A stretch of DNA of 64,000 bases from Paraphysomonas bandaiensis. Taxonomy: Eukaryota; Protista; Chrysophyceae. Shown in pieces: positions 1 through 64,000 of this stretch. The notes below the pieces were generated by a model that had not been told where the DNA came from, did no database searches, and saw nothing but the letters and a program-made list of their open reading frames with translations. The DNA lies in contig CBFFRP010000076.1 of NCBI GenBank assembly GCA_965644295.1, forward strand, positions 62,001 through 126,000, written 5' to 3'. The first letter of the stretch is position 1. Every line of letters begins with the position of its first letter. The position numbers were made by a program, and so were the translations under genes.

Positions 1-840
1 AATTCCTCGTGTAAGCGCAAGAGAGATGGCCTCGGTGGCTGACCACCCCCTACCCACGACCGACTGTGGAAATGCGGTGATGTCCCCATGCATCCCATGC
101 TGCGACATCAGCTCGCAAGCCTGGTCAAAGAGTGCTCTATTCCTATTAATGTGAGTGGGGTGGAACACCTTCGCGGGAAGTTCAGTCTCCGTTATGGCTC
201 GTTGCACCATATCTAACCGTCTTTGACCCTCCCCCATGTGAAGATGCAATACACCCGCCTTGCCTGACAGCAAGCCTCCGACGTAGGCGTCACTGGCGAG
301 ACGTACTAACTCATCGTACGTTGGCTGGCTCGATCGGTGATCGCTCAAGGCAAACTCACCAATTCCAATAACGGGCTCGATATATAATATATCAGACTTG
401 GCACTGCCTGTGAGAGTAGTCAGTGGCAGGTGGTAGCCTCCAGTCCAGCAGAAAGCAGACATGCCTTCTTGTCTAAGACCATACACACGTGATACCACAT
501 TTCCAGTAGACCGAGTACTGTCGTCGGTACCAAGCAATCCGATGACTGTGGTGACCCCAACGCTAGTAAACTGGCTAATTTGTACTTGAGGGACCTGAGT
601 GGCAAATCCCCCCTCCCCCCCTCCACCGGTAATATGTGTGTGACAATCGATATATCCAGGAAACACCATTCTTCCACCCAGATCGACCACCTCCACCGAT
701 ATACCGCTAGGTGCTTCGAAAGGCGAATCACTGAGTGCAAGAATCCTTCCTGCCCCTATCAGGATCGACTTAACCCCCTGTGGTTCAGGGGAGTACAGGT
801 CCGCGTTATTTAAAACAATCAGTGACGCTTTATCACTCAT
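1..840 (-). CDS. iadA: Isoaspartyl dipeptidase (beta-aspartyl peptidase, amidohydrolase family), 3' end beyond window
   Basis: Manual translation from ATG at 840 is open for 280 codons to the edge: MSDKASLIVLNNADLYSPEP...VFPGYIDCHTHITGGGGEGG...GVTTVIGLLGTDD...WTGGYHLP...VIGIGEFALSDHRSSQP...GGLLSGKAGVLHLHMG...FHPTHINRN. These match IadA motifs (PGFID-HxH-GGGGE, VGLLGTD, SDHRS, PTHVNRN). Confidence 0.95.
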   Translation of the reverse strand, partial: MSDKASLIVLNNADLYSPEPQGVKSILIGAGRILALSDSPFEAPSGISVEVVDLGGRMVFPGYIDCHTHITGGGGEGGFATQVPQVQISQFTSVGVTTVIGLLGTDDSTRSTGNVVSRVYGLRQEGMSAFCWTGGYHLPLTTLTGSAKSDILYIEPVIGIGEFALSDHRSSQPTYDELVRLASDAYVGGLLSGKAGVLHLHMGEGQRRLDMVQRAITETELPAKVFHPTHINRNRALFDQACELMSQHGMHGDITAFPQSVVGRGWSATEAISLALTRGI

Positions 841-1388
841 ATTTAGCGGATCTATTCAGTCAGATGACCGATCACTCATGTTATTCAGTACTGTATCGTG
901 ATGGATATGTCTGCTTGTATAGAAGGTGTATGTATCACTCACATCAGCTCAGTCTCACATATGATCTTCTTCATATCCATATGCTTCACTGTATCCTATC
1001 CTGCATACTGCTGCTGAATACCGTCAGAGTACAGGAATTATACTGCTGTATACATTGCTGTTATACGGTATACCCATGGGCATGATACACACAGCATGTC
1101 TATCATATACCTATATGTACGACCCTGTATAGACCCTGCTGTATATATGCATATATGCCACACGCCTGCATCACAACATCTGACGAGAGAGATTTGCTGC
1201 CAAACTCTCAAACCATGTTATGAGGAGTCGTTGATGTGCGGACATCAGCAGATGGGTTGCTGTGTTCTCACTTGTTTCATTGATTAGAGCCGCAGTGTCT
1301 TCTCATCATATCTATCTATATCTATATTCATATATCGATATTAACACTATTGGATCGTATCATAAGTGGATCGTAGCATCAGATCAAT

Positions 1389-2114
1389 ATGGAAGAAATT
1401 AAACAATTGGCTCAAGAAATCGATGAAGTGATCTGTAAATTTGAAGATGTTGGGGATAATGATTTGTCTGAGTCGGATGAGCACCGAGTGATCGCGCCCT
1501 CAGAGCGACGCCAATCAGCAGAACACTGCTTTGAGTTAGCTCTTGCGGAATCTGAAAAAGAAAGCCTACAAGATGATGTCGCAATGTTGTCCTCGAGAAA
1601 TGAGGAGCTGGAGGACTGTATCCTTCATCAGCGCTTTATCATTGACTTACTGAAAAATTTGAACGAGAAACTGTACAAGAAAGCTGGGACTGATGACGAG
1701 GCCTTAAACGAGGAAATCCGTCAATTGAACGACACCCTTCTCACGTATAACGATCGAAGTCTAGAGTTGCAGGAGAACTCTTCAGCCAATACCCTCCGAC
1801 ATTCCAAATATATACCGAGTCCTAGGAAGACAAAGAGCAATACGAAAATGGCTGTTGAGATGGGCGAGATGCAGCTAATGGTATCCCAATTAAAAGGGTC
1901 CCTTGCAGCTGCTCTTGCCCGACAGGAAGACCACCAGCGTATTCGTCGACTGCTTGAACAGGAGCTGAACGAGGAACGGCTGAAAAGACTTCACGCAGAG
2001 AAACAGCGTGACGCTTATGCCCTTGCCTACGAGGATTCACTTTTACATTTTAAGAAGATTGGACAGGAGAAGGCTACACAAATTAAGAAGGGGCGCGGGA
2101 ATGGCAAAGTATAG
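1389..2114 (+). CDS. Hypothetical coiled-coil protein, 241 aa
   Basis: Single-exon ORF, E/L/Q/K-rich heptad character, divergent from iadA-like gene. Confidence 0.75.
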   Translation: MEEIKQLAQEIDEVICKFEDVGDNDLSESDEHRVIAPSERRQSAEHCFELALAESEKESLQDDVAMLSSRNEELEDCILHQRFIIDLLKNLNEKLYKKAGTDDEALNEEIRQLNDTLLTYNDRSLELQENSSANTLRHSKYIPSPRKTKSNTKMAVEMGEMQLMVSQLKGSLAAALARQEDHQRIRRLLEQELNEERLKRLHAEKQRDAYALAYEDSLLHFKKIGQEKATQIKKGRGNGKV

Positions 2115-2922
2115 GGACTTGTCTATTGTATGTAATAGTAGATTATATTTTGATAAGCAACTTAAATACCGTGCGTCCTCAGTATTATACTTTTTATGGG
2201 ATCCCTGTACCCGTTTGCTCTTATTGGTTGTATTGTTTGTAATATCTTGAATTTAAGAATAGAAAAATTTCTTATTGGTATAAGTAAACAACACCACAGA
2301 TATTTAATCTTTGTTCTCGATGTAAAGGGGGTGGCATAAGAGTAGCACAAAGCACAAAGGAATTGCTCTCAGAAAGCAAAGAGTGGGAGCATGCCTATTC
2401 CCCGAACCACAAATTGTGAAACCATCCATTCCTAGGACCTCTATGCACTGTACAGAGACCAACACCATTAATATAAATGACATGCTCGACATCTTGGTCA
2501 CTGTTAAATGTAAACAACCATAAAAGAGAAAGTATTCGTTGAGGTTTGGGGAAAGACATTCTCCTGCCCTCTCTCTCCCTTCTTATATATGAGCAAACTA
2601 GGGTTTAAGAACAGGTTTATAGAATAAATTGAAAGCTCATAATGTAATTAGCACCCAATCGACGACAAAAGGAGTGATAAAATAGGATCTATCCCCTTCC
2701 TTTTCTATACTATTACGCTATCGCTGATCGCTTACTACAGCGCCTCAGTAAACAGGTCCTTTCACATCGTTATATGTGTACAACAAGTCGATAGTTGGCA
2801 ATATCCGAAATTATCAGTACAGAAGAAATAAGAGTATGATATATAACAGAAAAGAACTACATATATTGATTCATTGGACTGAACCAACCAACAATATGAA
2901 GTCAATCTTTGGTTCTATCACC

Positions 2923-3410
2923 CCCCTCAACAAAGTCGGACTCGCACCTATTTGTAGTAGTCTGGGGGATTAGTACCAGAGATATTTCAGCTGATAATTT
3001 TCTGCTCACTCATAGCAAAAAAATCTGTGGTACAAGAGACAATAATAAGTGTGACTTGTGTATAGACGTCTTTGGGCCTTGACGAATAAACAGGCATCTG
3101 GGACTGGACCCACCTCAAGGGCATCCGGGGTATTGGGCTGCTTGCTGCCAAAGTCAAGCCGGGAATGAGCCCACGCTAAGGACTCAAAAATCCTGATGTT
3201 AGGTATACCAACATTTTGCTTGCTCATTGCGTTTTCTTTGAGCGATATAGCGAAAGTGCTTGTACCTTGGTGCTTGCGGTGACGCACAAGAAAAGCTTCC
3301 GGAGCGTTAAATAGTAGGATACCATATTTAACTAGTTAGTTAAATTGCAATGCTAAACTTGTTCTGACATTTAAACGTCTATTGCTAATAGGTTTGAAAG
3401 TATCAACTTT
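2923..3410 (+). mobile_element. Dispersed modular repeat family A, diverged copy
   Basis: Starts CCCTCAACAAAGTCGGACTCGCACC and shares AGACGTCTTTGGGCCTTGACGAATAAACAGGCA and CCTTGGTGCTTGCGG modules with copies at 8.6, 9.5, 22.2, 41.9, 42.7, 57.0 and 60.0 kb. Confidence 0.85.
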
Positions 3411-4157
3411 GATATTTGGAAGAGTTTAAACCCAACTAACTACAGTAACTAAACTTAAATTCACTTAATAATATTCTAATCAACTTCTTCTATCATTAAT
3501 AGTTATTCGCTAAATTAATATTCTTACTACTTCCTTTACAGTCACGATCTTTTTTACAGTCAGAGTATTTCCGTTTTTCTAAACTCTTTCATAGCGTAGA
3601 ATTAAATTTCACATAATAGTGTTGATACCTATTGTATTCTTTAGTTTTGCTTCATTTTCTGATTCTTACACGCTTATTGCTAATAATAAGACATTCACTA
3701 CTGTATTCTTTAACTAACAGTCATAATTCTAATATCTTAGAATACAGCTTTTAATGCTAAAAAAGCAATACTCAAATCAGAATATAGTGCAGATACTGGT
3801 TTCATATTATCTTCTAGTTAATTCTATTGGTGCAGAATCAAGTTTTTTAGTAAATAGAGAGTGAGCAGTTAGTAGATAGGGGGACCCTGATGACCAGTAG
3901 AGACCACAAAGATAAGATTAGGATTGTGTGTAAAATTGTAGAATCTATGGACTCGGTGAACCAGGACATTACATTTCTAGTGTCGCATTCCCTGCTTCTG
4001 GTTTAATTGAAAATCAATCGGTAATCACCATGCCAATTCAATCAGAATTAGTGTTTCTATGGTCTGATTCATTCTTTACGTCTAAATAGTACAAGCACTG
4101 CACACCCATGAACAGGGACAAGAGAGTAACTACAGTAATGCCCACACACACATATAT

Positions 4158-5656
4158 TCAGCCCCAAATTTTCTTTTCGTCAACATGCGTCCCCTTGGCC
4201 TTCAATATCACTGAAACAAACGTTGACGAATCATCAGAGTGCCCAGTCGAAGGCCCGGATACCGTCGATGAGGATGCATTTTGGATAATTTCTGTGTATT
4301 TCTTGACGGCTTTCATTTTAGCGTTGTCCAAGAACTCTAAAAACTTAATCTGCGAAAATAATTAATCACACGCCACAACCGAAATAGAGTATATAAGAAT
4401 TAGAACGCAAACACCTACAATATCATACACACCTCTTCTGCGGTTAAATCCGGGTGCCATATATCAAATATTAATACCACTCGAGGACCGACAGAATGAG
4501 GATCCCCATCACCTACAGCACTCCTGCATGCACGATTTTGCGCTTCGTGTAAAAAGGAGTCGTCAAAAATAATACATTTTCCTGGTATCAACTCAGTAGT
4601 TTCGTCACCAACAGTGAGGGTACACAAGGGTTCTGATTCTCCTGGTTTCTTACTAGGAACAATCAGTGGTAAATGACATCGAAGCTTTTTATTAGTGGGG
4701 CCATGATGGGGCTGAACCTGTGTGTCTGGTCCTAGAGCAGAGAATAATGCATGGTGATGCTGCCTGGGCAGTCCGCTGTACATATTTAGCAAACGTAAGG
4801 CAAAAAATATTTCATAAACTAAGATTGCAACAAAAATGCTGTTAACCATAACCCTAACTATCATAACCAGACAATTTAAAAACATCATACAAACTCCTAT
4901 TCCTCACCTGATAATCTGGGAAGTAATCGGACAGCATTCCCTATTCTTTTCAAAGAAGTCATTCATACCGTGAAGATACAAATAGCACACGTTCCAATCA
5001 CCCTTGTCAGTAGCCAACTCGCCATGGGCATCAAAGGTTTTGTTGGCCCGACCAGAAACAGGAGCACGATAAGGCTAAAAGCAGAATCAAGTGAGCGACG
5101 GCCACGAGGTACCCCCCATATTATATATATATAAATCGAACCTGAAACAAGTTGCCTTTGTTCTTCATGTCTAGAAATTCTTGAAGAATATCTGGATAGG
5201 CATTCTCAAGTCTTTGGACCCAGTCGAAATCGGATGTCTTCCAGAATGGTATGCTTCGCAATCCTGGTATGATATCAGGGCAACCTGCCTGCAGTGGGTG
5301 GCATGTACGCAAACTGCAAGAGTTTAATCTGCGCAGCATAAACGATTAGAGACGCAGTAATTAACAGCATTTGACATACCGAGACAGCAGATATGAAACA
5401 ACTCTATCCATCCTCTCCGGACACTGAGCCAGCTTCACCTGAATATATATATATATTGAGATATAGGTCCAATGCTCATAGTTCATAGCTCATTCACCTG
5501 AAGGAACCCTATGGCTATCTTGCTACTGAAGGGAGATGCCCCCTCACTCCTGAAGAGGTCCTCCACGAGCTTGAGCACATGCTGCTTCTTCTTCTCACTA
5601 TCCGGATGATCTTCCACATATCTTACACCAAATGCTAAATATTCCCCCCATTTCAT
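4158..5656 (-). CDS. Aspartyl/asparaginyl beta-hydroxylase-domain Fe/2OG dioxygenase, multi-exon
   Basis: Exons give PGLRSIPFW, LENAYPDILQEF, GDWNVCYL, ALFSALGPDTQVQPHHGPTNKKLRCHLPL, IFDDSFLHEA, RVVLIFDIWHPDL; ATG 5656, stop TGA 4158. Confidence 0.9.
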
Positions 5657-6368
5657 GCTGCAATAGAGACAGTGACAGTAACCAGAGGCGACTATGCAAT
5701 GCACTCACTGTGTCTGTGTGCGGTGAGCTGACTGGATCAGGAGTTAAAATCCTGTTGAATATTTTAACTTTCACTTCTCAAAATCCTAATTCCCGTCCAC
5801 TGTCATCTATAAAAATAGACTTTTTATGGGAAATCTACAAGAGCGCTGTATCTGCTGTGCATGTCCTGTCTCGTAAAGATATACTACGTACTGTATATAC
5901 TGTATAAAAAGGCCCAAAAGTCTAAATATATTGCAAAGAAAACCCCTTGCCCAACTACGCAGTTTCTGATATTTGTAGAATTACTGCTCAAGAATTTCTA
6001 ACCTTCTGTTCCCAAAACCTTGAGATTATGTAGTACATACAGAGTATGTACAGCAGTGTATATACTGCTGTACGAAGGGGAACGTATTTCCAGAATCTAC
6101 AATGCAGAGTGTAGTTAGTGTAGCGTACTACTGTATTCTTAGTGTATTTTTATTATTCTGTAGCAGTGAATTATGTATGTAGCAGGCAGAGCATAGAAGG
6201 CAAGTGTGTGTATGTTATACAGCAGTGTCTGTGCATATATATACTGAGCACTTAATAGCGACAGTAACAATAGCAGTGACAGGAGTCGCTATTAATTGTA
6301 TTGTTAGAGTATTAATCAACCGCAGTGTGTAGACATACATATCTGTGTCTGTGACTGTGATCGATTCA

Positions 6369-8245
6369 ATGAGCAATGAGATAGTTGTCACGATAAAGTG
6401 CTCCAATGCCGATAGGACGGAGGTGACCTGCGACAGGTCTCTGTCAGTGGCGGAGTTTAAGGGATTAGTTCAGAACGCACTGAATATCCCCACTGAGCAG
6501 CAGCGACTGATATATAAGGGGAAGATCTTAAAGGATGACAGTACACTTGAGCAGTACGGTAACACCGGCTATGTGGGGTGTATTTCATATGTAATGTGCG
6601 GCGCAGATATTCAGGATGGACATACAATTCATCTCGTTAAGAGCGGTGGGTCGAAGCCACAGCAGTCCTCCAGTCCTGCAGCAGGTAATGTGTACGAGAC
6701 ATGGAGTATAGGCCTTCACACTTATCTTGTAGCAAGTGCACCTGCATCTGGTGGACAGACGCCGATTTTTGGACTTCCCCAGCCTTCCTCTGCCCCCTCT
6801 AGTACAGGTGCTGCGGCTCCTGGGAACCCACTCATGGGCCTGGGATCCATGATGGGTGGTGATATGTCTCAGATGCAGAGTCAACTCATGCAGAATCCCG
6901 AGCTGATGCAACAGATGCTGTCCAGTCCAATGATGGAGAGCCTTCTAAGCAACCCCGAAATGATGACCAATCTTATGCTTAATAATCCGCAGTTACAACC
7001 CATGCTGGATGCGAACCCACAGATCAGACATATTCTTAGTGACCCGGCGGTGAGTGACCTGCTCAAAAATTTCGTATAGCGATGTGGTGGTATTATACCC
7101 CAAGCCGCTGTTCGTGACCTCATGTGACTTTCTGTGTGGTCTAACATTGCTTATGTGACACTCTGTGTGCAGTTAATGCGACAGACCATGCAGATGATGC
7201 GCAACCCTAATGCTATGCGAGAGGCGATGCGTCATCAGGACTTGGCAATGAGCCACCTCGAAAATCACCCCGAAGGATTTAATGCGTTGAGGCGAATGTA
7301 CGAGGAAGTGCAGGAGCCGATGATGGAGGCCACATCGGGCGCGGGGCAGCAGCAGACTCAGTCTGGGCAGCAGCAGAGTACGAACCCTTGGGCCACAGGG
7401 GCTCCGAATACCTCTGCGCTGCCCAACCCTTGGGGAGGGACACCGACCCAACCGGCGGCTGGAAATGGGGCTGGAACTGGCGGAGGGATGGGAACTAATC
7501 CTTTTCTAGCAGCGATGGGGGGTGGTATGCCTGGTATGGGCGGTGGAGGCATGCCTGGTACAGGCGGTGGAAGTATGCCTGGTATGGGCGGTTTACCTGG
7601 TATGGGAGATCCTGCCCAGATCGCAGCGATGATGCAAAACCCTATGGTGCAGCAAATGCTTTCTGACCCGAATATGATCGACCAGGTAGTAATTAGTATT
7701 ATTGAAACTTAGTCTGTGTGATAAATCTAATACTCGTACAGATGGCCCGCATGAACCCACAGCTGGGCAGCATGCTACAGGCCAACCCACAACTTAGATC
7801 CATGCTCACGAACCCCGACATGATTCGGCAGATGACCGACCCGAACAATCTGCAAGCCATTATGCAGATGCAGCAGTCAATGCAGCAGCTACAGCGGTCT
7901 GGTATGCTACCGGCAGGCCTTGGATTTCCCGCTATGCCTTCCATGGGTGCGTTTCAAGGTACTGGCAGTGGAGGAACCCCATTCACCCCACCACAAGGAC
8001 AGCAACAAGGGTCTACTATTGGGGGACTAGACTTCAGTGCGATTTTGGGCTCAGCAGGAGCTCAAGGGTCGACTCCAGCGTCATCTGCCGCTCCACCTGC
8101 TCCATCTCGATCCCCAGAGGTTCGTTTCGAGAGCCAGCTACAACAACTCAACGCAATGGGCTTCACAGACACCGAGGCAAATATCAGAGCTCTGACAGCT
8201 ACTAACGGAAACGTCAATGCTGCAGTGGAGCGGTTGTTACAGTAG
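6369..8245 (+). CDS. UBQLN: Ubiquilin/Dsk2 (UBL-STI1-UBA), multi-exon
   Basis: UBL ([14 protein letters not shown]), M/Q/N/P-rich STI1 repeats, [15 protein letters not shown]-terminal UBA ([35 protein letters not shown]). Confidence 0.96.
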
Positions 8246-8499
8246 ACCTATTTCGTACTGGCTGATAGATATTTCTCTATGTATATGCATAGCTTGTGCG
8301 ATATATATCGTGAATAGATCCTGTAGTCTGAGTATCGTGCTGGACATTTGGTCACCATAATGACGATATGTAATAACGATGAATTATGAAGTCAACTAAC
8401 GTTAATTTAGCCGTTAATACTTGTCTAACTATTGGAGTAATTGATATGAGGGTAGTGGTTTGGCTGTGTGCATCAGAATCTTTATTATTTAATTATTTC

Positions 8500-9350
8500 T
8501 CTTTTGCCTATTGGTCATTTTAACAGTTAAGATCGTTAAGAAAAGTTTATAGTAATTAAACTGGATAGACTCTTTATTATAATTGCATATACAATTGTGT
8601 GTCTTGTCATGTAAGATATGTATATTATATTGAAAGTCTTATTATTAGCAATAGGCGTTAAAAACCTGCACCAACTTAGTAGCTAGATGAATGCTAGACA
8701 AACTAGTTAGACCTCTACCTGTAACTAATCAGTACACATTTCTTTATACTACTATTTAACGCTACGGAATCTGCTTGTGCGTCGCCGCAAGCACCAAGGT
8801 GCGACCACTTCCGCTCTGAGTTCTTAAGGTGAATATCCTGGATGCTTGCCTTCAGCAGGCAGCCCAATACCTCCCGGTTACCCTTCAGGTGGGCCCTGTC
8901 CCGGATGCCCTTGAGGTGGGCCCATTCCCGGATATCTGTTTATTCGTCAGGGCCCAAAGACGTCTACACAAGTGACACTTATTGGTGTCCCTTGTACCAC
9001 ACAAGCATTCGGCTATGAGTGGGCAGAAGAATATCTGCTGATTATGTTTGCGGCTCACGTTAGTTTCCCAGAGAGCGAGTCTCTCCGGTACTTATCCCCC
9101 AGAACACCACGAAAAGGTGCGAGTCCGACTTTGTTGAGGGTGTAAGACATATGTCAACACCATGATAGTTTATTTTGTTCATATCAACCACTGCTTCCGT
9201 ATCTTGAATCGTCATGATACAATACTTCAGTTTCACAGTTATAGCTATATACTCTATAGTATCTTTGACTACGTATTACTATTTTTCACATTGTATTTAA
9301 CGTATTGTACAGTGCTATCTCAGAGAACCATACGTATTCCAACATTCTCA
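8500..9350. repeat. AT-rich repeat family B, split here by a family A insertion; uninterrupted copy at about 21790-22100
   Basis: 8505-8620 and 9141-9350 match the contiguous stretch 21790-22100 (TTAAGATCGTT...CAATTGTGTGT...CTTCCGTATCTTGAATCGTCATGAT...GAGAACCATACGTATTCCAACA). Confidence 0.85.
8628..9140 (-). mobile_element. Repeat family A, near-complete copy
   Basis: Runs from TATTGAAAGTCTTATTATTAGCAATAGGCGT to GAGTCCGACTTTGTTGAGGG; flanked by TGTAAGATATG / TGTAAGACATATG. Confidence 0.88.
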
Positions 9351-9526
9351 ACTTGAATTCTTAAGAATATATCTGCTTGTTAAAGAAATATAATGCATAT
9401 TTACGAGAAGATAAACTGTCTGTGCAAAGTATAGCACAAAAAATATTTTATATATTTAATTCATTAAGTTAAACGTGTGACCCCTATACATGGCGAATAC
9501 GGAAAGCCTGAAGTATTCTGTGTAAA

Positions 9527-9852
9527 TAGTGAATGTCTTATTATTAGCAATGAGCGTTTTAAGAGTTAAGAGTCAGTGCATAACTCTGAGATCCTACTAT
9601 TTAACGCTACGAAAGCAGCTTATGCGTCGACGCAAGCACCAACAAGGTGCAACCACTTTCGCTCTCTCTCCTTAAGGTGAATAGCCCAAAACCCGGGTGC
9701 CTGTTTATTCGTCAAGGCCCAAAGACGTCTACACAAGTGACACATATTAGTAGTCCTTGTACCACACAAACATTAGCTATGAGTGGGCAGAAAATTATCT
9801 GCTGGCTATATATTTGGCTCACGTTAGTTTTCCGGTACTTTTCCAGAACACT
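9527..9852 (-). mobile_element. Repeat family A, deleted copy with the alternative TAGTGAATGTCTTATTATTAGCAAT terminus
   Basis: Same subterminal and internal modules as 8628-9140. Confidence 0.82.
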
Positions 9853-10158
9853 ACTTATAAAGAATAAATATTTCCTTTCTTATTATAATACCTTATTGTT
9901 ATGAATACTTATAATAATTTAGTTATCGTACTTAAAATGCTTGTGGCGTACATTTCTTACAAGGCATGTGCATACCCATGCGATGGACATCACTTATAGT
10001 TGACAATCATAGATAAAACTATGCACAAATACCAATACAGAATACCAATATATTATAACAACAATAATTATCATTACTGAAGTGCGAAATGCAACTATAC
10101 TCCACAACAATACACATTTAAAATTCTATAACAATGTTGCATGCAATACCAACACATG

Positions 10159-13100
10159 TTACCGCAACACATCTTTGTGAAATTTATAAACATCACGAAT
10201 TCTTAATATCAACTCTACAATAGAATCCACACGACCACTAAGTATATCTTCTTCAATTGACAGAGCACTGAGAGGAATTTGCTTATTCTTTGACAGTGCG
10301 CCAAGAACTTTGCGAATGTTCTGCAAGCGCTGTGCTCGGCATTTCGGCTTTTCTGTAAAGCCTGGGAGGGAACTACTTCTCTCCAGGTGTTGCAACAGCT
10401 TTCCTAACAAGACACCATCTGACAATGACGGCATCGTAACTTGTCCATTATCCCCTACTTCATATGGAGGCATGCCAGAAACAAGTCCCAAACGAGTGAG
10501 CCACCGAAAAGCAGTAGCAGCAGACTTCATATGTTTCGAATCCAATACCCCTGCAGCGGCTAGACGGAGACTGGATTTATCTAACTTAGTGGGAGGAGTA
10601 GATGGCATCGATATGCTGTCATCATAGGGAGATTGCTTTCCGGTATCTTTCGCTGATATAGGAGGCATCATCTTCTGAACCCATGGGGGTGGCTCAGGGT
10701 GATCAAACACGTCGGTGGTTGAGTGATTATGCTTCTCTCTATATTTGGACTCGTCAGCAACGTATTTTTCACGCATTCGTTTGACAGGACTCGGGGTCCG
10801 AGTAGAATCCTCCCGAGAAATGGTAGCCTGGACACGGAGTTGCGCTGGGCGAGGAGCACCCCGAAACCCATATTCGACAGAAGCTTCTTTCGTATCAACC
10901 ACATTTTCCAAGTTTTCTTTTTCTCCAAAAAGAGCCCAATCTAGGTGATCATCAGCAGGCGTTTCAATATCTGCATTAACGAAACCATGTTTACTTGGAT
11001 TAATATCACTTCCAATTGCCTTTCTATCTTTAGACACCATCAAACCTCCTGGAACATTGGAAGCGTCTACACAGTCATTTCATAAACAACTTTAGCAAAA
11101 ATGAATATGGCATGCTCGTTACCTGGTGCGATATCTCGACGATCTTTAATGACCGCACTCCAGTCTGGAGGTGTGTATCTCTCAATTCCCCCACTTATAC
11201 TGTCTGACTCATTTCTGGGTACTTCGCCATCGGAGTTCGCCTCGGATGGAATAACATCACCATACCGATGTGGCGGTGCTCGCATTTGCCGATTCTGAAA
11301 AGCAATGCGCATCTCGTGGACTTGGTTTCGATCACTCGCCTCATTTATAGCAGTTGTGACTGGAATAATATCGCATGCATTAGACGAACAACTTCCTGAC
11401 GCATCAACGTCAACCACGTCGTTATAATCTTTGCTCTCATTTTCTGGACCACAATCACGCACCCTTTTGTAGCCACCAGGAAACAAATCCGAGTTTCCCT
11501 TCCAATGTGGCTCACCCGCTGTGTTATCACTAGCAGGTATGCCACGGGTTAAAGGATTCGCAGATAAATTCACAGTGCTATCAAATGATGGCATCCGAGG
11601 TCCCACTGACTCCAGCCCGTGCTTCGGCTCCACAGATGCAGTTGACACAAGAAAATCACCACTATCCAGTGGTGGTGGCCACTCCTGTTGCTCCTGGCCT
11701 AGATAGGGTCGCTGTTTCTTAGAATCTTTAATGTCACCGGGGGTTCGTTTGACAGGAGGAACACCGTCTCGCAGGCGATGCATATCCTCGAGAAGTCCCA
11801 GTATAGCTGCCCATTCACCCTTCGCAATGTCTTCTTCTACTCCGGTATACAAGAAACGAGTACTCATATGTGAACTTCCGCGTAGTGCTTGAAGACATTT
11901 CCGAAGATTCGCAACACTCACACTGTAAGACTTGGCCTTTCTATGCCACCCCATAACCGGAGCACCTAAAATTTTTCCAGCGAGAAGACACAGAATTGTG
12001 CCATCCCTCAGAGGTCCTTCTAGTGTTGCAATGGACGGCATATCAGAAGGAAGGAGTCCTTTCATTATACCTGATAGCACTTCTTCTTCCACTAGCCAGT
12101 GCATTAGACTTTGATCAAGAGCCTTTCTATCTGCAATTGAGTACGGGAGGAGACGCGGCCAATTGGATACTTTGCTAATCGATTGGTCGGTAATGAGAGA
12201 CACACCAGCATCAGCATTAAAACCATTTTTGAGTGGATAGGCGCGCATAATTTCATCAAGTAGACCCCATAGTACGGTCTTCTTCGCTTCCAGAATAGCT
12301 TTCGGCTGGCACAAGTACACCTGAGGTATCGGTGGACACTTTCTAATCCGTAACAACCACAGTGCTCGTTCTATGTTTTCCATTGCCGAGGATATACTGG
12401 AGGGACGTCTGTTTACTAGTTGTATAAGCTGTGCGTGGCGGGCGGCATTCGGTTCCAAAAGGGCAACAAGCTCACAGAGTATTTCACCGTTTCTTAACCG
12501 GTCATCCTTTAAATCCGGTAATGCAGCCGCGGAGGATTGGTACCAATTTATGAACCCCCCCTCACCATCCCTAACACTAATGCCGAGTGTATATAGCCAG
12601 TCCTTAATTACAGAAAGTTGTGGGGGAAGTATTGGTGGCAGGTTTTCTGCCTGCATCGCCTCTTCGTCTCTCTCGGACAAACGAGGGGGTTGCCATTTAG
12701 GACCTTCACGCTTGGTCCTCCCTCGCCTACTATTATTCACTATAGTGCCTCTATCACGACTGTTTGAGGAAGCGATAGGTTTGACTACTTCCTCTGACAA
12801 CGGTTTATCTAGCTCAAACACAGTGTCCCTATCATGTTGATTCCACGAGCTGTCCCATCCATTCTCCCGCTCCTTGAGAGAACCGTCTTCCGATTTTATA
12901 GTACCACTTTTTTTCCGCATAGAAGACTTGGGTCTACGGGTCGATGGGTTCGATGCGACATTTTCCTTTCCAGCAGGTCGAGATGGCGCTCTTTTTGGAG
13001 GGGATGCGCTGCGAATACTCCTACGAGCAATGTACCCGGGATCTTGGCGACATGCTGGTAATAGTTTGGACGAAATACGCGCACTCTTAATAACTGATGG

Positions 13101-15183
13101 TGTTCCTGGATCACATTCACGTCAGTCACGGCATATTTCATCATGAACAAAATTATTACACCTGCAATGGACTGACGGGAATCCGCTTTGATGACTTCAA
13201 TAGGCGGATTCCTACAAGTCGCCTTTCCTGGTGAAGATGGTGGCGGAGGAGGCGTAGGGGAGCGAGAATGAGATATGGGGTGCCGTGGGGCACTTTTTGA
13301 TCTCAGCCTGCCCCTCTCCTCATATCCGCGTTGTTGACACAGTCGCGTCCCACATGCTTTGTAAACAGCCATGAGAACCGGCCACAGAGAACGTCGACCA
13401 GATATCAAATCTTGTGGTATAATGAGCTCCAGATCCTCAAGACCACTGTGAGAGGAGAGCGCCTTAAGAGAAACTGCAACATTGCGAACAGCCTGTACGG
13501 TTCGTGAGTGAGCTGTACAACAGAAATATATATAGACAACACCAGTCAACACACCTACACAGACAAACACGACAATGTATATAAAAATACTACTAACCTG
13601 CGCTCTACTGCGGACTGACAAATCTGTGCCAACCAGCATCAAACGTGGACGTTGCGTCCGATTTGTATCATCAGTATCATATGATCCACGAATTAGTACA
13701 CGTTTGTTTCCGTCGCTACCTCGTCCTCCGAGTACTTTCACGGTCGGTCCCGAGGCGACCTGATGTAGCATTTACAGAAATATTACCTCCCATGATACAA
13801 GCAAATAAAAACACATGCTATCATTAATATATGGTTCATATCGATTATTGTCATACATACAGGAAGTGCATGGCATATCCCTTCATTACCTCCTTGACTT
13901 CTTTGCGATTTCCACGGGAACAAATCGCAGCAAGTTGTGAAAGCAGGACACCATTGCTCCATTCATCATCAAGATTCACTCCTTCTGACGTATCTGGCGG
14001 TGGGCGAGCGATAATTCCAATAGAGTCCAACCATCGTATCAATGTCATGCGGTCTTCCGAGGATACAGCCCCTCCACTCAAGGCATCCACCGGCTCTGGT
14101 TCACTCAGTGACCCAGCACCAAACACCAGGTCTACATCCTTATTATTCATTGACGAATACGGCTTTATAGCCGATTTTAATGTAGATCCACTCATTGGTT
14201 TCTTTATGATTTTGTCTCTGTTCCTTGATTGATGATCTTTTCGAAGGTGGTCTTTCACATGTGTCAGTCGCCCCGGAATCGCCTCAGAGTGGTTCAGCAA
14301 ATGCGATTCATGATGCTCCACTGGGGTATCTACATGGGAATGTCTGCGGCTACTTATTGCTTCCTTCGGTGTTTCTGATGTGTCTAAGGGGGGGGATTCA
14401 CAGAAGTCGTCCTCTAAACACAACCGAAACGCCATTCAGCGTGAACAAAAACAAAAACTCTACTCAGTGACCTACCGGCATCCTGTTCATCACTCGCAGA
14501 AGGAATAAACCTTGTGCTGTTCTCTCCAAACGATATACGCCTTTTCTCTTCAGTATGAGAAGGTGTAGTAATGCTGGTATTAAGCTGGGAACGGTTAGTT
14601 TTCGATTTGGTGCTTGCTTGTGGGGTAGGGTCCGCTGGTGGGGTAGAGGTTATCTGCTTGCTGACTGCTGCGACATACTTTGTTGCAGGCGGATGAGGAG
14701 AAGAAATTTGTACAAGTGATTGTCCTGTCGATATTCTATATAGAATTTCCAAAAGCCACAAAGTTTCTTCCGGCTGTCCCCGACTAATCAAATCCGCAGC
14801 GGACTGTGCCCGTAATTCTGATGGAAGATTGCCCCAGCCATGCTCCATACCAATGAAGTTAAGCACACAGCGAGCAACACTAGACATATATTACTCAATA
14901 GCTCTACATGAAACGAACATTACCTAGTGAAGGTTGTACACGAGTCAATGTGAGGGATCGTTTTGCCATTTTCAGCAAACAGCACAATATCTTTGAGGGT
15001 TGTTCCGGACCGTAAGTCCTCACAGCTCGAAAACTGCACAAATAATATGAGTAAATAACAACACTCGATTGACGGCAAGTACCAGTGCACATGATGGCTT
15101 AGGAATCGAATTAATCCAGTACTTAATATGATTCGGAACCGCAAAATTCATAATCAAACTAACTGCCGGAGTGAATCATTCAT
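10159..15183 (-). CDS. Large protein with several calponin-homology-like domains, multi-exon
   Basis: Repeated W-L/I...(D/N)G-x-(L/I)-L...N-(I/L)-x-x-x-L pattern: EDLRSGTTLKDI, EWSNGVLLSQL, LRNGEILCEL..ENIERAL, LRDGTILCLL..ANLRKCL, LSDGVLLGKL..QNIRKVL. Start codon and exon joins inferred. Confidence 0.78.
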
Positions 15184-15837
15184 GTGAATGGAAGCGCTAA
15201 AGGTGGTGCAAGATCAAGCTAACACCATTGCAAGTTAAAAGATCGTGAGTGCAGTGGATCTACTGGTCGGTCGATGAGGGGAGATGCCTATGTGTATGTG
15301 TATGTATATGCGGGTCTTAATAGTCGCGACCATATTCAAAAATAATCACCCATCGACACTGCATCCTACAGTACATACACAGCAGTACATACATACATAT
15401 AAACTGTACATGATATATAGACATACTCTGTCTATGAGCCGTATACCGTATAGCAGATATACATACATACATACACAGCAGTTAACTACAACGACTTTTT
15501 GAAATTGATATACAGTACATACTACTCAGTATTCCAGCACGTATATAGCAGTACTGCATCTTCAACCACCTCCACACCAGGTTTCTTCGAAACTGCGAGT
15601 GGTTCATAGTTGCATACAGCAGAATACTATACAGTACGAGACGTCGTGTATGCGATTTTGCATCATCATCAGCACAAAAAAATTGCTGAATATCCACCAC
15701 ACACCACACGTGACACTCCCTCCCTGCTCTCCATACATACATACATACACAGAGAGATAGACGGAGAAGGGACTCATTGGGAATAAGCAAAGCAGCACCT
15801 CGCAGTTCAGAGAAGCTTGCAACCATCTCTGAATAAT

Positions 15838-18800
15838 ATGTCTGAGTTAGAGGAATTACATAAGCAAATCAGTGCTAAGGGCGACGAGATCCGCTCTCTT
15901 AAGGCTAATAAGGTCTCCAAGCAGGATCTCGATCCTCACATCAAGGAATTAATAGGGCTCAAAGAGAGGTGAGTGTGTGTGATCAGCACATGTGTAGTAA
16001 TCCGACCAATAGATATCGCGATCTCAATGGCGGCGTAGAGTATGCACCGCCTTCAGCTGCTCCTCAGCGCAGCCCTCAGTTGATTGAGTTGGAAGGACTC
16101 ATCGCTGCTAAGGGGGATGAAATTCGCCAATTGAAAGCGAACAAGGCCGAAAAAGATGTGATAAACACTCATGTGCAGGACCTACTTGCCCTGAAAGAGC
16201 GCTACAAAGAGGCAAATGGCGGAGTGGCTTATGCTACTGAGGCTAAACCTGAGCCGAGCAAGAAGAAGAAAGCAGCAGCAGAGCCTGCTCAAGCTCCTGC
16301 CCGTGAGGGCCCAAGTAAGAAGGAACTTAACAAAATGAAAAGGAAAGAAAAACGCAAGGGTGGTGGGGAGAAGGCTGATGGTGACGCAGGAACTGCGCCT
16401 GGGAAGGCACTCACTGGTGAGCAACGTAGTGCAGGGAAAGCACAGCCCCCACAGATCACCTACCATTCCAAAGCAGAGCCAGCAGTCTCTCGTTTGGTAA
16501 TGGCGTTGACAGGCCAAGTTATCTCATGCGTGGCATCTTCGCCTGAAAGTCCTGCGCATCAGCCGTATTTGCTCACCGCATCGGGATCTCTATCAGGTGA
16601 CCTAGCCGTGGCACGATACCTCTGCCGCTCCTCTCTCCCTGCGCTGCTTCTGACTAACCCGTTGGAAGCCAGCCAGGTTGACCAGTGGTTAGACCATTGT
16701 ACCGCCGTTTCTTCTTCCGGGGTTGGGTTAGAGAGTACATTTGCTCTTTTAGAAGGTCACCTTGCAGACAAGACTTACCTCGTGGGTGAAACCCTTTCCC
16801 TCGCTGATATCGCTGTGTACGTTCTCGTGTCGGGCTCGCCAGCCCCTACCTCCTATCCTCGCAGCGCTCGGTGGCTTTCTCTGGTTTCATCTCTGCTTCC
16901 GCAGGTAACTGCTCTCCCTTCTGCCAAAGGTGGGAAGTCATCGGGTAAATCCAAAGGAAAAGGCGAAAAGCAAAGTGGTGGTAAGAACTCGGAGTCAGAG
17001 GACACATGTCCCCATCTGGAAGGTGCTGTGGAGGGTCAAGTTTGTACACGGTTTCCCCCGGAGCCCTCTGGATATCTGCATATTGGTGGGTGACGTTTGT
17101 GTATCTTACTTTGATTGATATTTGCTTTGCAGGACACACGAAAGCAGCCCTTTTAAATCAGTATTACGCTCAGCGATACAAAGGGAAACTTATAGTACGC
17201 TTCGACGACACCAATCCGTCAAAAGAAAAGGAAGAGTATGTTGATAATATCATTCGTGATCTTGCTACCTTAAATATCAAAGGTGATGTGGTAAGTATTT
17301 TGTACAAGGAGTGTCTGTAATTTCCATTGCTTGTATGTGGGACTGGCCTAGTTATGCTCAAATGCTAAAGTACAGTCTGTTTATGAATGTCAATGAGGAC
17401 TTTTGAGTAGGGACATCAGATATCCTGTAAAGGAATGACGATTTACCTGTAATTAGTAGAAGACTGAGACATCCATCCATTATGGCTGTATGATACCTGG
17501 ATAATGCGATGTCGTATGTATGGTCATCTCTGTATTGCAATCAATGTTTTTGTCTATATGTGGATGTCAATGAGGACTTTTGAGTAGGGACATCAGATAT
17601 CCTGTAAAGGAATGACGATTTACCTGTAATTAGTAGAAGACTGAGACATCCATCCATTATGGCTGTATGATACCTGGATAATGCGATGTCGTATGTATGG
17701 TCATCTCTGTATTGCAATCAATGTTTTTGTCTATATGTGGATGTCAATGAGGACTTTTGAGTAGGGACATCAGATATCCTGTAAAGGAATGACGATTTAC
17801 CTGTAATTAGTAGAAGACTGAGACATCCATTCATTATGGCTGTATGATACCTGGATAATGCGATGTCGTATGTATGGTCATCTCTGTATTGCAATCAATG
17901 TTTTTGTCTATATGTGGATGTCAATGAGGACTTTTGAGTAGGGACATCAGATATCCTGTAAAGGAATGACGATTTACCTGTAATTAGTAGAAGACTGAGA
18001 CATCCATCCATTATGGCTGTATGATACCTGGATAATGCGATGTCGTATGTATGGTCATCTCTGTATTGCAATCAATGTTTTTGTCTATATGTGGATGTCA
18101 ATGAGGACTTTTGAGTAGGGACATCAGATATCCTGTAAAGGAATGACGATTTACCTGTAATTAGTAGACGACTGAGACATCCATCCATTATGGCTGTATG
18201 ATACCTGGATAATGCGATGTCGTATGTATGGTCATCTCTGTATTGCAATCAATGTTTTTGTCTATATGTGGATGTCAATGAGGACTTTTGAGTAGGGACA
18301 TCAGATATCCTGTAAAGGAATGACGATTTACCTGTAATTAGTAGAAGACTGAGACATCCATCCATTATGGCTGTATGATACCTGGATAATGCGATGTCGT
18401 ATGTATGGTCATCTCTGTATTGCAATCAATGTTTTTGTCTATATGTGGATGTCAATGAGGACTTTTGAGTAGGGACATCAGATATCCTGTAAAGGAATGA
18501 CGATTTACCTGTAATTAGTAGAAGACTGAGACATCCATCCATTATGGCTGTATGATACCTGGATAATGCGATGTCGTATGTATGGTCATCTCTGTATTGC
18601 AATCAATGTTTTTGTCTATATGTGGATGTCAATGAGGACTTTTGAGTAGGGACATCAGATATCCTGTAAAGGAATGACGATTTACCTGTAATTAGTAGAC
18701 GACTGAGACATCCATCCATTATGGCTGTATGATACCTGGATAATGCGATGTCGTATGTATGGTCATCTCTGTATTGCAATCAATGTTTTTGTCTATATGT

Positions 18801-21103
18801 GGATGTCAATGAGGACTTTTGAGTAGGGACATCAGATATCCTGTAAAGGAATGACGATTTACCTGTAATTAGTAGAAGACTGAGACATCCATCCATTATG
18901 GCTGTATGATACCTGGATAATGCGATGTCGTATGTATGGTCATCTCTGTATTGCAATCAATGTTTTTGTCTATATGTGGATGTCAATGAGGACTTTTGAG
19001 TAGGGACATCAGATATCCTGTAAAGGAATGACGATTTACCTGTAATTAGTAGAAGACTGAGACATCCATCCATTATGGCTGTATGATACCTGGATAATGC
19101 GATGTCGTATGTATGGTCATCTCTGTATTGCAATCAATGTTTTTGTCTATATGTGGATGTCAATGAGGACTTTTGAGTAGGGACATCAGATATCCTGTAA
19201 AGGAATGACGATTTACCTGTAATTAGTAGAAGACTGAGACATCCATTCATCATCTGTATAATGCAATGCTTTGTGTATGAAGTTTTCAGCTGTACTTTTC
19301 TGATAGCGTTAATTTTGAGTTTTTTAGTAATGTTGATATTTTTGTTTCAGGTGACCCACACTTCTGATCACTTTGACACATGTCAAAAGGTAGTGTATAG
19401 GATTATGTACTTTTTTATAAACTCATTCGTGGTTAATTGAGCAGTACGCCCGCCAGATGATTAAGAAGGGATTAGCGTACATGGATGACACAGAACAGGA
19501 TAAGATGCAAGCCGAGCGTCTTGCCCGGGTGGAGTCGTACCGCAGAAACACTTCTCCTGAAGAGAATTTAGAGGTAGGTGTCTCGTGTTTGGACCATGGG
19601 TGATGTCCACTAACTCAGAATGTGCTGTCACAGCTTTTTGAGAAGCTCTTGAGAGGAGATCCTGATACCATTAAGTTTTGTCTGCGAGCCAAAATTGATA
19701 TGACCAGCGTGAATGGTACTATGCGTGATCCTGTGCTGTATAGATACAACCCCACTCCGCATAACCGTACTGGCACAAAGTACAAAGCTTATCCTACTTA
19801 CGACTTCGCATGTCCGATCGTCGACTCCATTGAGGGTGTGACACATGCTCTGCGAACAACCGAATACAATGATAGAGACGAACAGTACCACTGGCTGCAG
19901 GAGGCTATGGGTCTAAGGCGTGTGCACATCTTGGCGTACGGGAAAATCAACTTTGTTCACACTGTGTTGTCAAAGAGGAAGCTTAATTGGTTTGTCGAGA
20001 ATGGCAAGGTTGATGGCTGGAACGACCCCCGCTTCCCAACTATACAGGGTTGTGTGAGACGAGGAATGCAGGTGGACTCCCTCAAAAACTTTATTATTTC
20101 TCAAGGTGCATCACGGCGAGTGATTAACATGGAGTGGGACAAGTTTTGGAGTGAGAATAAGCGCGTATTGGAAGATATTTCCCCACGTTATATGGCCGTC
20201 ACCCGGGATACGAAGGTTCCTTTCTTAGTCACTAATGTCCCTGGGGAAGTTGTTGGTGTTTCAATTCAGCGCCACCCACAAAAGCCTGAGATGGGAATGA
20301 GGGTTAGTGTTCAACTGTTAAATCTTTGAACCTCAACTCCGGTATTTGATAGGTGTCAAGGCGCTACAATAAACTTTATCTGGAAGTGGAGGACTGTCAG
20401 AATTTCTCGGAAGGGGAGGAAGTTACACTTGTCCGATGGGGTAACTTTTTCATTGACAAAATGGAGAGGAATTCCAATGGAGAAGTAGTGTCGATGGAGG
20501 TATGACCTTTTTGTGGTTTGGAGTACATAATTTCGTACTGTAAGCGCACTCCTAGTGTATATCATGATATATGCATATTTTTTCATGGATAATGACCATG
20601 CTGCATTTATATTAACAATATCATGACTTTCTTATAAGGGACGTTTCAACCCTGATGCTACCAATTTCTCGAAGACAAAGAAGGCCACCTGGATTGCAGC
20701 AATTGTATGATTCTTGCTCCGTTACATTCATTCCCTAATTTGAATTTGCAGCCTGAATTGGTTCCGTGTCAGCTAGTTGAATTCGACCATCTTATTACGA
20801 AACCGAAATTGGGCGACGATGATGACTTCAAAGATTATGTCACTCCAGTTAGTCGGGCTGAGGTTTGTCTCAAATTTTAAATGTTTACTTTCTAAACAAG
20901 TATATATGCAGACGATTGCACTCGCTGATCCCTATTTGCGCACTGTCCAGACTGGTGAAGTGATTCAACTTGAACGCAAAGGTTTCTTCAGATGTGATAA
21001 AGCCTATGGTGGAAGCCCGGATAAGCCTGCAGTACTGTTCCTCATTCCAGATGGTAGGGTGAAGGCCATGTCAACTCTCAAGTCTGCTTTGAGTCACAGA
21101 TAA
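15838..21103 (+). CDS. Cytosolic glutamyl-tRNA synthetase with two N-terminal WHEP domains and a GST-like domain
   Basis: [15 protein letters not shown] (HIGH, split by an intron), [55 protein letters not shown]; KGDEIR-LKA WHEP repeats; QVDQWLD and [12 protein letters not shown] motifs. Confidence 0.96.
17384..19246 (+). ncRNA. Tandem array of 11 box C/D snoRNAs (SNORD74/snR64-like) in GluRS intron 17291-19350
   Basis: Each unit: stem TGGATGTC, C box ATGAGGA, guide GAGTAGGGACAT, D' CAGA, C' ATGACGA, D box CTGA, stem GACATCCA; 75 nt C to D. C boxes at 17393 + 177n up to 19163. Guide is complementary to conserved LSU rRNA UGUCCCUAY. Confidence 0.88.
17387..19246. repeat. 177-bp tandem repeat, about 10.5 near-identical units
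   Basis: Period measured directly (17393, 17570, 17747 ... 19163); only three variant positions seen (units 3, 5, 8). Confidence 0.98.
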
Positions 21104-21346
21104 ATCGTTTATTTTGTGAGTTTGCACAGTGGACCATATCACTATTTAACTAATTGCGATGCACTCTCACCCGTGCGCACTAACGGTGTAGTCATGTTCG
21201 ATCATAATAACGTAGTATACTTTTGAACTTAATCTACTCAGCAAAATTGATTTGTATCAGCTGCTCCCCACGAACTTTGTAACCAATATATAAACTGAAT
21301 TCACTGAAGTGCCGCTACGTTTTTATCGCACGAAGTATATCCTAGA

Positions 21347-22118
21347 CAGGGCTGAGAGTGTCAACTGCCAATTACTGAAATTGGGACAGCCAATAATAAT
21401 TGACTTCAACCTGCTTCAATTAATTGATACATTTTGATACTGACAAGTCCAATTGGAGTGCTCATATTAGTCACTACAGATAAGAATAAGTGCTACAAAT
21501 GTACAAATTACATGTAGCTAAAATAATAATCTATAGTAACTTTGAAACTTTAACTAGTTACATGTAATTTCCAATTTCCACCACTTATTCTTATATGTGT
21601 AGTGACTAATATGAGCATCGTTTCGTATAAGGCTATCATAATATTGTTATTGAATGCAATAATTGTAATGCTATTCTGAGCCACTTTAACAGAAACAACG
21701 GTGATGGAATATTAGGCCGGTGAACCAATCAATATATTTTACAGTATATTGCAATTCAATATATATTGTTCCCTCTACTATATTGACAATTGACCATTTT
21801 CAGATGATTAAGATCGTTGTAAGAGAAGTTTAAGTTAGTCAAACTAGATAGATTACTTTATTATGATTGTATACACAATTGTGTGTGTTGTCATGTAACA
21901 CATGTCAACAACATGATATATTATTTCGTTCATGTTAACCACTGCTCAACTTCCGTATCTTGAATCGTCATGATATAATACTTCAGTTTCACAGTTATAG
22001 CTATATAGCACCTTTGACTATTGACTACGTATTACTGTTTTTCACATTGTATTTAACGTATTCTACAGTACTATCTTAGAGAACCATACGTATTCCAACA
22101 TACTACACAGTAGCCCTG
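21347..22118. mobile_element. Composite of CAGGGC-ended (hAT-like) MITE pieces and repeat family B
   Basis: CAGGGCTG at 21347 and TAGCCCTG at 22118; 21610-21775 matches 28555-28711; 21347-21430 resembles 44528-44600. Confidence 0.6.
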
Positions 22119-22224
22119 GATTATAGGACCTTTAGCATGTGTTTATACAGTTCACCGGGCTGCTGGAAAAAGACTTTATTGAAGACGTCTACCAGAAAGT
22201 TTGACAGCTGCAGTAACAGATCCA

Positions 22225-23420
22225 AATTCGGACTCGCACCTTTTCGTGGTGTTCTGGTGGATAAAATTACGGGAGATTTCTCCCGAAAACTAACGTTAGC
22301 CACATATATATTCAGCAGTTAATTTTCTGTCCACTCATATAGCCAAAACTACTACTGTGGTACAAGGGGCATTAATAGACGTCTATGGCATGTGCGACTG
22401 GACCCACCTCAAGGGCATCCGGGTGGGTATTGGGCTGCCTGCTGAGTAAAGCATCCGGGAATGGGTCCACCTCAAGGGCATCCGGGGTATTGAGTTGCCC
22501 ACTCATAGTAAAAAATATGCTTGTGTGGTACAAAACGGACACTAATAAGTGTCACTGATGTATACGTCTTTGGGCCTTGATACCAGTTCCCGGTAATTAT
22601 AATAGCATTACCATAATTATTAACGGTTACCAGGACCTGAACGAATAAACAGGCACCCGGGTATTGGGCTATTCACCTTCAGGAGAAAGAGCGACAGTGG
22701 TTGCACCTTGTTGGTGCTTACGGTGACACACAAGCAGCTTCGTAGCCTTAAATAGTAGGATATTATCATATTTAAGTAGTTAGTTAACGTGTTTTGATAC
22801 ATTAGTTCTGACTCCTAAACGCCTATTGTTAATAAGCAGACATTCACTACTGCCTACTGAAGTCAAGCATCTGGGTTGTTCACCTTCTTATGAACTCAAA
22901 ATACTAAAATCAGCAGATGTCAGGTGTCAGGTAGTATATATACAACTGCTTAGTCACTACGTTTGCTTTTTGAGTAATGGAGTAAAAAAGGGGTTGCACC
23001 TTGTTGATGATTGCGGTGACGCACTTCCACCACCCCACCACCACGATATGCCAACTCCGTCAGCTACTCCTCTGCCTTAGGCCTAACTCAGCTAAAGCCA
23101 TTCAAAGACACGCAGGAGCCCCAACATACCCCCTCGTTCATGCATCTCAGGTTAAGAACACATGACTCACTGATACAGAATCCTCCTCTAAAGAATCCCG
23201 AGAAGCCCTGACTGATCCTTTTTCTGTATTTCAAGGACAAACGTCCGCAGAGAGCTTCTCCCTCACACTCAAGAACGGAAGTGGTTGCACCTTGGTGCTT
23301 GCGGCGACGCACAAGCAGCTTCTGTAGCGTTAAATAGTAGGATATATATATGAGAATAAGTGCTAGTTAGTTACAGGTAGAGGTCGATCTAGCTTGACTA
23401 GGCTTCATCTAACTACTTAT
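22225..23420 (+). mobile_element. Cluster of rearranged family A fragments
   Basis: Several partial modules (TCGGACTCGCACC, CCACCTCAAGGGCATCCGGG, GTTGCACCTTG..GACGCACAAGCAGCTT) in altered order. Confidence 0.8.
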
Positions 23421-23880
23421 CTGCTGGTGTCGGCAAAAATACTCCAGCTACTCCAGGTGACATCCACCCCAAGAATTCTATCATCCTCTGCAAGAGTCCG
23501 AACCCGACAGAGGCAAGCGCAACCACTCCGGAAACAACTCCTCCTTACTTGTGGCCAAAACCCCACCTCGACAGCCAGCACAATCTCCACCACCGACTTA
23601 CACTCTCATATACATCTCACCCTATCCACTCCTCACATAACCCATGGCACAGGCCCGCCAGACACATTGCCCAAAGGTAGACCCCCCGACTAACCTCACT
23701 ACAAGGGACGGTTGCACCATGGTGCTCGCAGCGATGCACAAGCAGTCCCGAGTCCCGAGACGGTTGCCAGCCACTAGTAGTATATATATTATAGCAAGTC
23801 CAGTTTTTAGTCAGTCTATAGATGTAAAACTAGTTTCTGTACACAACCGTCATCATGTAATAATCAGACTTTCTTATATC

Positions 23881-24070
23881 TGCTATTGCTAATAATAAGA
23901 CCTTCACACGGTGACGCACAACTAGCTTTCGTAGCGTTAAATAATAGGATATCAGAGTTAGGCCTATTGCTAATAATAAAACATTCACACGGTGACGCAC
24001 AAGTAGCTTTCGTAGCGTTAAATAATAGGATATCAGAGTTAGGCCTATTGCTAATAATAAGACATTCACA
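23881..24070. repeat. Short tandem repeat (about 81 bp x 2.3) built from family A terminal motifs
   Basis: CTATTGCTAATAATAAGACATTCACACGGTGACGCACAAGTAGCTTTCGTAGCGTTAAATAATAGGATATCAGAGTTAGGC repeated head to tail. Confidence 0.9.
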
Positions 24071-24176
24071 ACTTTAATAAATATCAAGTATATTCGATTT
24101 TGTGCACAATTCGAAAGTTTTTACTTCAGAATGTAGATTGATTATTAATTGATACAAGTGAAATTTTTATGTTCCG

Positions 24177-27542
<3,366 letters not shown>

Positions 27543-27705
27543 GTGACTGATGTGTGGAGCTCAGAGGAGAGGAGTGAAGAGGAGACGCAGGGGAGATATT
27601 GGCTTTGAAGTGGGATACTGGATTAGTTATGTAGTGATAGATAATAGAGATGAGAGCCAAGCATGCATAACGTGGATTCCAGTGCTGATATGCAGGCAGA
27701 GTCGT

Positions 27706-27921
27706 AGAGTATACAGGTACAATAGCGTCTACAGGTACAGCAGAGTATACAGGGGGATTTGAGTATACAGGTACAATAGCGTCTACAGGTACAGCAGAGT
27801 ATACAGGTACAGCAGAGTATACAGGTACAATAGCGTCTACAGGTACAGCAGAGTATACAGGTACAATAGCGTCTACAGGTACAGCAGAGTATACAGGTAC
27901 AATAGCGTCTACAGGTACAGC
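27706..27921. repeat. GAGTATACAGGTACAATAGCGTCTACAGGTACAGCA minisatellite (about 36 bp, 17-19 bp subunits)
   Basis: About 5 copies immediately upstream of DDX42. Confidence 0.92.
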
Positions 27922-28189
27922 ATACCGTTATTCAGCAATTTAGCAATTCAACACTTGCGTAGATTCCATATTAGTATTAGAGTCATTAAGATAACATGAT
28001 AACCAAACACACTACTCTGCTAGACAAAGACTGCCTACTGCTTAGCTAGTCACTACTCTCCTCCTACTCAATCTCTGAACCATCATTGGTCCTGTTATTA
28101 TCACCACGTGAATTCAAAATATATTGAAATATGTATCCGGCAAGTGTCGATTAGCTTTAAGAAACAACATCATAATAATCAAGTGTAAT

Positions 28190-28550
28190 AGGGTGCATTC
28201 GTTTGCGCAGCACTGAGATAATACGTCTAGCTGCGCTCAAGAGGCATTCACGTGTATTGGAAGTACTTTTCTCAAGCCGTCGAGTAGTAGGACGGTGGTA
28301 TCGGAACTCTGTCGAGCAGTAATAATCATATCGGTCACTACGTCCGGTGGCCTCTGGTTACTGATACAGGATCTCTTCTACACAACCACTTGAGCAGAAC
28401 CCGAAGATAGAGGACCATCGTGTGACATTAATACTTTCTGGTAGCAGACTGGTATGACCACGTAGCAAGAAAGCATTCTTAAACTGCTTCCCCATTAGCA
28501 GATCTGCTTGTCGATTGAGGGGTCTTCTGCTTCTTTTTGTAATGAATAAT
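28190..28550 (-). pseudogene. Degenerate hAT-type transposase fragment
   Basis: Minus-strand translation ...KQFKNAFLLRGHTSLLPESINVTRWSSIF... carries the TRW(N/S)S motif; stops and frameshifts around it; next to a ...TAGCCCTG MITE end at 28711. Confidence 0.55.
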
Positions 28551-28859
28551 GTGAGATGTGAGCATCTTTTCGTATAAGGCTATCATAATAAAATTGAATG
28601 CAATATTTGCAATACTATTGTGAGCTACTTTAACAAGAACAATATTTGGCCGGTGCTCCAATCAATATATTTTACAATATATTGCAAATCAATATATTGT
28701 TCCCTAGCCCTGGTATATATTACACATGAGATTAGATAGGAGGTCTGTTGCTGTGATAGTCTTCGCATTACAATACTATTTTCAGTTAGTCTTCCCCTCT
28801 TCCCAACTGGTACAATATATTAGATATACACACATAGAGGAATGGTACTGACGTAGGGT

Positions 28860-31800
28860 AACCACAGCAACTGCAGCCAGCGTGTCAATCAACCTCCAAA
28901 TGAACCCAATTGATGATTATAAAACGCTGATAAGAAGATTGAGAGCATTCGAGCATTCCACTGTAGGCTCCCTACTATCACAAAATACGGAAACCAAACG
29001 GGATAGCGCAAACTACAGCTCAACAGGCAAACAGCCGTTTAACCCCCGTCTACCGAAGAAGCAAAAGCACAACAACGGGCAGCGAAAACAGAAGAAATTC
29101 AACAAGTCCAACAGAGCCACAAGTGCTAAGTCGCGCGAAGTTAAGTGCTTCAGATGCAATGGATCCAACCACATTGCAGCAGAGTGCAAGCACTCGTGGG
29201 AACACATACAACAGATGCAGAAGTCCACAAACAAACGAAACGACGACAAAAGAGGGAAAGGGCATCACTCCAAGAACACATCATCAAAATACCAAAGAAA
29301 CAGTCATCGGGATTCGAACTTAAGACTGGAAGACTATGACGATGAGGGGCCAAACGATGACAATGACTACAGTGCATTCTCTGGGATGATCACAGACAAT
29401 CACGTCCTACATACGGAACACGAGAAGCAGGAATTCGGCATTCTAGACTCTGGCTGCACAATATCAATTACAGCAGCACGAAGCTTACTCTCCGAATTCA
29501 CTTATGACCAAACCACAATTTACACCGCCAAATCAGGATCAGAAATGCAGGCATTGGGATACGGCAAGCTTGGACTGATTAGCAAGTGCAAGCTAGTTCC
29601 GGATGCCTCAAAGACTTTAATTTCTATCAGCCAGTTGACAACAGACGCCAACTGCAATATTGTATTCGGGCATAACGAGGCACGCGTATACCACGATGGA
29701 ATTTTGTTAACCACAGCCAGGAAACAAAACGGTCTATACGAGGTCAGATTATCCGATTTAGGTTACATCCAAGACCAGTGCAACTTGGCATCTACATCCA
29801 GCGGTTCCTCGATTTCCCTGGCACATCGAAGGTTGACCCACGCATCCATTGGCTTAATCCAAAAAGCACTAAAGTTGAATCTTGTGAAAGGAATCACTAT
29901 TCCAAAATCCGACCTGAGCTCGCCACAGCTACCAGAAGGCCTTTGTGATGGCTGCGCACAAGGCAAGGCTCACAGGAGGAAACATAGGCGCGAGACAAGA
30001 CAAATGATACCGACAAAAACCAGAAGATCGCAGGAGCTTGGAGGACTTATAGCAGTTGATTTTACTGGACCATTTTCACCTCCAGCAATAGTCACAGGAA
30101 ACACCGTAGTCTTTGGAGCTACCGATGCAGCTTCAAGATACAGTTGGACATTCTATGGAAAACACAGAACCGAGGATTTTGTCATTGAGTGCATTCAGAA
30201 AATTGTGGATTATCTGCATTCGAAAGGCAAACGGCTAATACACTATCATGCTGATGGTGGCCGTGAGCTAGTATCACATCGTGTACTGAACTTGCTGAGA
30301 AAATTAGGATCAACCTGGACCTTCAACGCTCCATACACGCCTGAAGACAACCCCATACAAGAACGACCATGGCGCACGACCAAGGAAAGAACGCTTGCAT
30401 CCATTTGCAACTCAGGCCTACCACCCAACTTCTGGGAACAGGCCATGTCCACCGTCACGCATATGAAAAATCGCCTGCCATGCGCCACTGCAAAGGGATT
30501 CATATCACCGTATCAGTTCATCCACGACGAGGCCCCCGATTTATCTTACGCCAGGATTTGGGGCTGCAAATGCCATACATTCATAGACAAGTCTCAGAGA
30601 AGAAACGATTGGTCTCCACATAGCCATATTGGGTACTTCATGGGATACCGAGAAGATGGACCAGGGTACGTCATATATGTACCTTCACTCAAGGACTTCG
30701 TAATCTCAAGTCACGTCTTTTTCAATGAGTGCATCCCCGACGTCAAGGAAAACTACTACGCTGAAATCGAATCATCACTGAGAGAAGAAAATTCAGAGAA
30801 TCGAACAACCGAGAGCTTCCAATACCTCGTTGGAATGACCCACACAGATCCACAGGATGGCCTCCAATACATCACGACAAGAATCACAGTCATCAAAGGC
30901 CACGTGGCTGCTTACAGAGGATTGGCCCCACGAGAAAATGAAGGGCGAGTCATCGAGTTAAATGACCCAATACACGCTGCGGACATCGAAAGATACACCG
31001 CCGAGCACTTCAGTTATCAGAACGCGGTATCACCCCCGCAAGAGGAACCAGGATGCCCCGTGGAAGGAACAGCTCCAGGGAGGAGCAGTTCAACCGACAG
31101 CCGTCATGACGCCACACGGGGCGGGAGTCACAGCCATTTGAGAGGACCCTACTCAAATGAAAAGGAGGCAAGGCCTCGCCGCACAGCAGAAGCTCAGCGG
31201 AATACAGTGCCGAAGGAGGCACGGGGTGACAACAAGCGTGATCACCCTGCTCGTAAGGTCAAACGAGCTATCAAGACTGTGAATTCCCAGGGTGACAGGA
31301 GCCGGCAAAGCCCGGATGGCACAATTACGGGTGTAAGGACACCCCACCGACACAAGGTGAGCCGTTGCGTAAAGAAAAGTCTCCACAGCAAGAGGCAGAC
31401 CAGGAAAAGGGTAATCATGAATGTACACAAATTCGGTGATAATATATACCACTGTGATGTTGATAAAAGATATTTGTACAACCACAAAACACCTGATAAA
31501 CATGATAGTTACAGAACATTATACATGAATGATGTTGACATCATTATGCATGCAAATGACACATGTAGCAATGATGTACCTAACACACCTAACAATGTTG
31601 GCGAGGCACTATCAGGCAGGTACAAGGAACAATGGCTGAAAGCCATCAACAAAGAAATCAAGTCTCTAGAGAGCAAAGGCTGTTGGAGGATAACGACACC
31701 ACCAGCAAATTCCAACATTATAAGGGGAAAATTCGTGTTTAGGGTAAAGGTCAAGCGAGATGAGGTTACCTTCAAGGCGAGGTTAGTGGCTCAAGGTTTC

Positions 31801-33592
31801 TCCCAGGTCGAGGGTAAAGACTACAACGAAACCTACAGCCCAGTCGCAAAGGCCACATCAATGAGAACAGTCATAGCACTAGCAACTATACTTGGGTTGG
31901 AGCTTCACCAGGTAGATTTCTCCACTGCTTACATCAATGCAGACCTCCAAGAGGAAATTTACATGTATCCACCCGCTGGTCTCAATGTTCCAAACGGTAA
32001 AGTCCTCAGACTTCTAAAGAGTATATACGGACTCAAACAGTCCGGGTTAAATTGGTATAAATGTTGTACTAATTATTTGTTAGACTGTGGTTTTACCAGA
32101 TTAGTGTCCGACCCGTGCATATTCACGAAATCAATCAATGGTCGACCCATAATTCTGGTAGTTTACGTCGATGACATCATTATCGCTGGTAAAAGTAGGA
32201 CTGACATCATCCAAATCAAGAATTCGTTAGCTGAAAAATTCGACATTCATGATCTCGGCCTCCTAGATTACTACCTCGGCATATTCGTCAAACAGGATAT
32301 ACAGAATCGAACTACGACACTAAATCAATCTCAATACATACGGAACCTACTCCACAGATTCAACATGGAAGATTGCAAGCCACGTAGTCACCCCATGACA
32401 ACAAATTTTCATATAGACATTCTCGAAAAGAAACAACTATCTCAAGAAAATCAAGAATTTGTCCAAAATTTTCCTTACAAGGAGCTCATAGGTTCACTTA
32501 TGTATATTGCTGTGTGCACTAGACCTGATATTGCATATGCTGTAAACACCCTTGCTCGTTTCAGTACTAATCCAAATCTAACTACATGCAAAGCCGCATT
32601 AAACATACTTAGGTACCTCAAAGGCACTATCGATCAAGGTCTACAGTACTCCGGGAAGTCTGTTACTTTAACTGGATTCGCTGACAGTGATTGGGCACGC
32701 TGTAACTTAACTCGCAGGTCGACCACAGCGTTTTGCTTCTTTATTGGAAATTGTCTCATTTCCTGGCAATCACGACTCCAGACCACTGTAGCTCTATCCT
32801 CTACAGAAGCGGAGTACATGGCACTATCAACAGCATGTCAAGAAGCTATTTGGCTACGGTCACTACTCTCGGAATTGGGCTTCCACATGCCATACTCAAC
32901 AACCATATGGTGTGACAACAAAGGTGCAATTCAACTATGCCTAAACCCCGTACACCACCGACGAACAAAACATATTGCCATCAGATATCACTTCATAAGA
33001 GAACAAGTCGCATCGCACTCTATTATTGTTGATTACATGCCTACAAACGAGATGCTGGCCGACATTCTAACTAAACCCCTCACATCAAACACGTTCCACA
33101 GATTGCGGGATTCACTAATGGGGGGGGGAGGTATCAACATACCTGCTAGCAATAAAAGAACAAAAGTATCTATCCCACCGGCAGAGAACTCAACCAAGAG
33201 ACCACGATGGATGACTTAGAGATCTACGGAGTTTCCCACGAGTATGCTGTATGTTGACATCAGTGTAATCCACAATCTGTGATTGCACTCGTGGGTTTTA
33301 CCCTCAGTAGAACTATCTCCAAATATATACACCTATATCCGTATATCTATGTATACGTCATATGATTATTTCATTGAGGGGGAGTATTAGGAGTCATTGA
33401 TTCACGTATATCTCTTAACGCGTGAATACAACACACATATACAATGAAATACCAAATAGACTGAATAATTACCAAACTATACATGATACGCGACTGTACA
33501 AGATACGCACATGTATGTGGTGCTAACGCTCTGCTCAAACATGTCTTGCTATTATACTATTAGGCCTTATCGTTCAATCTTTATCTCTAATA
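28860..33592 (+). mobile_element. Ty1/copia retrotransposon with 3' LTR 33385-33592 and no matching 5' LTR
   Basis: Polypurine tract GAGGGGGAG ends at 33384, followed by TATTAGGAG...CTCTAATA (208 bp with inverted ends). Confidence 0.8.
28882..33219 (+). CDS. Ty1/copia gag-pol polyprotein (gag N-terminus apparently missing)
   Basis: CFRCNGSNHIAAEC zinc knuckle, ILDSGCT protease, HRRLTH..CDGC, integrase D-D-E (AVDFTG, HADGGRE, NPIQER), RT (KARLVAQG, YGLKQS, YVDDII), RNase H (FADSDWA, ADILTK) in PR-IN-RT-RH order. Confidence 0.97.
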   Translation: MSINLQMNPIDDYKTLIRRLRAFEHSTVGSLLSQNTETKRDSANYSSTGKQPFNPRLPKKQKHNNGQRKQKKFNKSNRATSAKSREVKCFRCNGSNHIAAECKHSWEHIQQMQKSTNKRNDDKRGKGHHSKNTSSKYQRNSHRDSNLRLEDYDDEGPNDDNDYSAFSGMITDNHVLHTEHEKQEFGILDSGCTISITAARSLLSEFTYDQTTIYTAKSGSEMQALGYGKLGLISKCKLVPDASKTLISISQLTTDANCNIVFGHNEARVYHDGILLTTARKQNGLYEVRLSDLGYIQDQCNLASTSSGSSISLAHRRLTHASIGLIQKALKLNLVKGITIPKSDLSSPQLPEGLCDGCAQGKAHRRKHRRETRQMIPTKTRRSQELGGLIAVDFTGPFSPPAIVTGNTVVFGATDAASRYSWTFYGKHRTEDFVIECIQKIVDYLHSKGKRLIHYHADGGRELVSHRVLNLLRKLGSTWTFNAPYTPEDNPIQERPWRTTKERTLASICNSGLPPNFWEQAMSTVTHMKNRLPCATAKGFISPYQFIHDEAPDLSYARIWGCKCHTFIDKSQRRNDWSPHSHIGYFMGYREDGPGYVIYVPSLKDFVISSHVFFNECIPDVKENYYAEIESSLREENSENRTTESFQYLVGMTHTDPQDGLQYITTRITVIKGHVAAYRGLAPRENEGRVIELNDPIHAADIERYTAEHFSYQNAVSPPQEEPGCPVEGTAPGRSSSTDSRHDATRGGSHSHLRGPYSNEKEARPRRTAEAQRNTVPKEARGDNKRDHPARKVKRAIKTVNSQGDRSRQSPDGTITGVRTPHRHKVSRCVKKSLHSKRQTRKRVIMNVHKFGDNIYHCDVDKRYLYNHKTPDKHDSYRTLYMNDVDIIMHANDTCSNDVPNTPNNVGEALSGRYKEQWLKAINKEIKSLESKGCWRITTPPANSNIIRGKFVFRVKVKRDEVTFKARLVAQGFSQVEGKDYNETYSPVAKATSMRTVIALATILGLELHQVDFSTAYINADLQEEIYMYPPAGLNVPNGKVLRLLKSIYGLKQSGLNWYKCCTNYLLDCGFTRLVSDPCIFTKSINGRPIILVVYVDDIIIAGKSRTDIIQIKNSLAEKFDIHDLGLLDYYLGIFVKQDIQNRTTTLNQSQYIRNLLHRFNMEDCKPRSHPMTTNFHIDILEKKQLSQENQEFVQNFPYKELIGSLMYIAVCTRPDIAYAVNTLARFSTNPNLTTCKAALNILRYLKGTIDQGLQYSGKSVTLTGFADSDWARCNLTRRSTTAFCFFIGNCLISWQSRLQTTVALSSTEAEYMALSTACQEAIWLRSLLSELGFHMPYSTTIWCDNKGAIQLCLNPVHHRRTKHIAIRYHFIREQVASHSIIVDYMPTNEMLADILTKPLTSNTFHRLRDSLMGGGGINIPASNKRTKVSIPPAENSTKRPRWMT

Positions 33593-33940
33593 ATTTCAAG
33601 TATATTCTTACTAAATATTAAGACTAACCTTAAATCTTATTTATTAACGCTCGTACCATTTCCAACCAGATGTAACTACGAGCAATTTCAGTTCCCTTTC
33701 TTGTTTTCCTTCTAAGCACTACATCTCATATAATGCATAGGAACATATATACAAATACATCGAACAGGCTGTACTCAAAAATGAGCCATTTATATCAAAA
33801 ACACACATCAAAATGTCAGTCCACGTCCTGCAGAATAGGCGTACTTTCAATCAATGTACAAAATTGCAATGGCAAAATGAATACGATGGATTGAAACGCG
33901 CTGCAATCAATGACTTCGAGTTATAGCTGCATTGCGTTGA

Positions 33941-35602
33941 CTACAGAGATAGCTTCTCAACGGACACACGCACGCCGTTCGAGGGGGCCAAAGTCATTCC
34001 CGCCTTTAGGCTGACCTTAAAGGAAGGGTCCGGCCGAAAGGCAAGTCGCCGTAGTAAATGAGACAGCAATGTTGCAATCTCAAGCTGTGCAAGTATATTT
34101 CCAGGACAAGCCCGGGATCCATATCCAAAGGGAAAGAACCCACTTCGAGCTGAGACAAATCCAGTCTTGCCTTGGAATCTACTCGGATCAAACTTGGAAG
34201 GTGACTGCCAAACAGAAGGATCTCTGTTTACCAAGTACAAGGGTACTAGAACATCTGCCCCAGCAGGAATAGTAATATCACACCCTTGCCCCTTGATATG
34301 TACCGGACCAGTAGCTCTGCGTGTCACATACGGCACAGGGGTATAGAGCCTGAGCCCTTCCTGTACCACAGCTGCCATATATTTCATACCAGCAATACGG
34401 TCAACTGTGGCTTCTCCATCAATTCCCAGATGCATATACACTTCCTGCCTCAAGCGATCTTGAACAGAAACATTTTCAGCAATTAGGAGCAGCAGAAAGG
34501 ACGAAAACACTGAAGTGGTATGCACAGCTGCAGCCAAGAGGGAGAACAGACAGTTAACGATTTCCTCATCATCCATATTATTGGCGATCATTCCTCCCAA
34601 CAAGTCAGCTTCGGGGACAACAGTGGGTGGGGAAAAAAGGCCGTCATTGCGGCGCAAGCATACAAGAGCTAACAGGGTCTCACGCACCTATAGCGGACAG
34701 ATACATTAAATACGCAATGATTCTATGTGATAAATGAGCAGCCTACTCACCGTCTTCGTGCTATCGATAGCCAACTTCGTACTTGAGGAGGACAGCCGGA
34801 ACACAGGAAGTCTATCTACTTTGCCTGCAGTTTGTCCAATAGTGGCTAGTAGACTGCAGATCTACAAAACATAATTATTGCGTGCTTGGCCCATACAAAA
34901 CAATAGTACCTCCGTTTCTCTTTGCAGGTCACCTCTAAAATCCACACCACAAGTGCACCTTAAAAACGCCCGAAGGGATATAGAACTCAAAAACTGGTCA
35001 ACATTCAGTATAGTGGACGAGTCGGTCGATGTTAAGTCGCGGGATATGAGCTCATCAACTGCTTCTGCACACAGCTGGCTCAGTGCTGTTGCGGAAGCAG
35101 CCATTTTGGGCAGAGACAAATACTTCATCAACATTGCTTTAGTACCACTGTGGTTACTGCCCGTACTGTTCAGTAAGCCTTCCCCGAAGAGCGACGAATC
35201 CAATTCTTTATCCGAGCTTACTTGAGTAAAAGACTTCGAGTCCGCAAGAACCCGACGAATGATATTAGGCTCTACTGTCACAATATATGGATTCGTGAAT
35301 AAATATATCACAAAAGTCTTGCCCAACTCCTTTCGTAAACGAGAAAGAAATTTAAAAAAGGAAAAAACTTCTGGATTAAAGCAATTTCCTGTGAACATAA
35401 GAAAGTCATACAGAGTACTGTAGGACACAAGGAAGGGCTCACCTATAAGCGGGAGGGAAAAAGCACTGCGAAAATGTCTGAGCATCCAGAACTGAGACAG
35501 ATACAGCTGCATGTAATACGCAGCCGCTGTAACAAACAATAATACGAGTCCCAAGAACACATACGTGAGAGCACTCGTCTCTGATAGAGAAGTAGCACTC
35601 AT
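33941..35602 (-). CDS. Cytochrome P450, multi-exon
   Basis: N-terminal TM anchor, LPLIG, I-helix AAAVHTTS, EGLR (ExxR), FDPSRF (PERF), FFPFGYGSRACPG heme motif. Confidence 0.95.
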
Positions 35603-36216
35603 GCTGAATATTATCACAATATGATGACACAGGCAGATAAATAGACTGATAGATAGAGTATACCCCCCCTCACATGGGATTTAGACAGAGAAAAAGCAAC
35701 CTAGATAGGTATGATTCAGGTATCTGATACACGGAAAGGTCTGTGTGTAGATAGCACTCCCCTCGAGCTGTAGAACAGAGACAGGGAGGGATGTATCCGC
35801 CATATTCTGTAGTTGTCATATGTGGGAAGGAAAATAAAACTGAAAATCTTAAATGGACAACACGAGAACTGAACAATGTCTGAACATTGTATTTTGTGGA
35901 CTACTGCTGGTATACTCCTGTTGGAATACAGTATCTTGAATAGATATCGACATGCGGAATACATGCAGTATAATATACACTACGTTGTAGTAGACACGTA
36001 TGTACAATGTTCTGCCTGTGTGAATGTACCTGTCGAGTCATGTAGTACATGTACTTACACACATCTCCATATGCAATATATGATGATGTGTATGCTTGTA
36101 CGTGTACGTATAATATTCCATGGAAGTATCAGTATTACAATCAGCATGAGTGTCAAGCCCTCACTATTAGTTATTTAGTTATTGATAAAGAATAAAGCCT
36201 CCATACATACAATAAA

Positions 36217-38024
36217 ATGGATAATTTCCCAGTGATAGTGTTATCTAAGCCTGGTTATTATTTTGCATTCAGCGCAGTGGCTCTGTCTGTAGCACTGGCC
36301 TCTCACTTCTCTCCTCTGATAGGGTTCGATTTCAGTGAGAACAAATCCTCTCATGCTGTTACAGTGCTTGCGTATAATTTTGTAATATCCTCTGTAGTTG
36401 TTGTGTTCTATGTATTGTGTTGGATGTTTTTTGGAGAACAGAAACGCGGAACGGCTCAGCATCAAGTGCTCGAACAGTTACTCACATTCCTCATGTTTAA
36501 GTTAATTCTAATTGAGTATGTTCTACAAACTACTCTATTGGAGGTGTCGACTTGGGTGTTTTGGTTTGCGATATTTTCAGTCTCTAAAGGTCTTGTGTAT
36601 CACGGTCACATGCGTGCTGCACTATTGGCTAGTTCGGGATCACCCTGGCACCATTATGTGCGTCCTGCTCTGCATATTCCTATTGTATTAGGGACATTGT
36701 TCGGGGCTCTATTGTTGGCGTGGCGGTGGTCTGAAGCATCAAACCGTCTGTGGTTACTATTACTGTATGATATTGGCACTCTGTATATTGAGTGGATTCA
36801 TGTGGCTGCTGTGTATGCGCTCTACATGGGTGAAGCGGGCATGTGGGCATTCATCCCGAGGGTTAGGGTGGAATCTCTTAATGTAGCAGATGTCACATAT
36901 ATTCTGGACTCCCTCAGCGACGTGCTCCTCCGCTCACTGGCACTTCTGCACTTTATTCACATCGGCACCATTAACGGCATCTCCCTATCACTGATAGATG
37001 TTGTGCTGCTGTTGAACACTCGTGCAATTGCAGTGGAGCTATGGGGGAAGACTAATGAATTGTACCAGTACTGGACTATCAAACAGCGCATGGATGAACT
37101 GTTTGTTACAGAAAATAATCCCTCGAACACAGAAGTGTGCCCGATATGTATACAGGACTTCACTTCTTGCGCCAAGCGCTTGCCGTGTGGACACCTCTTG
37201 CACTCGCCTTGCCTAGGGGTGCTTATACAGAAACAAGCACAGCCTTACACTGGACCATTACCCCATGATTCAGACGGCACTACTAACAATGTTAATACGG
37301 CTGGTTCCAGTGCACATGGATGGTCCCAAGCACTCCTACACAGGATAAATCCCGGTAGTACAGTATCAGGAAGAGGTGCCTCACTTCCGTTGCTTAGTGT
37401 TCGATGTCCAATTTGTCGCAAGAATATATGTGTTACTACAGGATCTCTTATATCATCTGACCAACAGGACGACAGCGATTGTACCAGCAATGATAATGAC
37501 TCTAGTTTACTCGCATCCGGTGTCTCTGACGACGCGGTCAGTGATACTATACTTGCCAGATCTAGCGGAGAGGAGTCTCTCGGAACTACCGGCGATATAA
37601 GAGTCGATCATCCCCAGGCTCCTGTATCATCATTTCCTTTATTCTTTATGCGTATGGCGATGGAAATTGTGTCTATGAGCTCTGGAAGAAGGACAGCATG
37701 GCGGAGACGAAACAGAGATGACTTGCGGGTAGATTCCAGAAGGCAGGAGTTGTCACCCTCGAGTTTAGAGACTGCGGTAAGTTCCGTGTCGTGGCAGAGA
37801 GCGCTCTTTCTATAGTATTTATACAAAGCTCTATTCCAGTCGTATAAACATTTCTATGCTAATAGTGATGTTATATTTACTTTTAGGTTGACCAGGTTAT
37901 TGCAGTGTTTCCCCAATTTCCGAGAGACATGATTGCTCGGGACCTCAGGCAGACGGAGTCCGTAGATGGGACTATCGAAAATATCCTTGCTGGACGGATT
38001 CAAGTATTTTTACCACGTGAATGA
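36217..38024 (+). CDS. ERAD E3 ligase, Hrd1/AMFR(gp78)/RIN2-like: multi-TM, RING-H2, CUE
   Basis: Hydrophobic N-terminal half, CPIC..LPCGHLLHSPCL...CPICR, and a last exon from 37888 encoding VDQVIAVFPQFPRDMIARDLRQTESVDGTIENIL (CUE). Confidence 0.88.
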
Positions 38025-38804
38025 CACTCATTTGGGATGCATATATGTATATAACTCTTCTGAAGACTTTCGTAAGGAATAAATGTACCAGAAAGCGCTA
38101 TCTACATGTATATTACTATACTATTTACATGAATGTGTGTTGATACACGGTATTGCGTAGTTAAATGTACATACTAAATATTAATTAAATGTCCAACGTG
38201 TATTATTAGCCTCAATTTAGTCAAATAACACAATTTCAATGATACAATATGACCCCTATACCCTATCTCTGGTCAATGTATATATGTATATACACTGTAG
38301 TGCTCAAGACCTAACCACCAGTGCACTAGTCCTATTTACAAAATTTAGCCACACAAAACGCTCTTTTCTTCTCACTTCTCTTATTTATCCTCAAATATTC
38401 TCTCAACTTCTTTCTCGTATCATACAACGAGACCGTTACTCACTCTTCATATACACCATATGTTTGTACAAGCCAATACTTATATAGTTCAGTGAAGTGA
38501 CTGAAGTTAAAGATGCCATATTCATATTTCATATTAACTGTTGCGTGCATTGTCGTCTAAACTATGCAGAAACCGTCATATGAACTGCCTCTATTTTACC
38601 GGATTTTTTCTACATCCATAATGTAGTCACCTCCGTTACCAACCAAAATCTTCAATCAAAGTATCATTCGGAAGCTCTCCAGTACGAGAGTGGTACAATG
38701 AAGGACTACTGGCGGAGCTTACAATAATATATATGGAAGTAGCAATGCATAGAAAGAAGACCTGCCTCGAGCAATGGATACACAGCCGCATACAACGATG
38801 TAGC

Positions 38805-39188
38805 TATGTATGTATGTATGTATGTATGTATGTATGTATGTATGTATGTATGTATGTATGTATGTATGTATGTATGTATGTATGTATGTATGTATGTATG
38901 TATGTATGTATGTATGTATGTATGTATGTATGTATGTATGTATGTATGTATGTATGTATGTATGTATGTATGTATGTATGTATGTATGTATGTATGTATG
39001 TATGTATGTATGTATGTATGTATGTATGTATGTATGTATGTATGTATGTATGTATGTATGTATGTATGTATGTATTAATGTATGTATGTATGTATGTATG
39101 TATGTATGTATGTATGTATGTATGTATGTATGTATGTATGTATGTATGTATGTATGTATGTATGTATGTATGTATGTATGTATGTATG
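38805..39188. repeat. (TATG)n microsatellite, about 380 bp
   Basis: Direct; one interruption near 39075. Confidence 0.99.
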
Positions 39189-39282
39189 GATGGATCTTGT
39201 CTATGTTTTGATGGTGTTGTGGTTATGGAATGCATCAGTGGTTTGTATATACATGTCCTTATATATCTAGTGGAATCATCGC

Positions 39283-41385
39283 ATGCATCCTCTCAACCCG
39301 TATAAGGACAATAGACCGGACTTCGCGGAGCTGTCTCGTCTGTACCCGGATGTCATGCGCAAGCAGTATGTTATGTTGTGTTATCGTCCCTTATATGATG
39401 CGTGTGTTGTGTCAGTGTCATCGTGTTCAACAATGGAGAGGCATGCTTGAACTGGAGGGATCCGGAGTCTCAGCGGTGTGTGTAGTGTGTGCTTGTAGAT
39501 GAGTTATGTGTATGTGATGGTACTGTGCAGAGCTCTCACAGAGGTGCTCCTTCATCGTGACTTCAACTTGAGGGTCTCTCTCCCTCATGACAAGCTTTGC
39601 CCCCCTTTACCTAACAGATTGAATTATATCTGCTGGCTATCCGATCTTTTTACTTCTGGTAAAGACTGGACGACGAGTGTCACGAATGCCAGCTGGGAGC
39701 GACCACATATTCTCGACATTGGCACTGGCGCATCGTGTATTTACCCTTTACTAGGAAACAGGTTCTTAGGCTGGAAGTTCACGGGTAGTGATATTGACGT
39801 GCATTCGTTGGAGTGGGCACAGGGAATCTTACGAGAAAATTCGATACCTGAGTCCGATATTGCGCTCGTGTTAGTGGGAGGAAGTAAGAGTCTACAACAA
39901 TCTTTTCGTGAGTGGTTGTCTAACACTCAGCCCCTGCTACAATGTTTGCAATCCAGCAATACCGCCGGTGTGTGTGAGGCTATGCGTGGGCCGGTACGTC
40001 AGGCTCTGGTTAGCATGGGTGGTATATATGCGCAAACTGTGTTGTGGTGTGAAAATGTGGTCTTATCACACGGTCCAGTGGACAATGGAGAGATTCCACC
40101 TACTGTTTTGACGGGTTGTATGACTAACCCACCCTTCTACAGCCTTCAGGAACAGGTACTATTCTAGTTATCACACGCCTATTGTGATTCCGTTTGTACA
40201 GATCGAGGAGAGCCCTCTTGCAGTATGCACCGGTTCTTCTACTGAGATGGCTACAGAAGGTGGAGAGGTAGCCTTTGTCCTGGGCATACTTGCTGACTCA
40301 CTGATACTACGGGACCGGTAATCTCAGGACATGCACTCCTTGTATCATTCTACGTACTATTATTCTCTGTGTTTTTTCTCAATCATGATTCTTTTAATGT
40401 AGAGTGGAATGGTATTCGTCAATGTTGGGTAAGCGTTCTTCTCTTCGACACTTGTTGCGCGCACTTCGATCGGAAGGAGTTAGTCGGATATACTCGACAC
40501 GATTTATACAGGGATCAACGGTGCGCTGGGGAATCGCATGGACGTTTTTAGCTCCGGGTCCTGGGGAAGATCCACTCCGACACCACAAGGTATTCGGCGC
40601 CAAGAAAGCAGCAAGTCGACGTCCTGTTAGCAGTGAGTTATGCACCCTTTCCGTAGAACACATGGTGCGAACTGCCTTGATTGGCGAACGGCGCTATGCG
40701 GCTCTTGCAACTGAGGAGGAGGGGTGGGGAGCGGGTCCATGGAGTGAAGATAGCATTCTTGAGTTCCTTCGTTGTACGGAATGGGGCGCTGGGGGACGCG
40801 TTCCAGCCCCATGGGTTACTCCACCTGGTGTATTGATGCTATCTCTTCTACGGGTTGTTAGTGCACACTGCGTTCGTGTGGATGGGGGCGAAGGGAGAGT
40901 TTATGGGTGGAAACATGTCTCGGAACCCTGTGAGAATGATGAAGATTGTGTTGGGATTGATGTAACTCTTCGTCTCAGCTGCAGCACTCAACAACCCTCT
41001 TGTGCTGTTCTCACTATCGTGACACATACAGAAGACTGTTGTAGAGACTATGTAAATTGTTCGGAAGATGTCAATGAGCAGTCAAGCAAGCGTCGTAGAC
41101 CTGCTGAGGCCAAAAATAGTAATGTTGACGGCCCTGTAGTCTCATTTTCTATAGAGCTAAAATGCGATGCTGCTGACTCTACTTCTCCCTCCGGCACTGC
41201 AGAGGAGAGGTGACGTACTGCATAGCATCAATGATGTGTTAATATAACTACAGGAAATTATTTTTCAAGCTCTTTGACCTTTTAAAGGCTGATATACTAC
41301 GTACAAATCGAAGGTGATCAATGCGCACAATATTTTTACATTAATACTTGTTTTCAGGTGGCGAAGAATACTTGGAAAGTCGTAA
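39283..41385 (+). CDS. METTL16: METTL16/RlmF-family RNA m6A methyltransferase, multi-exon
   Basis: MHPLNPYKDNRPDFAEL, LCPPLPNRLNYI, LDIGTGASCIYPLLG, CMTNPPFY, EMATEGGEVAFV, WYSSMLGK, QGSTVRWGIAWTF. Confidence 0.93.
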
Positions 41386-41804
41386 AGTGGAGGTTGCTAT
41401 AACTTACTAAATGAAAACTGGTATGTTGCAGCACACGTAGTGAGATATGAAGCGATGAAGTTTATAGTGTATATCATTTTTTCTTAGCTAGTTAAATTTC
41501 TTGTTTAGCTTGTAAATGTATGCTCCGAACTTTATATATTACAGTGTTGAACTATGTAATAATTTAGAGAACTCGGATTAGGAAATCTGTTACTTGAAAT
41601 AATTTCTGTCCAAATGCATACAGACGACTTCGATAACGGTTAGCTTTATTACAGATATAGTAAATAGTAAACTATAAACTACACCCAGCAATTTTACCAA
41701 TTGCAGGCGATTCCTTAAGTTCAAGTTAGTTGTTGTACATCTAGCACTATACCACGTGCATCCCTGTTATAATAAGTAGGATACAAAATATTTTTAATTG
41801 AAAG

Positions 41805-42435
41805 TAGTGAATGTCTTATTATTAGCAATTAGCAATAGGCGTTTAAGAATCAGAACTAATATCAGAACAACTAGCTAGTGCTTCACTGATATTCTACAAT
41901 AATTTAACGCCCTGTATCAAGTTATAACACTATTGGATCCCTCAACAAAGTCGGACTCGCACCGTTTCGTGGTGTTCTGGGGGATAAGTACCGGAGAGAT
42001 TCTCTCTGGGAAACTAACGTGAGCCGCAAACATAGTCAGCAGATAATGTTCTGCCCACTCATAGCCGAATGCTTGTGTGGTACTAAGGACACCTATAAGT
42101 GTCACTTGTGTAGACGTCTTTGGGCCTTGACGAATAAACAGGCATCCGGGACAGGGCTACCTGAAGGGTAACCGCGGTATTGGACTGCCTGCTGAAGTCA
42201 AGCATCCGGGATGTTCACCTTAAGGACTCTCAGAACAACGGAAGTGGTCGCACCTTGGTGCTTGCGGCGACGCACAAGCAGCTTTCGTAGCGTGAAGTAG
42301 TAGGATACAAAAAGTGTGTACTGATTAGTTACAGACAGCAGGTAGAGGCCTAACTAGGTTGACTAGCATTCACCTAGCTACTAAATCGGTACATGCTTAT
42401 AACAACACCTACTGCTAATAATAAGACTTTCAATA
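41805..42435 (+). mobile_element. Repeat family A copy with both terminal motifs in inverted orientation
   Basis: TAGTGAATGTCTTATTATTAGCAAT ... TGCTAATAATAAGACTTTCAATA; no TSD seen. Confidence 0.85.
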
Positions 42436-42725
42436 TACACAATTGAATGATTTACTGGACATGTTTGTATATGTATTCACTAATAAATCTTGTTAAAATT
42501 ATTATAAGCAATACCTCTTCTCATTCATCAATTTTATGTCATCTCTACGACCAATCATTTCTCTTACGATCTTACATCGCCACTATCTTGTATATGATCG
42601 ATATAATATTATATTCAGTTTCGTTACTACAGTAGCTATCCTGTTGTTAGTTCTCATAAAACTGTTAACCACTAGTGTATTCTTCGACTAACGGTCATAA
42701 TTTCAATACCTTAGAATTACATGTT

Positions 42726-43725
42726 TATTGAAAGTCTTATTATTAGCAATATAATAGGCGTTAAAAACCTGCGCCAACTTTGTAGCTAAATGAATGCTAG
42801 TCAACCTAGTTAGGCCTCTACCTGCTGTCTGTAACTAATCAGTACACACTTTTTGTATCCTACTACTTCACGCTACGAAAGCTGCTTGTGCGTCGCCGCA
42901 AGCACCAAGGTGCGATTACTTCCGTTGTTCTGAGAGTCCTTAAGGTGAACATCCCGGATGCTTAACTTCAGCAGGCAGTCCAATACCGCGGTTACCCTTC
43001 AGGTAGCCCTGTCCCGGATGCCCTTGACGTGGGCCCATGCCTGTTTATTCGTCAAGGCCCAAAGACGTCTACACAAGTGACACTTATAGGTGTCCCTTGT
43101 ACCACACAAGCATTCGGCTATGAGTGGGCAGAAGAATATCTGCTGACTATGCTTGCGGCTCACGTTAGTTTCCCAGAGAGAATCTCCCCCCCAGAACACC
43201 ACGGAACGGTGCGAGTCCGACATTTTTGAGGGCCTTAGAATTACTGCTTTTAATTGCCCAAACACCAAAAGTTAACAGATAGATGTCAAGTATATCAACA
43301 TTCTGCTTGCTCACTGCGTTTGCTTAGGTTGATAGAGCGAAAGTTGTTGCGCCTTGATACTTGCGGTGAAGAACAGGCAGCTTTCGTAATTATAATCAGA
43401 CATATTCACTACTACTACAACTTAACGCTTTTAACTATAATCAAAAGTTGATAATTATTAGCAATAGAGACGATTCAATGTCAGAACTAGTCAAACGCAT
43501 TGTGCAAGCAGTGTTGATATATACCTGACATCTACTAACTTCAGGATTTTTAAGTCCTTAAGGTGAACGGCCCGGATGCTTGAATTCAGCAGGCAACCCA
43601 CTACCCCGGATGCCCTTGAGGTGGCCCCATTCCCGGATGTTTGTTTATTCATCAAGGCCCAAAGATGTCTACACAAGTGACACTTATATATATTAGTGTC
43701 TCTTGTACCACACGAGCATTCGGTT
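42726..43725 (-). mobile_element. Repeat family A inverted copy (42726-43232) plus further fragments
   Basis: Reverse complement of 41938-42435; more modules at 43270-43725. Confidence 0.87.
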
Positions 43726-44749
43726 GGGTATCAATTAATTGACGCAGGTCGTAGTTAATTATAATTGCAATTATTACTTGCCGTCTCAATTTCAATTATT
43801 CCAATGAATTGAAAATCAACTAATTGATATGCAGCCCTGCTATCTATAATATCTGCTGACTAAATATGCTGCTCACGTTAGATATATATATGACTATATC
43901 CTGTACTTATCAGGCTTGCGTAACAATTAACTGGTTTTCAATTTATTGGCAATAATTGCCAATTAATTGGTTTTAATAGTGATAATTCCAATTATTATTA
44001 TTGGAAATTGTTTCCAATTAATTGCCAATTAATTGCAATTAGTTGGTTGGCTAATTATATATAGCAACTTAAGATGTATAGCTACTGGTCATAGATACAA
44101 ACCCATTATCACAAGTTTGGATGTATGTGCACACAGTCATATTATCATTTTATTAATCATAATTGTGTGCGGCAGTCAATATAAGGGTTACTATACACTC
44201 TAACCTCGGCACGAAAGAGAGTAATATACTATGTCAAATATATTTGGCAAAGAACCAAAATGAGCACCTCAACAACGATCGTCTAGATGCATAGCATATA
44301 AAAGGTGATTGTAGATATTTCACTGTTTCGAAATATTCAAGTATAGTAGTGTAGATGATGTTAGATCGCAAGCCTGGTACTTATCCCCCAAAACACCACG
44401 AAAAGGTGTGAGTCAGACCTTGTTGAGGGTTTCGGCGTGTTAAACTTTTTATGCTCCATGAAAGGCTAAATATGATGGAAAAGGGAAGTTGATGTCGAAT
44501 ATATATAATTAATATAATGCCAGATGGCAGGGCTGCGTATCAATTAATTGTCAATTGTTGAAATTGGGACATAATCAGAAATGCAATTATAATTGACACC
44601 AGCTCGCTTCAATTAATTGATATTAAAAAATCCACCTTTATATGCTCAAAAGTTGATAATAAACGGTATTTTTATTGAGAAAATCTAATTTTTAGGATAA
44701 AAATCGAAGATTGGTGAAAGACTATAATATCCCTGGACTGAAGATAAAT

Positions 44750-47700
44750 TGTAGCAAAATTGGGTATGACAAGTATGGGTGATTTAGGAGGTTGTTATGG
44801 CTGAAGAATAAGATGAAGTGATGTAGGTTGTAGTATGAGATGAGATGTAGATGGTAGTTATGATTAGATTAGAAGATACGAGTATTAAGGCCAGATATAG
44901 GGTTGGAGTGTACCGTGACTATCCGTATATACGGATGTAATGGACGTTTATGGTAACCCGTACAGTATTATGATGGTATACGTAGGTATTCTGTAGGATG
45001 ATATAGGAGTAGATAGCAGGATGTTAAGGGATTTCTATATGATTATTTCTGGAAGTAGAAAACTAGCTATTTATGGCTGGGAAACCACTTCTAGAATTAA
45101 CTATGGGGATATAGGTAGAAGGATATGGAGTTTTAGATATAATAGTGAAAGTTGATATCGTAGTTGAGTTGAAAGTTAAGAAGTAGCGAAGTAAAGAGTA
45201 AGAAGAGGAAGTTAAGTGAAGAGTGTTGTGAGAAGACTATCCTACCCCACATCACCTGTGCACATGGACAGGGATGATAAGACCAGCAATGTTAGTCATG
45301 ATAGCGAGGCTCAATCACCCGTAGTCGTTACACTTGGTGGACAACGTGGGCTGGGTACAGTGGTTGAGAGTGATCAACTCAGCCATGCGTCACCCAGCGC
45401 ACTATCGGCACGATCTCAGAGAGAGCCTTTGCCAGAAGAGGGAAACATTGAGAGTATCAGCCTAGGCCATGAGGGAGAGGAGAGACAGGAGACTAAGGAG
45501 GAACTGCGGTCCCATGCACAGAAGGACCTATTGGAGCACGGGCTGAGGATGCAGAGTATGGATGACAGGAAAGGTGGAACCCAACCCAATTGGTCTGGAA
45601 GGTCTACAGAGCAGATAGAATGGATGCGTGATCCTATTCTTGGAGGCAGAGACCTGGAGATGGGGGATAGGAGTAGTAGAGATGATATGAAGAGCTCGTG
45701 GAGGAGCACAGGAAGAGAAGAGAAAATTAAAAGGAGAGATGATTACGCAAGAGCAGATGATGTGAGGGGCCCGTCAGGAGGTCCTGGATATATTAGAAGA
45801 AAGGATTATGCAACAGATGAAGATGTGAGGGGCCCATTAGGAGGTCCTGGAGATGATTATATGAAAGATGAAGATTTGAGGGGCCCATCAGGAGGTCCTA
45901 GATATAGTAGAAGAGATGATTATATGAAAGATGAAGATTTGAGGGGCCCATCAGGAGGTCCTGGATATAGTAAAAGAGAGGATTATGTGAGAGAAGTGAA
46001 TTTTAGGGACCTATCCAGAGGTCTTGGAGAAGAGATAGAAAAGCAGATGAGAGTACCTGAATGGCTGGTGGAGCCTACTAGAGAACGGAGTGTAAAAGGA
46101 CAGATTGGGAGATTAAGTAGAAGTGTACAGAGTGAAAGAGAGTTGCATCGACTGTTGATGAGAGAATTCGAAATAGGAGTAGGGAATGAAGGGTTGACTG
46201 CAGCGCACCGTCAGGCGTGTGAATATTGGCTCCGGAATCGAAGAAGACTATTGAGTGGTAGTATGGAGACGGGTATAAAGATGCTCAGCCAGCTGACTGA
46301 ACTAAACCGAATAGGGGAGAGGATACAGTATGTGGAGGCTCAGCAAGAGGCGCTATTAGCTGCTAGGAAGGAGTTATCAGAGAAGGCAAGGATGTTGTGG
46401 ATACAAAAAGGAGAGAGCATGTGTGATAGCAATAGAAGGACCTTAGACAGGATGCGTGTAATGGAGGAAGTTGATGAAACAGATAGTGATGACTGGGAGA
46501 ACGACGCAGGAGTATATAGGAAGGGAGTTATGAGAGGGCCTTTATCAGGAATACAGACTATGACACGGGAAGAAGCAGAGACATGTGGATATAAGACATT
46601 CTGCCGCTGGTGTAATATGGTGGGAAAGGAGTACAAGAGTAGTCTGGATCGGCAGTTAGAGGAAAAGTGTCAGAGTTTTCTGAGGACTCGGAATGTTGCG
46701 CAGCATGTGTTTGACTTATTGGGGAAGATACCCATACCTCGATGGATGAGGATGGAGACTGCAGGAAAGCTGAGATTCCAACCTATAGACTTTGATGCTT
46801 TAGGACGCTCTGCAGGAATGGTGAAGAGAGTGGATTGTGTCCAGTTCTTTGATAGTCTTTATGCAGCAGCGCATACTGCGAATATGTCACCCATGAGAAT
46901 ATTAGCGGAGATAAGAGGAGGAACAGTATTCAAAGGAGAGTTAGCTGAAGAGGTAAGATGGAGAATGGCATCAGGTGACTTCGAAATGGACATAGATAGG
47001 AACAGACGAGCAGAGGATACCCCTGAGACGGATGTTGTGGCATGGGGATATGCACTGTATCAGTTCTCCATATTGTTTACAGAAGCCTTCGGGGTAAGGA
47101 TGGATCCTGCAGTATTAATGATGGAGATCGATAGGTTCGAGTTATCCGACGAATCACCACAGGCGTTTGAGAAGTCTCTGATGGAGTTAAGATATTTAAT
47201 TACTCAAGCGGGAGTAACTGAGCCAGAGAGAGAGTTATATCACAAGTTCAAGGTGAAGACTATAGATATGCAACGAGTAGGTAAAAGAGTAGCAGATGAA
47301 GTGGAGAGCATTATCCAAATAAAGCAGTGTATGGGAGTGAGGAACGTGCAATATGATCGGAACTTTTTAGTGTCTACTGTTGCACAGATTGTACCTCGGA
47401 TAGTGGATCAAGACAGTCTTAACAGTAAGAATGAGAAGGTGATAAGGTCGCATGGAGTGTATGCGGGAAGAGCAGCTCCAGAAAAGTGTGAACGAAGGAT
47501 AGATGGTCTAGATAGAAGTACCCGACCATGGAAGTTCCTTAAGTGTGAGACATGTGGGTTTAAACACTATATGAACCGTTTTTGTCCATTTAGAGATGAT
47601 AGGAAGAAAGATGATGGGACATATATGAAATGTGCGGAGTTTAACGGATATAAGCCATGGAGATTTGCTAAGTTTGAGGCGAAGACTTTAGAGAAGATAT

Positions 47701-49251
47701 TTGAGGTCATGAAGCAAAATAGCAAGGCGTGGCAAGAACTTGGAGATGTGTTGAAAAGAAAATTCGTACAAATGGTAGCCCATGCGAAAGAAGAGCAGGT
47801 GAAGGGTATGATGAATGTCTTACATCATGTACGGACCGTAGGAGAGCCGACCAAGGAAAGGGTAGAGGAAGCCAGAGGATTAGAGACGGTGAAGTCAGAA
47901 GATGGAAACCAGCAAGTGTCTAATAGAAAAGTCAGTGTGGCACATACGATGACGTCACCGGTACAACATGATGATAAGAAGATAAGGATGGATACTTTAA
48001 CTTGGTGGTGTGGAGAAGCGATTGTAAGAGGAGAGACAATACCGATGGCAATTCATGTGGATGGTGGATCAGAAGGAGCATTCATGCATGAAGGGCTAGC
48101 AGAGGAAATGGGTTTAGAAGTTCATGAGTATCCAAGGGATCAACAATATTTGGTGATGGGAACTACAGGACAAGGAAGATGTCCGGAAGGAGTGACAAAG
48201 TATGTATATCTATGTATGCGGATAGACGGAGTGGAGTATTATGGTGAAATGTTGGGAGAATTGAAGACTGGACATCCGATACAGAGTATATGGAAGTGTA
48301 AGTTTGATCTGATACCTAATATGACGGCGTCATGCTTATGGGGAGGAGCGGAAGTGAAGGAGTTGAAAGAGCATCGTGCCTTTGTGGTGAGAACACCAGA
48401 GGGTATGCCTGTTGTCATGAAAGGGAAGTCATACGCAGAAACAATAAAATGGATGGCTAAGACGAGACATCGGGTAGCAGAACATCCAGTGTATCAAGAT
48501 AATATGACGGAAGAACGGAGGGTCAATACTGTGTGGAAGACAAGACAATACCCTAACCAGTATTGTGTAAGACAATGATACAGGATGAATCTGTGAGAGT
48601 TCATGTGGTCAATATGAAGCCAGATCGTTATGTTGTTGGACCTATTCAGGTCTTGGATTAGGGGGAAGTGTAGCAAAATTGGGTATGACAAGTATGGGTG
48701 ATTTAGGAGGTTGTTATGGCTGAAGAATAAGATGAAGTGATGTAGGTTGTAGTATGAGATGAGATGTAGATGGTAGTTATGATTAGATTAGAAGATACGA
48801 GTATTAAGGCCAGATATAGGGTTGGAGTGTACCGTGACTATCCGTATATACGGATGTAATGGACGTTTATGGTAACCCGTACAGTATTATGATGGTATAC
48901 GTAGGTATTCTGTAGGATGATATAGGAGTAGATAGCAGGATGTTAAGGGATTTCTATATGATTATTTCTGGAAGTAGAAAACTAGCTATTTATGGCTGGG
49001 AAACCACTTCTAGAATTAACTATGGGGATATAGGTAGAAGGATATGGAGTTTTAGATATAATAGTGAAAGTTGATATCGTAGTTGAGTTGAAAGTTAAGA
49101 AGTAGCGAAGTAAAGAGTAAGAAGAGGAAGTTAAGTGAAGAGTGTTGTGAGAAGACTATCCTACCCCACATCACCTGTGCACATGGACAGGGATGATAAG
49201 ACCAGCAATGTTAGTCATGATAGCGAGGCTCAATCACCCGTAGTCGTTACA
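44750..49251 (+). mobile_element. Complete non-autonomous LTR retrotransposon (gag-protease only; probably Ty3/gypsy-related)
   Basis: 583-bp TG...CA LTRs at 44750-45332 and 48669-49251 with no difference seen by eye; 4-bp TSD AAAT; PBS TGGTGGACAACGTGGG at 45335; PPT AGGGGGAAG ending 48668. Confidence 0.96.
45264..48578 (+). CDS. Gag-like protein with Cys/His knuckle and aspartic protease-like domain; no RT, RNase H or integrase
   Basis: Open about 1100 codons; CETCGFKHYMNRFC; AIHVDGGSEGAFM (D-x-G protease-like) followed by CLWG; no YxDD or DDE region; stop lies about 80 bp before the PPT. Confidence 0.82.
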   Translation: MDRDDKTSNVSHDSEAQSPVVVTLGGQRGLGTVVESDQLSHASPSALSARSQREPLPEEGNIESISLGHEGEERQETKEELRSHAQKDLLEHGLRMQSMDDRKGGTQPNWSGRSTEQIEWMRDPILGGRDLEMGDRSSRDDMKSSWRSTGREEKIKRRDDYARADDVRGPSGGPGYIRRKDYATDEDVRGPLGGPGDDYMKDEDLRGPSGGPRYSRRDDYMKDEDLRGPSGGPGYSKREDYVREVNFRDLSRGLGEEIEKQMRVPEWLVEPTRERSVKGQIGRLSRSVQSERELHRLLMREFEIGVGNEGLTAAHRQACEYWLRNRRRLLSGSMETGIKMLSQLTELNRIGERIQYVEAQQEALLAARKELSEKARMLWIQKGESMCDSNRRTLDRMRVMEEVDETDSDDWENDAGVYRKGVMRGPLSGIQTMTREEAETCGYKTFCRWCNMVGKEYKSSLDRQLEEKCQSFLRTRNVAQHVFDLLGKIPIPRWMRMETAGKLRFQPIDFDALGRSAGMVKRVDCVQFFDSLYAAAHTANMSPMRILAEIRGGTVFKGELAEEVRWRMASGDFEMDIDRNRRAEDTPETDVVAWGYALYQFSILFTEAFGVRMDPAVLMMEIDRFELSDESPQAFEKSLMELRYLITQAGVTEPERELYHKFKVKTIDMQRVGKRVADEVESIIQIKQCMGVRNVQYDRNFLVSTVAQIVPRIVDQDSLNSKNEKVIRSHGVYAGRAAPEKCERRIDGLDRSTRPWKFLKCETCGFKHYMNRFCPFRDDRKKDDGTYMKCAEFNGYKPWRFAKFEAKTLEKIFEVMKQNSKAWQELGDVLKRKFVQMVAHAKEEQVKGMMNVLHHVRTVGEPTKERVEEARGLETVKSEDGNQQVSNRKVSVAHTMTSPVQHDDKKIRMDTLTWWCGEAIVRGETIPMAIHVDGGSEGAFMHEGLAEEMGLEVHEYPRDQQYLVMGTTGQGRCPEGVTKYVYLCMRIDGVEYYGEMLGELKTGHPIQSIWKCKFDLIPNMTASCLWGGAEVKELKEHRAFVVRTPEGMPVVMKGKSYAETIKWMAKTRHRVAEHPVYQDNMTEERRVNTVWKTRQYPNQYCVRQ

Positions 49252-49584
49252 AAATGCTATATTGTGATCATTACTATAAGCGAATAGAGTATAAAAAAAT
49301 TACGTATTCGTGACTGAGGACAGCTAACAATATTAAAAATTTTCTACTTAGCTATCTTATAATATTGCGAATAATGTGCAGAAAATGTTTTAGAACTGCA
49401 GACATATCAGTAATTACGAATTAGCTATTCGCTGCTCTTTTGGAGGCGTACCTACAAGCATAACCTCAAATATGATTGCACTTTCAAATTAGGGAGCATA
49501 CTGGCTGGCAAAATCGAGCATTACAGTGGTAACATATATTCTAAAGACACAGATATTCTAATACATTGCAACGCCTGTCATTAG

Positions 49585-51078
49585 TCATGATACGAATCCT
49601 GTGTTTTCCAGCGTGCTTCGAATAATGACACTCTTGCACGCGTTGAACACAACCATAACGCTGGTTTGGTCCGTTGCACAAGTGACATGCTGAAAGACTT
49701 CTTGGTGCGTCGAATTTCGTTCCATGAACTTTCCAACAAAGTACGCAATACCTTCGTCACGGTTACAAGGGGTGCCAGAATAATCTCTGAAATCGGGTAC
49801 TGACGATATTGGCACATGTTTGATCTGAAAAAAAATGGTACATGAAATTAGAAAAAAGCATAGGCGTATATTTAAACTGTTTTACCTTCTCCTCATACAA
49901 ATCGCTCTTGTTTAGAAAGAGAATCATTGCCGAGTGGACGAACGCACTCTCGTTCACTGTTTGCTCGAATAGATCAAGTGCCTCAGTCTAAATTATCCAA
50001 TAACATTTACACGACTTGACAACAGATTACTAGAAGTGAACAAACCATTCTGTTGACTGAATTTTCTTCGAATAAAGTCTGGTCATACTCAGAGAGAGCG
50101 GCGACAAACATTACGCCATGCACACCCTCAAAACAATGTATCCACTTGCGTCTCTCATTTCGTTGCCCACCTACATCGAAAAACTGGAAAATCTATACAC
50201 ACAATTCCCTGTCAGCAGTAGCAATATACAACATACACGACGCAAGTCTCACTTGATCATCAATTTTAAGCCGCTCCTCACGAATCCCTGTGGTACGAAT
50301 GCGGGCCAGGACGATATCAGACTCAGAGGGAATGTATTCTTCGGTCGCAATCTGGGTAAAGTGAATTAAACACACCATCCACATTAAGAGCTCCAACATA
50401 AGCACCAGGAATAATAGAGCTTACCTCTTCAACACGGTCCAGGAAAAGCGCAGCGGTGTCAGTGATTTGCAGACGGCTTCTATCTGCCCATGCGCGTTCG
50501 ATGGCAGGGGAGCGCCACACCGACTTTATCGCTGCAACATACTCTGGAGAGAGTTCTGGAAATTCTGTGTACGCAGAGGATATTAAAGACATGTTGTATG
50601 TGTGTATTTACGTACTTCTGAATTGGTCCCGAGAGAAGTCTGGCGGGCAAAGAATTTTGAAGCTGTCTGTCTGCACTATTGGATCATCAGGATGCTGTTC
50701 TAAAACCGCAAGACAAAGTTGGCCGATGGCTTCCACTGCATTCTGCCGAATAAATAAACGAAATGACATTTTTTCGTCTTCTGTGTAGGCCTGTATACAT
50801 ATGTATATATGTCAATCACTGTGCGTAGAGCTCATATCTGTACCTCCCCATACAGCAGCCTCATCTGTTTGAATATAGTGCTCTTCCCTGAGTCTCCAGC
50901 CCCTAAACACAAACCCCCTGATACACTTCACATGCAGTAAGAGTCGTTTACCCAGCAGGAGGATCTTGATCTTCTCGGCCTCTGCTCGGTAGTCTCGAGC
51001 ATTCTCTTTATCGATCTTTTTGCTTTGTTCGATAGCCTCCCTCTCGTCTTCGTCTATGCTGGAGCTGCAGATTCCCAT
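49585..51078 (-). CDS. Heterotrimeric G-protein alpha subunit, multi-exon
   Basis: MGICSS lipidation motif, [57 protein letters not shown]. Confidence 0.97.
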
Positions 51079-51633
51079 ACTGAGAGTGGAAGATACCCGA
51101 TAAGGTGCTTAATATGTTTGATATTATATGGGGTTGTATATAGTTATGCTGCTGACAGGGTGTGGATGTGTGTAGAGTGTATCATACTGCCTGAGCTCGC
51201 CTAGAGGGGCGGTATCATGCCTATCTGCATACTGCTGTATCATTCCCGTATTATGTTACCAGCAGGCTACTCGTCACATACTGCTGTGTATGTGGTATTC
51301 CTACATGTCTAGATGTTCATAATAGTAGTGTACTCTGCAAGGAAATATTCAGCGATACGAAGTGTATATATATGTATACTGTGGTATACCGTGATCCAAT
51401 AGAAGAATCTGGTGAGCAAAGAACACTTACATATACACAGCAGTATACCGTATACCTATACAACAGTATTCTGTACCTGTATGACTATGGAATCACCACA
51501 CTGCTGTGGTTCTGTACAGAGCCTCTGGACAATACTCACATAACTCCATGAGCCTCATAAGAACCTTATGAACTATTAGTGAGGATTTAGATACGTCACA
51601 CCTATTCGAATTCGATTAAGTATATTAGTTGTA

Positions 51634-51932
51634 ATGAATTTATTATTGAATTTGGGCGTTCCTCTGTGGGTGTGCATCACTGGTCTCATATGTAAGTGCT
51701 TCAGCACATTCATGTCATGTAATCACTTTCAATAACAGCGCTCATATGTGCCGTATTTTATATATGGCATCTTTACCATCTGCGGATGGAGAGGAATATG
51801 AGAGATCAGGTTAAAAGCATTTTGTTCGAGTATGTGCCCGCAGACGATTACAACTATGTAGAGATGGAAATGGAGGATATATCCACAGGATCTGCTTCAT
51901 TATCGCGCTCGCTATTGCAGAATCGCGTATAG
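51634..51932 (+). CDS. 83-aa single-pass membrane microprotein with vacuolar-sorting-receptor-like tail (exons 51634-51691, 51739-51932)
   Basis: Removing a 47-nt GTAAGT..ACAG intron gives MNLLLNLGVPLWVCITGLISLICAVFYIWHLYHLRMERNMRDQVKSILFEYVPADDYNYVEMEMEDISTGSASLSRSLLQNRV*. Confidence 0.75.
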
Positions 51933-52821
51933 ATAAACATTTACTGCAGTGTGGACTATTTTATTCTGTATATACTACTTATTTATTATTATTTCCATTA
52001 CCATGTTGGTGTAGCGTGAGTTGGATGTGTGGTTGACATAGGTGTCTTGTCTATAGCGTAGAAGTCTGATACCTTGGTGGCGAGTTGCAACTGCATGTTC
52101 TGACATAATAGTACTAAAATATGATCTGTCAAGATAGTCCTATTCTTTGGCGTATTCGATATTGTGGTAATGCGTGGAACAGGAACACGCCGTGACTTTT
52201 GAGATTAGAAACGATAAACTCATAGTCACTAGGGTATGGTACCTTCTAATTTCTGGCTATTCAGATTTGTTAACTAATTCAAGATGCTGCTTAGTACCAA
52301 ATCGTAGCAGTCCGAATTCCATCAGTATATGCGTATATATTATGTATAAATGTATGTAGTATTCGTGGTATGCGTCTGTGCTGCATACTATAACAAAAGT
52401 GATGTGTAATAAGGGTACGGCTATGGTTGCGATTTTTTATATTATTTCTCGAAACACTGCTGTAGATGTTTTGAGTCTATGAGTGAGCTAGAATCCTGAA
52501 ATGTGATATGTAACACGCTGCTATTTTCAACCCTTCAAATATAACACTACCTCTATCATGGTGTGTAAATATTCGGGACTACAAAGTGCAATTCATAGGA
52601 CTGACAGTTGCAAAACATATTAAGTGTATTCTACTTGAACGTTATGTACCAATTATAAATATCATTGCCGTGGTGCCGGGTATGTAATTGGATAGTGGAG
52701 TTCGCGACAAGGATGTATATGGCTGACAACGCAACTATATTCAAATAACAGAGAAATTGGCGGGTATGAATGATCACGACTTCGCAAATGCAAAAACCAT
52801 AAGACAGGTGAAAGAATAAAT

Positions 52822-53769
52822 CTAATTCCCTGCCATTGTGGTCAACGAGTTATCTCCCGCTGACCCATTTCCACCATCTGAGAACCTTTGCTCTCTAGCA
52901 GCGTTGAACTGTGCTACATGTTCGGGGGTACACAAACTCTCTTCCGGGTACGGCCAGTTCCATTTGTATCCGCTATGTGATCCCCCAAGCTCAGTGGGTA
53001 TCTGCGAGTCATCAATGTGTTCCCGTAGCACAGATAGATAGTCAGACCCAACTATACACATTTTATCCCTTGTGACGGGATCTATCCAGGGTTTGACTAC
53101 AGTCCATATCGCAGTAAAATACCATGGACAGTTTATTACAAAGAAGCGTTTCAACCTCTCCGGGTAATACTCCTGGTCTATCTCAAGTATGCGTCGGAAC
53201 ACAGAGAGTGATCGGGTGTCAAGAGAGTAGCTTAATCCTTTCATATTGAATACTATAACTTGTTGCTCCACCGGTTTACCAAGCTTCAATGATATATGAT
53301 GAAGTCGACACATTGCCAGCTCCTATATAAGATAAAGATGGTATAAGAATTCCGTGAAAAAGTGTATAAAACTGTTTCAAACCTGGTTGCGTATGTGACG
53401 TGTGACCATTTCATCCAACGTGATATGATTCGCAAGCTCGCCAAACTTACACGATATATCCCCTGATTGTTCCCAATAAATGGGACACCCTTCTTTGTCT
53501 TGGCCCATATGTGTTAGAGGACACAGTCTAGTATACACACTCTCGTTTCTGTCCACTATCCCATTCAAAAGGGTGCGAGGAGTATCTCCACTTGTGCATG
53601 GGGTTGGTGAGTTCCACCACTCCACCCAGGCTGTTGCCATATCAGCTGCTTTAGAGACATTCCCCTTACGAGCACGCAGAAATCTTTTGCAGTCAGCGGG
53701 AGAGAGCAGATGCTGATGCTTGGGATCGATGAGACCCAGCAGCTGCTCGACTAATTCATCGTCATCCAT
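52822..53769 (-). CDS. Sec14/CRAL-TRIO lipid-binding protein, 2 exons
   Basis: KRFLRARKGNV, GQDKEGCPIYWE, DQEYYPERLKRFFVINCPWYF, KPWIDPVTRDK, QIPTELGG. Confidence 0.94.
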
Positions 53770-54192
53770 GATTACTATGATGTGTAGATGTAGCAGTGGG
53801 AAGCAACATGGCTGGACAGACAGATGAGCCGTCCGCATAGTTGCTGTATACTGTAGCTATGTAGCTATACACACACCGGGTTCCTACAGCAGCAATATAC
53901 AGTAATATCTCATCGTCCCATCTGCCCCAATATCGTCACTCTCCATATGTAGTCTCTTTGTAGCATAAAATACTGCAACACTCCATATGAAATACCATGT
54001 ACAACATGCATACACCCCCCTACCTGTTGCAGAATATCTTTCCACATATGGCACACATACACCTGAGAGACCCGGCAGCATAGAGATTCTACTCTACTAT
54101 TCTGCTGTACTAATCCATAAGATAGTTAAACAGCGTTAGATACACGCACAGGAAGAGGAAAAGGCTTAGCATTAGATCAGGTGGTGGTGAGC

Positions 54193-55236
54193 ATGGATAC
54201 ATTCCAGAGAGCAGTAGAGAGCAGTGGAGGCATATCAGAGAGCGTATCAGGCCTGAGGAAACAAATAGAGAGCATACGAGAGAGACATGAGAGAGAACTG
54301 ACTGTGTGTTTAGAGGGACTAAACGAGATTCACATCCAATCAGATAGTTTGAAATCACAATCGATTGAAAATAAAGAGACTTTCACTCAACAGCAGCAGG
54401 TGTTAGAAGATTTAAAAGCACAGCGGGCGATCGAACTAACAGACCATGAAGCTCAATTGACTCAATTACGTCTGTCTGCCAGTGAGGCAGAGGATAAACT
54501 GAAACTACAAGTAGTAACACTTCAAAATGAAAACGGAAAGTTGCTTTCAGAAATGGAAGCATTACGTAAGCGAAGCGATATGCTCGAGCGCGACAAGAAC
54601 ACATTGACTTCACAGCTTACTGCTGCACAGGAGGAGTATGAGAAGCAAGGTGCGGAGTTAAAACAGCGTGAGAAAGCAGCTAAGGCCGCTTCAAAGAATT
54701 TTCAGCTACAGATTCGTGACCTTGAAGCTGAGCAGGCCAAGATGAGTGAAAAGACCCTGCGGTTGGTGACAGAAAACGAAGAATTGACTTTACATGTCAG
54801 GCAACTGCAGCAAGAAGTAGAGGAACATATCAGACTGGCTGGGGAGCTAGCAGCAGAAAAAGAACAGAATAAGATTTTAATTGGGCGATTGAGTGCTTTG
54901 GAGACAGAGGGTAATAGCAGAGACACGGAGAAAGAAGAAACCATTGCAAGGTTAACCCAAGAACTCATAGATGCGAAAATGGAAGCTGCTCGGTATGCTA
55001 ACGAAGCGGATGTGGAAAGCAAACGTGTGGCTCAGCTAACCCGTGCATTATCTGCCCATATGGAAGAGGAGCATGACTCTACTCATGGGAAGAGTAGCAC
55101 TTCCGACCAGTCAGCAAGCGTAGGTTCGAGTGGCAAAAAATTTAAACTCTCGGAGACCATGGATCGCCTTAAAGTTAAAGCAATATCTGGTTTAGACAAG
55201 AAGTTATCCACACCTGAGACTAATAAGAAAAAATGA
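54193..55236 (+). CDS. Hypothetical long coiled-coil protein
   Basis: 347-aa single-exon ORF, E/Q/L/K-rich; divergent from Sec14 gene. Confidence 0.8.
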   Translation: MDTFQRAVESSGGISESVSGLRKQIESIRERHERELTVCLEGLNEIHIQSDSLKSQSIENKETFTQQQQVLEDLKAQRAIELTDHEAQLTQLRLSASEAEDKLKLQVVTLQNENGKLLSEMEALRKRSDMLERDKNTLTSQLTAAQEEYEKQGAELKQREKAAKAASKNFQLQIRDLEAEQAKMSEKTLRLVTENEELTLHVRQLQQEVEEHIRLAGELAAEKEQNKILIGRLSALETEGNSRDTEKEETIARLTQELIDAKMEAARYANEADVESKRVAQLTRALSAHMEEEHDSTHGKSSTSDQSASVGSSGKKFKLSETMDRLKVKAISGLDKKLSTPETNKKK

Positions 55237-55605
55237 CGTCTATATTGGTGGTTTTATATAACAATGAAATTGCTATGGACACATCCGTTTGAAATACAGA
55301 CTTCCTTTTATCAGCAGTTCTATATTATATAATTGCAATCATTCATGAATAGCTACCGAAATATAGCAGTGTTAATAGCAGTTTATTAAATAGCACAGCA
55401 TTGGTAGGAATAGGGCTAAAACGAAATTTGGACTCGACCTGTACAAAGCCACATGCTTCGACTGTGGTGGTTTTCGACTTGACTCTCTCAAACACATGTA
55501 TCTTGATTGATTCGACTCACTAATCCAGAATTCTGTGCCTCCACAAAGTCCTGTGGAGCCCTTACCCAAGGGGCGTCTTCCTGACTAACCACTTCTGTAT
55601 TTCAA

Positions 55606-57418
55606 CAGGGCTGCGTAACAATTACTTTAATTGCAATTAATTGTAATTGCAATAATAATTGCTTGCTGGAAGGTTGCAATTAAATTGCAAATAATTGGCA
55701 ATTATATACTATATAGTATAAGGACATATTATTAAATTAGAGCTTGGAAAACATGAAGGACGATGGCCATTTATTGCCCTTAATGGCCATCACCCTTCTT
55801 CATAGCTATTAACATGGTGGGAAGGCTGGCTCTCGTTATAAATCTCTTTACATTAAAAGAGAGGTGCTGTTTCTTTGTAAGGTCGAATATGTGTCTTTCC
55901 TCTTAACCTTAAGCAACAAGACTAAGTTCAGCTCGATCCATAGCGTAATACCCTTCTAGTTTAAGATATATATCGCTAAAAGTAGTGTGGCAATCATCTT
56001 CGATCCTGGACTGCCTTACAAGACACTGCAGGATTGAAGTTCACAACGACTTTCAGAGAGCAAAACTCAACATTACTTAGACAATAATTGGCAATTAAAT
56101 TGCAATTATAATTGCGCGAGCTATAGCTAATAATTGAAATTTAATTGCTAAACAACGCATGCAATTTAATTGCAATTATTGAATGTCAGATTATTATGAA
56201 GCGCAAGCTTGTGCGTTGCCGCGACCAACCTAACAACTCGCGCGACACTATGCATAACATGACTCTCATCTAGTTACTATTGCATGCACCGACAAGTGCT
56301 CAACTATACAACACGATTTAGTTAGCTACATGGGCATACGACGAGTTGCGTGTTTACGCCGGATCATACGCTCCTGCCCAATCTACTTGTCCTAACACAA
56401 ACAACTTGCGGTCGGTGTCTTCGGCATATGTCTCCTGTATATGCGGCAGATCTTTAGGGCCCTCTTCAAGGCGGTGTTCACAGCAGCAGGTAGTCTGGAA
56501 GGGAGAATAAAGTAGCTCTATAGCGCCGGGTCCTCCCACGGTCACGAAGCGGTCTCACTGGTGCAATTTTGCACACTGACGCATGAAACAGACATCTATC
56601 AAAATCTGTTACAAATTCAAGCTGACTCCAATGTCTTCCCTCCATATTGTGTGCACTCGTCCAGCACATGCATCCACCTTGCACTCTTCTCCCGAGTGAT
56701 TACACTAGTAGGAAACCGTGCACCTTCCCCGCTCGGATGAAAACCTACTAAGCAAGAATAACATAAAAGCACCACAAATGTACCTGACACTGCTTGGAGA
56801 ACAGTGCCAGAGCCTTGATATAATCTCAATGACCTGGGTCAGGAGAAACCAAGACTAGGCAGTAGACGTGTGAGAAGACATGACAGGTCTAATCACATCA
56901 TTGCCATTGCCATGCATCCATGAGGAAAGTTTGACGCATTACCTCGGTCATTGGCCACACAGGTACCGAATAATGTGAACTCATACTCAGCATCAATCAC
57001 TCAAAGCAAACGCAGGGAGCAAAGAATGTTGATATACCTGACATCTGCTGACTTCAGGTTTTTTGAGTTCTTAAGAGGTGAACATCCCGGATGCTTAACT
57101 TCAGCAGGCAGCCCAATACCCCGGTTACCCTTCTGGTGGGCCCTGTCCCGGATGCCCTTGAGGTGGGCCCATTCCCGGATGCCTGTTAATTCGTCAGGGC
57201 CCAAAGACGTCTACACATGTGACACTTATTAGTGTCCCTTGTACCACACAAGCATTTGGCTATGAGTGGGCAGAACAATATATCTGCTGACTATATAATA
57301 TGCGGCTCACGTAAGTTTCCCGGAGAAATATCTCCGGTACTTATCCCCCAGAACACCACGAAAAGGTGCGAGTCCGACTTTGTTGAGGGTAATTGCAATT
57401 AATTGTTACGTAGCCCTG
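55606..57418. mobile_element. hAT-like non-autonomous composite with 19-bp TIRs and nested fragments
   Basis: CAGGGCTGCGTAACAATTA ... TAATTGTTACGTAGCCCTG (18/19 inverted match); subterminal AATTGC repeats; encloses a family A piece (56970-57389) and degenerate coding-like DNA. Confidence 0.65.
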
Positions 57419-57678
57419 TTTTCTATTTCAAGGACTCCGTCAATAGTGAGCTTCTCCCTCACATACAAGAACGGAAGTGGTCGCACCTTGATGCCTACTA
57501 TGTAACGCACAAGCAGCTTCCGCAGCGTTACATTTGCATCAGTTAGTTACAGGCAGAAGTCGATCTAGCTTGACTAGTTTTCATCTATCTACTTACCTGG
57601 TGATGATTCTTGACGCCTACTGCTGATAATTAGATTTTCATATATATATTAAATATTAAATAGCAGTAGAGTTACAAT

Positions 57679-58113
57679 CAGGGCCTGGTAAAAACCGTTA
57701 ATGGTAATGGCTTAAAGGCCATTAATGGTAATGCCATTATAATTGCCGGGACATTTTTCATTAATGCCATTATAATTGCCGGGATCAGCACCATCGTTAA
57801 TGAACCATTAATGGCATCCCAGTATTCCAGTAATGATATGCAATGTAGGATTTGGACAACCAGATTCAGAGTGTTTCAGCTATCTAATAATCACCTTAGA
57901 TCGACAATTTCCTTTCCATGTCAAGCACATCATCCAAATATCACGAAAATTGCTTGTAAAATAAAATATAAATTGTATGTCTATATATAATTGATAGCAG
58001 GGCCTGGTAACCATTAATGGTAATGCCATTATAATTGCCGGGACAATTTTAATTAATGGCATTACAATTGCCGGTAACAGGACTACCATTAATGGTATCC
58101 CATTAATGACCTG
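57679..58113. mobile_element. CAGGGCCTGG-ended MITE fragments with repeated CCATTAATGG palindromes (second copy 60693-61127)
   Basis: Two CAGGGCCTGGTAA starts (57679, 57998) followed by CCATTAATGG and CCATTATAATTGCCGG motifs. Confidence 0.6.
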
Positions 58114-58413
58114 TACTGCTATATAGAACTAAGTGTTATTACGATAATATAGAATATAGTATCTCCTCTATACTCCGAAGAAACTCTAAACAATATTAGA
58201 CAACAATGTTCATGCAACTCTACAGGCACTCTGTGGCAACCTTGTTTACTATCTTCTTAAGGCATTCTAGAGTTAGAGAATAGTGTCCTGAGCAATATCC
58301 ATAGCAACGTACCCATATACCCAAAAACTCTAAAATAATCATTGAAAATATGCATATATTTTACCTAAAAACATTCATAAAAACACTATTTTCCCCCAAC
58401 GTTGAAGGAAGAT

Positions 58414-58708
58414 GAATAGAAGTAAGTGCTACCAAGTGTGAATAGAAGTAAGTGTTACTAAGTGTCGAATGTTAGTTAATGTAAGAGTTGATAGTGTTAC
58501 TAAGTGTGAATAGAAGTAAGTGTTACTAAGTGTCGAATGTTAGTTAATGTAAGAGTTGATAGTGTTACTAAGTGTGAATAGAAGTAAGTGTTACTAAGTG
58601 TGAATAGAAGTAAGTGTTACTAAGGAAGAAATAGAACGGACTAAGAAATTACTATATATATAATTGATAGTATTACTAAGTGTGAATAGAAATAAGTGTT
58701 ACTAAGTC
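58414..58708. repeat. GTGTGAATAGAAGTAAGTGTTACTAA minisatellite (second copy 61428-61722)
   Basis: 26-bp units interleaved with a longer variant. Confidence 0.9.
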
Positions 58709-58916
58709 GGATTGCAATTATCGTGCAAGGCTGTCGGAAAGAAATATGAAGTCATGTGAACTAGGTAAAGAATTATTACATAGAATATGCTATTACTACA
58801 ATGTTCCGAGTCCGTATACACTTAGTCAAATTCATATCTCAATACGTCCGGTTATGGAGACCAGTAATGTGTACATAAAATAGTTGTAGCTATTATTAAT
58901 ACGTTAACATAGCTCA

Positions 58917-59654
58917 TTATGCGTGCTTCTCAAACTCTGCTATGACATGTTCAGGGGCTTGTACTAACTCGACAAGAACGCCTTCAGATCCAATAGGGTG
59001 CTGATCGTTGCCTTTGGGATGAATAAATGCAACATCGTAGCCAGCTGGCATACAAAGAATAAGCATTTATTCTGCTTACAGAGGCATGTGAAGTAAGAAT
59101 ACCTGCTCCCTTACGAATGCCACCCGGTGTAAATCTCACCCCCTTCGCGGTGAGAGAGTCATAAGCGGCGGGCAAATCATCCACCCAAAGGCCGATGTGA
59201 TTAAGGGCAGGCACGTGAACCTACGAATGACACAAGTGACTTGGTGCAACGCCCTCCAATTACACCTACCTTTGGCGCTTTATTAGGGTCAATGGGCTGC
59301 ATGATATCAAGTTCAACTGCAAGAGGTCCGGACCCCAACCGAAGTATGTCCTCATCGACATTCTCCTTCTACTTATGGAAGGTCAAACAACGAACACGTA
59401 ACGCACCCCTTTACCTCTGACTTATACGATCCTGTCTTTGAAACGCCCATAATATTCTCCCAGAAATTGCTCAAAGACTAAACAAATATTAAACTATGCA
59501 CAATAAGGAGTCAGCTGTGTACCGTCTTATTGAGGCCTCCGATAGCCACTTGCTGAAGACCCAACACACGAAACCCTCGAGCAGTTGAGAACTTCAAATG
59601 ATGAGCATTTGATAGAGAGCGTCTGGAGATTAGTGACGAGGTCCTTGATAACAT
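58917..59654 (-). CDS. VOC-family methylmalonyl-CoA epimerase/glyoxalase-like protein, copy 1, probable mitochondrial presequence
   Basis: Spliced: [40 protein letters not shown]...[65 protein letters not shown]. Confidence 0.85.
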
Positions 59655-59754
59655 GATACAAACAGTCACTAAAGATGCAATTGGAAAGAGTTTAAGTTTA
59701 ATCTAGATGATCGATCACCATGGTACCTACATACCTATACACACATACATACAT

Positions 59755-59982
59755 ACATACATACATACATACATACATACATACATACATACATACATAC
59801 ATACATACATACATACATACATACATACATACATACATACATACATACATACATACATACATACATACATACATAAATACATACATACATACATACATAC
59901 ATACATACATACATACATACATACATACATACATACATACATACATACATACATACATACATACATACATACATACATACAT
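59755..59982. repeat. (CATA)n microsatellite, about 230 bp
   Basis: Direct. Confidence 0.99.
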
Positions 59983-61930
59983 AATAATGTGAACTCATAC
60001 TCAGCATCAATCACTCAAAGCAAACGCAGGGAGCAAAGAATGTTGATATACCTGACATCTGCTGACTTCAGGTTTTTTGAGTTCTTAAGAGGTGAACATC
60101 CCGGATGCTTAACTTCAGCAGGCAGCCCAATACCCCGGTTACCCTTCTGGTGGGCCCTGTCCCGGATGCCCTTGAGGTGGGCCCATTCCCGGATGCCTGT
60201 TAATTCGTCAGGGCCCAAAGACGTCTACACATGTGACACTTATTAGTGTCCCTTGTACCACACAAGCATTTGGCTATGAGTGGGCAGAACAATATATCTG
60301 CTGACTATATAATATGCGGCTCACGTAAGTTTCCCGGAGAAATATCTCCGGTACTTATCCCCCAGAACACCACGAAAAGGTGCGAGTCCGACTTTGTTGA
60401 GGGTAATTGCAATTAATTGTTACGTAGCCCTGTTTTCTATTTCAAGGACTCCGTCAATAGTGAGCTTCTCCCTCACATACAAGAACGGAAGTGGTCGCAC
60501 CTTGATGCCTACTATGTAACGCACAAGCAGCTTCCGCAGCGTTACATTTGCATCAGTTAGTTACAGGCAGAAGTCGATCTAGCTTGACTAGTTTTCATCT
60601 ATCTACTTACCTGGTGATGATTCTTGACGCCTACTGCTGATAATTAGATTTTCATATATATATTAAATATTAAATAGCAGTAGAGTTACAATCAGGGCCT
60701 GGTAAAAACCGTTAATGGTAATGGCTTAAAGGCCATTAATGGTAATGCCATTATAATTGCCGGGACATTTTTCATTAATGCCATTATAATTGCCGGGATC
60801 AGCACCATCGTTAATGAACCATTAATGGCATCCCAGTATTCCAGTAATGATATGCAATGTAGGATTTGGACAACCAGATTCAGAGTGTTTCAGCTATCTA
60901 ATAATCACCTTAGATCGACAATTTCCTTTCCATGTCAAGCACATCATCCAAATATCACGAAAATTGCTTGTAAAATAAAATATAAATTGTATGTCTATAT
61001 ATAATTGATAGCAGGGCCTGGTAACCATTAATGGTAATGCCATTATAATTGCCGGGACAATTTTAATTAATGGCATTACAATTGCCGGTAACAGGACTAC
61101 CATTAATGGTATCCCATTAATGACCTGTACTGCTATATAGAACTAAGTGTTATTACGATAATATAGAATATAGTATCTCCTCTATACTCCGAAGAAACTC
61201 TAAACAATATTAGACAACAATGTTCATGCAACTCTACAGGCACTCTGTGGCAACCTTGTTTACTATCTTCTTAAGGCATTCTAGAGTTAGAGAATAGTGT
61301 CCTGAGCAATATCCATAGCAACGTACCCATATACCCAAAAACTCTAAAATAATCATTGAAAATATGCATATATTTTACCTAAAAACATTCATAAAAACAC
61401 TATTTTCCCCCAACGTTGAAGGAAGATGAATAGAAGTAAGTGCTACCAAGTGTGAATAGAAGTAAGTGTTACTAAGTGTCGAATGTTAGTTAATGTAAGA
61501 GTTGATAGTGTTACTAAGTGTGAATAGAAGTAAGTGTTACTAAGTGTCGAATGTTAGTTAATGTAAGAGTTGATAGTGTTACTAAGTGTGAATAGAAGTA
61601 AGTGTTACTAAGTGTGAATAGAAGTAAGTGTTACTAAGGAAGAAATAGAACGGACTAAGAAATTACTATATATATAATTGATAGTATTACTAAGTGTGAA
61701 TAGAAATAAGTGTTACTAAGTCGGATTGCAATTATCGTGCAAGGCTGTCGGAAAGAAATATGAAGTCATGTGAACTAGGTAAAGAATTATTACATAGAAT
61801 ATGCTATTACTACAATGTTCCGAGTCCGTATACACTTAGTCAAATTCATATCTCAATACGTCCGGTTATGGAGACCAGTAATGTGTACATAAAATAGTTG
61901 TAGCTATTATTAATACGTTAACATAGCTCA

Positions 61931-62668
61931 TTATGCGTGCTTCTCAAACTCTGCTATGACATGTTCAGGGGCTTGTACTAACTCGACAAGAACGCCTTCA
62001 GATCCAATAGGGTGCTGATCGTTGCCTTTGGGATGAATAAATGCAACATCGTAGCCAGCTGGCATACAAAGAATAAGCATTTATTCTGCTTACAGAGGCA
62101 TGTGAAGTAAGAATACCTGCTCCCTTACGAATGCCACCCGGTGTAAATCTCACCCCCTTCGCGGTGAGAGAGTCATAAGCGGCGGGCAAATCATCCACCC
62201 AAAGGCCGATGTGATTAAGGGCAGGCACGTGAACCTACGAATGACACAAGTGACTTGGTGCAACGCCCTCCAATTACACCTACCTTTGGCGCTTTATTAG
62301 GGTCAATGGGCTGCATGATATCAAGTTCAACTGCAAGAGGTCCGGACCCCAACCGAAGTATGTCCTCATCGACATTCTCCTTCTACTTATGGAAGGTCAA
62401 ACAACGAACACGTAACGCACCCCTTTACCTCTGACTTATACGATCCTGTCTTTGAAACGCCCATAATATTCTCCCAGAAATTGCTCAAAGACTAAACAAA
62501 TATTAAACTATGCACAATAAGGAGTCAGCTGTGTACCGTCTTATTGAGGCCTCCGATAGCCACTTGCTGAAGACCCAACACACGAAACCCTCGAGCAGTT
62601 GAGAACTTCAAATGATGAGCATTTGATAGAGAGCGTCTGGAGATTAGTGACGAGGTCCTTGATAACAT
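61931..62668 (-). CDS. VOC-family methylmalonyl-CoA epimerase/glyoxalase-like protein, copy 2
   Basis: Same sequence as 58917-59654 shifted by 3014 bp. Confidence 0.83.
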
Positions 62669-62757
62669 GATACAAACAGTCACTAAAGATGCAATTGGAA
62701 AGAGTTTAAGTTTAATCTAGATGATCGATCACCATGGTACCTACATACCTATACACA

Positions 62758-63781
62758 CATACATACATACATACATACATACATACATACATACATACAT
62801 ACATACATACATACATACATACATACATACATACATACATACATACATACATACATACATACATACATACATACATACATACATACATACATACATACAT
62901 ACATACATACATACATACATACATACATACATACATACATACATACATACATACATACATACATACATACATACATACATACATACATACATACATACAT
63001 ACATACATACATACATACATACATACATACATACATACATACATACATACATACATACATACATACATACATACATACATACATACATACATACATACAT
63101 ACATACATACATACATACATACATACATACATACATACATACATACATACATACATACATACATACATACATACATACATACATACATACATACATACAT
63201 ACATACATACATACATACATACATACATACATACATACATACATACATACATACATACATACATACATACATACATACATACATACATACATACATACAT
63301 ACATACATACATACATACATACATACATACATACATACATACATACATACATACATACACATACATACATACATACATACATACATACATACATACATAC
63401 ATACATACATACATACATACATACATACATACATACATACATACATACATACATACATACATACATACATACATACATACATACATACATACATACATAC
63501 ATACATACATACATACATACATACATACATACATACATACATACATACATACATACATACATACATACATACATACATACATACATACATACATACATAC
63601 ATACATACATACATACATACATACATACATACATACATACATACATACATACATACATACATACATACATACATACATACATACATACATGCATACATAC
63701 ATACATACATACATACATACATACCTACATACCTACATACATACATACATACCTACATACCTACATACCTACATACATACA

Positions 63782-63815
<34 letters not shown>

Positions 63816-64000
63816 CATACATACATACATACATACATACATACATACATACATACATACATACATACATACATACATACATACATACATACATACATAC
63901 ATACATACATACATACATACATACATACATACATACATACATACATACATACATACATACATACATACATACATACATACATACATACATACATACATAC
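62758..64000. repeat. (CATA)n microsatellite, over 1.2 kb, runs off the window
   Basis: Direct; a few CCTA/CACA/TATA variants. Confidence 0.99.

What the first reader, a model, noticed from the sequence alone, without database searches (positions are those of the whole stretch)
17384..19246. Intronic 'satellite' is an 11-copy polycistronic box C/D snoRNA array
Seen: within one 2060-nt intron (typical introns here are about 50 nt), every 177-bp unit has on the sense strand an 8-bp terminal stem TGGATGTC/GACATCCA, C box ATGAGGA, D' CAGA, C' ATGACGA and D box CTGA. The array starts at the first stem and ends after the last D box, so all 11 cassettes are complete. Known: GTAGGGACAT before D' matches, from memory, the human SNORD74 and yeast snR64 guide, and the D'+5 rule points to the first C of LSU UGUCCCUA (yeast Cm2337). 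Translation genes commonly host snoRNAs, usually one per intron. Inference: recent tandem amplification of one rRNA methylation guide, raising its dose up to 11-fold per GluRS transcript.
Basis: partly seen in the sequence, partly recalled or inferred. Interest (0 to 1): 0.9.

Follow-up and report, generated by a model that had tools for sequence, protein, structure and literature searches.

The report
Eleven-copy snoRNA array in one intron
One intron of a glutamyl-tRNA synthetase gene in a marine, probably diatom, genome holds 11 near-identical tandem copies of a conserved small RNA that guides methylation of one cytosine in large-subunit rRNA, whereas six related organisms carry a single copy in the same intron, so a guide-RNA gene was caught being amplified in place.

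Summary
A 177-bp repeat, 99-100% identical, gives 11 complete 92-nt box C/D cassettes and 10 spacers of 85 nt. They lie on the sense strand of a 2060-nt GT..AG intron (17290-19349) of a GluRS-type gene. RNA contigs show this intron spliced out; neighbouring introns are 47-60 nt.

The D' guide pairs with this genome's own LSU rRNA (UGUCCCUAU; 8 Watson-Crick pairs plus 1 G·U). The +5 rule selects the first C, the snR64/SNORD74/R44 site.

New here: six other taxa, whose GluRS exon is 70-86% identical, carry one copy of the same snoRNA in the orthologous intron. TAGGGACA is invariant, the +5 register is the same, and the terminal stem covaries. The array is therefore a derived in-place amplification.

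The region before the D box is not an orphan guide. In all seven taxa it is complementary to the rRNA just 3' of the target, like the published 'extra base-pairing' of yeast snR64.

Unit contigs are about 12-16 times deeper than flank contigs in two DNA runs, which argues against assembly inflation.

A discrete ~92-nt RNA, the methylation itself and any dosage effect remain untested. First-stage notes report other tandem snoRNA arrays on other DNA of this genome; I verified one, 57 U14 copies.

Verdict: a new variant of a known kind.

The parts
17290..19349 (+). Host intron, 2060 nt, GTAAGT...TTTCAG, in a GluRS-type gene
   Evidence: RNA contigs of X8 and X14 join 17289 to 19350. Flanking exons encode ...[31 protein letters not shown] | VTHTSDHF....
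17384..19245 (+). The array: 11 cassettes of 92 nt and 10 spacers of 85 nt, period 177
   Evidence: Unit contigs are 12-16 times deeper than flank contigs in DNA runs X2 and X4.
17384..17475 (+). Cassette 1; its 5' stem carries G3A (TGAATGTC), leaving an A·C mismatch
17561..17652 (+). Cassette 2, the reference copy; identical to cassettes 4, 6, 7, 9 and 10
   Evidence: The predicted fold closes the 8-bp terminal stem.
17738..17829 (+). Cassette 3; the snoRNA is identical, and the first spacer base but one after it is C94T
17915..18006 (+). Cassette 4
18092..18183 (+). Cassette 5; A78C at position 3 upstream of the D box, outside the pairing element
18269..18360 (+). Cassette 6
18446..18537 (+). 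Cassette 7
18623..18714 (+). Cassette 8; A78C as in cassette 5, three units away, which suggests a 3-unit block duplication or gene conversion
18800..18891 (+). Cassette 9
18977..19068 (+). Cassette 10
19154..19245 (+). Cassette 11, complete; the flank after it resembles the first half of the spacer with deletions
17561..17568 (+). 5' arm of the terminal stem (UGGAUGUC), shown for copy 2
   Evidence: the four pairs next to the boxes are paired in 7 of 7 taxa, with 2-3 Watson-Crick pair types each.
17570..17576 (+). C box AUGAGGA (consensus RUGAUGA; position 5 is G)
   Evidence: The same variant is present in homologues L057, L059 and L053.
17584..17592 (+). D' guide GUAGGGACA, positions 10-2 upstream of D'
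   Evidence: It pairs with own LSU UGUCCCUAU by 8 Watson-Crick pairs plus 1 G·U; position 5 lies opposite the first C. TAGGGACA is invariant in 7 taxa.
17594..17597 (+). D' box CAGA
   Evidence: Homologues have CUGA, CAGA or CUUA at the same spacing.
17600..17611 (+). Internal hairpin UCCU-GUAA-AGGA, which brings D' and C' together
   Evidence: Read from the sequence. L057 and L059 have CUCCGAAAGGA(A) and CACUCCGGAAGGAGUG at the same place.
17612..17618 (+). C' box AUGACGA
17631..17637 (+). Accessory pairing element UAGUAGA, positions 10-4 upstream of the D box
   Evidence: Complementary to LSU UCUACUA, at +5..+11 from the target C. A homologous element of 7-12 nt is present in all 7 taxa.
17641..17644 (+). 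D box CUGA
17645..17652 (+). 3' arm of the terminal stem (GACAUCCA)
17653..17737 (+). Spacer, 85 nt, present 10 times: T-rich, without any AG dinucleotide and without a stable hairpin
   Evidence: AG-free in 120 of 20000 mononucleotide shuffles. Folding z-score +1.0.

Best explanation
The 177-bp 'satellite' is an in-place tandem amplification of an ancestral single-copy intronic box C/D snoRNA gene. That gene is the lineage's counterpart of yeast snR64, human SNORD74 and plant R44/J54.

Shown from sequence: each 92-nt cassette has the parts needed for a box C/D snoRNP. An 8-bp terminal stem is followed by a 3-nt bulge (A-A-U). The GA of the C box (AUGAGGA) can form tandem sheared G·A pairs with the GA of the D box (CUGA). 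An internal D'/C' pair (CAGA/AUGACGA) is held together by a 4-bp hairpin.

Shown from sequence and the +5 rule: the guide upstream of D' (GUAGGGACA) pairs with LSU rRNA UGUCCCUAU. This places fibrillarin on the first C, equivalent to yeast C2337. A second element upstream of the D box (UAGUAGA) pairs with UCUACUA immediately 3' of the target. It acts as accessory 'extra base-pairing' that stabilises a rather short guide duplex, not as a second methylation guide.

Shown: the array is transcribed by Pol II as part of the GluRS pre-mRNA and removed as one 2060-nt intron.

Inferred: the eleven snoRNPs assemble on the intron. They are separated by endonucleolytic cuts in the single-stranded, T-rich, AG-free spacers and trimmed by exonucleases to the protein-protected ends, as for plant and algal polycistronic intronic clusters. 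Each host transcript then yields several guides instead of one. The copies stay near-identical through unequal crossing-over or gene conversion.
For: Structure of the array. There are 11 complete cassettes at 99-100% identity. This is the only locus with this unit in the assembly. No paralogue with a canonical C box and the same guide exists elsewhere.

Host intron. RNA contigs of two runs show it spliced as one piece.

Target. The own LSU rDNA carries ...CCCACTGTCCCTATCTACTATC.... In my scan of the available 18S, 5.8S and partial 25S sequence, the UGUCCCUAU site gives 8 Watson-Crick pairs plus 1 G·U spanning positions 2-10, with the first C opposite position 5. It is the D' hit with the most Watson-Crick pairs; the only longer D' hit is an 11-bp run with just 5 Watson-Crick pairs.

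Family resemblance. All 11 units align end to end with Rfam snoR44_J54 (clan CL00069), with boxes and guide in register. A fungal Afu_335 / Me28S-Cm2645-like snoRNA found with a pattern search (L049) has the same guide and the same second element. snR64 is linked to 25S C2337 (PMC2806949).

Comparative evidence. Six other taxa (L053, L054, L055/L056, L057, L059, L060) have a GluRS exon 70-86% identical. Each carries one copy in the orthologous intron. TAGGGACA plus 1 nt plus D' is invariant. The terminal-stem pairs 1-4 are all paired, with 2-3 Watson-Crick pair types each.

Accessory pairing. The D-side region of all seven taxa is complementary (7-12 nt Watson-Crick) to rRNA at +3..+15 from the target. 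Shuffles reaching the observed length were 406, 11, 384, 7, 31, 34 and 0 of 5000. The register relative to the D box varies. snR64 is listed among yeast snoRNAs with conserved extra base-pairing that overlaps the guide target (PMC3116282).

Copy number. Unit contigs have depth 377-411 against flanks of 31 in X4, and 1096-1391 against 81-91 in X2.

Genome context. A second array of 57 U14 copies with a 255-bp period exists in the same genome.
Against: No discrete ~92-nt RNA has been seen. The runs available are contigs only. The 207-nt unit contigs in RNA runs X8 and X14 include the spacer. They could come from pre-mRNA, the excised intron or contaminating DNA.

The Rfam score is 22 bits against a gathering score of 48.

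The guide duplex is short: 8 Watson-Crick pairs plus 1 G·U, with a mismatch at position 11.

The C and C' boxes deviate from consensus at position 5, and D' is CAGA.

The spacer has no predicted hairpin (z +1.0) and no AG, so a yeast Rnt1-type AGNN stem-loop signal is absent. The processing nuclease is therefore unknown.

The LSU rDNA of the assembly is incomplete: about 2.2 kb of the 25S were available. Other targets of the D-side region cannot be excluded.

The rRNA of the six other taxa was not available; this genome's rRNA served as a proxy.
Confidence: 0.82

Rival explanations
1. The array is transcribed and spliced out, but the cassettes are not separated. Exonucleases trim the debranched intron only to the outermost snoRNPs. 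The main product is then a ~1.9-kb RNA capped by snoRNPs at both ends and studded with internal ones, like animal sno-lncRNAs. In that case at most a few mature guides are made per transcript.
For: In animals, two snoRNAs in one intron give sno-lncRNAs (review PMC11028025). The spacer has no hairpin and no AGNN signal for an RNase III-type cut. RNA-run contigs of the unit include the spacer.
Against: Plants and green algae process several snoRNAs from one intron (PMC7671301, introduction). The same genome keeps 57 tandem U14 copies, which is hard to explain if only end copies mature. Per-copy depth of the unit in the RNA runs is low and fits precursor levels.
Confidence: 0.1
2. The amplification is a selectively neutral satellite-like expansion, by unequal crossing-over or replication slippage, of a snoRNA-bearing intron segment. 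One or a few copies supply the function and the rest add nothing useful, so dose does not matter.
For: Six related taxa manage with one copy. The copies are near-identical, as in young satellites. One DNA run, X2, hints at a 67-bp difference at the 3' edge of the array.
Against: All 11 cassettes are intact. The only substitutions inside cassettes (copy 1 stem; copies 5 and 8 at position 3 upstream of D) spare the boxes, the guide and the accessory element. Unit-to-flank depth ratios are similar (about 12-16) in two DNA runs filed under two organism labels. First-stage notes report many other snoRNA arrays in this genome, one of which I verified. A pattern restricted to snoRNAs suggests selection for dose.
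Confidence: 0.15
3. The region upstream of the D box is a second true methylation guide. It would direct 2'-O-methylation of the nucleotide 6 nt downstream of the first target (C of UAUCUAC).
For: In L057 the duplex is 9 bp (snoRNA positions 2-10 upstream of D), in L054 9 bp (positions 4-12) and in L055 12 bp (positions 2-13). All three include position 5.
Against: In this genome the duplex is only 7 bp. The nucleotide opposite position 5 differs among taxa (+4, +5, +6, +7), and in L053 and L060 the duplex does not reach position 5. From my own knowledge, no methylation is known at this site in yeast. snR64 is described as having extra base-pairing, not a second guide (PMC3116282).
Confidence: 0.12
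4. The copy number is an assembly artefact: a single copy or a few copies inflated by the assembler.
For: No read spanning the whole intron was available. Short-read contigs collapse the array into one 207-nt circular unit.
Against: Unit contigs are 12-16 times deeper than unique flanks in two DNA runs from different samples. The assembled copies carry distinct variants in a fixed order.
Confidence: 0.03

Closest known systems
Yeast snR64, human SNORD74 (U74), plant snoR44/J54/Z268, Drosophila Me28S-Cm2645, Aspergillus Afu_335 (Rfam clan CL00069 and kin)
   Same: The guide core is the same (…AGGGACA + 1 nt + D'). It targets the first C of LSU UGUCCCUA, equivalent to yeast C2337. Box order C-D'-C'-D and the internal hairpin match. 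Accessory complementarity to the rRNA next to the target is present, as published for snR64.
   Different: The sequence is too diverged for the Rfam gathering score (22 against 48 bits). The C box is AUGAGGA and D' is CAGA. Plant R44 uses its D guide for a second methylation 11 nt upstream, whereas here the D side pairs downstream of the target. Those genes are single genes or members of mixed clusters, not an 11-copy homogeneous array.
Intronic polycistronic snoRNA clusters of rice and Chlamydomonas (Liang et al. 2002; Chen et al. 2008, cited in PMC7671301)
   Same: Several snoRNAs lie in the sense strand of one spliceosomal intron of a protein-coding gene. Isoforms arise by local duplication.
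   Different: From my own knowledge of those papers, which were not held in the library, the clusters are mostly mixtures of different snoRNAs or a few diverged isoforms. Here one snoRNA is repeated 11 times at 99-100% identity with a fixed 85-nt spacer, in a stramenopile with ~50-nt introns.
Tandemly repeated snoRNA gene clusters of Euglena gracilis and trypanosomatids
   Same: Canonical rRNA-modification guides are amplified as head-to-tail repeats and presumably expressed polycistronically to raise dose.
   Different: From my own knowledge, those repeats are not inside a spliceosomal intron of a protein-coding gene, and their units usually hold several different snoRNAs.
Mammalian SNORD115/116 and SNORD113/114 tandem arrays
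   Same: Large homogeneous tandem arrays of box C/D snoRNA genes that evolve by unequal recombination and gene conversion (PMC11028025).
   Different: Each mammalian copy sits in its own intron of a repeated non-coding exon-intron unit, and the snoRNAs are orphans. Here all copies share one intron of a coding gene (a single splice joint) and guide a universally conserved rRNA site.

Membership tests
Box C/D snoRNA | C box (RUGAUGA) near the 5' end and D box (CUGA) near the 3' end | tested here: met
   AUGAGGA lies at unit nt 10-16 and CUGA at nt 81-84 in all 11 copies. The GA dinucleotides needed for the sheared pairs are intact. Position 5 is G instead of U, as in homologues L057, L059 and L053.
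Box C/D snoRNA | Terminal stem next to the boxes with K-turn geometry | tested here: met
   An 8-bp stem is followed by a 3-nt bulge and then GA. Pairs 1-4 next to the boxes are kept in 7 of 7 taxa through compensatory changes.
Box C/D snoRNA | Guide of about 9 bp or more to a target RNA, with the modified nucleotide opposite position 5 upstream of D or D' | tested here: met
   8 Watson-Crick pairs plus 1 G·U over positions 2-10 with the own LSU rRNA; position 5 lies opposite the first C of UGUCCCUA. This is at the short end of the usual range.
Box C/D snoRNA | Accumulates as a discrete 60-120-nt RNA bound by fibrillarin, Nop56, Nop58 and Snu13 | tested here: inconclusive
   Only contigs of RNA runs were available. 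The unit is present in X8 and X14 but with the spacer included, and its origin (precursor, intron or DNA) cannot be told.
SNORD74 / snR64 / snoR44_J54 (Rfam CL00069) | Guide for the LSU C equivalent to yeast C2337 | tested here: met
   The link between snR64 and C2337 is from PMC2806949. That C2337 is the first C of UGUCCCUA rests on my own knowledge of yeast numbering.
SNORD74 / snR64 / snoR44_J54 (Rfam CL00069) | Score at or above the Rfam gathering threshold | tested here: not met
   21.9-22.4 bits against 48 for RF00357, with E about 1 in a 5-kb search. No hit at gathering level in the window. A plant control contig scored 98 and 85 bits.
SNORD74 / snR64 / snoR44_J54 (Rfam CL00069) | Conserved extra base-pairing next to, and overlapping, the guide target (described for snR64) | tested here: met
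   The 7-nt UAGUAGA pairs with rRNA at +5..+11 and overlaps the guide duplex by 1 nt. A homologous element of 7-12 nt is present in all 7 taxa (PMC3116282).
Intronic polycistronic snoRNA cluster (plant / green-algal type) | Two or more snoRNAs in the sense strand of one spliceosomal intron of an expressed host gene | tested here: met
   Eleven cassettes lie on the + strand inside intron 17290-19349, which is spliced as a single unit in RNA contigs.
Intronic polycistronic snoRNA cluster (plant / green-algal type) | Individual snoRNAs released by endonucleolytic cuts in the spacers | not testable with these tools
   No raw small-RNA reads were available. The spacer shows no hairpin.
Mammalian-type tandem snoRNA array (SNORD115/116) | One snoRNA per intron of a repeated exon-intron unit | tested here: not met
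   The RNA contigs show only one splice joint across the array. The spacers hold no AG, so they cannot end an intron.

The most novel reading that the evidence does not exclude
In this marine, probably diatom, lineage, canonical rRNA-modification snoRNAs have been converted genome-wide from single intronic genes into homogeneous tandem arrays of about 10 to nearly 60 copies. Many of these would sit inside single introns of protein-coding genes. That would imply a lineage-specific switch from 'one snoRNA per intron' exonucleolytic maturation to an endonuclease-based polycistronic pathway acting on unstructured, AG-free spacers. It would also imply a new way of setting snoRNA dose in a genome whose normal introns are ~50 nt.
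Probability: 0.35. Interest if true: 0.75.

Novelty: new variant of a known kind. Interest (0 to 1): 0.6.

Why it matters
snoRNA gene organisation is a textbook case of evolutionary flexibility, but as of 2020 it had been described among unicellular algae only for Chlamydomonas, Euglena and Ostreococcus (PMC7671301).

This locus offers a clean before-and-after pair. Six taxa have one intronic copy. This genome has eleven copies in the orthologous intron.

That makes three questions testable:
- How are several snoRNAs released from one intron when the spacer has no RNase III-type hairpin?
- Does snoRNA dose scale with gene copy number?
- How can a 2-kb repeat-filled intron be spliced correctly in a genome built for 50-nt introns?

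It also extends the 'extra base-pairing' of snR64-type guides from fungi to stramenopiles. Finally, it warns annotators that 'satellites' in such genomes can be functional RNA gene arrays.

Tried and rejected
Rfam at gathering level gave nothing in the window. At E-value level only sub-threshold snoR44_J54 hits appeared. The mir-297 hits elsewhere in the window are (TATG)n microsatellites.

Spacer hairpin or second RNA. The spacer folds no better than shuffles (z +1.0). By eye it has no D box and no ACA box, so there is no evidence for a processing hairpin or a second snoRNA.

D-side region as a methylation guide. Rejected as the main reading, because the register is not conserved among the seven taxa.

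Metagenome pattern scan for C box + guide + D' + C'. It found only a plant R44 cluster (three contigs), one fungal Afu_335-type snoRNA and four hits that look like chance (high GC, no snoRNA context), with no close relative. The relatives came from the protein route instead.

Own rRNA. The genome search with RF02543 failed twice. The rDNA of the assembly is fragmentary. I used the full 18S, the 5.8S and about 2.2 kb of 25S pieces. Contig C545, taken at first as pure LSU, carries an ankyrin-like repeat gene next to the LSU piece.

Organism. Thalassiosira rotula/gravida was considered because of the two species labels. It was rejected because that genome is 672 Mb (PMC11842555). The assignment 'probably a diatom' rests on at least 7 silicon-transporter loci and on marine plankton runs.

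First-stage note of a U61 array. An RF00270 search of the own genome found nothing, but the control also rang nowhere, so this says nothing.

The 67-nt 'deletion' at the 3' edge of the array in run X2 rests on a 29-nt contig end, below the tool's 31-nt rule. I count it only as a hint.

The 58-aa minus-strand ORFs in every unit are a mechanical by-product of a 177-bp (59-codon) period.

The Chlamydomonas paper (PMC2390600) is not held.

Full report
**1. What is there**

Tandem Repeats Finder reports one array at 17387-19250: period 177, 10.5 copies, 99% matches, no indels. Phased from 17384, the region holds 11 complete 92-nt cassettes and 10 spacers of 85 nt.

Each cassette reads as follows:
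- 5' stem UGGAUGUC, then one A
- C box AUGAGGA
- 17 nt ending in GUAGGGACAU
- D' box CAGA
- a small hairpin UCCU-GUAA-AGGA
- C' box AUGACGA
- 22 nt
- D box CUGA
- 3' stem GACAUCCA

The predicted fold closes the 8-bp terminal stem. The stem, a 3-nt bulge (A-A-U) and the GA of the C box facing the GA of the D box give the geometry of a kink-turn. That geometry statement is established knowledge of box C/D motifs.

Six cassettes are identical. The variants are:
- Copy 1 has G3A in the 5' stem.
- Copies 5 and 8 share A78C at position 3 upstream of D.
- Copies 3 and 11 share C94T just outside the 3' stem.

None of these touches a box, the guide or the second pairing element. The unit occurs nowhere else in the 62.6-Mb assembly. 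No gene with a canonical C box and the same guide exists elsewhere.

**2. Host gene and intron**

The flanking ORFs carry two WHEP-TRS domains, a GST_C domain, and the class Ic catalytic and anticodon-binding domains. They score best against archaeal/eukaryotic GluRS, with gltX_arch at 224 bits and glnS at 194.

Contigs of two RNA runs join 17289 to 19350, skipping 2060 nt with GT..AG ends. Run X8 is shown to be RNA by its spliced 2.8-kb contig; run X14 is a random-primed marine metatranscriptome. The three neighbouring introns are 47, 55 and 60 nt.

So the array lies in the sense strand of a single, correctly spliced intron about 40 times the usual length. No other joint inside the array was reported. 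The spacers contain no AG at all. The mammalian arrangement of one snoRNA per small intron therefore does not apply.

**3. Is the copy number real?**

Only assembled contigs of public runs were available. The tool warns that depth is not a copy number.

Per-contig depths are nevertheless consistent:
- In DNA run X4 the unit contigs have depth 377-411 against 31 for the unique flanks.
- In X2 the figures are 1096-1391 against 81-91.

That gives ratios of about 12-16. The two runs come from different samples filed under two organism labels. The assembled copies also carry ordered private variants. An assembly expansion is unlikely.

**4. Target**

The rDNA of the assembly is fragmentary. I recovered the full 18S, the 5.8S and about 2.2 kb of 25S pieces. 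The 25S piece on contig C545 reads ...GAGAUUCCCACUGUCCCUAUCUACUAUCUAGCG....

I scanned both guide regions against all available rRNA, requiring pairing at position 5. For the D' guide, the UGUCCCUAU site gives 8 Watson-Crick pairs plus 1 G·U over positions 2-10. The first C lies opposite position 5. It is the hit with the most Watson-Crick pairs; the only longer hit is an 11-bp run with just 5 of them.

This is the site assigned to snR64 in yeast (C2337; PMC2806949). The numbering of the first C rests on my own knowledge.

All 11 units align end to end with Rfam snoR44_J54 (clan CL00069), with C, guide, D', C' and D in register. The score is only 22 bits against a gathering score of 48. Formal Rfam membership is therefore not met.

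**5. Relatives: one copy in the same intron**

I searched with the 235-aa exon downstream of the array and fetched the genomic contigs of hits that were 70-86% identical. Six taxa gave loci:
- L053, an NCBI assembly
- L054 and L059, two organisms from one Logan run
- L055/L056, from JGI metagenomes
- L057 and L060, from Logan runs

Locus GC ranges from 0.27 to 0.55.

In every one, the intron at the same codon position holds exactly one snoRNA of the same kind. That position is after ...[10 protein letters not shown]...K.D. and before V(S/T)H(S/T)SD.F.

TAGGGACA is invariant. One nucleotide separates it from D' (CUGA, CAGA or CUUA), so the same C is selected in all. The two closest taxa, L057 and L059, share the unusual C box AUGAGGA with this genome, as does L053. 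L057 and L059 also share the GAGUAGGGACA guide and most of the D-side sequence.

The terminal stems differ in sequence but stay paired. The four pairs next to the boxes are paired in 7 of 7 taxa, with two or three Watson-Crick pair types each, for example U-A, G-C and A-U at pair 2.

This is the strongest evidence that the cassette is a real, selected RNA gene. It also shows that the 11-copy state is derived: the ancestral single gene was amplified where it stood. The spacer fits this. The flank after copy 11 and the flank before copy 1 resemble the two halves of the spacer, as expected from unequal exchange.

**6. The second half of the snoRNA**

In this genome UAGUAGA (positions 10-4 upstream of D) is complementary to UCUACUA at +5..+11 from the target C. 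It overlaps the guide duplex by one nucleotide.

Only two 7-mer matches of this region exist in the 4.1 kb of rRNA scanned. Both lie within 50 nt of the target. Taken alone, this match is weak: 406 of 5000 shuffles reach it.

The same region of all six relatives, however, is complementary to the same rRNA stretch (+3..+15). The longest Watson-Crick runs and shuffle counts, out of 5000, are:

| Locus | Longest run (nt) | Shuffles reaching it |
|---|---|---|
| L057 | 9 | 11 |
| L059 | 7 | 384 |
| L060 | 10 | 7 |
| L053 | 8 | 31 |
| L054 | 9 | 34 |
| L055 | 12 | 0 |

The fungal Afu_335-type snoRNA found by pattern search (L049) has GUAGUAGAU as well.

The nucleotide opposite position 5 is not conserved (+4 to +7). 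In two taxa the duplex does not reach position 5. This fits the 'extra base-pairing' described for yeast. snR64 is named there among snoRNAs with conserved complementarity next to, and overlapping, the methylation target, and such pairing raised methylation up to five-fold (PMC3116282).

I read the element as an accessory anchor that compensates for a short guide. In L055, L054 and L057 it could also serve as a second guide.

**7. Expression**

The intron is transcribed and removed. A 207-nt circular unit contig, 177 nt plus a 30-nt overlap, is present in both RNA runs. In X8 its depth is 18 against 983 for the mRNA. In the random-primed X14 its depth is 9.3 against 5.7-9.

The higher relative level in the random-primed library is what a non-polyadenylated stable RNA would give. 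But the contig includes the spacer. Per-copy depth is below 1-2, and DNA carry-over cannot be excluded. No raw reads were on offer, so a discrete 92-nt RNA is not shown.

The X14 unit carries one spacer difference (17556 A>G) as its only form. This hints that a change can spread through all copies.

**8. Processing: inference**

With exonucleases alone, an intron holding several snoRNPs would give a snoRNA-capped long RNA, as in animals (PMC11028025). Plants and green algae release several snoRNAs from one intron (PMC7671301).

The spacer here is T-rich and folds no better than shuffles (z +1.0). It lacks AG entirely, which 120 of 20000 shuffles also do. The U14 array spacer is likewise AG-poor, with 2 AG against about 9 expected.

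A yeast Rnt1-type AGNN stem-loop is thus absent. I favour cuts by a single-strand endonuclease followed by trimming, but this step is the least secure. AG avoidance on the sense strand only may serve to keep cryptic 3' splice sites out of a very long intron. That is speculation.

**9. Context and novelty**

The organism is coded. At least seven silicon-transporter loci and its presence in marine plankton metatranscriptomes make a diatom likely.

First-stage notes list many other tandem snoRNA arrays on other DNA of this genome. I verified one: 57 U14-like copies with a 255-bp period on contig C434. They have canonical boxes and lie downstream of a KH-domain gene on the same strand.

I found no paper describing snoRNA gene organisation or tandem snoRNA arrays in diatoms.

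Tandem snoRNA repeats are known in Euglena, trypanosomatids and mammals. Intronic clusters are known in plants and Chlamydomonas. A homogeneous 11-copy array of a universal rRNA guide inside one intron of a coding gene, with its single-copy ancestor visible in relatives, is a new variant of these known kinds rather than a new kind.

Noticed in passing
G000 contig C434:87990-102345 (loci L040, L042, L051, L052): 57 tandem U14-like snoRNA copies with a 255-bp period on the minus strand. They have a canonical C box, a D box and the 18S-complementary element, with E about 5e-8 but below the Rfam gathering score. The array starts about 500 nt downstream of the stop codon of a KH-domain gene on the same strand. 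Its spacer is GT-rich and AG-poor (2 AG against about 9 expected).
   Followed up: partly
window 17653-17737 and the nine other spacers: The 85-nt spacer has no AG dinucleotide on the sense strand, although GA and CT are present; 120 of 20000 shuffles are also AG-free. It has no stable hairpin. It shares the motif GTATGTATG with the U14 spacer and with the (TATG)n microsatellites common in this window.
   Followed up: partly
window 19220-19288: In DNA run X2 the contig coming from the 3' flank joins 19288 to 19220. This would delete 67 nt, including the D box and 3' stem of the last cassette. It rests on a 29-nt contig end only. Run X4 has the reference form.
   Followed up: no
L023 = G000 C188:1-6000: A partial rDNA unit (LSU 5' end, 5.8S, truncated 18S) is followed by a 322-bp x 11 tandem array (2041-5582, 99% identical). 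Just beyond it lies a SNORD24 hit above the Rfam gathering score (5610-5685, minus strand, 53 bits against 41).
   Followed up: no
L019 = G000 C545:1-6000, about 1475-1810: The LSU rDNA fragment on this contig abuts a sequence that matches at least 296 places in the genome at 77-81% identity. Read on the other strand, it encodes 29-aa ankyrin-like repeats (…LDVLKWLRSQDPPCPWDEETC…). This is a large gene family, not a satellite. The junction with rDNA may be a dispersed rDNA fragment or a misjoin.
   Followed up: partly
G000 contigs C420, C525, C438, C528, C296: Several divergent or fragmentary rDNA pieces exist. The 5.8S copies score 132, 116 and 63 bits against 147 for the main type. A roughly 200-nt LSU fragment lies inside a 410-kb contig. 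No contig holds a complete 25S gene.
   Followed up: no
window 38805-39192, 59724-59983, 62738-64000: Long (TATG)n/(TACA)n microsatellites, up to 316 units at the window end. They give spurious sub-threshold Rfam mir-297 hits.
   Followed up: yes
window 58425-58605 and 61439-61619: Two identical 68-bp x 2.7 tandem repeats lie about 3 kb apart. They may be the two ends of a repeated element.
   Followed up: no
L057:1500-1640 (Logan SRR30952580, locus GC 0.27): The single-copy homologue in this very AT-rich relative is flanked by a further external stem (AAUGGUAAU...AUUACCAUU) beyond the 9-bp terminal stem. Such stems are known to aid intronic snoRNA processing. The array units of the window have no such extension.
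   Followed up: no
L044 (metagenome contig Ga0041060_1003185): A plant-type polycistronic cluster, snoZ267 - snoR44_J54 - snoR44_J54 - snoR122, all above gathering score. It served as a positive control for the Rfam models.
   Followed up: yes
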